A stretch of 64,000 nt of DNA, from NCBI RefSeq assembly GCF_006345805.1, contig NC_043021.1, positions 6,820,001-6,884,000 on the forward strand. The letters are read 5' to 3'. This document shows positions 1-64,000 of this stretch, in pieces. The notes beneath the pieces are model-generated. The model did not search any database. It was not told the DNA's origin and worked only from the letters and a program-made list of their open reading frames with translations. Position numbers and translations under genes: made by a program. Source of the DNA: Octopus sinensis (lineage: Eukaryota). Position 1 is the first letter of the stretch. The number at the start of each line of letters is the position of its first letter.

Positions 1-83
1 TAGTCTATCCCGTGCTAAATCATTCATTGTACCCTTTTCTAATAAGAAAGAGTAGAGTGTCATTAAGAAATAAGAAAGAGAAA

Positions 84-682
84 GCAGCGAGCTGGCAGAC
101 TCGTTAGCACGCCGGGCGAAAGCTTAGCGGTATTTCGTCTGCCGCTACGTTCTAAGTTCAAATTCCGCCAAGGTCAACTTTGCCATTCATCCTTTCAGGG
201 TTGATTAAATAAGTACCAGTTACGCACTGGGGTCGATGTAATCGACTTAATACCTATGTCTGTCCTTGTTTGTCCCCTCTATGTTTAGCCTCTTGTGGGT
301 AATAAAGAAATAGGTATTTCATCTGCCGCTACGTTCTGAGTTCAAATTCCGCCGAGGTTGAATTTGCCTTTCATCCTTTCGGGGTCGATTAAATAAGTAC
401 CAGTTATGCACTGGGGTCGATGTAATCGACTTAATACCTATGTCTGTCTTTGTTTGTCCCCTCTATGTTTAGTCCCTTGTGGGTAATAAAGAAATAGGTA
501 TTTCGTCTGCCGTTATGTTCTCAGTTCAAATTCCGCCGAGGTCGACTTTGCCTTTCATCCTTTCGAGGTTGATTAAATAAGTACCAGCAATGCACTGGGG
601 TCGTTACAATCGATTTAATCTGTTTGTCTGTCCTTGTTTGTCCCTTCTGTGTGTAGCTCCTTGTTGGCAGTAAAGAAATAAG
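84..682 (+). mobile_element. SINE-A trimer (one head plus three ~184-bp bodies)
   Basis: A box TGGCAGA, B box GAGTTCAAATTCC; junction AAAGAAATAG|GTATTTC; 24-bp flanking direct repeat at 41-64 and 677-700. Confidence 0.9.
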
Positions 683-832
683 AAAGAGTAGAGTGTCATT
701 TGAGGGGAAAAGTGACTGTCACTTTTTTTTTTTTTTTAGTAAGTTGACCTACCACATAAAGGTGACTTGACTGAAAAATTATGTTAACTATGTAAAAAAT
801 TCTTTTGGGTATATAAAGCAACAGAGCCTCAG

Positions 833-950
833 GTGGTGGTGGTGGTGGTGGTAGTGGTGGTAGTGGTGGTCCTTGTCATTGCTATCATAGTCGTAGTAAT
901 GGTGGAGATAGTGTTGGTAGTAGTAGTAGTAGTAGTAGCAGCAGCAGCAG
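833..950. repeat. (GGT)/(GTA)/(GCA) compound microsatellite
   Basis: Read directly. Confidence 0.9.
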
Positions 951-1231
951 CAAATTATTGTTATACTAATATGAATCAATATAGTATTTCACTGTCCGAA
1001 GTTGCTAAACTAAACAGGTTCTTTTATCGCATGTGAGTAAAAATTATATAAAACAAAAGGCAAACTACAAAAAAAAATAGGAATCCATACAGGTAAGAAA
1101 ATCAATAGTAAACACTATCCGAAAGGAAGTAAAGACTCAAAAGAGATATATATGATTTTTTTTGGGGGGGAGGGCACAAGTGTGGCTGTGTGGTTAAGAA
1201 ACTCACCTTCCTGCCATATGGTTTTGGGTTC

Positions 1232-1600
1232 ACTTCCCACTGTACAGCACCTTGGGCAGGTGTCTTCTACTATAGCCCCAAGGCCAATCAGTGAGTGAAT
1301 TTGACAGACGGAAAGCCTGCCACACACCCACACACTCACACACACACACACTACGTTCTGAGTTCAAATTCTGCCGAGGTCAACTTTGCCTTTCATCCTT
1401 TCAGGGTCGATTAAATAAGTACCAGTTACGCACTGGGGTCGATATAATCAACTTAAACCATTTGTCTGTCCTTGTTTGTCCCCTCTGTGTGTAGTCCCTT
1501 CTGGACAGTAAAGAAATAAGAAGCTTTCTTCCCAACCATTTGGGTCCAGGTTCAGTCCCACTGCATGGATCTTAGGCAAGTGTCTTCTACTATAGCCCCA
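1232..1600 (+). mobile_element. SINE-B 5' part, headless SINE-A body (1352-1519) and a second B fragment
   Basis: Matches family sequences elsewhere in the window. Confidence 0.75.
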
Positions 1601-2008
1601 CTACTCCTGCTCATCATCAAAGATGCACATATTGTCAGCCATTAAGGGACATGTGTAAATGGTTAAGGTCAAGCAACTAACAAGTAAATCTAAGGTATTA
1701 AGCAGAATATTTGTTAAAACGATATTTCTGCTTCAGCAACCCAGAATTATATCTGTCTGAAATGTAATGGAAAATAGGTCAGTTTCAAAACATTGATGTT
1801 CATGTGACAAAAGCAAAGTTTGAAGGGAATAGTAGTCATTTCCTTTGAATTCTAGATAGAATCAAATACAAAAGAAAACAATAAAAATTTTGTTGCAATG
1901 TCACCAATAACTTGCAGAGTGTACTGGGTGTTTTTCATTTCTTTTCATTGGATCAGCACTTTTGGGGTTGGTTACCTTGCAGTTTTTAAAATGAAAGAGA
2001 ACCCCCAT

Positions 2009-2359
2009 CAAGCTACTTATCACACAGCAGAGGACAAACAAGGACAGACAAACGGATTAAGTCGATTACATCGACCCCAGTGCATAACTGGTACTTATTT
2101 AATTGACCCTGAAAGCATGAAAGGCAAAGTCGACCTCGGCGGAATTTGAACTCAGAACGTAGCGACAGACGAAATACTGCTAAGCATTTCGCCCAGCATT
2201 CTAATGATTCTGCCAGCTCGCCGCCTTTGGGCTTCTAGTTTCTGTCTACCAAATCTACTCACAAGACTTTGGTTGGTCTGAGGTTGGGACACTTGCCCAA
2301 GCTGACATGCAGTGGGACTGAACACTGAACCATGTAGTTGGGAAGTAAGTTTCTTACCA
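2009..2359 (-). mobile_element. B-A-B SINE chimera, inverted copy of 3585-3935
   Basis: Shares locus-specific junctions with 3585-3935. Confidence 0.85.
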
Positions 2360-3570
2360 CTTTATTGTTTTGAGAAAATGGTAATGAAGAGAATAACAGG
2401 GGGAATAGTGTTGGGGATGGGGTGAGAATAATAGAGGAGACAAAGAAAAGAAGCAACAAGGGTACTGTCAGGGATTAACCTGAAGGAAAAGATTGACAAG
2501 GTGATAAATGGCTAACGATTGGGTTGAGTAGGTGGACTCAGTGATGGCGTAGGTCAATCGACCTACATTGCCAACATGGGTTGGACAGATCATCAGAGTC
2601 CAAGACAGTTCTTATTGAAGGACCTTTCTCAAGGAATTCTTTTATTCTTTTACTTGTTCAAGTCATTTGACTGCAGCCATGCTGGAGTACTGCCTGAAAG
2701 GGTCTTTTAGTTGAAGAAATCAATCCCAGGACTTATTCTTTGTAAGCCCAGTACTTATTTTATTGATCTCTTTTGTTGAACCACCACTAGTATATATTGG
2801 GATCACCAATACTTTATTATCTCCCCTTCTTTCTACTTCTGTCAAACCTTTTTTTCCCAACCAGTCACCATACTTAATCACTAAATCCACAAGTTTTTTA
2901 TTCTCTCTGTTTATTTTCTCTTATTCCTTTCTGATAAAGAGCATAAGCTCGAAACATAAAAGACTTTCTCACTTTTCCAAGTGTCAAACTAATACATCTG
3001 CTTGTTGTTCATACAACTGTCTCTGTTTTCTGTTTTCCTGTAAATTTCAACATATATGTGTGTGGGTGGATGGATGGATGGGTGGATGGATAGAATGATT
3101 GATTGATAGATAGATAGATAGAAGACGGACAGACAGACAGATAGATAGATAGATAAATAGACAGACAAACACACACACACACACACACACACATTTATGT
3201 ATATGTGTGTGTGCTGTTAAAAATGTATATTAACAAACACAAAAGTAGAAAAACAAATAAAAGCAGTAAGAAACCATCAACAAAAGATAGGTTACTCACA
3301 CCTGTGGCTATATATTGGGTTAAGTTGGGATTTTAAGAGCTAAGACTTATCTCGTATATATCTTAAATTGACTTCTTTGAATGAATTCAAATGAAACCAC
3401 ACCCATCAAGTGATATTTTACTAAGCAAAAGAACATGATGGTGGTAGTGGTGGTGATGGCAACATTGACAATGATGGTGGTGGTGGTGGTGGTGGTGGTG
3501 GTGGTGGTGATGATAAGAGAGGGTATGTTGGTGATGGTAAAAAGTAAAAAAAAAATAGACAGAATAGATG

Positions 3571-4024
3571 TAGGCGTAGCTCTATGGTAAGAAACTTACT
3601 TCCCAACTACATGGTTCAGTGTTCAGTCCCACTGCATGGCACCTTGGGCAAGTGTCCCAACCTCAGACCAACCAAAGCCTTGTGAGTAGATTTGGTAGAC
3701 AGAAACTAGAAGCCCAAAGGCGACGAGCTGGCAGAATCGTTAGCACACTGGGCGAAATGCTTAGCAGTATTTCGTCTGTCGCTACGTTCTGAGTTCAAAT
3801 TCCGCCAAGGTCGACTTTGCCTTTCATCCTTTCAGGGTCGATTAAATAAGTACCAGTTACGCACTGGGGTTGATATGATCAATTTAATCCGTTTGTCTGT
3901 CCTTGTTTGTCCTCTGCTGTGTGATAAGTAGCTTGCTTACTAATGCTCCAGGTTCAGTTCCACTGCGAGGCACCTTGGGCAACTATAGCCTCGGACTGAC
4001 CAAAGCCTTATGAGTGGATCCATC

Positions 4025-4050
<26 letters not shown>
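3571..4050 (+). mobile_element. SINE-B head, SINE-A (3717-3915), second SINE-B 5' part
   Basis: Family motifs read directly. Confidence 0.85.
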
Positions 4051-4059
<9 letters not shown>

Positions 4060-4282
4060 GAAACAGCAGCCAAATCTCCTTTGAATCACATCCAGCTGTC
4101 CTGTAAGTAAGTGAACATATGCCTGGATGGGTATATTATGTAAGTTGGTCGTGGCTGGAATGGCTTTTAATTTGTAGTAACAAGGTTGGGGCTAAAGAGC
4201 CACACCATAGCCAACCACCATCGTCCACCCACATCTGCACCCACACCTGTACCACAGGTAGATAAATCACCTCCAAGGTAAA

Positions 4283-4321
4283 CTATAACAACTACCACCA
4301 CCACTACTATTATTTCCACTG

Positions 4322-4370
<49 letters not shown>

Positions 4371-4925
4371 ACCTACCAACACTATTACTACTACTACTAC
4401 CATCACAACCACCACTACTACTACTACCACCACCATCACTACACCTACCACCACCACCACTACTCCTACTACTATTCCACCACCACTACTACTACCATCA
4501 CAACGACCACCACTTCTACTACTATTCCACCACTACTACTACTACTACTACCATCACGACGACCACCACCACCACTACCGCCACTACAGCCACCACCACT
4601 ACCGACTGAGCTGACAGGCAGTGCAGAGGGTAATATTTTCACAACTGGTTTCCACCAGTTCATTAGTTACATGTGACTGAGCAAGGTTGTGATGAACAGA
4701 ACAGTGAGCTGGAGCTTGTTGTTGTTGACGATGATGATGATGATGCTGTTATTGTTGTTGCTATTGTTTTCACTGTTGTTGACGTTGCTATTGTTTTTTG
4801 ATGCTATTGACATTATTGTTGCTATTGTTGTTGATGTCATTTTTGTTGTTCATATTTTTGCTCCTGTTTTTGTTGACATTGTTGTTGCTGTTGTTGTTGC
4901 TGTTGCTGCTGCTGTTGCTGTTGAG
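4283..4925. repeat. (CTA/CCA)n tract and (GTT/GCT)n tract
   Basis: ~4283-4600 and ~4715-4925. Confidence 0.9.
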
Positions 4926-5278
4926 TGAAGCGGTCTTCGTCCCAGTAGTGGGAGAAGTCCGAAACGTGGTCCTTTTGCTATTCGTAAGACCCGCAGAAGA
5001 GAAAGCAGGTCAACCCCCCGACACCAGGAGCATCGACGGATGGATGAATGCGCATCCAGGCTCAGCGGTTGCATAGGAAGTCGGGGACAGGAAATAGGAA
5101 GAAAGAGTGAGAGAAAGTTGGGGCGAAAGAGTACAACAGGGGTCGCCACCACCCCCTGCCGGAGCCTCGTGGAGCTTTAGGTGTTTTCGCTCAATAAACA
5201 CACAACGCCCGGTCTGGGAATTGAAACCGCGATCCTCCGACCGTGAGTCCGCTGCCCTAACCATTGGGCCATTAAGCC
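4900..5278 (-). mobile_element. SINE-C head with a CpG-rich alternative tail ending in (CAA/CAG)n
   Basis: tRNA-like head ATGGCCCAATGGTTAGGGCAGCGGAC; 3' half differs from the C copy at 15612-15994. Confidence 0.75.
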
Positions 5279-5709
5279 TACACTGCTGTTGCTGCTACTG
5301 TTGTTGGTGGTGTTTAGCTGCCCACTTTTACACTGTTGATAAAGCTGGAGCATCAGCCCCTAAAGTAAGCATCCATGTTAGCATGAATATCCTAAGGAGC
5401 TAAACCCTTTTTCTGCAGATACTTGGTAACGCCATGATGCAAAATTTTGTCCATTTTCAGGAGAAGTCACTACTAGTTACTTTTGGAATCTTCTTTGAAC
5501 GGTCAGAAGTCAGTTTAGCTGGAAAGAAACAAAGCAGTTATTCATAAGAAGAGTTGGAATTCCTGCAAGATTTCACAGCTCTAGCATCACTCCTTCAAAG
5601 TCAGCCTTTCAACTTTTCAGCTCATATCAAGTGACTACACAGGAGCTCCTACGTTGGTTCAACTAACGACCAGCCACAGCTACTTTTACGGAGTGGTGAA
5701 ATATCAAGT

Positions 5710-7125
5710 TTAACCCTTTTGTTACCGTATTTATTTTTAGATGCTCTGTGTTTCTTTCAATTACTTTAAATATAACAAAGAATTTAGTAAAATAACATAG
5801 TTATCATTCAGCTAGTGTTAGGGAACATAAATTGTGACTAAGGTTTGGTGGAAGATTTTAATTCAAAACTTATGAAAACAAGACATTTGTACTACAGAGC
5901 CAGAGGCAGTGTCAGCCAGGTTGGTATCGTAAAGGTTAAATATAACAAAGAATTTAGTAAAATAACTTAGTTATCATTAAGCTAGTGTTAGGAACATAAA
6001 TTGTGACTAAGGTTTGGTGGAAGATTTTTAATTCAAAACTTATGAAAACAAGACATTTGTACTACAGAGCCAGAGGCAGTGTCAGCCAGGTTGGTATCGT
6101 AAAGGTTAAATATAACAAAGAATTTAGTAAAATAACTTAGTTATCATTAAGCTAGTGTTAGGAACATAAATTGTGACTAAGGTTTGGTGGAAGATTTTTA
6201 ATTCAAAACTTATGAAAACAAGACATTTGTACTACAGAGCCAGAGCAGTGTCAGCCAGGTTGGTATCGTAAAGGTTAATATAACAAAGAATTTAGTAAAA
6301 TAACTTAGTTATCATTAAGCTAGTGTTAGGAACATAAATTGTGACTAAGGTTTGGTGGAAGATTTTTAATTCAAAACTTATGAAAACAAGACATTTGTAC
6401 TACAGAGCCAGAGGCAGTGTCAGCCAGGTTGGTATCGTAAAGGTTAAATATAACAAAGAATTTAGTAAAATAACTTAGTTATCATTAAGCTAGTGTTAGG
6501 AACATAAATTGTGACTAAGGTTTGGTGGAAGATTTTTAATTCAAAACTTATGAAAACAAGACATTTGTACTACAGAGCCAGAGGCAGTGTCAGCCAGGTT
6601 GGTATCGTAAAGGTTAATATAACAAAGAATTTAGTAAAATAACTTAGTTATCATTAAGCTAGTGTTAGGAACATAAATTGTGACTAAGGTTTGGTGGAAG
6701 ATTTTAATTCAAAACTTATGAAAACAAGACATTTGTACTACAGAGCCAGAGGCAGTGTCAGCCAGGTTGGTATCGAAAAGGTTAAATATAACAAAGAATT
6801 TAGTAAAATAACTTAGTTATCATTAAGCTAGTGTTAGGAACATAAATTGTGACTAAGGTGTGATAGAAGATTTTAATTCAAAACTTATGAAAACAAGACA
6901 TTTGTACTACAGAGCCAGAGGCAGTGTCAGCCAGGTTGGTATCGAAAAGGTTAAATGTAACAAAGAATTTAGTAAAATAACTTAGTTATCATTAAGCTAG
7001 TGTTAGGAACATAAATTGTGACTAAGGTTTGGTGGAAGATTTTTAATTCAAAACTTATGAAAACAAGATATTTTGTACTACAGAGCCAGAGCCGGTTTCA
7101 GCCAGGCTGGTAACGAAAGGGTTAA
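5710..7125 (+). mobile_element. TTAA MITE family F expanded into 8 tandem ~169-bp units
   Basis: TTAA-CCCTTTTGTTACC left end, GGTAACGAAAGGG-TTAA right end; units start at 5771, 5941, 6111, 6279, 6449, 6618, 6787, 6956. Confidence 0.92.
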
Positions 7126-7390
7126 ACAGTATCTGATAATAAAGCTTACCTTTTTTCTCTTTGTAAATGAAATGTAAGAGAGAGAGAGAGGCATACATAT
7201 ATATATATATATATACATACATATATACATACACACAAACCTACATACACACATATATATATACACATACATATATACATACATACATTAACACATATAT
7301 ATATATTACGGAAAAGAAGACCACAAAATGATGATATTGCCTCGCCACAAAGCAACTATTTAATTTCAGCTTAACAGCAACAAAGTCATC

Positions 7391-7601
7391 CCCCCGCCCA
7401 GCCACTCATCACCGATAACCTCACACCCCACCACACGTTTTACCTCAGTTTGTTGCATTTACAAAGATTATTACTAATTAATTATTTTCTTCTTTTTCTT
7501 TTTTTTTTCTCCCGTATATACGACAGGCATGAGTTGATTAATTTTTTGAGCCACAAGTGCCAGAAGGAGAGCGCTGAAATCGGGGACACATCTTGGTGGC
7601 C
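7391..7601 (+). promoter_or_regulatory. Putative USH1C 5' region: GC box (7391-7399), pyrimidine tract, possible acceptor at 7526, 5'UTR
   Basis: CCCCGCCCC at 7391; (T/C) tract ~7484-7513 followed by cgacag|g; unique, CpG-retaining sequence upstream of the ATG. Confidence 0.4.
7529..7537 (+). other. Minimal uORF ATG-AGT-TGA in the putative 5'UTR
   Basis: Read directly; ends 64 nt before the main ATG. Confidence 0.45.
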
Positions 7602-7637
7602 ATGGAGAGACGCGTAGCAAGAAGCTTCATTCAAAGG
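7602..7637 (+). CDS. USH1C: Harmonin coding exon 1 (MERRVARSFIQR)
   Basis: gccATGg start, 12 codons, phase-0 donor AGG|gtacgt. Resembles human MDRKVAREFRHK, which as I recall also ends at a phase-0 intron after codon 12. Confidence 0.9.
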
Positions 7638-7879
7638 GTACGTAGAATCATATCAAACTAACACACCTCGATATTCATGACTTGTGGAGTATGTGAAGCA
7701 TATATACTTTTACTAGGCATAATTGTATATGGTGTAAAATATGTAAATATATGCATCTATATTATTATTTATTAATTCAAAACAAATAGACTGTTTTGAA
7801 TTAATAAATAATTATTGATGTAAGTCAATTGTTATTATCGATATTTCTCCATTTTCTGGCATATATATCTATATATCTA

Positions 7880-7990
<111 letters not shown>

Positions 7991-8029
7991 CTACTGTCCC
8001 TCTAGCTTCTAACGTCTGACCTCTGCCTG

Positions 8030-8240
8030 AAGTCAGAATGCCATGATAGATTGTTAGCTCCTACACGCATTTTTTTCTCTCCTTGTTTTTTTTCTGTGTA
8101 TCTTTCTGTCGAAGAGCATAGGCTCGAAACGTAAAAGACTTGTTCTATTTCTATTCCTGAGCGCCATACTAATACATTTGTTTGTTTGTACTCCATCTGC
8201 CTTTGTCTTTTGTTTATTTTTGTAAACCTTCCCGTTATAT
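8030..8240 (+). mobile_element. Penelope-like element terminal fragment
   Basis: GAAGAGC..GCTCGAAACGT motif and pyrimidine-rich flank ending in (AT)n; relatives at ~2895-3050 (+) and ~15345-15520 (-). Confidence 0.6.
8101..8138 (+). ncRNA. Minimal type-I hammerhead ribozyme motif (core CUGUCGA variant)
   Basis: TCTTT-CTGTCGA-A-GAGC(atag)GCTC-GAAAC-GT-A-AAAGA: stems I and II pair; palindromic ACGT stem III. Confidence 0.55.
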
Positions 8241-8252
8241 ATATATATGTAT

Positions 8253-8448
8253 ATCATCATCATCATCATCATCGTTTAACGTCCGCTTTCCATGCTAGCA
8301 TGGGTTGGACGATTTTGACTGAGGGCTGGCGAGCCAGATGGCTGCACCAGGCTCCAATCTTGATCTGGCAGAGTTCCAGATCAAGATTGGAGCCTGGTGC
8401 AGCCATCTGGCTTGCCAGCCCTCAGTCAAAATCGTCCAATCCATGCTA
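8253..8448 (-). mobile_element. SINE-E (RTE-related, (GAT)n tail) 3' end with fold-back duplication
   Basis: catcatcatcgtttaacgtcc tail; 73-bp inverted arms. Confidence 0.88.
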
Positions 8449-8719
8449 AGATTTTTCTATATGGTAGACCACTGTTTTAAATTGATATTAATCAAATTAA
8501 TATTCAATTTATCACCCTTATGATTTTAAATTTATACCTTTGCCCATATAATACAGTAAATGAATTGATTGCATCGCAATCCTTAACATTTATGTATTAA
8601 CTTTGTTGGGTACTTCACTAGCAGTATATTGGATATATGTTATCCCATGGAGGGTTGCATTTACAACCCCTATCTCAATTTGTATATATATATATATATA
8701 TAAAGGTAACTCGTGAAGA

Positions 8720-9700
8720 ATACCGTTGTTTTCAGTTATATTATTCAATTTTCTTAAAAGTATGGAAATCTTTTTAAAATCCTTCTTTGTCAGAATTTTC
8801 TTCAAATTTTCTACACTGATGTAGTTTTGTATGCTGATGTCAGCAATGGAGGCTTCTGATTAGCTAAAATTCCATAACTTTAAATACCTGTAACTTTTTG
8901 AATTATTGATTTCTTGAGAAAATGAACCAGCATTTTCGTAATCAACAGTATGTCAAACTTCTGCCCGTCTCCCCCACCCCAAACCAGCCTTAAACGTTTT
9001 TTTTAAAACACAAACCCTCATTTTGGGCTATGAGGAATATAAATCTGCAAAAAAATTGGCAAAAATCGACATTTCTAAATTACCCCACACACACATACAC
9101 CCTTTCCTTCATTTAAAAATTTTTTCTCTTTTTTTTTTTTTCAAAATATGCGGAAAAATACGGAGATTATGATTCTGAAAAAAAATTCCAAAAATCTTTA
9201 TAAATTTTTTTTTTTAAGAATTTTTTTTTTTTTTTTTTTCTAAATATGTGGAAAAATACGGACATCATGATTCGGACAAAAATTTCAAAACATTTCTGTA
9301 CTCACGGGTACGGTTTTAGGGTTAGAGTTAGGGTTAGGGTTTTAGGATTAGGGTTAGTGATGGGAAAAAAAAGTCAAAATTGAAGAAGTTGGGGGAGGGG
9401 AAAGAGGGGAGAAATTTTCCCAATGCCGATTTTTGGCAGTTTTCCGGAACCTCCGTATCCGAAAACGGAGATTTTTGGCAAAAATGATTACAAAAACAAA
9501 CAAATTTAGGAGAAAATGGGGGGGGGTGAAGCCTTTTTTTTTTTTTTTTTTTTTTTGAGATTCTGACGGTATAAAGGATTCTTAAAAAAAAGTCCCCCCG
9601 ATGAATTACTTTGAGAAGGATTTGGTTATTTGTCGAGCGACCAAATCCTTGTTTCCTTGCAGTGGAAATAAATAGTCTGTATCGCATTATTTTTCTTTAA
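8720..9700. mobile_element. Unclassified, probably DNA-transposon/Helitron-derived remnant
   Basis: Internal ~98-bp-period direct repeat (9144, 9242) and a degenerate TTAGGG tract; no termini found. Confidence 0.3.
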
Positions 9701-9936
9701 TAGGGGAGAGAACTCTGAGAGGAATTTCGTAAAACGGTGTCCAGAAATTTATGGCTAAATCACTAGAAATCATTATTCCTGCTTTTAGAGGTTGTGTACG
9801 TGGATTTAGGGACCAGTGTTTCGTAGCCCCTGTTTCATACGTCGTCTATAAACCTCAGTTGTTGATCTTAAATTGTCTCAGAAGCCATTTATGACTCAGT
9901 GTTATACAACCGCTATAAGAGTTGATAATCTGTTAT

Positions 9937-10527
9937 ACTCTTTTATTCTTTTACTTGTTTCAGTCATTTGACTGCGGCCATGCTGCAGCAGTACCCTAAG
10001 TCGACCAAATCGACCCTAAGACTTATTCTTTGTAAGCCTAGAACTTACTCTATCGGTCTCTCTTGCCGAACCGCTAGGTTTAGGGATATGTAAACACACC
10101 AGCATCGGTTGTCAAACGATGGTGGGGACAAATACAGACACACAAATACATATATATATATATAATATATATATATATATATAATATATATATATATATA
10201 TAAATGACTCTTTTACTTGTTTCAGTCATTTGACTGCGGCCATGCTGGAGCACCGCCTTTAATCGAGCAAATCGACCCCAGGACTTATTCTTTGGGAGCC
10301 TAGTACTTATTCTATCGATACCTTTTGCCGAACCTCTAAGTTACGGGGACGTAAACACACCACCATCGGTTGTCAAGTAATGTCGGGGGGACAAACACGG
10401 ACACACAAATACATGCATGCATACATACATACATACATACATACATACATAATACATACATACATACATACATCATACATACATACATACATGCATACAT
10501 GCATACATGCATACATACTACATACAT

Positions 10528-10577
<50 letters not shown>

Positions 10578-10732
10578 CGGGCTTCTTTCAGTTTCCGTCT
10601 ACCAAATCCACTCACAAGGCTTTGGTCTGCCCGAGGCTATAGTAGAAGAGACTTACCCAACGTGCCACGCACTGGGACTGAACCCGAAGCCATGTGGTTG
10701 GGTGGTAAGCTTCTTACCACACAGCCATGCCT
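9937..10732 (-). mobile_element. SINE-B 3' part (9937-10205) plus full SINE-B (10207-10732)
   Basis: Tail ACTCTTTTACTTGTTTCAGTCATTTG, internal microsatellite, tRNA-like head; the CCTTGGGCAAGTG core resembles the CORE-SINE domain (from memory). Confidence 0.9.
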
Positions 10733-10814
10733 GAACCTATCGTGCATATTTCTTTTATTAAATGTCCAACATACATCATGTCTGAATAAATAACAGAATA
10801 ACATAGCCCCAGAT

Positions 10815-11127
10815 AACTGACACTCCGTCGGTTGCAGCGACGAAGGCTCCGGTTCATCCGATGTACAGAACAGCCGGCTAGTGAAATTAACGTGCAATTG
10901 GTTGAGCACTTCGTAGACACTTGTACCCTTAAGATAGTTCTCAAGGACACTCGGCGTGACAAGACTGAATCTTTGAATTACTGGTACTCATTTTTGCCAG
11001 ATAAGTGGACTGGGGCAACGTGGGATAAAGTGTCTTGCTCAAGGATACAACGCACCGCCGTATATCGAACTTACGACCTTATGACCATGAGCCGAGTACC
11101 CTAACCACTAAACCACGTGCCTTCGCC
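10815..11127 (-). mobile_element. SINE-D head with tail type T1
   Basis: Head GGTTTAGTGGTTAGGGTACTCGG, CCTTGAGCAAGACAC core; tail shared with 15612-15994. Confidence 0.8.
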
Positions 11128-11246
11128 AGACCCCAGATACACTGTGCCTGAATAAAAAGACAGAATACATTAGATCATGTAGTCCCAGATAAACTGTGTC
11201 TGAAAAACTAAAAAGAAACAAAAGCACATTAGATAATGTCCTTCTG

Positions 11247-11860
11247 GGATCTTTTCCTTTTGAACGGCAGATGTCAACACAATTTCTAGTTAACTAAACA
11301 CCTTTAAACTTCGTATACTGGTAGAATGTGTTTATAAAACATCATTTTCTCTTGGTTTTATTGAGAAAATTCTATAGTTTGTAAGATATTTCGTCTGAAA
11401 ATCCGAGCATTTCGGCAATTTTAACCTATCGACTACCTCATTTGCTGCATCTAAAACTGAGACAACATCCTGTAACTAACCCTAAACCTCCCCACTAACA
11501 CTAGTTTTTTTTTTATTAATTGTTAAATTAATTTAATTCCATTGGTTTAGTTTTTTTTACACGCGTAACAATTAAATTAATTTAACAATTAATAAAAAAA
11601 AAACTAGTGTTAGTGGGGAGGTTTAGGGTTAGTTACAGGATGTTGTCTCAGTTTTAGACGCAGCAAATGATTTGAGCTCAAAAGAGAGCATAGGATTGGT
11701 TAAAATTCGAAAAATTAAACTACGTTAAACAAACAAATTACAATTTTCTCAAGAAAGCCAAGAGAAAAATATGTTTTATTTTGACACATTCTACCAGTAT
11801 ACGAAGTTTTAAAGTGTTTAGTTAACTAGAAATTGTCTACCGTTCAAAAGGAAAAGATCC
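11247..11860. mobile_element. Fold-back MITE with long inverted arms
   Basis: GGATCTTTTCCTTTTGAACGG / CCGTTCAAAAGGAAAAGATCC termini, arms complementary along most of the length; flanks TG and TA (possible decayed TA duplication). Confidence 0.85.
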
Positions 11861-13254
11861 TAGTTCTGTATACACTGTGCCTGAATAAAAGACAGAACAC
11901 ATTAGATAATGTAGTCCCAGATGAACTGTGTCTGAAAAACAAAAACCTTAACCCAACACATTAGATAATGTAGTTCTATATACACTGTGCCTGAATAAAA
12001 GACAGAACACATTAGAAAATATAGTCCTAGATATACTATGTTTGAAAATAAGATGTGGTGGTTACAGCTGGAATATTTCTGATTGATTTTTCTGCTGACT
12101 CAAGGCTGGCTTGAGGACAACAATTGCTTGTTCTGACTTTCGATAATTCTCTTTTCATGAGATAAAAATCGTCATCTGTACCGTGTGCGGCGACATCTGG
12201 AACGAATGTCTGAATGCTTACTCTTGATACATACGTCTCCGCGGGTTGAGACGCAAAATGTATTTTATTTTATTTATTTATTTATGGGGCACCGCCTTGA
12301 AGAATTTTTCAGTCGAATGAATCGACCCAAGTAGTTTTATTTTGAAACCCTGGTACTTATTCCATCGGAAACTTTTGCCGAACCGCTAAGTTGCGGGGAT
12401 ATAAACACACCAACATCGGTTGTTATCAAGCGATAGTGTGAGTCGAACACAGACTCAAAGACACACACACACACATACTACGATGAGCTTTGTTCAGTTT
12501 CTAGCAGAAGACATTGGCCCCAGGTGCAACGCAGTGGGACTGAACCCGGAAGCTTCTTCCCACACAACCACGCTTGCTCGTCAGAGGCGAAAAACTAGTG
12601 TTTTATGACGACAGTGTGTTCAACACACCGACTCATTGAACATACTCTCGCCAAAAAAGAGAGAAGTTTTTCCCCCTTGATGTTTATTACAGCGCTCAGC
12701 ATATTCCACGTCTGAACCGGCCGAGATGTATTAAGAATAAATATGTAAACATTCGTTCATTTCACAGTGTTTATATTCTAGAAGCAAAGAAACCCATATT
12801 TCTACGTCTCCTACGAACTGCAACTATAGGTGAGGAAAGACCTAAACACAATTTAATCGTCAAACGAATTCAATGGCCTAGTTTTCGATTGCATGAAAAC
12901 CACTAACAATGCTCATTAATAATAAACGATGTAAGGGAGGTAACTCGGGAATTTAAACCATCAATGGAGCTTTTACGTAGTCACACGACATGCTAGAAAT
13001 AGCTGTGAAACCTCTCTCAAACTACTCCCTACTGTTTTTTAGAGGAAAAAAGGGTATATGGGATAATAGTGCCTAAGATAAACTATATTTAAAAGGATGA
13101 GGTGGCCACGGCTGGAATGTTTTGATCATAGGGTTACCAAGTATACTACCTTGTGATCTACCTTCAGTTTTGCTGCTAATTCTTTGGTGTTTGGATTAAT
13201 TAATACACCTGTAAGCCTGGTTTCTAGACTTGCTGGAGTTTGTTGTATTATTTG

Positions 13255-13689
13255 ATAAAAGCCTTTTACATGTCCAGAGACGTGCAACCAAACGCATACC
13301 CTCCATCAGACACCTACCATATTCTGAGCGCCTTGTTTCCCTGGGCATGGATTCACTGAAGCTCCGGCGTCTGGCAACGGACTTGGTAAACACCCACAAA
13401 GTTATCAACCACCTCACCAACAACAACACTGAACACCTTTTTGATCTCCATGTGTCTAACACACGTGGACATGCCTACAAAGTCAGAAAACAACACAGCT
13501 CCCATGACTTTCGGAAACATTTTTTCACGCTCAGAGTTGCTGAAGCATGGAATAAACTGCCTGCGTCAGTTGTTGACTGCCATGACACTGCATCCTTTAA
13601 GGCCCTCATGCTTTCCGAAATCCGCCGAAACTACACCTGATTATATATACACTTTAGATGAGTTGTAGTGCACCTGAGCACTGTACACA

Positions 13690-13725
<36 letters not shown>

Positions 13726-13735
13726 TTATTATTAT
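13255..13735 (+). mobile_element. 5'-truncated CR1-type LINE 3' end
   Basis: VQRRATKRIP...YSERL...RRLATDL...TRGHAYKVRK...FFTLRVAEAWNKLP, stop at 13640, short 3'UTR, (ATT)n tail. Confidence 0.9.
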
Positions 13736-14003
13736 AATACCTGTGCTGTAAAAATTCTTCGTTTTATGAAAGGAAACATGCAACCTCTCTGATACAGATT
13801 TTCTTCATTTTTTCTTTTTGTTTTCTTTCACTTCTTTCAGTCATTTAAATTATGGCCATGCTGGGGCATCACATTGAAGAATTTTAGTTGAATGCATCGA
13901 TCCTAGTACATATTTCTTATTAGCCTGGTACTTATTCTATCAGTTTCTTTTGTTGTACCACAAAGTTAAGGGGAAGGGGGTGAAGAAGCCAACACCAATT
14001 GCC

Positions 14004-14471
14004 GTGGAGGCACAATGGCCCAGTGGTTAGGGCAGTGGACTTACGGTCGTAAGAACGTGGTTTCAGTTCCCAGACTGGGCATTGTGAGTGTTGAGCAAAA
14101 ATACCTAAGCCCCACGAGGCTCCAGTGGGGGAGGGTGGTGAACCCCGCTGTGCTCTTTCACCACAACTTACTCTCACTCTTTCTTCCTACTTCTGCCACA
14201 AAGCAGAGGAACCATGGTGTAACCCACTATGGTGTGGTAAACTTTCAGACCCAGGATGGTTCAACTCTCCACCCGTTAAAAGCCACCATTTACGGAATGC
14301 GGATAACAACGTAGCATTCGCACCCGTGCAACCGCCAGTCTATCGCATGTGGTGGGTGGATCTTCAAGTTGCCACACGCCTTCTTAGTAGCTTAGAGTAG
14401 GCTCGAATTAGAGATTATTCTTTGTGGCTTATGGTGTGAGTCCTGATTGGAAGAAGAAGAAGAAGAAGAAG
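14004..14471 (+). mobile_element. SINE-C head with a distinct ~270-bp tail ending in (GAA)n, inserted in a SINE-B
   Basis: TSD CACCA(A/G)TTGCC at 13993-14003 and 14472-14482. Confidence 0.8.
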
Positions 14472-14510
14472 ACACCAGTTGCCAAGCAGAGGTGAGGACT
14501 AACACAGGCA

Positions 14511-14790
14511 CTCCATCAGTTATGATGATGAGAACTCCAGTTGATGCGCTCTATGGAACAGCCTGCTCATGAAATTAACATGCAAGTGGTTGAGCACTAC
14601 AGAAACACACATACCCTTAATGTAGTTCTCAGCGAGATTCAGCATGACTCATTTTTGCCAGCTGAGTGGGCTGGACCAATGTGAAATAAAAAGTCTTGCT
14701 CAAAGGCACAATGTACTGCTGGGAATTGAACTCATGACCTTACAAACATGAGCCAGATACCTTAACCATTAAGCTACGCACCTTCACTGG
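14511..14790 (-). mobile_element. SINE-D head with T1 tail, degenerate
   Basis: Similar to 10815-11127. Confidence 0.7.
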
Positions 14791-14873
14791 AGGATTAATA
14801 CAGGCACATACTCTGATACATATATGTATCTCTCCCATTCTCTCTCTCTCTCAATATATATATATATATGTAT

Positions 14874-15087
14874 ACTCTTTTACTTGTTTCAGTCATTTGA
14901 CTGTGACCATGCTGGAGCACCGCCTTTAGTCGAGTAAATCGACCCAAGGACATATTCTTTGTAAGCCTAGTACTTATCCTAGCGATTTCTTTTGCTGAAC
15001 CGCTAAGTTACGGGAACGTAAACACACCAGCATTGGTTGTCAAGTGATGTTGGGGGTACAAACACAGGCACACAAACATATATACAC

Positions 15088-15142
<55 letters not shown>

Positions 15143-15230
15143 TACAACAGGCTTCTTTCAATTTCCGTCTACCAAATCCACTCACAAGTCTTTGGTTGGC
15201 CCGAGGCTATAGTAGAAAACACTTGCCCAA
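14874..15230 (-). mobile_element. SINE-B lacking its head
   Basis: Family motifs. Confidence 0.85.
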
Positions 15231-15611
15231 AAAATAAGTATTGGGGTCAATTTATTTGATTAAAAATTCTTCAAGGTGGTGCCCCAGCATGACCACAGTA
15301 TAATAACTGAAACAATATCAGATATATTTATATATACACAATTCAAATTTACAGGAAATAAAAGGCGAAGACAGGTAAGGGAACAACAAGCAGGTGTATC
15401 AGTTTGATGCTCAGGAAGAATGGAAAAGTCTTTGATGTTTCGAGCCAATGCCCTTTGACAAAAAGGATTCAGAGGAAAAAGGAGAGAGAATGAAAACAAC
15501 AGAGAGAGTGAGAGAAAACATGTAGGGATTAATAGTTTAGTGTAGCAGAAGACACTTGTCCAAGGTGCCATGCAGTGGGACTGAACCAAGAACCATATAT
15601 ATAATGATGGA

Positions 15612-15994
15612 AGCACTCTGTCGGTTACGACAATGAGGGTTCCGGTTGATCCGAATCAACGGAACAGCCTGCTCGTGAAATTAACATGTAAGTGGCTGAG
15701 CACTCCACAGACACGTGCACCCTTAACGTAGTTCTCGGGGATATTCAGCGTGACACAGAGAGTAACAAGGCCGGCCCCTTGAAATACAGGGACAACAGAA
15801 ACAGGAAGTAAGAGTGGAGTGAGAGAAAGTTGAGGCGAAAGAGTACAACAGGAGTCGCCACCCACCCCTGCCGGAGCCTCGTGGAGCTTTAGGTGTTTTC
15901 GCTCAATAAACACACACAACGCCCGGTCTGGAATCGAAACCGTGATCCTCCGACCGCAAGTCCGCTGCCCTAACCTCTGGACCATTGCGCCTCC
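15612..15994 (-). mobile_element. SINE-C full length with T1 tail
   Basis: TSD ACCATATATATAAT at 15592-15605 and 15995-16008. Confidence 0.88.
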
Positions 15995-16323
15995 ACCATA
16001 TATATAATATGGGTAGCTTATTAGCAATTTAACAGCCTAAAGGCAAATTTATAGATGTCACTAAAATGACAGAAGGTACAAAGTGATACCAACATTGCTA
16101 GAAATAAGAGTCAAAATGACTCATTAGCCACAAGAGCACTAATCTACAGTCGTAGACATAACCATATAACTAGTGATTTTGAATTTTGATGCAGGGCATC
16201 TTAATTCTCATCAGTGGCTCTTACTGCACCTAGGGTTAAGCTCAACTCACCTTAAGAAAACCCATTGAAAATATGTGCTGATTTAAAAGCGATAGAAGTG
16301 AAAGCTATAAATAATATGGGTGG

Positions 16324-16720
16324 CTCTCTTTTACTCTTTTACTTGTTTCAGTCATTTGACTGCGGCCATGCTGGAGCACCGCCTTTAGTCGAGCAACTCG
16401 ACCCCAGGACTTATTCTTTTTGTAAGCCCAGTACTTATTCTATCGGTCTCTTTTTGCCGAACCGCTAAGTAATGGGGACATAAACACACCAGCATCGGTT
16501 GTCAAGCAATGCTAGGGAGACAAACACAGACACACATACATATATATACATATATACGACAAGCTTCTTTCAGTTTCCGTCTACCAAATCCACTCACAAG
16601 GTATTGGTCGGCCCGGGGCTATAGCAGAAGACACTTGCCCAAGATGTCACGCAGTGGGACTGAACCCGGAACCATGTGGCTGGTTAGCAAGCTACTTACC
16701 ACACAGCCACTCCTGCGCCT
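16324..16720 (-). mobile_element. SINE-B full length, young subfamily
   Basis: Diagnostic CCTAGCATTGCTTGAC-type segment shared with copies at ~33.8, 35.6, 54.3 and 61.6 kb. Confidence 0.9.
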
Positions 16721-16941
16721 ATGATGCAATTTGATAACCTAAAGCCAAATTTATAGACATCACTATATATATACAACAGGCTTCTTTCAGTTTCCATCTA
16801 CCAAATCCACTCACAAGGCTTTGGTCAGCCCAAGGCTATAGAAGAAAACACCCAAGGTTAAGTGGTACTGAACCCAGAACTCTGGGGTTGAGAAGAAAAC
16901 TTCTTATTACGCAGCTACACTAAACCATTAATCCCTACATG

Positions 16942-16988
<47 letters not shown>

Positions 16989-17435
16989 GTTTTTTATTCT
17001 CTCTCCTGTTTCCATTAATGAATATTCCAAGTTTTTGATACTGACAAGCTGCCCAATGTGTGAGCATGTGTGTGTGTGTGTGCATGTATGCATGTGTGTG
17101 TGTGAGTGTATGTGTATGTGTGTGTGTGAGTGTATGTGTGTGTGCATGTATGCATGTGTGTGTGTGCATGTATGCATGTGTGTGAGTTAATGTATGTGTG
17201 AGTGTATGTGTGTGTGTGTGTGTGTGTGTATAAAGAAAGAACACAAATGAATTGAAGTTCACTATAGCTGTTCCAGATACATTTTTTGCTGATGAATAAT
17301 CTGATTACATCATGAAAATTACCATAAAAACTTCAAAATTTGATTCAGGAAATACCAAGATATATAATATGGGTTGACCCTCCCATTTTGACAAGTCAGA
17401 GAGTCGTATCTATAAACTGGCCTTTCCCATTTTTA

Positions 17436-17487
<52 letters not shown>

Positions 17488-17585
17488 GATAGATAGATAG
17501 ATGTCTAAGACTCCATGAGTCAGGAAAAATTGCACTCGCATATCTGTCAGTAGAGTTAGTATATTAAACAAAGTGTACACTATTA

Positions 17586-17809
17586 TATATCCATTGCAGC
17601 CAATCTTACCAGTTGGTTTTGCACTAGGGGTTCATCAGAGTGTTTAGGTAACAGCGAATTTATGTAACCTTACTCTCTACAGAGATGCTGTATTTCATGC
17701 CATAACCACTACCTCTGAAGAGTGCAGGGTTACATAATTGGACTGTTACCTAACACCTTGTTGACCCCTAGTGCAAAACCATTTGGCATGATGAGCCATA
17801 ATGGATATA
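17586..17809. mobile_element. Small palindromic MITE
   Basis: Nested inverted blocks TATATCCATT/AATGGATATA, TGGTTTTGCACTAGGGG/CCCCTAGTGCAAAACCA, TAGGTAACAG/CTGTTACCTA, TTATGTAACC/GGTTACATAA. Confidence 0.75.
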
Positions 17810-18670
17810 TATATATATATAATATATATATATATATAAAACAGTGATATAACTAAACTATATATTGAATTCAAATTTTGACAGAAGGCTAGCAATTACT
17901 AGGAGGGAGCAAGTCAGTTTTATTGACCCCAGTACTTGACTGGTACTTATTTTATCGACCCCCAAAATTATGAAAGGCAAAGTCAACCATAGCTGAATTT
18001 GAAATCAGAACATACAAGGAGATGCTGAAAAGCTCCTGGTTTTGGGTAAAAGAGGGAGGATCAGTTAATTATGATTTTATTCTCAGATTCACACACTTAT
18101 TGCAGTGGTCCTTCAGTTTTTCTTAGACCTATAAAAGAACTCAGAAGGTTGGGCCTCCAACCAGGCCTTTTGTGATACCCTTAGAACAAAGATCTTTTCA
18201 ACATCCCCTCAGTAATGATGCACAAAATGTTACTAAGCATTTTGCCTGCCATGGTAATAATTCTACTAGCTTGCCACCTTAACTAAACTATATATTGATA
18301 ACCATAGCTGATAGTTAAGTACTTATTAACTCTTCAGAACAGTTGATTGTATCATTAAATAATGTATCTTTGCTGTCAGCCTTAATTATCAATCCTACTT
18401 ACACACTTTCATTCATTTTCATTCAACTTGTGTTATTTCAATGGTGTCTTTTGTTGCTGGTCAGTTTTAATTAATTATTGTGAAGGGTTTTAATTTGATT
18501 ATCATAAAAGGTCTACAAGCTTCATTTCCAAATTAAGATTCATTTTAATTATCAGAGCAAGCCGAGGAAAGTCTATGTAGTTAATCAACATGATCAAAAT
18601 AGCTCGAAAGGAAAATGGTGCTTCAAGGACTAGATGATGGTCTCTAAGTGGTGGGCATATAACCGTATAT

Positions 18671-18908
18671 AAAAGGCGGCGAGCTGGCAGAAACGTTAGC
18701 ACGCCGGGCAAAATGCTCGGCGGTATTTCGTCTGCTTTTACGTTGTGAGTTCAAATTCCGCCGAGGTAGACTTTGCCTTTCTTCCTTTCGGGGTCGATAA
18801 ATTAAGTACCAGTTCTGCACTGGGGTCGATGTAATCGACTTAATACCTGTGTCTGTCCTTGTTTGTCCCCTCTGTGTTTGGCCCCTTGTGGGTAATAAAG
18901 AAATAGGT
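18671..18908 (+). mobile_element. SINE-A monomer
   Basis: TSD ATATAACCGTATAT at 18657-18670 and 18909-18922. Confidence 0.92.
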
Positions 18909-19287
18909 ATATAACCGTATATGAACTCTAAAATTAGATTCCTTTTATGTCCAGGTGCAAATGTGGCTGTGTGGTAAGAAGCTGTGTGGTAAGAAGCATG
19001 GGTTGAACTGGGGCTGCCTGCAGGCATATACATATTAAATATTTCAATTACCTGAAGATTGACTGTAACCATAACTCGAATTATTAAGAATTGGACAGCC
19101 ATGAAATGATCGTAGTGTTTTACTAATTATCTTTTATTAAACTTTTAATACTTTTGATATATATTTAAAATAATATAAATTAATTAATTTTATGTATTGG
19201 CTTAAATTTTTTATTGTTTGATTTGCCTAATAGTGGTTTTATCTCTAATTTAATATAATATATATATATATGTATATATTCAAAATA

Positions 19288-19485
19288 TGACCGCGTGTGT
19301 ACCGTTGGCGATTTTTTCTTCCTCTGTCTTCCCTTCTCTGGATCTTTCCTTCTCCTATGTTTCCGACGAAGAGCTCTGCTCGAAACGTTAAACCCTCCTT
19401 CTTTCCTTCTTTCCTGAGCGTCCAATAATACTATATTTGTTCCACGTCCTCACGTGTTGTGTTTTTTGTGCTTTCTTGTTTGGAT

Positions 19486-19490
<5 letters not shown>
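19288..19490 (+). mobile_element. Penelope-like terminal fragment, second family, hammerhead motif at 19359-19393
   Basis: GTTT-CCGACGA-A-GAGC(tct)GCTC-GAAAC-GT-T-AAAC. Confidence 0.65.
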
Positions 19491-19527
<37 letters not shown>

Positions 19528-19944
19528 TGTATTTGTATATATATATATATATACATATATGTATTTGTATATATATAATTATATATATATATATGTATAT
19601 GTATATATATAATATATATATACATGTATGTATGGATGGATGGATGGATGTATATATGCACACATGTATACATGTATGTATGTGTATATATACACACACA
19701 CATGCACAAACACATATACTTTATTAATAAGGCTGCATTGACACCATAAAACTATAACTCAGAATTTCATGTTCCTGTTCGTCAGAACGGAAACATAAAA
19801 CTCTACATAACAATTTTCGAGATGCTTTTGCAGCTCTATTAATAAAGCATATTACTCTACCTTTGGTATTCAAGTACTATTTTTTCTACCTTGTTTCACA
19901 TTTATGTGCTTACTCTGGTATATATATATATATATATATATATA

Positions 19945-20341
19945 CTAGCAGTATCGCCCGGCGTTGCTCGGGTTTGTAAGGGAAATAACTATATAAGCAT
20001 TTTTAGAGATGTAAAGTATAATAGCCATCTCAATATGGCTAACCACAAAGGGGGGGGTGTTACTGTAGCTTTTAACGTTCTGAGATTTAATAATAAATTT
20101 TTAGAGAGGTACTTCACTTATATATGCCAAAAATGCATTAAAAATGGGAAAAATTGATGGTAAATTTTTTTTTAAATCGTAGACTCATCGTAGACACGCG
20201 CTAATACCCAGAAGAGCTCGATGTGAATCACGACTATAAGATACCCAGTTTTGGTTAAACTGCACCGCAAAATGTGGGAGTAGTTAGGAATCTAAATCGT
20301 AGGAGACAGACAGCACACAACCTCTCTTTTATATATAAAGA
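19945..20341 (-). mobile_element. Non-autonomous Helitron
   Basis: Minus strand A|TCTTTATATATAAAA ... CCCGAGCAACGCCGGG hairpin ... CTAG|T. Confidence 0.85.
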
Positions 20342-20348
20342 TATATTG

Positions 20349-20707
20349 CGTGATCGTTGCCAGAGCGGCTAACTGGCTTCCATGCTGGTGGCACATAAAA
20401 AGCACCATTTGAGCATGATCGTTACCAGCATCGCCTTACTGGCACGTGAAAAAACATTAGTGAGGTAGTTGCCAATGTCACTGGACTGGCTCTTGTGCAG
20501 GTTGCACATAAAAAAAACACCAATTTAGCATGGCCGTTGCCAGTACCACCTGACTGGCCCTCGTGCCGGTGAAACATAAAAGCACCCACTATACTGTCGG
20601 AGATCAAGATTGGAGCTTGGTGCAGCCATCTGGTTCGCCAATCCTCAGTCAAATTGTCCAACCCATGCTAGCATGGAAAGCAGACTTTAAACGATGATGA
20701 TGATGAT
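20349..20707 (+). mobile_element. SINE-E, degenerate, with internal ~56-bp repeats
   Basis: GGCACRTAAAAGCACC repeats; (GAT)n tail. Confidence 0.75.
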
Positions 20708-20715
20708 GTGTGTGT

Positions 20716-21014
20716 GGTGAGGGTGCATGGTCTAGTTGTTAGAGTGCTGCTCTCATGATCTCGAGATTGTGGCTTCAATTCCTAGACCAGGTGGTGTGTT
20801 GTGTCCTTGAATAAAACACTTCATCTCAAGTTACTTTACAATCACTTCGACACCTGACATGTAATACACTTGTGCACCTGTTCAGACAGCATCGATTTGA
20901 CGGAGGGAGTGAGCTAATGTGTGGCACATACATTTGATCACTATAAATAAATCATTTGTACAGGTCGTTCGACAATAGCTAAACACTCATACGTTGTCTT
21001 CAACAGGAGAGTCC

Positions 21015-21015
<1 letters not shown>
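20716..21015 (+). mobile_element. SINE-D-like head with another tail type
   Basis: GCATGGTCTAGTTGTTAGAG head, GTGTCCTTGAATAAAACAC core. Confidence 0.6.
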
Positions 21016-21056
<41 letters not shown>

Positions 21057-21087
21057 TATATATATATATACATATATATATATATCA

Positions 21088-21394
21088 TGTTGTGCCTGGG
21101 GAGAGTCATTTTCTTTTTGTGCCTTATAATTTAACACACACACCGGTAAAATTTCCACTTATTTCTTATTTTTATTATCCTAAAATTTTCGTTGCGTCTT
21201 GCAACCTTTTCAATAGTCTTGACTCTGCCCGTTGGGGTTAGGACGTAACAGACAGAGTCAAAACTATTGTAAAAAGGCTGCAAGACACAACGAAAATTTT
21301 AGGAAAATAAAAATAAGAAGTAAGTGGAAAATTCACCGGTGAGTGTGTTACATTATAAGGCACAAAAAGAAAATGACTCTCCCCAGACTCAACA
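21088..21394. repeat. Inverted repeat, ~140-bp arms, 25-bp spacer
   Basis: 21088-21227 is the reverse complement of 21253-21394 with scattered mismatches. Confidence 0.85.
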
Positions 21395-21462
21395 GAATAT
21401 GCTTCAACACATGAACTCACATAAAGAATCTTGCAAACCAAATCCAAAAATTAAATACATAC

Positions 21463-21499
<37 letters not shown>

Positions 21500-22004
21500 C
21501 ACCGATACTCGCGACAGGCTTCCACACAGTTTCCACTTACTAAATTCACTTAGAAGGTATTAATTGATCTGGGCCTATACAAGACACTTGTCCAAAGTGC
21601 TGCACGGTAGACTTGAAACCGAAACCATGTGATTGCAAAGCGAGTTTCCTAACCACACAGCCATGTTAATGCCTACCCTGAAGACTTCTGCTCAATTATT
21701 TCAACTCTAGCACTTCGTTTGATATTTGTCTGACTTCAGACGATGACAAAAGAGGCAGAGTAAACTGAAATTTAAAGGGAGGTAACTGATACAGAACTAA
21801 CACGGTATTAATCTGTCTTTCAAATTTTGTCACAAGGCCAGCAATTTCCGGGCGTTGGTTAATCGATTACATCGATCCCAGTGTTCAAATGGTACTTTGT
21901 TATCCGAAAGGATAAAAGCCAAAGTTAGTCTCAGTGAAATTTGAACTCAGAACGGGAAAATGGACAAAATGCTATTAAGCATTCTGCCCAGAGTGCTAAT
22001 GATT

Positions 22005-22482
22005 ATATAATAATGAAATTATTGTATACAGTGCTCAGATGCACCACAACTTGTCAGAAAGTGCGTATAAAGAGTATGCAGTAATGTAAAAATGTCCGGA
22101 AAGCGAACAATGTATGAGTCAGATACATGCTTGTGTGTGTATGGAGGGGAGAAAATCAGGTGTAGTGTTGGCGAATCTCAGAAAGCATGGAAGTTTTGAA
22201 GGATGCAGTGCTCCGACAACTAACAACCGATGCCGGCAGTTTGTTCCATGCTTCAGCAACTCTTAGCACGAAAAAATGTTTCCTAAAGTCATAGGAGCTG
22301 TGCTGTTTTCTGGCTTTGTAAATATGTCCACGGGTGTTAGACGGGCGGAGTTTGAAAAGGTGCTCAGAGTAATTGTTTGTACGATGGTTAATAATTTTCT
22401 GGGTGTCTCCAAGTCAGCTGCCAGACGTCGGAGTTTCAATGTGTCCATGCCCAGGGAAGTAAGGCGTTCAGAATATGGCAAA
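22005..22482 (-). mobile_element. CR1-type LINE 3' end, same family, long-3'UTR variant
   Basis: PYSERLTSLGMDTLKLRRLAADL on the minus strand; same terminal GTGCAYCTGAGCACTGTA motif. Confidence 0.88.
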
Positions 22483-22502
22483 TGCCTTCCAACTTGTCAC
22501 CT

Positions 22503-22505
<3 letters not shown>

Positions 22506-22538
<33 letters not shown>

Positions 22539-22644
22539 CATTGTGTACAGTGCTCAGGTGCACTACAACTCATCTAAAGTGTATATATAATCAGGTGTAG
22601 TTTCGGTGGATTTCGGAAAGCATGAGGGCCTTAAAGGATGCAGT
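22506..22644 (-). mobile_element. Short CR1 3' fragment, short-3'UTR variant, with (ATT)n tail
   Basis: Reverse complement of ~13590-13715. Confidence 0.85.
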
Positions 22645-23544
22645 TTATATGTTTATAAACAGTAGTTTCAAATTTTGACACAAGGCCAGAGGTCTGGGGG
22701 GGAGGAGGTAAGTTGGTTACATCGCCCCCAATGCTGAACTGCTACTTTATTTTATCAAATCCGAAAGCATAAAGAATAAGTTAACCTCGTCAGAATTTGA
22801 ACTCAGAACATGAAGGATGAAATGCTAAGCATTTTGTCTGGGATGCTCGCGATTCTTCTGGTTTGCCACCTTAAAACACTGTTTTAATACTGCAAGCATT
22901 TACTGTTTGGTGATTTTTTTCTTCTTTTTTTTTTTTTTTGCACTGAAATGCTGATACACACACATACACACTCATACGTACGTATGTATGTAGATAGATA
23001 GATAGATAAATAGATAGATGGATGGATGGATGGATGGATTGATGGACGACGGACGGACGGACGGACGGACGGGCAGGCAGGTGGGCGGACGGACGGACGG
23101 ACAGATGGATGGACGGATGGGCAGGCAGGAGGCAGACAGACAGATATTTTGTGTTACACTGTCCTCTACCATGCTCTGATACCACTAAATCTTTTGCTCC
23201 CGTCACACACAAACCCCTCTAAACACCTGGATTCAAGCTCAGCTTATGTCATCACACTCACAGCGAAGAAAGCCCTTTTCTTTTGCAAGTTACAAGATGA
23301 CCTCACTAATGCAGCCATTAACTTCTGCAGAGGGGTTAGGGAATCAAGCAGAGACAACGTAATGAGATTGATGAGACATGGCAGTTTTCTAAGGACAGGT
23401 AGTACTGGCATCGACCACACTCGAATGGTGCTTTTTATGTACAGTTTATTGCCCAATGGCTGAAGGGTACTCTTAAATAGGCTGGTTATGCTGCACTGGC
23501 ATAGGCCATGGTTACAGTCTCACTTGGCTTGCCAAAGCTGTCTG

Positions 23545-23613
<69 letters not shown>

Positions 23614-24143
23614 ATATCTAATGTAGGATAATTTTTTTTTTTTTTTCGAAGTATCTCATTTATTTCTTTTGCCACATGTATCACTGATGAAGGGAGGGTT
23701 GTTATGAGGTAACCCTGAAATCGGTCCGATATGGTAATAATGGAATTTTTTAGAAATTTCTGTCGACCTTTTTTCGAGTAGCGTGCGTATTGTGAAAAAA
23801 TTATATGGTTAATGGACAATATGTCCAATTTTTCGGCATATTTGGCATTAGAAATTTTTTCGTTTGCCCTTATTAATGAATTGTATATATATATATATAT
23901 ATATATGTTAATAAAATAGAACATATGCATATATATAAACATATATGTACGTACCTACCTCTACATGTACATATACACGCATATATGTGTACAGGACACC
24001 AAAAAGACGTCGAACACATAGAGAGACGAAACACATAGACACAAACCAAGGAACAAGACAAGCAAAAAAAAGAGAGAGATACAGGAATATATATATATAT
24101 ATATATATAATATATATATATATAATATATATATATATACATA

Positions 24144-24178
<35 letters not shown>

Positions 24179-24681
24179 TTACACATGTGTGTGTGTGTGT
24201 GTGTGATGGAGTGTGGCTACCCACTAAACTACACCTTCTAGCATAACAATAAAATCAACATCGTCTGGTTGAGCTTGCTCAGTCATTTTTAACCCACACA
24301 TGTGGGATGAGCTTCTGGGGTTAATGTGACTCATGGAATGTCTTCCAACTGCCAATTTCTCATTTATGGTCATAGGTCATAGGTCATATAGTCGATTGCA
24401 GTGTCAGTCAAACTGACAGGTTTCCTAGACCAAGATTCATAAAAGTGTCATTTATTCTGCAAAGTAGGAAGAAATCCTATGACAAGGTATTTTTTTATGT
24501 TTTGCATTTCATTCCCGACTACCATCCTGCTTTTCAATAATAGAGTAATTTCTGCCCTTCTCAGGGTTTCAGGCTATCACTGTGATCCTGGCAGAGTGGC
24601 TAACAGGTGCTATGCATTGCCAAGGGGCAATCTTGGGCCACTTGATGTTGTTCAGGATTTCTTATTGAATATTTGCAACTA

Positions 24682-25018
24682 AAAAGAGCCCCTTCGGTCA
24701 TGAATGACCACGGGATTGCATGTAGAAAGTTCCCCTCCGAGGAATAAGTCTGGGCAAGGTTGTTTATGGAAGGCCAGCGGTCACTCATACATACTAGCCT
24801 CACCTCTTCATGCCCTCTGATGTTATCCAAGGGAAAGGCAAAGGCCGATACAGCTTGGCGCCTGTGATGTCGCTACTCGTTTCTACAGCTGGGTGAAACC
24901 GGAGCAACGTGAAATAAAGTGTCTTGCTCAAGAACACAACACACACCCCTGTCCAGGAATTGAACTCACTCCTTCGTGATCATGAGCCCAACACTCTAAC
25001 CACTGAGCCATGCGCCTT
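24682..25018 (-). mobile_element. SINE-D head with tail type T2
   Basis: Head GGCGCATGGCTCAGTGGTTAGAGTG; tail ending GGTCATTCATGACCGAAGGGGCTC. Confidence 0.85.
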
Positions 25019-25582
25019 AGAAGCCATTCCCCTATCCTCAAACTAGGGATCTCAATTGATGGATGATTTCATCACCACCCCATAAACAACAACAACAACA
25101 AAACAGACAAACAACAACAACCTGAAATAAAGTGCTTCAGCACAATTTCCATGAACAGAATTTCGTTCACAAGGCACCATAGCCAAAGCCTGAATCACTT
25201 GCTCCAAAATGCCACATTATTGAATTGTACGTGGGACAGCATGGCTGTGTAGCAAATTTAACTATACAGTCATGCATTCAGCAATAAAATGTATTCGTTG
25301 TTGGTTAAATATTTTTAAATCCCACACATATTTTCTTTTCTTCTTTAACTTTTGGTGGTGGTGGTGAGGGGGGCAGATTCCGGATTTCAGTGGGGTATGT
25401 CATGTAGAAAGCAGCCAATGAAAAAAAACAAAAAACTTCTACATAAACCAGTTGACCTAGTAATTCACCAAAGCAGATATAAAATCCAATTATGTTTACT
25501 AGAAAGAGTCTTAGAGATATTGTCAAGCCCACATCGTATGTTACACAGAAAGTTATCTCCTATACTTATACATACAGCCATA

Positions 25583-25624
<42 letters not shown>

Positions 25625-26292
25625 TGTACATGCATACATACACATCTGCTCACATACATGCACACATATACACACATACATTTCTATCTATTTATATGCA
25701 TAAGTTTGTGCATGTGTTTTTTCTATATACTTAACTTACATAGATATATATTAAATATGTATGTGATATAATATAAGGTAATATAGTATAAATATTGTGT
25801 AGATTTACTAAACACACAGGCATACAGTATTGCTTTTTCATATATCATTCATGTATATACATGCATGTAATATTAATTTGCTATACATTCTGACATACAA
25901 GGCGTATATCAGTAGTGCAAGAATATGATAGCTATTTACTACACACATGTGCACACAAACACACATACACATACACACATGCACACATGCATGCACATGT
26001 AATAACATTGATTTGCTATAAACCTATAAATATCTACTGTATACATACAAGAATACTATTTCATATACACAAACACATACACCATTAAATTACTATATAC
26101 ATACATGTATTTGGTCATCCCATAAATAATGCTGTTTATTTCAATTGCTTGAACTAAAAGTCGGAAGGGGACGGGATAAACTACCTGCATCAACTTGCTA
26201 TAAAAGCAGGTAGTAATTTTACCTTGCTCTTATTCTTAGTGCAAGTTTCAAAGAGTGCAGTTCGATTTTAACAGTTATTTTTCAAAGCTATA

Positions 26293-27510
26293 ATGGAAGT
26301 TACAGAGGAGCATATTTGGCATATTTGGCATATTTTGCTTTGTGAGTTCAATAGAGGCAACAATGCAACAGAAAGTGTGAGAAATATTAATGCAGTATAT
26401 GGGGATCAGACAATAAACATAAGCCAATATCAATGGTGGTTTCAAAAATTCTGAGCTAGAAACTACAGCCTAAAAGATGAGCCTCGTCCTGAAAGATCTG
26501 TAGAGCTCAACGAGGATGTCCTGCAAACCCTGGTGGAACAAAATCCAATTGTTACTGTTGAGGAAAAAGCAGAGAAAAGTCAGTAAATTGAGTCAATGGG
26601 TTCCTTACAAATTTTCCAAATCTAATCACGTGCAGACAGTGAATGTGTGCTCTTCTTTGCAGTCACGTCCCAAAAATGAACCTCTTTTGTACCGAACAGT
26701 GACTGGTGATGAGAAATGGGTTCTCTATAAGAATGCCAAGTACCAAAGACTGGGTAGGGAAAGGAGAAACACCGGCACCTCAGGCTAAAGAAGGTCTTCA
26801 CCCACATAAGGTGTTGTTATCTGTTTGGTGGGATATGAAAGGTTTAGCCCACTTTGAACTTTTAACCCTTTAGTGTTTAAACCAGCCATATCCCGCCCAA
26901 ATATTCTAAATGTTTTATATTCAAACTGGCGATATCTAGTTTCTCACACTTAACCTACAATGTCATGCTAAAATTAAACAATCACCTCACTGAAGCCTCA
27001 AAGCTATAAGATAATTCAAATTATTAATGCATGATTAATTCAAAACAATTTGAGTGAAAAAGTATTATATTTAACAGAGTATTCTGAGTACTAAAGGGTT
27101 AAACTCAAACCAAACAATAACAAAGGAGATCTACTGTAAGCAGCTTGAGTGGCTTAAGTCAGCACTAGAAGAACAACGACCATCTTTGGTTTCAAGACAA
27201 AAGGTGTTCTTCCATCAGGATAATGCTCGGCCACATGCAGCAAGGATGACATTCCAAAGGCTGGAGCAATTTGAATGGGAAACAATGCCCTACCCACCAT
27301 ATTCGCTGGACATTTCCCCCAACTGATTATCATTTATTCTGCAGTCTTCAAAATCATTTGGACGGAAAACAATATGAATTTAGTAAATGAGATCAGAACA
27401 GTACTGGAGGGGTATTTTTCATCATGGACAAGTGAATTTTAGAAGAGGGGCCTTGCATGTCTATATGGGAGAGCATTGTAGAAAATGAAGGAGAATATAT
27501 TTTAGATTAA
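26293..27510 (+). pseudogene. Mariner transposase pseudogene
   Basis: HILLCEFNRG helix-turn-helix region, WVPY, TGDEKW, HQDNARPH, PYSLDISPTDYHLF with D-34-D spacing; stops, frameshifts and a MITE insertion. Confidence 0.92.
26862..27102. mobile_element. TTAA (piggyBac-type) MITE family G nested in the mariner
   Basis: TTAA-CCCTTTAGT...ACTAAAGGG-TTAA; removing it restores HFELLNSNQTITKEIYCKQL. Confidence 0.9.
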
Positions 27511-27865
27511 AAAAGAACTTTATTTATCTTAATTTTGTAAAATTAAAAGAAGTATAAAAAACCCGCATTATTTGTGGGATGACCCAATATATAGTAACGG
27601 TGATGCCCCAGCATGACCATAGCTTTAAAGCTGAAACAAGTTAAAGAGTTATACATATAAATAATAAACACTATAAACATCCTAGGATATAGTTTGATAA
27701 ATCCACACACACAGTGTATAAATATGTATGTATGTGTGTGTGTGTGTGTATATGCATGTATATATGTATTATGTATGTATGTATGTATGTACGTATGCAT
27801 GTTTGTAAGTTAACACGTGTATATAGGAAATTGTTCTGAACTATATATATATATGTGTGTGTATG

Positions 27866-27910
<45 letters not shown>

Positions 27911-28228
27911 TTATTTACGTACAATATTAGCTTTTACACCTATATGTGTAATATTAAATAAGGAAGTAAATTTCTTAAGACAGTTTTTTTTTTACATTTG
28001 CTTTCCTATGATCTCTGCAACCTACCTTATCTCTCTCTTTCTCTATCACTCCCTCTCCCCACTCTCTTTCTCCCTCTCTCCCACCCCTTCTTTTTCTCTC
28101 TTCACCTCTTCCTCTTTTTCTTGTTATTACACATACAAATATAATTTATTCAATCACTCCCCTGGATGTAGCTTCTTCTATCTGCTTTGATAATCTAACA
28201 AACACTTTAAAGATATACCTGACTTAAA

Positions 28229-28267
28229 ATGTCGGACTCAGAATTCCGGTTAAACTTAGAGATCGCG
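28229..28267 (+). CDS. Candidate alternative first coding exon (MSDSEFRLNLEIA)
   Basis: aaaATG with in-frame TGA at 28220, 13 codons, consensus phase-0 donor GCG|gtaagc compatible with exon 2; unique sequence. No transcript evidence. Confidence 0.3.
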
Positions 28268-28748
28268 GTAAGCAAACAATTTAGCTTTCCTCACTTTTTT
28301 TTCACCTTCTCTCACCGTTTTACATCATTCAGTTTTTATTCTCTCTCGCTCGCTCTCTCTCTCTTTCTCTCTCTCTCTCTTCTTCAAACAAAGTTTGGGA
28401 TAAACAATAGGTAGGACAAGCATAGCTGAAGTTGTTCTTTTCTTAAATACAAAAATAAATGGAAAAGAAGGTTGTGTTTAGCTACAAAATATTTCAGTTC
28501 GGATTGATTTGTTTTACCATTAACGAAAAACAAATATTCACTTTGGAGCCTGGCCCTTTATTTGTCAGAGACAAAAAAAAAAAAAAAAAAAAATTTGCTT
28601 CCTTTCTTTTCCCAAATTTCAGACATAGAGACAAACCTTCAAAATATATCCTTTTTATATTCAAAACTTCACATAACTACTATTTCCCTGAACTTTCTTT
28701 CCTGATGAAAACATGCATTAGGAACTCTACCAACCATTACTAGTTCAT

Positions 28749-28982
28749 TTAGGTGGCGAGCTGGCAGAAACGTTAGCGCCTCGAGCAAAATGCTTAGCGG
28801 TATTTCGTCTGCCGCTACATTCTGAGTTCGAATTCCGCCGAGGTCAACTTTGCCTTTCATCCTTTCGGGGTCGATAAATAAAGTACCAGTTACGCACTGG
28901 GGTCGATGTCATCGACTTAATCCGTCTGTCTGTCCTTGTTTGTCTCCTCTATGTTTAGCCCCTTGTGGGCAATAAAGAAATA
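28749..28982 (+). mobile_element. SINE-A monomer
   Basis: TSD ATTACTAGTTCAT at 28736-28748 and 28983-28995. Confidence 0.92.
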
Positions 28983-29349
28983 ATTACTAGTTCATATTGT
29001 ACCAAATTCTGTTTACTCTCATATTGGCCCAAATATTTATTAGTGAGTAATGTACCAACCTCTGTTAGTATATGCCATCTTTTATTTTTTTACTTGTTTC
29101 GGTCATTAGACTTGCAGCCATACTGGAGCACCACCTTGAAAAATTTTTAGTTGAATGAATGAATCGACCCCCACCCCACCCCAGTACTTGTTTTGTTGTT
29201 GTTTTTTTATTTTTAAAAGCCTGATACTTATTCTATCAATCTCTTTTGCTGAATTACTAAGTTACATGGATGTAAACATATCAACACTTGTCAAGTGGTG
29301 ATGTGGACAAACACAGACTCAAAGACACAAACATACATATGTGTGTATG

Positions 29350-29406
<57 letters not shown>

Positions 29407-29618
29407 CATATATATTATTAAGACAATGAACTAAATTCCCTTAAGGGATGTGAGAGTCCTAGTTCTCTGGGTTATACCAGAGTTCATTTTCTCATTCATA
29501 TATACACACATATATAATATATATATATTAAAGTTAGATAAGGGTGGTTTCTAACTTTAATATATACTGCTCTATAACTTACAGTACACTTCTTTTTTCG
29601 GATTTATGTAAACAGATG

Positions 29619-29700
<82 letters not shown>

Positions 29701-29885
29701 AGTAAATAAATGGAGTTTATTAACTTATACTATACAAATTGCTGCACATTAACCCAGAGTTTCTACCTTTGAATAGGTCGCTACATCCTTGTTACTTGTG
29801 TGAATTTTGCTACCCTGGTAACAGTTTATTGAATTTTCCGTGTTAACTGTAAACAAAGCATAATTCATTCATCCCTTTATATATA

Positions 29886-29934
<49 letters not shown>

Positions 29935-30048
29935 AAGACCAGCTATTGGGGTCTGACAAGACATATGTAAAGCCAAGCATTTTATGGACGCAAAATCTTG
30001 GAAACCCTATGAACCAGCCATAACTATCTTTAAATATATATATATATT

Positions 30049-30272
30049 TCTTTACTACCCACAAGGGGCTAAACACAGAGGGGACAAACAAGGACAGACA
30101 AAGGGATTAAGTTGACTACATCAACCTCAGTGCGTAACTGGTACTTAATTTATCGACCCCGAAAGGATGAAAGGCAAAGTTGACCTCGGCAGAATTTGAA
30201 CTCGGAACGTAACGACAGATGAAGTACGGCTACGAATTTAGCCCGGCGTGCTAACGTTTCTACCAGCTCGCC
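30049..30272 (-). mobile_element. SINE-A monomer
   Basis: Family sequence. Confidence 0.88.
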
Positions 30273-30811
30273 GTGAAAGAATCCCATGCTATATATATAT
30301 ATATATATATAGATATATAGGATGGGCTTTTTTCACTTTCCATCACAAGCCTTTGGTCAGGCGAATCTATAGTAGAAGACACAGGCCCAAGGTATCATGC
30401 AGTGGGACTGCATCTGGTATGCCCACAACACCAGCTGCAGTCTGTATATAATATACATACTGTTGTAGTCAAAGTACTCTTCATCTAGTTTCTCTCAATG
30501 ATTTGTAGTCATTTTATTTTCTAACCAACTGCAACACAGTGTGGCTTTAATACTTAACCGATGAGAAGGCTGGGACAAATTTTGTCTTGATAGTTACTTA
30601 GGGGTATTTATTGATAAATTAACTATCAAGTACTATGTATTAATTCAATCCACTTCTCTCTCTCTCTTTCAACTGGTGACCTTGTGCTTTTATTGTCAAA
30701 GCCAGTATTACCTTTCACTTCCTTCCCTTGTGGTGCAGGGAATGATAAATTAAGTTGCTGTCAAAAACAATGCAGTGACTTGTCCCCGGGGGCCACAGAA
30801 ATATGTTACAG

Positions 30812-31170
30812 GCATGGCTGCATGGTTAAAGAGTTTGCTTTTCAACCACATGGTTCCAGGTTCAGTCCCACTGCATAGCAACTTGGGCAAGTATCTTCAA
30901 GTATAAGCTCTGGATTGACCGAGAGCCTTGTGATTGGATTTTGTAGGCGGAAACTGAAAGAAGCCTGTAGTGTGTGTGTGTGTGTGCATGAGCATGTGTG
31001 TCACCTTGACATGTCATTGTGGGATTGTTGTAAACAAATGTCATTTATTTCCAAAATTTTGCAAAAACACTATCTTGCTTGGAGAGAGGTGAGGGTTGGC
31101 AACAAAGTGTAGAAAATCTGTCTCAATAAACTCCTTCTGACCCATGCAAGCACAGAAAAGTGGATGTTAA
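30812..31170 (+). mobile_element. Old SINE with B head and E-like tail
   Basis: B head and core, then GGTTGGCAAC...ACCCATGCAAGC...GGATGTTAA. Confidence 0.6.
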
Positions 31171-31367
31171 GCTGTGGGAATGGGGGTGATGTTATGCCTG
31201 TAAGCTATCCTGTTCCATTTGTGGACCTGCCTAGCAATGATTGAGATTCGTATGTTTTATATATATATATATATATATATACTTTGATACTTTGATAGGT
31301 TTCGGCCATTATTGGCCCAGGCCATGTCTAACTTAATAGCACCACCTGGTATTAATAGCACCACCTG

Positions 31368-31404
<37 letters not shown>

Positions 31405-31419
<15 letters not shown>

Positions 31420-31681
31420 CAAAATGGGACAAGAACACAAAAACATCTGGACAGCTAGGTGATACAAAAAGGGACAACAAAACATCCAGATAGACAATAC
31501 AAAAAAAACAAGGACTGGTCATTCGAAGCCCTCTATCCTCAGTCAAGCACCAGATTATCGTCGCAATTTCGGCTGATTATTCTTGCGATTGCTCCAATCT
31601 GGCCAGCCCCAAGAAAAAAATAAGCTAAGAGCATTGGAGCAATTTCAAGAATAATCAGCCGAAATTGCGACAATAATCTGG
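31405..31681. mobile_element. Repeat fragment next to an (AT)n tract, ending in a 49-bp snap-back inverted repeat
   Basis: Arms 31550-31598 and 31633-31681, 46/49 complementary. Confidence 0.7.
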
Positions 31682-31700
31682 ATCAGCAAGATTGATACCA

Positions 31701-31928
31701 TTAACCCTTTTGATACCAACCCGGCTGAAACCGGCTCTGGCACTGAGCACAAATGTCTTGTTTTTATAAGTTTTAAATTAAAATCTTCCATCAAACCTTA
31801 GTCACAATTTATGTTCCTAACTCTAGCTGAATGATAACTAAGTTATTTTACTAAATTCTTTGTTATATTTAAAGTAATTGAAAGAAACACAGAGCATCTC
31901 GAAATAAATACAGTAACGAAAGGGTTAA
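31701..31928 (-). mobile_element. MITE family F monomer
   Basis: 228 bp including the TTAA duplications; reverse complement of the array unit plus its 5' part. Confidence 0.9.
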
Positions 31929-32049
31929 TGTTGTCTTTGAGTGGGAAACATATGAGCAAAGGGGGGGAATTCAGAGGACCAATATTTTGGGAAGGAAGGA
32001 CTGGACAATAATTAGTGAGGGGCCTAGGGGGTTAAGCACAATAAAAGTG

Positions 32050-32385
32050 ATGAGAGAAGGTAAGACATATAAGTTGGGAATGCTTGAGTGAGGTGGCATG
32101 AGTCCAGAAGTAGAGGCCATTATAGTATCAGTTCAAAAAGTAGAGAGAGGAGGCTGCACACCTGTGGTGTAGGGGTTAGAGCACGGCTGGAGAGCGACTT
32201 TATGTCAGTCATTCAGAGGGTTCTTTTTAAGGGTTTTGGATGCAGTCTAACATGTCTGTATATTCTACCATGGCACTGTGCAGATGTGAGTGCAATACTT
32301 CATTATAGTCCTCGCTTAGGCTTTGCAAGGCAGCGATAATTGTTTGAGATATGTTCTGGCCCTGAAGAGAAGGACCAGCCGGGGG
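32050..32385 (-). pseudogene. Decayed L2/CR1-group LINE ORF2 C-terminal fragment
   Basis: LLFRARTY...CKA*ARTIMKYCTHI, similar to the LLFRxRKYF...YKAQxRPxxEYCSHIW motif; many stops. Confidence 0.6.
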
Positions 32386-32525
32386 TTCTAGTCAGGGCCA
32401 GATTAAGTCCCATAGAGGCCCTAAAACACTTAAAAGATTTTGGTTCCCCCATATGTATATGTAATTCGAAATATAAACAATAATAAACCTTAAAACAAAT
32501 TTATATTTTTCTTAATTAAACAAAA

Positions 32526-32700
32526 CGCAGGAGTGGCTGTGTGGTAAGTAGCTTGCTTACCAACCTATGGTTCTAGGTTCAGTCCCACTGCGTGGCAGCT
32601 TGGGCAGCCAACCAAAGCTTTATGAGTGGATTTGGTAGACGGAAACTGAAAGAAGCCCATCGTGTGTGTGTATGTGTGTGCATGCGTGTGTTTGTGTGTG

Positions 32701-32746
<46 letters not shown>

Positions 32747-32945
32747 TCCTCCAACATCGCTTGTCAACTGATGCTGGTGTGTTTACGTCCCTGTAACTTA
32801 GCAGTTCAGCAAAAGAGACCGATAGAATAAGTACTAGGCTTACAAAGACTAAGTCCTGGTGTTGATTTGCTCGACTAAAAGGCGGTGTTCCAGCATAGCC
32901 GCAATCAAATGACTGAAACAAGTAAAAGACTAAAAGAATAAGACT
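32526..32945 (+). mobile_element. SINE-B, near full length
   Basis: Family motifs. Confidence 0.88.
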
Positions 32946-33430
32946 AACAGTAAGATGGGAAATAATGCTTATTTCTGGATACTTCCATTTCATTTATATT
33001 TGGTAAGTTTTCCCCTAATTCTTTTGATCAGACCCTCACTATGACACCATAAACACTTTGAAATTATATTTCCTATCATATAGATCACTTTGAATATTCT
33101 TTTAGCAAGTTTAAAGTGATTTCTTTTGTGCTGTAAACCATCTACCATTTCTTTGGTACCCTCCTTCCCTTGATGCTCTAAGCACATGCTTATTTTACTT
33201 AAAGGTTTATCCAGCACTGATCCTAGTTAGGATGTGCTTTTGGCATGGGTGATCCTTGGTTATAGTAAGATCCATTTAAAAATCAATGTCTGTTGGAAAG
33301 AAAATTGGGCAGGGAAAAGAGATATACCAGAGAGTTGGTGCTCTGCAGAGGAAAAGTTGGTTTTAAAAATATGTTGCTGATATGAAGATGTGAAACTCAT
33401 TACAAAAAAATATAACATAAGACTTTGGAA

Positions 33431-33690
33431 TCATCATCATCATCATCATCGTTGTCCTTTAACGTCCATTTACCATGCTGGCATGGGTTGGACAGTTTGA
33501 CCAGACTTTGCAAGCAGGAGAGCTGCACCAGGTTCTAGTCAGATTTGGTTTGGGTTCTACAACTGGATGTCCTTCCAAATGCCAACCACTTTACGGTGTG
33601 TGCTAGGTGATTTTTAACATGCCACCAGCATGAGCACTTTTACACTGTGCCAAAACAAGTGCTTTTCACGTGGCACTGACACAAGACATT
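33431..33690 (-). mobile_element. SINE-E, degenerate
   Basis: (CAT)n ... ttaacgtcc tail. Confidence 0.7.
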
Positions 33691-33822
33691 TACAGGCCAA
33701 TCTTCTTCAGTTTTGGGATATTTGGATGTTTGAAAGTTTGACTACATGTCAGTATTTCTCATTATGAATTAATCTATTTAGAACTGCATTATCTAATGTA
33801 TCCTATTTTTTATTCAGACATA

Positions 33823-34234
33823 GGCACAGGAGTGGCTGTGTGGTAAGTAGCTTGCTTACCAACCACATGGTTCCCGGTTCAGTCCCACTGCGTGGCACCT
33901 TGGGCAAGTGTCTTCTACTATAGCCTCAGGCCGACCAAAGCCATGTGAGTGGATTTGGTAGATGGAAACTGAAAGAAGCCCGTCGTATATATATGTATAC
34001 ATATATGTGTGCGTGTATGTTTGTGTGTCTGTGTTTGTCCCCCTAGCATTGCTTGACAACTGATGCTGGTGTGTTTATGTCCCCGTCACTTAGCGGTTCG
34101 GCAAAAAGAGACCAATAGAATAAGTACTGGACTTACAAAGAATAAGTCCCGGGGTCGAGTTGCTCGATTAAAGGCGGTGCTCCAGCATGGCCGCAGTCAA
34201 ATGACTGAAACAAGTGAAATAGTAAAGGGTAAAG
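33823..34234 (+). mobile_element. SINE-B full length
   Basis: Family motifs. Confidence 0.9.
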
Positions 34235-34577
34235 AGTATTATATATCTTGGATTAAACTAGCTAATGTGCCTTCCCACCTGTTTTTTTTTATTCATCCTT
34301 CATAGTCCATTGATCTCCGATGAAGATGGAGTCTGTGTCTCAGCAGTCAGCGATGAGAATGCATGTGGCTCTGCAGCCTAAAGCCAGAAGCACACAGGCA
34401 CCTACCGGTTGGACACAGGTAGTCTGTGGTCAGGACTGAGGATGAAAACTATGTTACACATCAACACTGATAAAAGCCCACAGCCCTTAATATCAGCATG
34501 CTCCGCTCTTCACAGTAATCATCCAATTAACACCCAAAGAAATCTCCTGAAATTACCGATACCAATAGTACTAACAT

Positions 34578-35003
34578 ACTCTCTTTTCACTCTCTCTTTT
34601 ACTCTTTTACTTGTTTCAGTCATTTGACTGCGGCCATGCTGGAGCACCACCTTTAATCGAGCAACTCGACCCCGGGACTTATTATTTGTAAGCCTAGTAC
34701 TTATTCTATCGGTTTCTTTTGCCGAACCACTAGGTGACAGGGGCATAAACACACCAGCATCGGTTGTCAAGCGATGTTGGATGGGACAAACACAGACACA
34801 CAAACATACATGCACACATATATATATATATACATATATACGACGGGCTTCTTTCAGTTTCCGTCTACCAAATCCACTCACAAGGCTTTGGTCAGCCCGA
34901 AGCTATACTAGAAGACACTTGCCCAAGGTGCCAAGCAGTGGGACTGAACCCAGAACCACGTGGTTGGTAAACAAGCTACTTACCACACAGCCACTCCTGC
35001 GCC
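34578..35003 (-). mobile_element. SINE-B full length
   Basis: Family motifs. Confidence 0.9.
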
Positions 35004-35616
35004 TAGACACTAATTCCTTTAGATTCTAGATCTCACCCTGAACTCATACAATTTATCCTTCCTAGCTTTTGCTATGCAGTTGTTTGTGATTGAATAGAGT
35101 TTTGGCTGCTCTTTCTTGCAGCTTGTAAGTGGCTGCATAGAGGTTCCTTTATTGGTGCCTGGTTGAAAAAACAAAAAAAAACCTTTGTTCTTGTGATTGT
35201 AACTAACCATGGAAAGATTAACTATTACAACACATACGACACCTTTCTTATCTTATCTCCTGTCTTATTGTGCTCTACTTTACTGAGGATAACGCCTGTT
35301 CAAATAGCGACCAAATCATTTCTCTTTAATCTATGTATTGAGACTCGGCGACGTACTTATACATATACACATGCACTAGACGTACACACACACACACACT
35401 CGTACGTTCAGAAACACAGGCCTTAAGATAAGATTTGTTGAAAACTATATATTGTATCGAATAAGCTTTCTTTTTCAAAAACTTCTAGCACTTCATGGCT
35501 TTTGAACTACATAGCTTCTCTATGGTTCAACCGACATGCTAAAATAGCATCCGAATTTTCCTCCAAATTACCTTATAATGTCTTAAAAAGGAAAAGGATA
35601 TATTGGACAAAGCAAA

Positions 35617-35777
35617 CATGAGTGGCTGTGCGGTAAGTAGCTTGCTTACCAACCACATGGTTCAGGGTTCAGTCCCATTGCGTGGCACCTTGGGCAAGTG
35701 TCTTCTGCTATAGCCCTGGGCCGACCAAAGCCTTGTGAGTGGATTTAGTAGACGGAAACTGAAAGAAGCCCGTCGTA

Positions 35778-35828
<51 letters not shown>

Positions 35829-36038
35829 TTGTGTGTCTGTGTTTGTCCCCCTAGCATTGCTTGACAACCGATGCTGGTGTGTTTATGTCCCCGTCACTTA
35901 GCGGTTCGGCAAAAGAGACCAATAGAATAAGTACTGGGCTTACAAAGAATAAGTCCTGGGGTCGAGTTGCTCGATTAAAGGCGGTGCTCCAGCATGGCCA
36001 CAGTCAAATGACTGAAACAAGTAAAAGAGTAAAGAGTA
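35617..36038 (+). mobile_element. SINE-B full length
   Basis: Family motifs. Confidence 0.9.
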
Positions 36039-36039
36039 T

Positions 36040-36605
36040 GTTAACCATATAGCCTTTATGTGGATCAATCGACATGCTAGAAATAGCAGCTCAATCGCCC
36101 CTGCCTCCAAATCCCTTTATAGTGTCTTAAAAACGAAAGGACACATTGAATAAAGTGGTTCTAGATACAATATATAATGAAATAAAAACAGACTTGATGG
36201 TCATGATCAGATTGTCTTTTGTGTGTGTGTGTGTGTGTGGCAGCAAAGCTAACTTGTTAACCAGATAGCCTCTATATGGATCGATCGATACGCTAGAAAT
36301 AGCACCCAAATCCCTCCCCTCCCTCTCCGAATTACTATAATGTCTTAAGGAAAGCACACATTGGATATATCATGAAATAAAAACAGACTTGATGGTCATG
36401 ATCAGATTGTCTTTTTTGTGTGTGTGTGTGGCAGCAAAGCTAACTTGTTAACCAGATAGCCTTTATATGGATCGATCGATACGCTAGAAATAGCACCCAA
36501 ATCCCTCCCCCCCACTCCAAATTACTATAATGTCTTAAGGAAAGCACACATTGGATATTTCAAGAAATACAAACAGATTTGATGGTCATGGTTAGATTGT
36601 CTTTG
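36040..36605 (+). repeat. About 3 tandem copies of a 190-195-bp unit of an old dispersed repeat
   Basis: GAAATAAAAACAGACTTGATGGTCATG recurs near 36177, 36372, 36562. Confidence 0.85.
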
Positions 36606-36868
36606 TTTTACAGCCTGCCTGTGTTTACGATTGATACAATCTTTTATACTTCAAATTGTTACAGTCACTAAACTGTGGTCATACTGGAGCATTGATTTGA
36701 AGGGTCTTAGGTCAATCATATCCACCCTGGTACTTACTTCTAAGTTTGGTATTTATTTTATCAGTTTCTGTTTATCACACTGCTATGTTACAGGATATAA
36801 ACCACAATGACAGTGTCTTTTCAAGCAGTGTCAGTATAAAGACAAGCATAGACACACACACACACACA

Positions 36869-36906
<38 letters not shown>

Positions 36907-37236
36907 CAAGCACAGAAACATACACACTCATACATGCAAACACGCAAGCATACACACATGCATGTACACACACACACAGGTGCACATGCACATATCCACA
37001 TATACCCACATATCCACACATGTCCATTTACTCGTTTGAATTTTCAGTGGCTTTTCCAGAGTAGGAAAGGCAGCATCTAATGTCGGTATTGAGAAAAAAA
37101 TGTACCCAGTACTCTGCAAAAATAGTTCTCACAACCACCTTGCCCTGCTACCCACCAGATCCACTAGAGTAGAGAAACCTGATAAAAGACTTCTTGGGAT
37201 TAATAAATGCCAGGTATCGTGGCTTCCTCCTGCAAT

Positions 37237-38551
37237 CAGGGCTGGCACTAGGAAGTGCAGGGCCCAATTAGAGAATTGTCAGTGGGGGCCCCCTACTCTA
37301 CAAAAGCAGAAGAATGATGTTTTATACTTAGTATAGTATGCCAGTCCCAGCCAAAAACATTGAGGGCCTGAGACTCCACCGTTAGCTACATGATATGCTA
37401 AAACTTGAAAGCTCATAAAAGTTTCATGTTATATTACAAGTCAAGATAACTAGTGACATACTGTGTGTGAATAGGCCTTCTAAAAACAGGCTTTTCTGAC
37501 TTTTTTTTTTATCTGAGATGTCTTTCAAAATCATTTCAAAGCCAATGGTTTTTGCAATGTCATTTTCTAAAGAAAGTATTGCCAAATTATTTAGTCTTTC
37601 TTGTGAAATCGCTGACCGTAGGCAGGTATGTTTTAATCAGTTTCAGTTTTGAAAAACTTCTTTCACCTGATGCAACTGTTAGAGGCATAGTTAGGTAAAT
37701 CCTCAAAGCAATAAAACCATTAAGAAATGCTGTGAACTGATTGTTTGTTGCCAGGCATTCAAGCAAAAATTGAGGCTTAATGCCATTGAAAAGAAGAAAG
37801 TTTTGAGAGATTGAAGCTTCTCAGCCAACAGATAACCATGTATGTCTTTTGTTGTTTCTATAACTATCAGCTCTGTCAGTGCTGTGTATTAGTGTGGTTT
37901 CAGATAAAGTTGCCTTAAGGACTGCTGTGTGCTTCCTAACTTCTGCCTTTTGTAAGTGTTGTATTACATGTTCAACATACGATATAACGGGATAATAATA
38001 ATGTCCTTGTAAATTGTTCTACTCGAGATACTGGTAATAACCTTCGACAGTATGCAACTCTCAGCTTTACTCTCTCCTGAAGGCTCTCTGCGTATGTCCA
38101 TTTATATTGTGGCACAGTCCATTAGGAGCCAACCAACAGGGGTGTTCTACTTCCACACAACAGTAAGCTCCAGAACTTATTTAAAAATCCAGATAATTTT
38201 ATGTAACTTTTAAGCTGCTGAAATCGAGACTTTAAAGACTGAATAGCTGAGCTGAGCTGATTATGATGTCCTGCCTATCAGACATTGCCAGGCACTCATT
38301 TCGCAGGAAAATAAATATCTCAGTTAAAGAGGATGTTTTTCTAAAGTCATGCTGTGAATTTATTGTTGAACAAAAACATAAAAAGAACTGTGTGGCTATT
38401 CTCACTTAATGCTGTCAAAGAGTTTAATTCATCATAGCATCCTCTGTTCAAGCTTGTGCACAGCTCCTCTCTGTGCAAGGCCCTCTCTTGGTGCAGGGCC
38501 CAATTTCAACAAATCTGTCTAATTGGCTTAAAACTGGCCATGCCAGCCCTG
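37237..38551 (-). mobile_element. Internally deleted hAT transposon
   Basis: Ends CAGGGCTGGCA / TGCCAGCCCTG; contains a hAT C-terminal dimerisation-domain remnant. Confidence 0.8.
37514..37735 (-). pseudogene. hAT transposase C-terminal (dimerisation domain) fragment
   Basis: IALRIYLTMPLTVASGERSFSKLKLIKTYL, frameshift, RSAISQERLNNLAILSLENDIA. Confidence 0.88.
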
Positions 38552-38764
38552 ATTGCAGGAGGAAGCCACGACACCTGGTATTTATTAATCCCGAGAAGTC
38601 TTTTATCAGGTTTCTCTACTCTGGTGGATCTGGTTGGTAGCAGGGCAAGGTGGTTGGGGCAAATGGGTTGTGAGAACTAGTTTTACAGAGTACTGGGTAC
38701 ATTTTTTTTCTCAATACCAACATTAGATGCTGCCTTTCCTACTCTCTTGGAAGGTGGCATCAGT

Positions 38765-39065
38765 AGTGCTACTTCAAGTCAAACTGCATTTCATCTTGGT
38801 TAATTCTTTCTTGAATTAGTTGTGTTCTAACTCTTTCTGAGATTTTTGCTAACATCTGTAACCTAGTCCAATAGTTTAAGACTACCTCCCTCTAAAGCAT
38901 CTCCTTTGCCTTTGTAGTAGTTGACAATGATGCTGCTATGCTAGCCATTAGACATGGTACCCTCTTCACTCACCTAATTGACTATGCTGTTGACTACTCC
39001 AATAGCCATTTTAAGCACCTCAGCAGTGATTCTTAAAGGACTAGTTGCTTTTCTTGCCTTCACAT
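38765..39065 (-). pseudogene. Decayed RTE-clade reverse transcriptase fragment
   Basis: KATSPLRITAEVLK...SIIVNYYKGKGDAL...DEMQF...STTDA. Confidence 0.75.
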
Positions 39066-39165
39066 TCCTAATTACTCTATCTTTCACAGTGTTTCTCAAC
39101 CTATGAACCCTTTAGATTGTTATCTTACTCTAGTAGACCCTCATAGCCATTCGATATTTGAAAAC

Positions 39166-39397
39166 GGCGGCAAGCTGGTAGAAACATTAGCACGCCGGGC
39201 GAAATGCTTAGCGGTATTTCGTCTGCGTTACGTTGTGAGTTCAAATTCCGCCGAGGTCGACTTTGCCTTTCATCCTTTCGGGGTCGATAAATTAAGTACC
39301 AGTTACGAACTGGGGTCGATGTAATCGACTTAATACCTATGTCTGTCCTTGTTTGTTCCCTCTGTGTTTAGCCCCTTGTGGGTAATAAAGAAATAGG
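39166..39397 (+). mobile_element. SINE-A monomer
   Basis: TSD TATTTGAAAAC at 39155-39165 and 39398-39408. Confidence 0.92.
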
Positions 39398-39576
39398 TAT
39401 TTGAAAACTAGTTTTGTAGATATTGCTTTCAAAATTCCTAATTTGTTTTTCACACACTCACTTGTGTAGGGGAACATGTTTCAGGGACCAGAAACATGTT
39501 GAACTATACTAAGCATTAGAAAAAGAACCCTAGTTGTTTCTTGCAATAAATACAATTAGAGCTAAAATTTTTCACA

Positions 39577-39740
39577 GCGTAGGAGTGGCTATATGGTAAG
39601 TAGCTTGCTTACCAACCACATGGTTCCGGGTTCAGCCCCACTGTGTAACACCTTGTGCAAGTGTCTTCTACTATAGCCTCAGGCTGACCAAAGCCTTGTG
39701 AGTGGATTTGGTAGATGGAAACTGAAAGAAACCCGTCGTA

Positions 39741-39793
<53 letters not shown>

Positions 39794-40015
39794 ATGTGTA
39801 TATGTTTGTGTGTCTGTGTTTGTCCCCTCAACATCACTTGACAACCGATGCTGATGTGTTTACATCCCCGTAACTTAGCAGTTCGGCAAAAGAGACCAAT
39901 AGAATAAGTACTAGGCTTACTAAGAATAAGTCCCGGGGTCGATTTGCTCGACTGAAGGCAGTGCTCCTACATGGCCGCAGTCAGATGATTGAAGCAAGTA
40001 AAAGTGTAAAGTGTA
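39577..40015 (+). mobile_element. SINE-B full length
   Basis: Family motifs. Confidence 0.9.
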
Positions 40016-40351
40016 TTATTAAATTATCGTTAATAAAAATAGAGGCAAGCGAGAATGAGAGACTGTTGCAAAGAAAAATGTAAAATGTGGCCTACAATGA
40101 ATTAATATTATTTATTATTAAACATTAAAATCTACTCCACAGTGAATGCAATGAATATTTAAATTTGCAAGAAATTGGAGTTAAAAAATTCAATAAACTT
40201 CATAAATCAAAATTGTAGGAAATTTCTCAGAACATGAATTTATAAAAATATTTCCAGACGATCAACCCTTTAATAATTCCTTTTAGTACTTTTAGTAAAT
40301 GTTACATACCTAATTAGTAAGCAGCCTTCTCTATTATAGTATAGATTTTTA

Positions 40352-40790
40352 TAAAAAGCACTATCCGAACGTGGCCGATGCCAGCGCCGCCCCGACTGGC
40401 TTCTGTGCCGGTGGCACATAAAAGCACCACCCGAACGTGGCCGATGCCAGCGCCGCCCCGACTGGATCCTGTGCCGGTGGCACATAAAAAGACCATCCGA
40501 ACGTTGCCAGCGCCGCCTTGGCTGGCTTCCGTGCCGCTGGCACGTTAAAAGCTCCAACCGATCGTGACCGATGCCGGACCCCCCCTGGCACCTGTGCAGG
40601 TGGCACGTAAAAAGCACCCACTACACTCGCGGAGTAGTTGGCGTTAGGAAAGGCATCCAGCCATAGAAACTCTGCCAGATCAGACTGGAGCCTGGAGCAG
40701 TCCCTGGCTTCCCAGACCCCGGTCGAACCGTCCAACCCGTGCTAGCGCGGAAAACGGACGTTAAACGATGATGATGAGGAGGAGGAGGAT
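40352..40790 (+). mobile_element. SINE-E with internal ~56-bp tandem repeats
   Basis: Nearly the same as 58371-58843. Confidence 0.88.
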
Positions 40791-41344
40791 TAAGGTGAAA
40801 AAGGCAGGGAGCTGGCAGAATTATTAGTGTGCTGGACAAAGTGCTTAGCAGTATTTCACCCGTTGCTACGTTCTGAGTTCAAATTCCACCGAGGTCAACT
40901 TTGCCTTTCATCCTTTCAGGGTCAATAAATTTAAGTACGAGTGAAACAATGGGGTCGATATAATCAACTAGTCCCCACTTATACTTTACTGTCCTCTTCT
41001 CAGTTTCTATCTGCACTTCGGCTGGGATTTCTAGGTTTGCCCATGTTCCCCAAGAGTTGCAGAAGATTCCAAAGTCGTCTGGAGGTCGTGGTTGAAGCCA
41101 ATGGCGATTTTATTGAATAAATTTACTCTTTACTATTTCAGGATATTTTTATGTAATTTCAGTAAATATGTTTGTTAACATGAGATGTCAGTGTTATTTT
41201 CATTTTTGCATAATTTAGATGACAGTTTAGTCACCACACCCTGTAGTTTGTTCCAACAGAACATCCACTTTTAAGTGGGGATAAATATTACCTCTTGGTA
41301 TTAACACTACCTCTGTCACTAATCTATATTTTTTAACAATCTAA

Positions 41345-41813
41345 TTCAGTTTCTGTCTACCAAATCCACTCACAAGGCTTCGGTCGACCCAAGGCTATAG
41401 TAGAAGACAATTGCCCAAGGTGTCACGCAGTGGGACTGAACCCAGAACCACGTGGTTCGTAAGCAAGCTGCTTACCACACAGCCACTCCTATGTAAAAAT
41501 TGTTGCAGCTAACATGTTCATACTCCACCAAACAACTGAGCTATTGGCCCACACAAACATCCTGCCCCACCATGTGCAGTACTCAATACAAGGAACTGAT
41601 GTCGCTGACTATACTATGCCTCAGCCTGCCACCAAGGTGGAGCTCGTATTCTGCTAATATCCTGTCTGAACACATTGGCCTAGAAATAAAGCAAATAGCT
41701 ATTTATACCACATAACCAGAGCTAGCCAATACAAGCCTAAATACCTAGAAGTCCTCCTCAATTTTTCTCAAACTTTCAACCAACCTCTTTACATTAGATA
41801 TCCTCTTTTACTT
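41345..41813 (+). repeat. Direct duplicate of 47279-47746
   Basis: Includes ~325 bp of otherwise unique spacer. Confidence 0.92.
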
Positions 41814-42584
41814 TTACTGGCTAATCAGTGCCTTCTCTGACACTGTTTTTCTATATATTGCTGATGGGGAGATGAATTGCTGCTATCTTTAGCAGTTTAG
41901 CATCCATCATTGACAAAACCAAAGAAGGTTGAAATCATGTGATCTGGTGGTCTTAGTGCTGGAGTTGTCAGGGATTTCCCATTAGCAATATAAACAAGAA
42001 TGCATTTTGCACCAAAAGCCAAAATGAGAGTTTTCTCATGGTATCTAGTTCAGTATAGTGTGTTCCAACAGAACATCCATGTTTAAGTAGAGATAAAAAA
42101 AAAAACTATTGAATGATTCCAACCAGATCAACTTGGATCATTGGTCTGCTGGAAAAGTACTTACCTAAGGTTAAACAGCAACAACAACAATGATAAAGGT
42201 AATATCTATAATGATAAACACGAAATTCTGTCTGTCTGGGACCCCTGTATCTTAGTCTACATTTACTCTACCTAGAAATATTATACCCTTTTGGAATCAG
42301 AATAATCCCAAGTTGGAAAATCTGCCCTTCATTTGGTTCTTGAACATCCAGCATTAGGATCTGGTTTAAAAGCATTATGGGTTGCTATTTCTAGCAGGTA
42401 AAGCTTGGTTGATTTACACCATCTTGGTTAGCATTTTTCAGAAGACATCAGAGATCAGGGGTGGGGGTGGGGGTAAATGACATTCAATTCTTTACTTTTA
42501 TGTTGAGATAAGAACTTTGGGACAAATTGGCCAACAGTTGGAATTCAGCTTGGAACTGAAACAATAGAATGATTGCATTACAGA

Positions 42585-42931
42585 ATTGCTCACAACATCA
42601 TAAGCGGAAAGTGTAACCTCTCGAAAGAGCTGTTCTTCACTCCTGCTCCAGAGCGTCGGCTGCAGGGTCACTCCGAAAAGCTCTATCTGTGACGATTTCA
42701 TCTCAATCGAAGGAGAGGAGCTTTCTCCGTCTGGGTAGCGAATCAGTGGAATAAGCTGCCAGACGAGATAGTGAAGATGCCGACGACCACTCGGTTCAAA
42801 GTCTCCCTTGACCAGAAATGGCCTGAACTCTTTGCATGAACACCCTCCCTGTACATAACTCCATGTCCCCCTACATGGCCTTGCTTTTTGCTTTTTGAGC
42901 CAAAAAATTAACATAACTTAACTTAACTTAA
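42585..42931 (+). mobile_element. CR1-type LINE 3' end, second family
   Basis: Plus strand RLQGHSEKLY*RFHLNRRRGAFSVWVANQWNKLPDEIVKMPTTTRFKVSLDQKWPELFA*; (TAACT)n tail. Confidence 0.85.
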
Positions 42932-42992
42932 TTCTTATCCGTCCTTAACCTCTGATCAAACGCCACTGGGGCATATAGTCTTTATAGACTTA

Positions 42993-43413
42993 CTAGCAGC
43001 ATAGCCCGGCATTTCCCGGGTATGTAAGAGCCCCTAGTAGGCAACGACTAATCCCAATCTAGTCCTTTCCCTCTAGGGAACGAAGGCGCATGTGTAGGTT
43101 GCAATGTCTTCTCTTCACTCGAATACTTCTGTGTATACGATGTTCCTAGCTGTCCCTAGCTGTCGAGTTGTGTCCCCTAGACAGAAAATGTGTTGCATAT
43201 AAAAAGCTTAGATTCTCGACCCCATGTCGAATTTATCGATATTTTTCAGAACTGGGAGAACTTTTCAAAATTTTCGCTGCGTTAGTTTTCAATTATGACA
43301 TTGGGTTATGTGTGTGTCAAGTTTCATCAGAACTGGTTGAAAGCCGTGGTCAGGGTGAGGGTACAACCTGACAGACACACAGACAGACAAACTGCCATTT
43401 ATATAGAGAGAGA
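42993..43413 (-). mobile_element. Non-autonomous Helitron, second family
   Basis: Minus strand A|TCTCTCTCTATATAAA ... CCCGGGAAATGCCGGG hairpin ... CTAG|T; ACAG repeats near the 5' end. Confidence 0.85.
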
Positions 43414-43565
43414 TTATGGTCATGCTGTTCAGGTCTGTTTCGTTTTGCCCTCTGCAGGAACTAGCTTAAAAGCTTTACATGGAGTGCAGCTTTTAAGCCA
43501 ATTATAAATAAAAGACAAATTGTGTTAGAAAGAAATGAAAATGAGTTATTTTCCATATTTTTCAG

Positions 43566-43630
43566 GTGAAAAAGTTAATACTGAAAGAGGAAGAAACCCG
43601 CTTATTTGATGTTTTGCGGGAGTATCAGAG
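43566..43630 (+). CDS. USH1C: Harmonin coding exon 2 (VKKLILKEEETRLFDVLREYQ + AG)
   Basis: Acceptor ttttcag|GTG, donor AG|gtcagt, 65 bp, phase 0 to 2. LFDVLREYQ resembles human LYDVLRMYH. Confidence 0.92.
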
Positions 43631-43795
43631 GTCAGTCTTATTTCTATTATTGGTGTTGTTGTCAGCATCATTTATCATTCCCACCATCACTATCCTCACC
43701 AAAATCATCATCAACATGAATGTATTTATCATGACCATCATTGCTACATCACTGTCATCCTTACCATCATCATCTCCAACATCATCATTATCGCC

Positions 43796-43827
<32 letters not shown>

Positions 43828-44279
43828 CATCACCATTGTTGTCATCATCATTCGTATCATGAAAAATTCAAGGGCGTCTTTTGTTTGTTCCAATCTTTTT
43901 GTGTTGAATTTTAATTGCTGTGATCATCCAACAAACTAACATATATATGGAACAAAAGAGAACAATCAATTTCGTTGATGAACTCCATATCTACCTGGGT
44001 ATGATTTTTTTTTCTTGATGAGACTAACAACTTACTTTGTAAACTTCATAATAAACAAGTTGAAAAATCTCATAGCAAAATCTTTTTCTAGTGATATCTT
44101 TACGTACATTTTCTATTGCCAGTAACATATAATTTATTGTTGTTGTGTGTTCCTTCTCAAGCTATGCCTGGCTCATTAGGGCCGGTTTCCTGGTTTCCTT
44201 GGCGTATAGGTTCCCCACCTGGACGGGACACCAGTCTTTCGCAGGTGGGCTGCAAGATGCAGGAGGAAAGAGTGAAAGA

Positions 44280-44680
44280 AATTTGTGTGGTAATTAGCTT
44301 GCTTCCCAACCACATGGTTCTGAGTTCAGTCCTACAACTTGCCACCTTGGGCAAGTGTCTTCTACTATAGCCACGGGCCTATCAAAGTCTTGTAAGTGTA
44401 TTTGGTAGAAAGAAACTGAAAGAAGCCTGTCGTGTGTGTGTGTGTGTGTGTGTGTGTATGTCTGTCTGTCTGTCTGTCCCCCACCACCACTTGACAGCCG
44501 GTATTGACGTATTTTTGTCCCCATAACTTAGCAGTTCAGCATAAGAGTTTGATAAAATAAGTACCAGGCTTAAAAATGTAAAGTACTATGGTCAATTCAT
44601 TCAACTAAAAGGAAGTCCTTCAAGGTGGTGCCCCAGCATGGCCACAGTCTAATGACTGAAGCAAGTAATAGATAAAAGAT
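44280..44680 (+). mobile_element. SINE-B, older variant
   Basis: Family motifs. Confidence 0.8.
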
Positions 44681-44719
44681 AATATATTTGTTTCTTTATA
44701 AAATGATTAATATACATAT

Positions 44720-45426
44720 TTAACCCTTTCGTTACCGTATTTATTTTGAGATGCTCTGTGTTTCATTCAATTTATTTTAAATATAACAAAGAATTTAGTA
44801 AAATAACTCAGTTATCATTAAGCTAGTGTTAGGAACATAAATTGTGACTAAGGTTTGGTGGAAGATTTTAATTCAAAACTTCTGAAAATAAGATATTTGT
44901 ACTCAGAGCCAGAGGTGGTTTCAGCCGGGTTGGTAATGAAAGGGTTAAGGAATTTAGTAAAAGAACTTAGTTATCATTAAGCTAGTGTTAGGAACATAAA
45001 TTGTGACTAAGGTTTGGTGGAAGATTTTAATTCAAAACTTCTGAAAATAAGATATTTGTACTCAGAGCCAGAGGTGGTTTCAGCCGGGTTGGTAATGAAA
45101 GGGTTAAGGAATTTAGTAAAAGAACTTAGTTATCATTAAGCTAGTGTTAGGAACATAAATTGTGACTAAGGTTTGGTGGAAGATTTTAATTCAAAACTTC
45201 TGAAAATAAGGTATTTGTACTCAGAGCCAGAGGCGGTTTCAGCCGGTTTGGTAATGAAAGGGTTAAGGAATTTAGTAAAATAATTTAGTTATCATTCAGC
45301 TAGTGTTAGGAACATAAATTGTGACAAAGGTTTGGTGGAAGATTTTAATCCAGAACTTATGAAAACAAGACATTTGTACTGCAGAGCCAGAGGCGGTTTT
45401 GGCCGGGCTGGTATCAAAAGGGTTAA
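44720..45426 (+). mobile_element. MITE family F plus three extra 159-bp tandem units
   Basis: Monomer 44720-44948; extra units start at 44949, 45108, 45267. Confidence 0.92.
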
Positions 45427-46159
45427 GGTGCACACGTGTGTGTGTGTGCGTGTGAATGCAGTCTTCTCAGTTATTTGATGTTGCTCAGATATTCTGTCCC
45501 CAAACTGATACAAAGGAAAAAGTCTTTAAGCTTCATTGATAATTCCCAGCACAGAACAAAGATCCGTTTGTTTGCTGACAGATATTTTATCTGTAGCATG
45601 GGAAAGGAAACCGAACTTGCCCTCTATGCAATATCACCTTCATTTCTTAAGGTCATACCTGCTTGTCCTATATACTATGGTTCTCACCACATCCTGAACA
45701 TCTTCCATACACCCAGAATAAAGCTGAAAATTCGAACTTGTTTAAAAAGGAATTTTGAACCTAGTATATTTGATATTTATTTATCTATGTGTGTGTGTGT
45801 GTGTGTCAAGTCAGTTGTTACAACATTGGGTGTGGTTGAACAATGCAAGAAAAGGTGTGACATAAGTGTTCATTTTATATTTAAAATTTTTTTCTTTTGT
45901 ATTTTATTTGATTTGTTTATTTCTATACCTTGTCAAAATTTTTTATATTCTTTTTTTTTTTTTAACTGGTTTCTGTACTGGGTCACGGTCATACTAGAGC
46001 ACTTTTTATGGGTATTTATTTTGTCAATTATGTAGACCCCACCTCTCCCCGATATTTATTATTGGAGTCTGCTATTTTATTTTGATTGATCTCTATTTGT
46101 CAAACCCCTAGGTTATGGTGCACAAAGATAACTAATACTGTCAACCATGAACATAGATA

Positions 46160-46790
46160 TAAACATATATAAACACACACACACACATACACACATGCAT
46201 ACAGGTGCATGCATACGCACACACACACACGCATACAGGTGCATACATACGCACACACACATACACGCACACACACGCATACAGGTGCATGCATACGCAC
46301 ACACACATACACGCGCACACACACACACGCATACAGGTGCATTCATACGCACACACACACACACACACGCATACAGGTGCATGCATATGCACACACACAT
46401 ACACGCGCACACACACACGCATACAGGTGCATGCATATGCACACACACATACACGCGCACACACACGCATACAGGTGCATGCATACGCACACACACATAC
46501 ACGCGCACACACATATGCATACAGGTGCATTCATACGCACACACATACATGCACACACACACACGCATACAGGTGCATGCATATGCACACACACATACAC
46601 GCACACACACACGCATACAGGTGCATGCATACGCACACACACATACACGCGCACACACACGCATACAGGTGCATGCATACGCACACACACATACACGCGC
46701 ACACACACACGCATACAGGTGCATGCATACGCACACACACATACACACACACACATACAGATACATGCACATGCACACACACAATACACA
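46160..46790. repeat. CA-rich minisatellite, 12 CATACAGGTGCAT cores spaced 34-52 bp
   Basis: Cores counted from 46201 to 46715. Confidence 0.92.
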
Positions 46791-47023
46791 CTACTTTATT
46801 GTTGCCATCAGAAGTACGCACTAGTAACAACTTGTTACCAGTGCGTACTTATGATGGCAACAACTTCAAACAGCTGGCAACTGGCATACGCCACCCTTGG
46901 CCAAGCTGTCACACCCACAAGGGCAGAGTATTTAACCTTTGTCATCGCTACAGATGACAGCTCATTCATGTTAGTCATACCAACTCAATTGTACCCCAAC
47001 ATTACCAAATTTGGTTGCTCTCA

Positions 47024-47422
47024 TACTCTTTTACTTGTTTCAGTCATTTGACTGTGGCCATGCTGGAGCACCGCCTTTAGTCAAGCAAATCGACCCCAGG
47101 ACTCATTCTTTGTAAGCCCAGTACTTATTCTATCAGTCTCTTTTGCCGAACCGCTAAGTTACAGGGACGTAAACACACCAGCATCAGTTGTCAAGCAATG
47201 TTGGGGGGGACAAACACAGACGCACTAACAGATACACACACACATACATATATATATATATATGTACGATGGGCTTCTTTCAGTTTCTGTCTACCAAATC
47301 CACTCACAAGGCTTTGGTCGACCCAAGGCTATAGTAGAAAACACTTGCCTAAGGTGCCACACAGTGGGACTGAACCCAGAACCATGTGCTTCGTAAGCAA
47401 GTTGCTTACACACAGCCACTCC
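47024..47422 (-). mobile_element. SINE-B full length
   Basis: Family motifs. Confidence 0.9.
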
Positions 47423-47734
47423 TATGTAAAAATTGTTGTAGCCAACACGTTCATACTCCACTAAACAACTGAGCTATTGGCCCACACAAATATCCTACCC
47501 CAGCATGTGCAGTACTCAATACAAGGAACTGATGTCGCTGACTATACTATGTCTCAGCCTGCCACCAAGGTGGAGCTCGTATTCTGCTAATATCCTGTCT
47601 GAACACATTGGCCTAGAAAGAAAACAAATAGCTATTTATACCACATAACCAGAGCTAGCCAATACAAGCCTAAATACCTAGAAGTCCTCCTCAATTTTTC
47701 TCAAACTTTCAACCAACCTCTTTACATTAGATAT

Positions 47735-48116
47735 CCTCTTTTACTTGTTTCAATCATTTGACTGTGGCCATGCTGGAGCACCACCTTTAGTTGAGCAAAT
47801 CGACCCCGGGACTTATTCTTTGTAAGCCTAGTACTTATTCTATCAGTCTCTTTTGCCGAACCGCTAAGTTACAGGGACGTAAACACACCACCATCGGTTG
47901 TCAAGCGATGTTGGGAGGACAAACACAAACACACACACATATATCTACATACATATGACGGACTTCTTTCAGTTTCTGTCTACCAAATCCACTCACAAGG
48001 CTTTGGTAGGCCTGAGGCTATAGTAGAAGATACTTGCCCAAGGTTCCACACAGTGGGACTGAACCCGGAACCATCTGGTTCGTAAGCAAGCTACTTACCA
48101 CACAGCCACTCCTGCA
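47735..48116 (-). mobile_element. SINE-B full length
   Basis: Family motifs. Confidence 0.9.
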
Positions 48117-48149
48117 ACTATGTACTTACAAAACTTCATGTCATGGGGA

Positions 48150-49525
48150 GCAGGTGTGGTAAGAAGCTTGCTTCCGAACCACGTGGTACTGAGTTCTTCT
48201 ATTTATCATCCCCAAAAGGATGAAAGGCAAAGTTGACCTCACTGGAATTTGAAGTCAGACCTTAATTACAGGAAATGCTGCTAAGCATTTTACCAGCTTG
48301 CCACCCGTATGTACAATGATATATGGATTTAAAATTCTGGTACCAGGCCAGCTCTTTCGGAGGAATTTAAGTTGATTACCTCAACTAATACCTATTTTAT
48401 CAATCCTGAAAGGATGAAAGGCAAAGTTGACCTTGACAGAATTTAAAGTCAGAACAGGAAGACGGACAAAATACCTATTTCTTTATTACCCACAAGGGGC
48501 TAAACATAGAGGGGACAAACAAGGACAGACATTGGTATTAAGTCGATTACATCGACCCCAGTGCGTAACTGGTACTTAATTTATCGACCCAGAAAGGATG
48601 AAAGGCAAAGTCGACCTCGGCGGAATTTGAACTCACAACGTAACGGCAGACGAAATACCGTTAAGCATCTCACCCAGCGTGCTAACAATTCTGCCAGCTT
48701 ACCACCTTTGTACAATGAAGTATTCTTTTCTACTCCAGGCACAAGGCCCAAAATTTTGGAGGGAAGGACCAGTCGATTAGATCGACCCCAGTATGCAACT
48801 GGTACTTAATTTATCAACCTTGAAATGATGAAAGGCTAAGTCAACCTCGGCGGAATTTAAACTCAGAACATTAAGACAGACAAAATACCTATTTCTTTAC
48901 TACCCACAAGGGGCTAAACACAGAAAGGACAAACAAGGACAGACAAACGGATTAAGTCAATTACATCGACCCTAGTGCGTAAATGGTACTTAATTTATCG
49001 ACCCTGAAAAGATGAAAGGCAAAGTCGCGACCTTGGCGGAATTTGAAGTCAGAATGTGGCAGCAGATGAAATACCTATTTCTTTACTACCCACAAGGGGC
49101 TAAACACAGAGGGGACAAACAAGGACAGACAAACGGATTAAGTCGATTACATCGACCCCAGTGCGTAAGTGGTACTTAATTTATCGACCCTGAAAGGATG
49201 AAAGGCAAAGTCGCGACCTTGGCGGAATTTGAACTCAGAACGTAGCGGCAGACGAAATACCTATTTCTTTATTACCCACAAGGGACGAAACACAGAAAGG
49301 ACAGACAAACGGATTAAGTCAATTACATCGAAACCAGTGCGTAACTGGTACTTAATTTATCGACCCTGAAAGGATGAAAGGCAAAGTCGACCTTGGCGGA
49401 ATTTGAACTCAGAACGTAACGGCAGACGAAATCCGGCTATGCATTTCGCCCGGCGTGCTAACGTTTCTGCCAATACTGCTAAGCATTTTGTCAGGCATGC
49501 TAATGTTTCTGCCGGCTCGTTGCCT
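48150..49525 (-). mobile_element. Stack of SINE-A and A2 units
   Basis: Repeated GAAATACC|TATTTCTTT junctions; TGTACAATGA recurs at ~48312, 48710, 49527. Confidence 0.85.
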
Positions 49526-49834
49526 TTGTACAATGAAATATTAAAAACCTAAAATATTGAATCATAGTAAACTGTCTATTCTTGTAACAGTTGTTTCAGA
49601 CAGTGTGACATTTACATGGTGTTCTTTGATTTTTTTTTTTGTCTTTTACTTGCTTCAGTCATTGGACTGCTGGCCATACTGGGGCACCACCTTAATGTCG
49701 GGGTACTTATTGTATCAGTTTCTTTTTGCCAAACCACTAAGTTACAAGAACATAAACAAACCAACACCAGTCAAGTAGTGGTGAGGAACAAACACGGACA
49801 GACAGACAGACACACACACACATACACACATATT

Positions 49835-50222
49835 TCTCTTTACTCTTTACTTGTTTCAGTCATTTGACTGTGGCCATGCTGGAGCACCGCCTTTAGTCGA
49901 GCAAATCGACCCCGGGACTTATTCTTTGTAAGCCTAGTACTTATTCTATCGGTCTCTTTTGCCGAACCGCTAAGTGATGGGGACATAAACACACCAGCAT
50001 TGGTTGTCAAGCAATGGTAGGGGGACAAACACAGACAAACACACACACACATACATATATATATATACATATATACGACAGGCTTCTTTCAGTTTCCGTC
50101 TACCAAATCCACTCACAAGGCATTGGTCGGCCCGGGGCTATAGCAGAAGACACTTGCCCAAGATGCCATGCAGTGGGACTGAACCCGGAACCATGTGGTT
50201 GGTAAGAAAGCTACTTATCACA
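49835..50222 (-). mobile_element. SINE-B full length (preceded by a B 3' part, 49636-49830)
   Basis: Family motifs. Confidence 0.9.
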
Positions 50223-50457
50223 CAATATATATACATACCCATTTTCCAGACAATTTCCTATCAGCAGTTTCAAAATCTAAAATTTTGTAACAATCAGTCA
50301 GCGGTACTTCAGCTAGTTCATGATAAAACATTTGACTTAACATGACCAAGATATTAGTTTAAGACACTTTAGTGCCCTACCTACTGGTACACCTGTTGCA
50401 AAAAAAAAAAAAAGAAAAAAAAACAGGCGTGCCACCTCTCTCTACTTCTATTTGTAA

Positions 50458-50493
50458 ATAATAATAATAATAATAGTAATAGTAATAGTAATA

Positions 50494-50524
<31 letters not shown>

Positions 50525-50580
50525 TAGTAGTAATAATAATAATAATAATAGTAGTAATAATAATAATAATAGTAGTAGTA

Positions 50581-50622
<42 letters not shown>

Positions 50623-50632
50623 GTAGTAGTAG

Positions 50633-50675
<43 letters not shown>

Positions 50676-50693
50676 GTAGTAGTAGTAGTAGTA

Positions 50694-50747
<54 letters not shown>

Positions 50748-50759
50748 GTAGTAGTAGTA

Positions 50760-50793
<34 letters not shown>

Positions 50794-50826
50794 TAGTAGT
50801 AGTAGTAGTAGTAATGTTAATAACAA
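50458..50826. repeat. (AAT/AGT)n microsatellite
   Basis: Read directly. Confidence 0.95.
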
Positions 50827-51572
50827 TAATCTAAAAATAGATCTTGAAAACTAAGGGCAAAGGTTCTATTCCATTAAATATTTAGGTGAAGGTTTTTTGT
50901 TGGGTTTTTTTTTTTTTTGGAGTGGGGGTCAGGTAGGGTTCTAAATTTCTTTGTATTTAAGAATATATTCGTGCTAAAGTAAAACTTATATACAATAATT
51001 GAGAGATTAAGATGCTGGAATGCTAACCATGTGATCTTCAGATAGAAGCCTGCTACTTTCATTGTGTTGTTGTTGTTAGCAGTGGTGGTGGTGGTCGTGG
51101 TGGTGTTGGTGGTGGTGTTGATCATTACCATGATCTGTGAGCAAAGGTATTTAAGCCACACCAATCCTTTCATTTTGTTTGGAATTTTTTTTTTTTTTGC
51201 TTTTTTTTTAGAGGTGTGGTATAGGGCTGCATTGTAGAGGTGCACAGAGTATAGAGTAGTGGTTAAATTGTTGGACTATGGTTCATAAGATCTTGAATTC
51301 AATTCCCAGGCCAGGTGATGCATTGTGTTTTGCTTGTTAGGCAAGCCATTTCTTCTCGTATTGTTCCTATCCACTCAGCTGAAAGTGTGTTTAGTCCTAC
51401 CTTAGAGCAGTGCCTCGCAGACTATCAGTCCTCAAATCTTGCAATGCATGCAAACACACGCAAGCCCATGCAACATACCTTGATGGTCTGTTGCAGGCAT
51501 TTACATGTACCCTTTTTCTTTGCAGGTGTCCTTTTACTTTTCAAGTGTCCTTTTCCTTCTCGAGCTTGTAGA

Positions 51573-52123
51573 GTGTACGTTGAGAAAGATTTGGTTGCTA
51601 TTTCTAGCAAGCCAAGCAACCATGGATGTGTTTGCCCAGTGTAAGTTGAGAAAAATTTAGTTGCTATTTCTAGCAAGTCAAGCAACCATGGATATCTTTT
51701 CCCAGTGTAAGATGAGAAAAATTTAGTGGCTAATTCTAGCAGTGTAAGTTCAGAAAGATTTGGTTGCTATTTCTAGCAAGTCAAGCAACCATGGACATCT
51801 TTTCCCAGTGAAAACTGCGAAAGGTTTGGTTGCTATTTCTAGCAAGTCAAGCAACCATGGATGTCTTTTCCCAGTGTAAGCTAAGAAAGATTTTGTTGCT
51901 AATTTTAGCAGATCAAGCAACCATGGACATCTTTTTGCAGTGTGAGTTCAGAAAGATTTGGTTGCTATTTCTAGCAAGTCAAGCAACCATGGACATCTTT
52001 TCCCAGTGAAAACTGTGAAAGGTTTGGTTGCTATTTCTAGCAAGTCAAGCAGCCATGGATGTATTTTCCCAGTGTAAGCTGAGAAAGATTTTGTTGCTAT
52101 TTCTAGCAAGCCAAGCAACCATG
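51573..52123. repeat. 66-bp palindromic minisatellite with a 198-bp higher-order repeat
   Basis: Unit starts 51573, 51639, 51705 (37 bp), 51742, 51808, 51874, 51940, 52006, 52072. Confidence 0.92.
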
Positions 52124-52250
52124 AAGCAACACAGAGGAAAAAATGTACCTTGGGATGTTATATGTGGACCTATGAATTCATTTCAGCAGACTGCTGAAAC
52201 GAATTGATACTGATCAATTGATAACTGATGTTATCTAAAGGAAGGGCAGA

Positions 52251-52554
52251 CATTGTTTCCAGCTGGCTATACAGCAAAAAAAAAAAATCTGTGTCCTTAT
52301 ATTTTCAAACAGGGGAGATCAGCACCTACCTCCAGCACAACCTCACACCCATGGACCGGTTTCTGGGTTATTGCTCTTTGTCGGTGTGGAGTAGCTTGGT
52401 TGGCTAGATGTCACTGCTGAACTGCTGTCGAAAATATATAGATTTCAAAGTGAGACACAGTCACTGATCTGCAGAATAGAAATATTATTATTTCTAAATC
52501 TCTCGATTTTTTTTTCTTTTTTTGTGTGTGTCATATAGCCAGCTGGAAACAATG
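52251..52554. mobile_element. MITE-like element with perfect 21-bp TIRs
   Basis: CATTGTTTCCAGCTGGCTATA ... TATAGCCAGCTGGAAACAATG; no clear TSD. Confidence 0.65.
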
Positions 52555-52659
52555 ATTCCTGGGTTTAAATAGCAGTAGCATACGTCCCATCCTGGGAATG
52601 CCATATTATGTTGGCAAATAGTCATTACTTCATGGTGCTGTTACTGTATATCTCTCTTT

Positions 52660-52892
52660 GAGAGATTTAGAAATAATAATATTTCTGCCTTGTAGATCTG
52701 TGACTGTTTGTCACTTTGAAATCTATATATTTTTGACAGCAATTCAGTAGCGACATCAAGCTACTCCATGCTGATAAAGAGCAATAACCCAGAAAATGGT
52801 CCGAGGTTGTGCTGGGTGGAGGTGCTGATCTCCCCTGTTCAAAAATATAAGGACACAGAATTTTTTTTTTTTGTCATATAACCAGCTGGAAA
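52660..52892 (-). mobile_element. Inverted partial copy of 52251-52504
   Basis: Reverse complement with small deletions. Confidence 0.8.
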
Positions 52893-52910
52893 TGTTGTTT
52901 CCTGGGGCTG

Positions 52911-53118
52911 TGACCGCGTGTGTACCGTTGGCGATTTTTTTTCCTCTGTCTTCCCTTCTCTGGATCTTTCCTTTTCCTATGTTTCTGACAAAGAGCTCCG
53001 CTCAAAACGTAAAACCCTCCTTCTTCCCTTCCTTCCTGAGCGTCCAATAATACTATATTTGTTCCACATCCTCGCATTGTTGTGTTTTCTCTTGGTGTTT
53101 TCATGTTTGGATTAACTA

Positions 53119-53120
<2 letters not shown>
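52911..53120 (+). mobile_element. Penelope-like terminal fragment, second family, decayed hammerhead at 52981-53015
   Basis: Same family as 19288-19490. Confidence 0.65.
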
Positions 53121-53149
<29 letters not shown>

Positions 53150-53154
<5 letters not shown>

Positions 53155-53231
53155 AGTACTCACCCCGAATTTCTATATCTATCTATATATATATATAGAT
53201 AGATATAGAAATTCGGGGTGAGTACTTGATA
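53150..53231. repeat. Perfect 82-bp palindrome, no spacer
   Basis: TATCAAGTACTCACCCCGAATTTC...GAAATTCGGGGTGAGTACTTGATA centred in (AT)n. Confidence 0.95.
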
Positions 53232-53274
53232 ATTATAAGCACCTGTGTATACCAAACGGTATACATAGGTGCTT

Positions 53275-53276
<2 letters not shown>

Positions 53277-53344
<68 letters not shown>

Positions 53345-53349
53345 CGATC

Positions 53350-53420
<71 letters not shown>
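53277..53420. repeat. (ATAG)n microsatellite
   Basis: Read directly. Confidence 0.95.
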
Positions 53421-53421
<1 letters not shown>

Positions 53422-53466
53422 AAGAGGAAGACTCCCTTTGGTCACAAATAATTATTGGTTTGCACC

Positions 53467-53760
53467 TAAAAAGTTCCCCTCAGAGACACAAGTCTGAGCA
53501 AGGTTTTTTTTATGGAAGACCAGCAGTCACCCATGCATACCATCCTCCCCTCTCCGTGCCACTGATGTTATCTAAAGGAAGGGCAAAGACAGATACCGGT
53601 TGGCACCAGTGACGTCACAACTCATTTCTGCAGCTGAGTGAACTGGAGCAATGTGATATAAAGTGCCTTGCTCAAGAACACAAAACATGGTCTGGGGATC
53701 GAACTCGCTACCTCATGATAGTGAGCCTGATGCTCTTACCACTGAGCCATGTGCCTTCAC
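53467..53760 (-). mobile_element. SINE-D head with T2 tail
   Basis: Similar to 24682-25018. Confidence 0.8.
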
Positions 53761-53780
53761 CATTGGGTAATATTTGTTTT

Positions 53781-53876
53781 ATAATTCTGTCAGGTATTAT
53801 AATTCTGTCAGGTATTATAATTCTGTCAGGTATTATAATTCTGTCAGGTATTATAATTCTGTCAGGTATTATAATT
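53781..53876 (+). repeat. Five perfect 18-bp tandem copies of ATAATTCTGTCAGGTATT
   Basis: Read directly. Confidence 0.95.
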
Positions 53877-54254
53877 GCAAATATGCAACAATCTTGTTCA
53901 AACATGATAAAAATCTTTGAAGGTCATCCAAGCTTTCAAATTTCATCAAGAATTATTAAAAATAGGCTTTACAGATTTTTATACATATGTATAGACTATT
54001 ACTACTACTACTACTGCTACTACTACTTATTGCTGTATTATCATCACTATTATTATTATTATTTTTATTATTATTTGCATCATTTTTTTTATTATTTAGT
54101 CATGCATATCAAAGGCTTTCGTCACTCCTGATACCAGTTCATGACTACCATGTCTAACATCACACAATACACTATCCAAGCAACTTTCAGGTCATTTAGA
54201 ATGAAATGTCCAATTTTGAACTGAAAGTTTATTTTACTTTTTTATCTCAACAAA

Positions 54255-54419
54255 GGCGCAGGAGTGGCTGTGTGGTAAGTAGCTTGCTAACCAACCACAT
54301 GGTTCCAGGTTCAGTCCCACTGCATGGCACCTTGGGCAAGTGTCTTCTGCTATAGCCTCGGGCCGACCAATGCCTTGTGAGTGGATTTGGTAGACGGAAA
54401 CTGAAAGAAGCCTGTCGTA

Positions 54420-54466
<47 letters not shown>

Positions 54467-54669
54467 ATATGTTTGTGTGTCTGTGTTTGTCCGCCTAGCA
54501 TTGCTTGACAACCGATGATGGTGTGTTTACGTCCCTGTCACTTAGCGGTTCGGCAAAAGAGACCGACAGAATAAGTACTGGGCTTACAAAGAATAAGTCC
54601 CGGGGTCGATTTGCTCGACTAAAGGCGGTGCTCCAGCATGGCCGCAGTCAAATGACTGAAACAAGTAAA
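54255..54669 (+). mobile_element. SINE-B full length
   Basis: Family motifs. Confidence 0.9.
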
Positions 54670-54857
54670 GAAAGTAATCCAGTTAATCGAAGTATGCACC
54701 TGAATTATCAACACAATTTTGCCATTTTATCAGTAGCTTATTTATGCCAAGCAGAGAAGAATCCTGGAGAAGAGCAAGAGGTGATGAAATCACGAAAGTG
54801 GACTTGAATATGAAAGAACTTCTTAACCACACAGCCGAATCTATGCCTACACATATC

Positions 54858-55093
54858 TGTGTGTGTGTGTCTGTCTGTCTGTCTGTGTGTGTGTGTGTGT
54901 GTGTGTGTCTGTCTGTCTGTCAGTGTGTGTGTGTGTGTGTGTGAGTGTGTGTGTCTGTCTGTCTGTGTGTGTGTGTGAGTGTGTGTGTCTGTCTGTCTGT
55001 CTGTGTCTGTCTGTCTGTCTGTGTGTGTGTGTGAGTGTGTGTGTCTGTCTGTGTGTGTGTGTGTGTCTGTCTGTCTGTGTGTGTGTGTCTGTC

Positions 55094-55135
<42 letters not shown>

Positions 55136-55281
55136 TGTCTGTCTGTCTGTGTGTGTGTGTGTGTATGTGTGTGTGTGTCTGTCTGTCTGTCTGTCTGTGT
55201 GTGTGTGTGTCTGTCTGTCTGTCTGTCTGTGTCTGTCTGTCTGTCTGTGTGTGTGAGTGTGTGTGTCTGTCTGTGTGTGTG

Positions 55282-55312
<31 letters not shown>

Positions 55313-55333
55313 GTGTGTGTGTGTGTGTGTGTG
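54858..55333. repeat. (GT)/(CTGT) compound microsatellite
   Basis: Read directly. Confidence 0.95.
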
Positions 55334-55479
55334 CATGGCAAAAATAACTTAGAGATAACAAAGTGTCACTAGACTAAATAAATTATGACTTTTTTTTCAT
55401 ACATGTGTTATATCCTTTTATGAATTGTGCTGTCATCGTCAGTTAACGAGCAATTTCAAATTTTATTTATCTTCTTTCT

Positions 55480-55721
55480 TTTCTTTATCTTTTTACTTGT
55501 TCCAGTCATTAGACTGCGGCCATGCTGGGGCACCTACTAGAAAAATCTTTAGTCGAATGTCTCAATTCCAGTACTCATTTATTTTTTTAAAAGCCTGGTA
55601 TTTATTCTATCGGTCTCATTTTGCTGAGCCACTAAGTTAAGGGGACACAAACAGACCAACACCAGTCGTCAAGCAGTGGTTGGTGACAAACACAGACACA
55701 AAGACATACAAACGTATATAT

Positions 55722-55762
<41 letters not shown>

Positions 55763-56130
55763 TTAACGTCCACTTTCCATGCCAGCATGGGTTAGGCGAT
55801 TTGACTGAGGACTGGTGAACCAGATGGCTGCACCAGGCTCCAATCTGATCTGGCAGAGTTTCTACAGCTGGATGCCCTTCCTAACGCCAGCCACTCTGAG
55901 GGCCACACACACATACTCACACACATATATACGACGGGCTTCTTTGATGGTGCCATGCAAAAAGCACCCAGTACACTCTGTGGAGTGGTTGGCATTAGGA
56001 AGAACATCCAGTCATAAAAACCAAGTCAAAGCAGACTACAGAACCTGGTGCAGCCCCTGACCTTGCTAGTTCCTGTCAAGCTATACAACCCATGCCAGCA
56101 CAGACAATGGATGTTAAATGATGATGATGG
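55480..56130. mobile_element. SINE-B 3' part (minus), SINE-E (minus, 55722-55890) and SINE-E (plus, 55925-56130)
   Basis: Family motifs; the two E copies face opposite ways. Confidence 0.7.
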
Positions 56131-56131
56131 T

Positions 56132-56170
<39 letters not shown>

Positions 56171-56711
56171 AAGTAACCTACATTCAACCAATACGATAAT
56201 CCAAGATTATGTTTGGAAAATTCTGGGTCTTGCCACACCAATGCCTCATTCCCAAGACATATATCTCTCTGGTTCTAATCGCAACAAAGAATCAAAGTTC
56301 ATCCGGGTTACCTAGCTGGTAGGATGACAATTGAAGGCAATTTGACTTCTGTTTCTAGCAGATTTAGGGACCATGTATAGGCTCCCTCTGTCATTGCTCC
56401 ATAACACATTTTCCATATCTAAAACTGCATTACCTAGTATGCCATACCTTGACAGAGTGAGGTTTGAGGGGTTTGGCTAGTATTCTATCGGATCAAACAA
56501 CTATGTAACAAGTATGTTAGCTTGGCAGGTTCTAATTCTTTTCACAGCAGTGATTCTCAACTGCTTTTGTTTTGTTGTTTGTTTTCGTTTTTTGTTTTTT
56601 TTCTTATTTTGACTAATTTTTTTTCCTTTGTGTTTTCATTCAGCTCTTGAATTTTTCTTAAAGTTGGATAGGATATGACTAAGCACTTTGTGACTTCTTT
56701 CTCCTCACACT

Positions 56712-56830
<119 letters not shown>

Positions 56831-56951
56831 AATACCAAGCATTATCCCAACCACCACTACAGTTGCCCCAAACAATGTCTGCTGCTCTATTTGCCAAACA
56901 CACCAACTGAGGTATTAACTTCTTCCTACATCATTTTATTAATATCCGTAG

Positions 56952-57446
56952 TGAAGATGCATGGCTTAGTGGTTAGGGGATTCAGCTCACGATTGTAAGG
57001 TTGTAAGTTCGATTCTCGGTGGCATGCCCTGTCCTTGAGCAAGACACTTTATTTCGCATTGCTCCAGTCCACTCATTTGGCAAAAATGAGTAGTACTTAT
57101 AGGCAATTTCTACTCTTCTCCTCTGGAAGCCATCTACTCACAATACCAGAGGGCGCACACTCTCCTACCCTGATGTAATCTCCAAGGATACAGGCATCCA
57201 GCAACAGGACCTCCGTAATGCCATGATGGACCGTGAAGTCTGGCGTAGCATGGTAAATTCCATTGTCTCAACCACGGTCGAACAATGATGATGATAATGA
57301 TGAGTACTTATATTTCAAAGGACCAGCCTGTATCGTGATGTATCTCCTTGAAGACCATTAAGGGTATGCATGTCTGTGGAGTACTCAGCCATAAGCTGTT
57401 CTATCGATCAAATCAACGGGAGCCCTTGTCATCGTAACAGAGTGCC
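56952..57446 (+). mobile_element. SINE-D head with T1 tail, interrupted by an RTE fragment
   Basis: Head, core and tail motifs flank 57102-57302. Confidence 0.8.
57102..57302 (+). mobile_element. RTE-type LINE extreme 3' end inserted in a SINE-D
   Basis: LLLWKPSTHNTRGRTLSYPDVISKDTGIQQQDLRNAMMDREVWRSMVNSIVSTTVEQ*, (TGA)n tail, TSD AGTACTTATA at 57092-57101 and 57303-57312. Confidence 0.85.
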
Positions 57447-57474
57447 AATTAGTTATTAATATCCATAAATAGTT

Positions 57475-58186
57475 GAAGGTGGTAAGCAGGCAGAATCATT
57501 GGTACGCTGGGCAAAATGCTTATAGGCATTTCATCCATCTTTACATTCCGAGTTCAAATTTTGCCTTTCATTCTTTTGGGGTCAATAAAATAAGTACCAA
57601 TTGAACATTGGGGTCAATATACTTGACTTCTCCCCTTCCCCCGAAATTGCTGGCCTTGTGCCCAAACTTGAAACCAATATTAATGGCACGTAAAAAGCAC
57701 CCACTACACTCTAGGAGTGGTTGGCGTTAGGAAGGGCATCCAGCTGTAGAAACTCTGCCAGATCAAGATTGGAGCCTGGTGCAGCCATTTGGTTCGCCAG
57801 TCCTCAGTCAAATCGTCCAACCCATGCTAGCATGGAAAGTGGACGTTAAACGATGATGATGATGGTGGTGGTGGTGGTGGTGGTGCTGGCGGTGCTGGTG
57901 CTGGTGGTGGTGGTGGTGGTGGTGGTGGTGGTGGTGGTGGTGGTGATGATGATGATGAATAAATAGTTAGGCAGTGAGCTGGCAGAATCATTAGCATGCC
58001 TGGCAAAATGCTTAGCTGCATTTGGTCAATCTTTACATTCTGAGTTCAAATCTCACTGAGGTCGGCTTTGCCTTTCAGGGTCAATAAAATAAGTACCAGT
58101 TGAACAGTGGGGGGTCAATGTAATTAATTGACTAAATCCCTCCCCTGAAATCACTGGCCTTGTCCCGAAATTTTGAAACCAGTATT
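57475..58186 (+). mobile_element. SINE-A2 (57475-57682), SINE-E (57683-57958), SINE-A2 (57969-58186)
   Basis: Family motifs separated by copies of ATAAATAGT. Confidence 0.8.
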
Positions 58187-58370
58187 CATAAATAGTGTTA
58201 CTTAATTCTCTCTATTTTTTTTGTTCTATTCTTTTATACATCGAACACTTCTTCATCTTACAAATCTAGGTCAATATGTGTTAGTAACAAGGTCCAACAA
58301 CTATGTCCGTTACTATCACCAATTGACTTTTAAAGTTCAGCTCAGCTCTTATTTGCATTGTCAATATTGT

Positions 58371-58843
58371 GATACCTGTGCCGGTGGCACATAAAAAGCA
58401 CCATCCATACGTGGTCGATGCCAGCACCGCCCCGAATGGCTTCTGTGCCGGTGGCACATAAAAAGCACCTTCCGAACGTGGTCAATGCCAGCGCCGCCAC
58501 GACTGGCTTCTGTGCCGGTGGCACATAAAAAGCACCTTCCGAACGAACGTGGCCGTTGCCAGCGCCGCCTTGGCTAGCTTCCGTGCCGGTGGCACGTTAA
58601 AAGCTCCAACCGATCGTAGCCGATGCCAGACCCCCCCTGGCACCTGTGCAGGTGGCACGTAAAAAGCACCCACTACACTCGCGGGGTGGTTGGCGTTAGG
58701 AAGGGCATCCAGCTGTAGAAACTCTGCCAGATCAGACTGGAGCCTGGTGCAGCCCCTGGCTTCCCAGACCCCGGTCGAACCGTCCAACCCGTGCTAGCGC
58801 GGAAAACGGACGTTAAACGATGATGATGATGATGATGATGATG
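58371..58843 (+). mobile_element. SINE-E flanked by a ~187-bp direct duplication
   Basis: Duplication 58184-58370 and 58844-59029; (GAT)n tail. Confidence 0.9.
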
Positions 58844-59100
58844 ATTCATAAATAGTGTTACTTAATTCTCTCTATTTTCTTTTTTTATTCTTTTATACAT
58901 CGAACACTTCTTCGTCTTACAAATCTAGGTCAATATGTGTTATTAACAAGGTCCAACAACTACGTCCGTTACTATCGCCAATTGACTTTTAAAGTTCAAC
59001 TCAGCTCTTATCTGGATTCTCAATATTGTCACAGAAGATTCAACTAATTTCATTGGAGTTATCTCCCTGCCTCGCAGGTTTTTCTTTTTTTTTTCCACCT

Positions 59101-59722
59101 TTAACCCTTTAGTGTTTAAACCCGGCCATATCCAGCCCAAAGTATTCTACAAGTTTTATATTCAAACTGGCCAGATCCAGCCTCTCACACCTAACCTACA
59201 TTGACATTCTAAAAATTGGCATGCCATGTCCTTGAGCAAGACACTTTATTTCACATTGCTCCAGTCCACTCATTTGGCAAAAATGAGTAGTACTTATAGG
59301 CAATTTCTACTCTTCTCCTCTGGAAGTCATCTACTTACAATACCAGAGGGCGCATACTCTCCTACCCTGATGTAATCTCCAGGGATACAAGCATCCAGCA
59401 ACAGGACCTCCGTAATGCTATGATGGACAGTGAAGTCTGGCGTAGCATGGTAAATTCTTGATCTGGCAGAGTTTCTACAGCTGGATGCCCTTCCTAATGC
59501 CAACCACTCCTAGAGTGTAGTGGGTGCTTTTACGTGCCATTAATATTGTCCAGTGTGAGAGAGACCAGTGTGAGGAGAAAGAAGTCACAAACTGCTTAGT
59601 CATATCCTATCCAATAACATCATTGAAACTTCAAAGCTATAAGATCATGCATGATTAATTCAAAACAATTTGAGTGAAAAAGTATTACATTTAACAGAAT
59701 AATCTGAACACTAAAGGGTTAA
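59101..59722. mobile_element. MITE family G carrying a ~400-bp templated insertion
   Basis: Same termini as 26862-27102, TTAA on both sides; 59217-59614 is foreign sequence. Confidence 0.88.
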
Positions 59723-60014
59723 ATTTCAAATGCGACAGGAGAGAGTTTTTGTCTTCTGATTACAAGGATATCGTCTGTTAATCAATGTTTTTCAATTCAC
59801 TGTATAGCACATATTTGTTACTATCTAGTTGTTTAGTCTCAACTAGTCTCAACTAGTCCCGGGACAGAATTTGTTCTGCTCTAATTTTATTGAAATTTAT
59901 CATTTCTGCACTGAATTTTTGGCGATGTTGCTGTTGTTGTTGTACCTGAAAGTGATATCAGCATATCTCCTTCTCCCACTCGCCCACCTGATACACACCA
60001 ATAAAGAAACACAC

Positions 60015-60276
60015 CACACACACACACACACTCTCTCTCGCTCTCGCTCTCTCTCGCTCTCTCTCTTTCTCTTTCTTTCTCTCTCTTTCTGTCTCTCTTT
60101 CTCCCTCCCTCTCTCTCTTTCTGTCTCTCTTTCTCCCTCTCTCTCTTTCTTTCTCTCTCTCTCTCTTTCTGTCTCTCTTTCTCCCTCTCTCTCTTTCTTT
60201 CTCTCTCTCTTTCTTTCCCTCTCTCCTTCTCTCTCTTTCTCTCTCTCACATGTGCACTTGCACACACGCATACACA

Positions 60277-60315
<39 letters not shown>

Positions 60316-60430
60316 TCAGACTTACAGATTCTCTTTCTCCCTCTCCCTCTTTCTCTCTCTTTCACTTTCTGTCACACACACATACACACACACACACATA
60401 CACACATACACACACATACACACACACACT
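60015..60430. repeat. (CA)/(CT)-rich compound microsatellite
   Basis: Read directly. Confidence 0.9.
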
Positions 60431-61019
60431 GAAAACTACAATAATCACATAATAAGAGACTCCGCCTCCTCCCCTCCAAATTTTAATATGCCACTCAAGG
60501 AACCTCTATGTGATCACTGGATTTGCTAGAAACAACAACTAATTATTCACTCAAATCATCATACCAGCTACCACCTCATGTTCAATGAAGGACATTGAAC
60601 AATATAGTCCAAGACACAGGCTAAACAGCAACATTGCTAAGCCACACTACATCACATCACTCTAACCTTAGGTACACTATACATGAATAAAGCTTGGGAT
60701 GGTCATGATTAGATTGTCTTTGATCATACGTCTGACAGATCAAGACTGATCAAGGGCTAAACGGCACCACACCACACTAATCTGGTTGTAGAAATATACT
60801 GGGGCAGTAAGGACTTGTGTCTAAACAGCGACATTAACCACAGCAATGTCAAGGCTACTCTGTAAAGATGCAAGCATGGCTATGTGATAAGAAGTCTGCT
60901 TCCTAACCACATGGTTGTAGGTTCAGTTCTTCTGCATGGCACCTTGTGCAAGTATCTTCTGCTGTAGCCTTGGGCTGACCAAAGCCTTATGAGTGGATTT
61001 GGTAGGTAGAAACTGAAGG

Positions 61020-61429
61020 CGGTGAGCTGGCAGAGACGTTAGCGCGCCGGACGAAATGCTCAGCGGTATTTCGTCTGCAGCTACGTTCTGAGTTCAAATT
61101 CCGCCGAGGTCGACTTTGCCTTTCATCTTTTAGGGGTCGATTAAATAAGTACCAGTTACGCACTGGCGGTCAATGTAATCGACTTAATCCGTTTGTCTGT
61201 CCTTGTTTGTCCCCTGTGTTTAGCCCCTTGTGGGTAGTAAAGAAATAGGTATTTCGTCCGCCGTTACGTTCTGAGTTCAAATTCCGCCGAGGTCGACTTT
61301 GCCTTTCATCCTTTCGGGGTCGATTAAATAAGTACCAGTTACGCACTGGGGTCGATGTAATTGACTTAATCCGTTTGTCTTTCCTTGTTTGTCCTCTCTG
61401 TGTTTAGCCCCTTGTGGGTAGTAAAGAAA
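61020..61429 (+). mobile_element. SINE-A dimer inserted in a SINE-B (60874-61520)
   Basis: TSD TAGGTAGAAA(C/T)TGAAGG at 61003-61019 and 61430-61446. Confidence 0.9.
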
Positions 61430-61460
61430 TAGGTAGAAATTGAAGGAGGTCCATTGTTTT

Positions 61461-61498
<38 letters not shown>

Positions 61499-61597
61499 AG
61501 TGTGTGTATGTGTCTGTGTATTTGTGTGTATGTGTGCTTGTGCGTTTGTATGTTTTACCTTATTTACCACCTTGGCAATGGTAAATATGAACTAATT

Positions 61598-61982
61598 ACT
61601 CTTTTACTTGTTTCAGTCATTTGACTGCGGCCATGCTGGAGCACCGCCTTTAGTCGAGCAAATCGACCCCAGGACTTATTCTTTGTAAGCCCAGTACTTA
61701 TTCTATTGGTCTCTTTTGCCGAACCGCTAAGTGACGGGGACGTAAACACACCAGCATCGGTTGTCAAGCAATGCTAGGGGGACAAACACAGACACACATA
61801 CATATATATATACATATATACGACAGGCTTCTTTCAGTTTCCGTCTACCAAATCCACTCACAAGGCATTGGTCGGCCCGGGGCTATAGCAGGAGACACTT
61901 GCCCAAGATGCCACGCAGTGGGACTGAACCCGGAACCATGTGGTTGGTTAGCAAGCTACTTACCACACAGCCACTCCTGTGC
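61598..61982 (-). mobile_element. SINE-B full length
   Basis: Family motifs. Confidence 0.9.
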
Positions 61983-62210
61983 ACATATTTAAAATACGTT
62001 AAAATACTAGTGTAGGTATGAGTATGTATCTATATATGCATACAGAAAATTTGAATCTAATTGAATTTAACCTAGATTTGACGTAAGGGAGACAATATAT
62101 TAAAAATTGTTCCCCCTGATATTTATCTACCAAAATGTTCCCCCTGATATTTATCTACCCAAATTTGTGCATTATTATATTGTGATTTGACTGTGGTTTA
62201 ATCCAAGGTG

Positions 62211-62255
<45 letters not shown>

Positions 62256-62320
62256 TGTGTGTGTTTGTACCTCAGCATACTGGATTCTTCTCAAATTCTC
62301 TGATTTGCATTATCTTACAG

Positions 62321-62404
62321 TTCCCTGGATTTACCTACATTCGTAGCAGAGCTGAAGTCTATCATCAATGAACCTGCAAAAATTTGTCTTTTTGATGAAA
62401 TAAG
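62321..62404 (+). CDS. USH1C: Harmonin coding exon 3 (S-SLDLPTFVAELKSIINEPAKICLFDEI + AG)
   Basis: Acceptor tcttacag|T, donor AG|gtaaaa, 84 bp, phase 2 to 2, in frame with exon 2. Resembles human [28 protein letters not shown]. Confidence 0.93.
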
Positions 62405-62461
62405 GTAAAACCAATTCCAGTAATCACCTCGGCTCCTTTTTCTTTGCATTTAATGTTCCCT

Positions 62462-62930
<469 letters not shown>

Positions 62931-63203
62931 GTTGCTTAACCCCCCCTCCCCCTGGTCAGTTCACATCCAACTGACTTAGAATCATAGGCAGATACAGCTG
63001 ACTGTGTGGGCAAGAAGTTTATTTTTCAACTTTGTGGTTTCCAGTTCAATCCCACACTGTGGCATATTGCTCGAGTGTCTTCTACTAAATCTGTGAATCA
63101 ACCAATACTTCGTTGTAGAAATTTGGTTGAGAGTCACTTACCTGGAAGCCTGTCGACGAGACGGCCCAGTTCTTAGGAGATTGACTTTATTTCTCACCTC
63201 ACC

Positions 63204-63318
63204 TAACCCTTTAGCATTTAAACCAGCCATATCTGGCCAGTATATTGTTTTATGTCCAAATTAGCCAGATCCAGCCTCTCATACCCACCCTACAATGTCA
63301 GTCTGAAAAAGTAAATTA
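63204..63318. mobile_element. MITE family G, left part only
   Basis: taaccctttagcatttaaaccagccatatc... matches the start of family G. Confidence 0.7.
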
Positions 63319-63545
63319 TCATCATCATCATAGTCATTTAGCGTCTATTTTTTCCATGCTGGCATGGGTTAGATGGTTTGAGAAAGCTGCACCAGGCTGC
63401 AGTCTGTTTCAGCTTGGTTTCTATGGCTTTCTGATGCCATCCACTCCATAGACTGTGACGGGTGCCATTCACGTGTCACTAGCACGGGTGCCTTTTACAT
63501 GCCACTGACACTGGTTATGACTACGAATTTCACTTGGCTTGATAC
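63318..63545 (-). mobile_element. SINE-E, degenerate
   Basis: (CAT)n tail and E motifs. Confidence 0.65.
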
Positions 63546-63951
63546 TAACAGAACATTAGCACAGTGCCAGAAAGTTGAGGAGAGGACTAGACAATTAAAT
63601 CGATCACAGCCCTAACTCTCTCTCCCCAGCTGCCACATCCTAGATGTTGTGCTAGGTCAAGGACAGGGGATCAAGAAGGTTTCTATGTCTACTCACGACT
63701 ACATGAGCCCCCAAAACAATTAGTGATAGCATGGTACATGCTAGCATGTCACCCTCAATTTTAAGTGACTGTTGTGGTATCATGTTATCGTATCATATTA
63801 TCTCATGTTTAACAATACTCTGTTATATAATGCTGTATTTATTACTTAACACTATCACCGTATGTAATGATACTTCATTGCATGGTGATACTATATTGTG
63901 TAATGATATCATGTTCAGTTTGGAACTTTTTTTTTTTTATTATTTTTCCAG

Positions 63952-64000
63952 ACCTTTAGTACCTCTGAATCAACAGATAGCTTATGATTCTCTTTGTCCT
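63952..64000 (+). CDS. USH1C: Harmonin coding exon 4, cut by the window edge (R-PLVPLNQQIAYDSLCP)
   Basis: Long T tract then tttttccag|A, in frame with exon 3. Resembles human PLIPLKHQVEYDQLTP. Confidence 0.9.

What the first reader, a model, noticed from the sequence alone, without database searches (positions are those of the whole stretch)
59217..59614. Three-fragment templated insertion stitched from nearby DNA inside a MITE
Seen: the family-G MITE is interrupted by (1) a direct copy of 57020-57260 (241 bp, 9 substitutions), (2) an inverted copy of 57675-57768, joined by TC microhomology, (3) a short CCAGTGTGAG echo, then an inverted copy of 56664-56721, rejoining the MITE at CAA(T). Fragments 1 and 2 include junctions private to this locus, so the donors are local (1.5-3 kb away). 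About 4% divergence argues against mis-assembly. Established: chained templated insertions with microhomology are signatures of MMBIR/FoSTeS or polymerase-theta end joining. Inference: a fixed germline record of multi-step template switching, possibly triggered at the MITE.
Basis: partly seen in the sequence, partly recalled or inferred. Interest (0 to 1): 0.75.

Follow-up and report, generated by a model that had tools for sequence, protein, structure and literature searches.

The report
Patchwork repair insertion copied from neighbours
A 398-base insertion that splits a small piggyBac-type transposon is stitched from three pieces of DNA lying 1.7-2.9 kb upstream: the inherited scar of an old chromosome-break repair, and a very clean example of a process already catalogued in vertebrates rather than a new mechanism.

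Summary
A piggyBac-like MITE (59105-59718, TTAA duplications on both sides) is interrupted at 59217-59614. The insert consists of a direct copy of 57020-57260 (241 bp, 9 substitutions), an inverted copy of 57675-57768 joined at a TC overlap, one stray T, a 10-nt echo CCAGTGTGAG, and an inverted copy of 56664-56721 that rejoins the MITE at CAA. Only one base has no template.

The donors are local. Fragment 1 crosses the junction of a LINE 3' end nested in a SINE, which has its own 10-bp target-site duplication. Fragment 2 crosses the boundary between a SINE 3' end and a 5'-truncated second element. Fragment 3 is unique sequence abutting a (TC)57 tract.

The insert has no target-site duplication and no tail, and it mixes strands, so it is not a transposition. 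The 11 substitutions against one indel argue against an assembly or amplification chimera.

The best reading is one double-strand break repaired by several rounds of microhomology-primed copying. This matches "repair-mediated duplication" (Pace et al. 2009). The pathway (SDSA-like, polymerase theta or MMBIR) cannot be told from sequence. Nothing shows that the MITE caused the break. It is a new member of a known kind, of modest interest.

The parts
59101..59104 (+). TTAA target-site duplication, left, of the host MITE
   Evidence: TTAA|CCCTTTAGTG at 59101; the same arrangement is found at 26862
59105..59216 (+). left half of the piggyBac-like MITE (TIR CCCTTTAGTGTT)
   Evidence: 59097-59214 = 26858-26973 at 86%
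59217..59457 (+). fragment 1: direct copy of 57020-57260 (SINE-X 3' part plus the first 159 bp of a nested LINE tail)
   Evidence: 241 bp, 9 substitutions, no gap; T59217 could also be MITE sequence (1-nt microhomology)
59456..59548 (+). fragment 2: inverted copy of 57675-57768; TC (59456-59457) shared with fragment 1
   Evidence: 1 substitution (CpG to TpG in the insert) and a 1-nt T-run deletion; carries 9-10 nt of the SINE-A 3' end beyond the 5' truncation point of SINE-B
59549..59549 (+). single untemplated base (T)
   Evidence: matches neither the fragment 2 donor (would be G) nor the fragment 3 donor (would be A)
59550..59559 (+). 10-nt echo CCAGTGTGAG, a second copy of donor 56704-56713 (minus strand): aborted synthesis followed by re-priming at GAG
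   Evidence: the only other exact CCAGTGTGAG sites in the window are the fragment 3 donor and fragment 3 itself
59557..59614 (+). fragment 3: inverted copy of 56664-56721 (50 nt unique sequence plus 8 nt of (TC)n); CAA (59612-59614) shared with the right MITE half
   Evidence: 58 nt, 1 substitution
59612..59718 (+). right half of the MITE (TIR AACACTAAAGGG)
   Evidence: 59612-59723 = 26979-27103 at 81%
59719..59722 (+). TTAA target-site duplication, right
57020..57260 (+). donor of fragment 1
   Evidence: spans the private SINE-X / nested LINE junction at 57101|57102
57102..57302 (+). 5'-truncated LINE 3' end nested in SINE-X, with an (ATG)n tail, flanked by the 10-bp TSD AGTACTTATA (57092-57101 and 57303-57312)
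   Evidence: SINE-X is collinear with its relatives once this piece is removed; open frame ...AMMDREVWRSMVNSIVSTTVEQ*
57675..57768 (-). donor of fragment 2; crosses the SINE-A 3' end / 5'-truncated SINE-B boundary at about 57684
56664..56721 (-). donor of fragment 3: unique sequence running into (TC)57 (56714-56828)
26866..27098 (+). intact sibling MITE that defines the empty site (CTAAAATTAAACAATCAC across the break point)

Best explanation
One double-strand break near the middle of an already inserted piggyBac-type MITE was repaired by synthesis-dependent end joining that used nearby ectopic templates. A resected 3' end primed on 1-3 nt of microhomology about 2 kb upstream and copied 241 nt (57020 to 57260). 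Further rounds of dissociation and re-priming copied 94 nt from the opposite strand (57768 to 57675). An aborted 10-nt stretch was followed by 58 nt from the (TC)n border at 56721 to 56664. The extended end(s) then annealed to the other side of the break at CAA.

The rounds may have run from one end of the break or from both. If from both, the left end made fragment 1, the right end made fragment 3, then the echo, then fragment 2, and the two met at TC.

The result is a net gain of about 395 bp with at most 4 bp lost. It was transmitted through the germline and has since diverged about 2.8% from its donors.

Shown: the anatomy, the local origin of the donors, and the absence of transposition hallmarks. 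Inferred: a single event, a two-ended break, and the order of the switches. Unknown: which polymerase or pathway did the copying, and what caused the break.
For: - Every base but one is accounted for by three local templates.
- The donors are embedded in longer elements, so the direction is donor to insert. Fragment 1 starts inside SINE-X and crosses the 5' junction of a LINE tail that has its own 10-bp TSD.
- Fragment 2 carries 9-10 nt of the SINE-A 3' end upstream of a 5'-truncated SINE-B. Five other SINE-B copies have different sequence at that point.
- Fragment 2 also shares B1-specific variants (CTCTAGGAG, GATCAAGA).
- No better or equal match exists anywhere else in the 64 kb.
- The empty-site reconstruction is collinear with the sibling MITE. 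There is no TSD and no A-rich or microsatellite tail.
- Junction overlaps are T, TC, GAG and CAA.
- The echo is most simply an abortive copy of the same donor. [quoted passage not shown]
- Divergence does not differ between the fragments (9/241 against 2/151, Fisher p = 0.22), which fits one event.
- Size, donor distance, microhomology, small deletion, filler and chimeric donors all fall within the published description of repair-mediated duplications. In that study 753 of 1,136 donors lay under 3 kb away, inserts reached 619 bp, microhomology was 2-9 nt, deletions 1-15 nt, filler 1-68 nt, and 20 inserts were two-donor chimeras, 5 of them with the second donor within 3.5 kb of the first (PMC2671141).
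Against: - Only one haplotype and 64 kb are available. There are no reads, no orthologous empty site and no genome-wide copy count.
- Microhomologies of 1-3 nt are barely above the chance expectation.
- One junction (fragment 2 to echo) has no microhomology and carries one untemplated base.
- Three donors plus an echo is more complex than the two-donor chimeras reported for repair-mediated duplications.
- The substitutions are lopsided: 9 of 10 GC/AT differences have A/T in the insert (p = 0.02). Plain symmetric ageing does not predict this.
- A two-step history, with a larger capture later deleted, cannot be excluded.
Confidence: 0.62

Rival explanations
1. The event was replicative template switching at a stalled or collapsed fork (FoSTeS/MMBIR), not repair of a two-ended break. 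The nascent strand left the MITE, copied three nearby templates on both strands, and returned to its original template.
For: The chain mixes direct and inverted segments joined at 2-3 nt microhomology, which is the classic FoSTeS/MMBIR picture. Fragment 3 starts or ends 8 nt inside a pure (TC)57 tract, a sequence known to impede forks (my own knowledge). The excess of GC-to-AT changes in the insert could reflect mutagenic long-tract synthesis.
Against: The chain returns to within 4 nt or fewer of where it left, and no flanking copy-number change is seen. This is what second-end capture at a two-ended break predicts. The operational MMBIR templated-insertion signature (an inverted template within 100 bp of the insertion; PMC8421209) is not met: the templates lie 1.7-2.9 kb away and the largest is direct. 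Sequence alone cannot separate the two models.
Confidence: 0.25
2. The break came from transposase activity: aberrant excision of a piggyBac-family element that had nested at an internal TTAA of the MITE, or transposase cleavage there. The templated filler would then be an excision footprint (abortive gap repair).
For: The host element is piggyBac-like, with TTAA duplications and CCC...GGG ends. The break point aligns with a TTAA in the sibling copy (CTAAAATTAAACAAT). Filler DNA at transposon excision sites is well known for Ac/Ds, Mu and P elements (my own knowledge).
Against: piggyBac excision is normally seamless (my own knowledge). The half copy at 63204-63309 has no TTAA at this position, and the alignment around the break is ambiguous. 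No remnant of a nested element is present.
Confidence: 0.07
3. The composite is a mobile or dispersed unit. It could be a Pack-type MITE that carries captured host fragments and has copies elsewhere, or a chimeric retrocopy made by LINE reverse-transcriptase template switching or twin priming.
For: All three pieces lie between intact TIRs with TTAA duplications, which is the architecture of Pack-type transduplication. Two of the pieces contain retroelement sequence.
Against: The donors are within 3 kb and carry locus-private junctions, so capture happened in place. No second copy of the composite or its junctions exists in the window. The insert has no TSD and no tail, and it combines both strands and unique non-transcribed-looking sequence, which a retrocopy would not.
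Confidence: 0.05
4. The structure is an artefact: a chimeric read or an assembly join, for example a strand-displacement amplification chimera. Such chimeras typically join inverted nearby segments at microhomology.
For: Inverted nearby segments joined at short overlaps resemble amplification chimeras (my own knowledge). No read data are available to check.
Against: An artefactual copy would be identical to its templates. Here there are 11 substitutions (8 transitions, 3 of the 11 at CpG sites) and only one homopolymer indel across 392 aligned bases. The two MITE halves flank the insert in the correct order and orientation.
Confidence: 0.03

Closest known systems
Repair-mediated duplication (RD): capture of proximal chromosomal DNA at double-strand breaks by SDSA (Pace, Sen, Batzer and Feschotte 2009, PMC2671141)
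   Same: An insertion of at least 50 bp interrupts a transposable element. The donors are on the same chromosome less than 3 kb away. The insert is within the published size range (up to 619 bp). The junctions show microhomology, a tiny deletion and filler, with no TSD or tail. Chimeric inserts from two donors are described, with the second donor within 3.5 kb of the first in 5 cases.
   Different: Here there are three donor segments plus an aborted 10-nt copy, against two in the published chimeras. Two of the three are inverted. The donors are themselves repeat mosaics, which that pipeline excluded by requiring a single-copy donor. The host is an unidentified non-vertebrate-looking animal genome, and the published survey covered vertebrates only.
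Synthesis-dependent MMEJ / polymerase-theta-mediated end joining with complex templated insertions (Yu and McVey 2010, PMC2943611)
   Same: Insertions built from several copies of nearby sequence by repeated priming, synthesis and dissociation. The echo CCAGTGTGAG with re-priming at GAG is exactly that behaviour.
   Different: Typical SD-MMEJ/TMEJ templates lie within tens of bases of the break and the inserts are a few to tens of nt (and my own knowledge). Here the tracts are 58-241 nt and the templates 1.7-2.9 kb away. Dependence on polymerase theta cannot be tested.
MMBIR/FoSTeS templated insertions (for example Osia et al. 2021, PMC8421209)
   Same: Chained template switches at microhomology, involving both strands.
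   Different: The operational signature, an inverted template within 100 bp, is not met. There is no associated copy-number change, and the chain returns to the original site.
Filler DNA and abortive gap repair in DNA transposons, and Pack-type transduplication (Ac/Ds, Mu, P elements, Pack-MULEs; my own knowledge, not read here)
   Same: Host fragments joined at short homologies end up between transposon ends.
   Different: Here the MITE is otherwise intact, with no internal deletion. The break is internal rather than at the element ends. There is no evidence that the composite has moved.

Membership tests
Repair-mediated duplication (SDSA capture of proximal DNA) | Insertion of at least 50 bp that interrupts an otherwise continuous TE copy | tested here: met
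   the joined MITE halves are collinear with the sibling at 26866-27098.
Repair-mediated duplication (SDSA capture of proximal DNA) | Insert is a non-tandem copy of a donor on the same chromosome, typically less than 5 kb away | tested here: met
   donors 1,688, 1,957 and 2,836 bp upstream.
Repair-mediated duplication (SDSA capture of proximal DNA) | [quoted passage not shown] | tested here: inconclusive
   The donor junctions are locus-private by TSD and truncation logic, and there is no other copy in 64 kb. The whole genome was not available, and the metagenome scans were empty and uninformative.
Repair-mediated duplication (SDSA capture of proximal DNA) | Breakpoints show microhomology, a small deletion and/or filler, with no TSD and no poly-A tail | tested here: met
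   overlaps T, TC, GAG and CAA; at most 4 nt lost; 1-nt filler plus 10-nt echo; no TSD or tail.
Repair-mediated duplication (SDSA capture of proximal DNA) | Empty orthologous or allelic site exists | not testable with these tools
   No related genome is reachable. ORF look-ups returned nothing.
MMBIR templated insertion (MMB-TI signature) | Inverted copy of a template within about 100 bp of the insertion, flanked by microhomology (PMC8421209) | tested here: not met
   templates are 1.7-2.9 kb away and the largest fragment is direct.
MMBIR/FoSTeS | Origin at a one-ended break or stalled fork, often with copy-number change of flanking DNA | not testable with these tools
   Sequence shows only that the chain returned to within 4 nt or fewer of the break.
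Polymerase-theta end joining / SD-MMEJ | Templates immediately flank the break and the inserts are short | tested here: not met
   tracts of 58-241 nt copied from more than 1.6 kb away.
Polymerase-theta end joining / SD-MMEJ | Iterative synthesis, dissociation and re-priming that leaves overlapping copies | tested here: met
   the echo CCAGTGTGAG, then a restart 15 nt back at GAG.
Retrotransposition (target-primed reverse transcription, chimeric retrocopy, twin priming) | Target-site duplication and a 3' tail, with fragments derived from RNA of one strand | tested here: not met
   no TSD, no tail, both strands used, and unique non-repeat DNA included. By contrast, the nested LINE tail in the donor shows a 10-bp TSD and an (ATG)n tail.
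Pack-type transduplicating MITE | Composite element present in more than one copy, each with its own TSD | tested here: inconclusive
   No second copy in the window. The genome was not available.
piggyBac-superfamily MITE (host element) | TTAA target-site duplication and terminal inverted repeats beginning CCC...GGG | tested here: met
   TTAA|CCCTTTAGTGTT ... AACACTAAAGGG|TTAA at both 59101-59722 and 26862-27102.

The most novel reading that the evidence does not exclude
The insert preserves more than the joining pattern. Its one-sided excess of G/C-to-A/T differences (9 against 1) may be a fossil of mutagenic repair synthesis or single-strand DNA damage during the event. Together with the break falling on a TTAA inside a piggyBac-type MITE, this would record a transposase-induced break repaired by error-prone, multi-template synthesis. 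That would be the first step in making a Pack-type, host-fragment-carrying piggyBac MITE.
Probability: 0.08. Interest if true: 0.55.

Novelty: new member of a known kind. Interest (0 to 1): 0.3.

Why it matters
This is an unusually legible natural example of multi-template break repair. All 398 bases but one are assigned to a template. Donor identity is proven by locus-private retroelement junctions, and an aborted synthesis step is preserved.

Such cases show that short-range templated capture duplicates and shuffles DNA in the germline of animals beyond the vertebrates surveyed so far. They also show how fragments of SINEs, LINEs and unique DNA can be placed between transposon ends.

It does not reveal a new mechanism or open a long-standing question. 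Its value is as a worked example, and as a search template for a genome-wide census of TEs interrupted by copies of sequence less than 5 kb away.

Tried and rejected
1. Independent copies of the locus. I looked up four ORFs that cross or adjoin the junctions, or lie elsewhere in the window, in public assemblies. None is on record.
2. Dispersed-unit test. An exact scan of metagenome contigs for the F1/F2 junction found nothing. A control scan for the conserved SINE-B core also found nothing. The host's DNA is therefore not in that collection, and the negative says nothing.
3. MITE hairpin as the cause of the break. The sibling MITE folds no better than shuffles (-16.2 kcal/mol, z = -0.57). Rejected for lack of support.
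4. Composite SINE family instead of a private junction. Rejected. With 57102-57302 and one TSD copy removed, SINE-X is collinear with its relatives at 14.6 kb and 10.9 kb, and the 10-bp TSD is exact.
5. Echo as a later tandem slippage. The two 15-nt units differ at 4 of their last 5 positions, whereas GAGAGAGA+CCAGTGTGAG matches the donor's (TC)n border exactly. Abortive templated synthesis is the simpler account.
6. tRNA scan of 55-61 kb. Nothing was found, so the tRNA-like SINE heads are too decayed for ARAGORN.
7. A 469-bp direct pair at 41345/47279 looked like LTRs. It turned out to be two copies of another SINE.
8. Host identification by protein search was not run, because it would not change the verdict. 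From memory the SINE sequences resemble cephalopod SINEs; this is a lead, not a test.

Full report
**Setting**

The window is 39% G+C and dense in microsatellites, SINE-like repeats and LINE fragments, so it comes from an animal genome. I did not identify the host. The SINE sequences remind me of cephalopod SINEs, but that is memory, not a test.

**1. The observation**

| Piece | Insert coordinates | Source | Differences |
|---|---|---|---|
| F1 | 59217-59457 | 57020-57260, direct | 241 nt, 9 substitutions, no gap |
| F2 | 59456-59548 | reverse complement of 57768-57675 | 1 substitution, 1-nt loss in a T run |
| filler | 59549 | none (T) | untemplated |
| echo | 59550-59559 | CCAGTGTGAG, second copy of the F3 donor | exact |
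| F3 | 59557-59614 | reverse complement of 56721-56664 | 1 substitution |

- F1 and F2 share TC.
- F3 begins with GAGAGAGA, that is 8 nt of the donor's (TC)57 tract.
- F3 ends in CAA, which is also the first three bases of the resumed MITE.
- E-values are 1e-111, 2e-40 and 4e-23, so chance is not an issue.
- All 398 bases except T59549 have a template.

**2. The host element**

- The flanks 59105-59216 and 59612-59718, once joined, are collinear with an uninterrupted copy at 26866-27098.
- Both copies carry TTAA|CCCTTTAGTGTT ... AACACTAAAGGG|TTAA. These are the hallmarks of a piggyBac-superfamily MITE.
- At the break the sibling reads CTAAAATTAAACAATCAC. The interrupted copy reads CTAAAAAT[insert]CAATAAC. 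At most 3-4 nt were lost.
- There is no target-site duplication around the insert and no A-rich or microsatellite tail.

**3. Are the donors really local?**

Identity alone would not prove this. The window holds other repeat pairs at 93-97% identity, and parts of F1 and F2 are SINE sequence with several copies in the window. The junctions decide it.

F1:
- 56937-57101 is the front part of a SINE ('X') that has four relatives in the window.
- At 57102 a 201-bp piece begins that none of them has. It carries an open frame ending ...AMMDREVWRSMVNSIVSTTVEQ*, running into an (ATG)n tail. This looks like a 5'-truncated LINE 3' end.
- The piece is flanked by an exact 10-bp duplication, AGTACTTATA, at 57092-57101 and 57303-57312.
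- After 57312 SINE-X resumes, collinear with its relatives.
- F1 covers 82 nt of SINE-X and the first 159 nt of this nested piece, so it copies a junction made by one particular retrotransposition.

F2:
- SINE 'A' copies end at ...TTGAAACCAATATTAAT, each followed by different sequence.
- At 57684 a 5'-truncated copy of a second element ('B') starts.
- Five other B copies read ...GTGCAGGTG|GCACGT at that point.
- The insert reads CAATATTAATG|GCACGT, as only the 57.7-kb locus does. It also shares that copy's private variants.

F3:
- It is unique sequence next to a microsatellite, with no other match.

Three fragments, each with its only or best template within 2.9 kb, two of them across private junctions: the donors are local. 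Because the donors continue into their own elements on both sides, the direction is donor to insert.

**4. What it is not**

- Not a transposition or retrocopy. It has no TSD and no tail, it uses both strands, and it includes unique DNA. The nested LINE tail in the donor shows what a real retrotransposition looks like here.
- Not a dispersed unit within the window.
- Unlikely to be an assembly or amplification chimera. The copies differ by 11 substitutions (8 transitions, 3 of the 11 at CpG sites) and only one homopolymer indel.
- Reads could not be examined. ORF-based look-ups of public assemblies returned nothing.
- Two metagenome scans, one for the junction and one for a SINE control, were both empty, so that negative carries no weight.

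**5. Mechanism**

The anatomy is that of a double-strand break filled by repeated microhomology-primed copying of nearby templates.

- Read left to right: the end primes at T(T), copies 241 nt, and switches at TC to the opposite strand 508 nt further on. It copies 94 nt and adds one base. It then copies 10 nt of a third template, falls off, re-anneals 15 nt back through GAG inside the (GA)n run, and copies 58 nt. It joins the other end at CAA.
- Equally possible: both ends were extended. The left end made F1. The right end made F3, then the echo (re-priming at CTC), then F2. The two met at TC.
- The return to within 4 nt or fewer of the break fits second-end capture at a two-ended break better than a one-ended fork collapse. 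Sequence alone cannot decide this.
- Microhomologies of 1-3 nt are only mildly unusual (P(>=2) = 0.16, P(>=3) = 0.05 per junction).
- Divergence does not differ between fragments (Fisher p = 0.22), consistent with one event.
- Total divergence is 11/392, or 2.8%. This implies many generations since the event, so it was transmitted through the germline. Fixation is untested.
- Another duplication, 58184-58370 against 58844-59029, lies between donors and acceptor. At 5.9% divergence it is probably older.

**6. The trigger**

- The MITE does not form a notable hairpin (z = -0.57).
- The break coincides with a TTAA in the sibling copy, which is the piggyBac target. This invites, but does not support, a transposase-related break.
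- I give that reading about 7%.

**7. An unexplained detail**

- Nine of the ten GC/AT differences have A/T in the insert (binomial p = 0.02).
- Possible causes are mutagenic synthesis, single-strand damage, a diverged allelic template, or chance.
- Only two sites can be polarised with other repeat copies. The CpG site in F2 is derived in the insert. Site 59253 looks derived in the donor.

**8. Comparison with what is known**

- Repair-mediated duplication (PMC2671141) is the closest match.
  - The authors searched for TEs interrupted by copies of other genomic DNA and found 1,136 cases in human.
  - 753 of these had donors less than 3 kb away, and inserts reached 619 bp.
  - Junctions showed microhomology of 2-9 nt, deletions of 1-15 nt and filler of 1-68 nt.
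  - 20 inserts were chimeras of two donors, 5 of them with the second donor within 3.5 kb of the first. The authors attributed these to SDSA.
  - The present case meets every testable criterion. It exceeds the published chimeras only in having three donor segments, two of them inverted, and a preserved abortive step.
[quoted passage not shown] The echo matches that behaviour, but the tract lengths and template distances here are far larger.
- The operational MMBIR signature is an inverted template within 100 bp (PMC8421209). It is not met.

I therefore file the feature as a member of the repair-mediated-duplication class. It works like an iterated synthesis-dependent end joining. The polymerase and pathway remain open.

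**9. Verdict**

- Observation: confirmed.
- Interpretation: supported in its core. It is not shown for 'fixed' or for 'triggered at the MITE'.
- Novelty: a new member of a known kind, and an especially clean one.
- Interest: 0.3.

Noticed in passing
window 58184-58370 and 58844-59029: A 186-187-bp direct repeat (94% identical) exactly brackets a retroelement. The element consists of 67-bp internal tandem repeats (58374-58670), a SINE-B tail and (GAT)9 ending at 58845. It looks like an exceptionally long target-site duplication, or else another repair-associated duplication.
   Followed up: partly
window 57102-57302 (TSDs 57092-57101 and 57303-57312): A 201-bp 5'-truncated LINE 3' end is nested in a SINE. 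It has an open frame ending ...AMMDREVWRSMVNSIVSTTVEQ*, an (ATG)n tail and a perfect 10-bp TSD AGTACTTATA. The (ATG/GAT)n tail is shared with the SINE-B family, which suggests one LINE partner mobilises both.
   Followed up: partly
window 26862-27102, 59101-59722, 63204-63309: A piggyBac-type MITE family of about 220-235 bp with TTAA duplications and 12-bp TIRs CCCTTTAGTGTT. There are two full copies (14-19% diverged) and one half copy abutting a SINE-B-like element.
   Followed up: partly
window 59217-59614 against its donors: The substitutions are lopsided. At 9 of the 10 GC/AT differences the insert has A/T where the donor has G/C (p = 0.02). This is not expected from symmetric decay.
   Followed up: partly
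window 5766-7126 and 44791-45428: A satellite array of 8 x 170 bp (97% matches) and a related array of 4 x 159 bp, 38 kb apart.
   Followed up: no
window 56714-56828 and 60031-60247: A perfectly pure (TC)57.5 microsatellite. The fragment 3 donor stops 8 nt inside it. A degenerate CT-rich array with a 16-nt period lies 300 bp downstream of the MITE.
   Followed up: no
window 58374-58670 and 40351-40620: The SINE-B family carries 2-4.4 internal 67-bp tandem units (CTGTGCCGGTGGCACATAAAAAGCACC...). The two full-length copies are 90.7% identical over 452 bp.
   Followed up: no
window 13230-13640: A 136-aa open frame resembling the C-terminal end of a LINE ORF2. It was not analysed further.
   Followed up: no
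window 2009-2359 and 3585-3935: A 351-bp inverted pair at 95% identity, 1.2 kb apart. It is probably two SINE-A copies in opposite orientation, but this was not checked.
   Followed up: no
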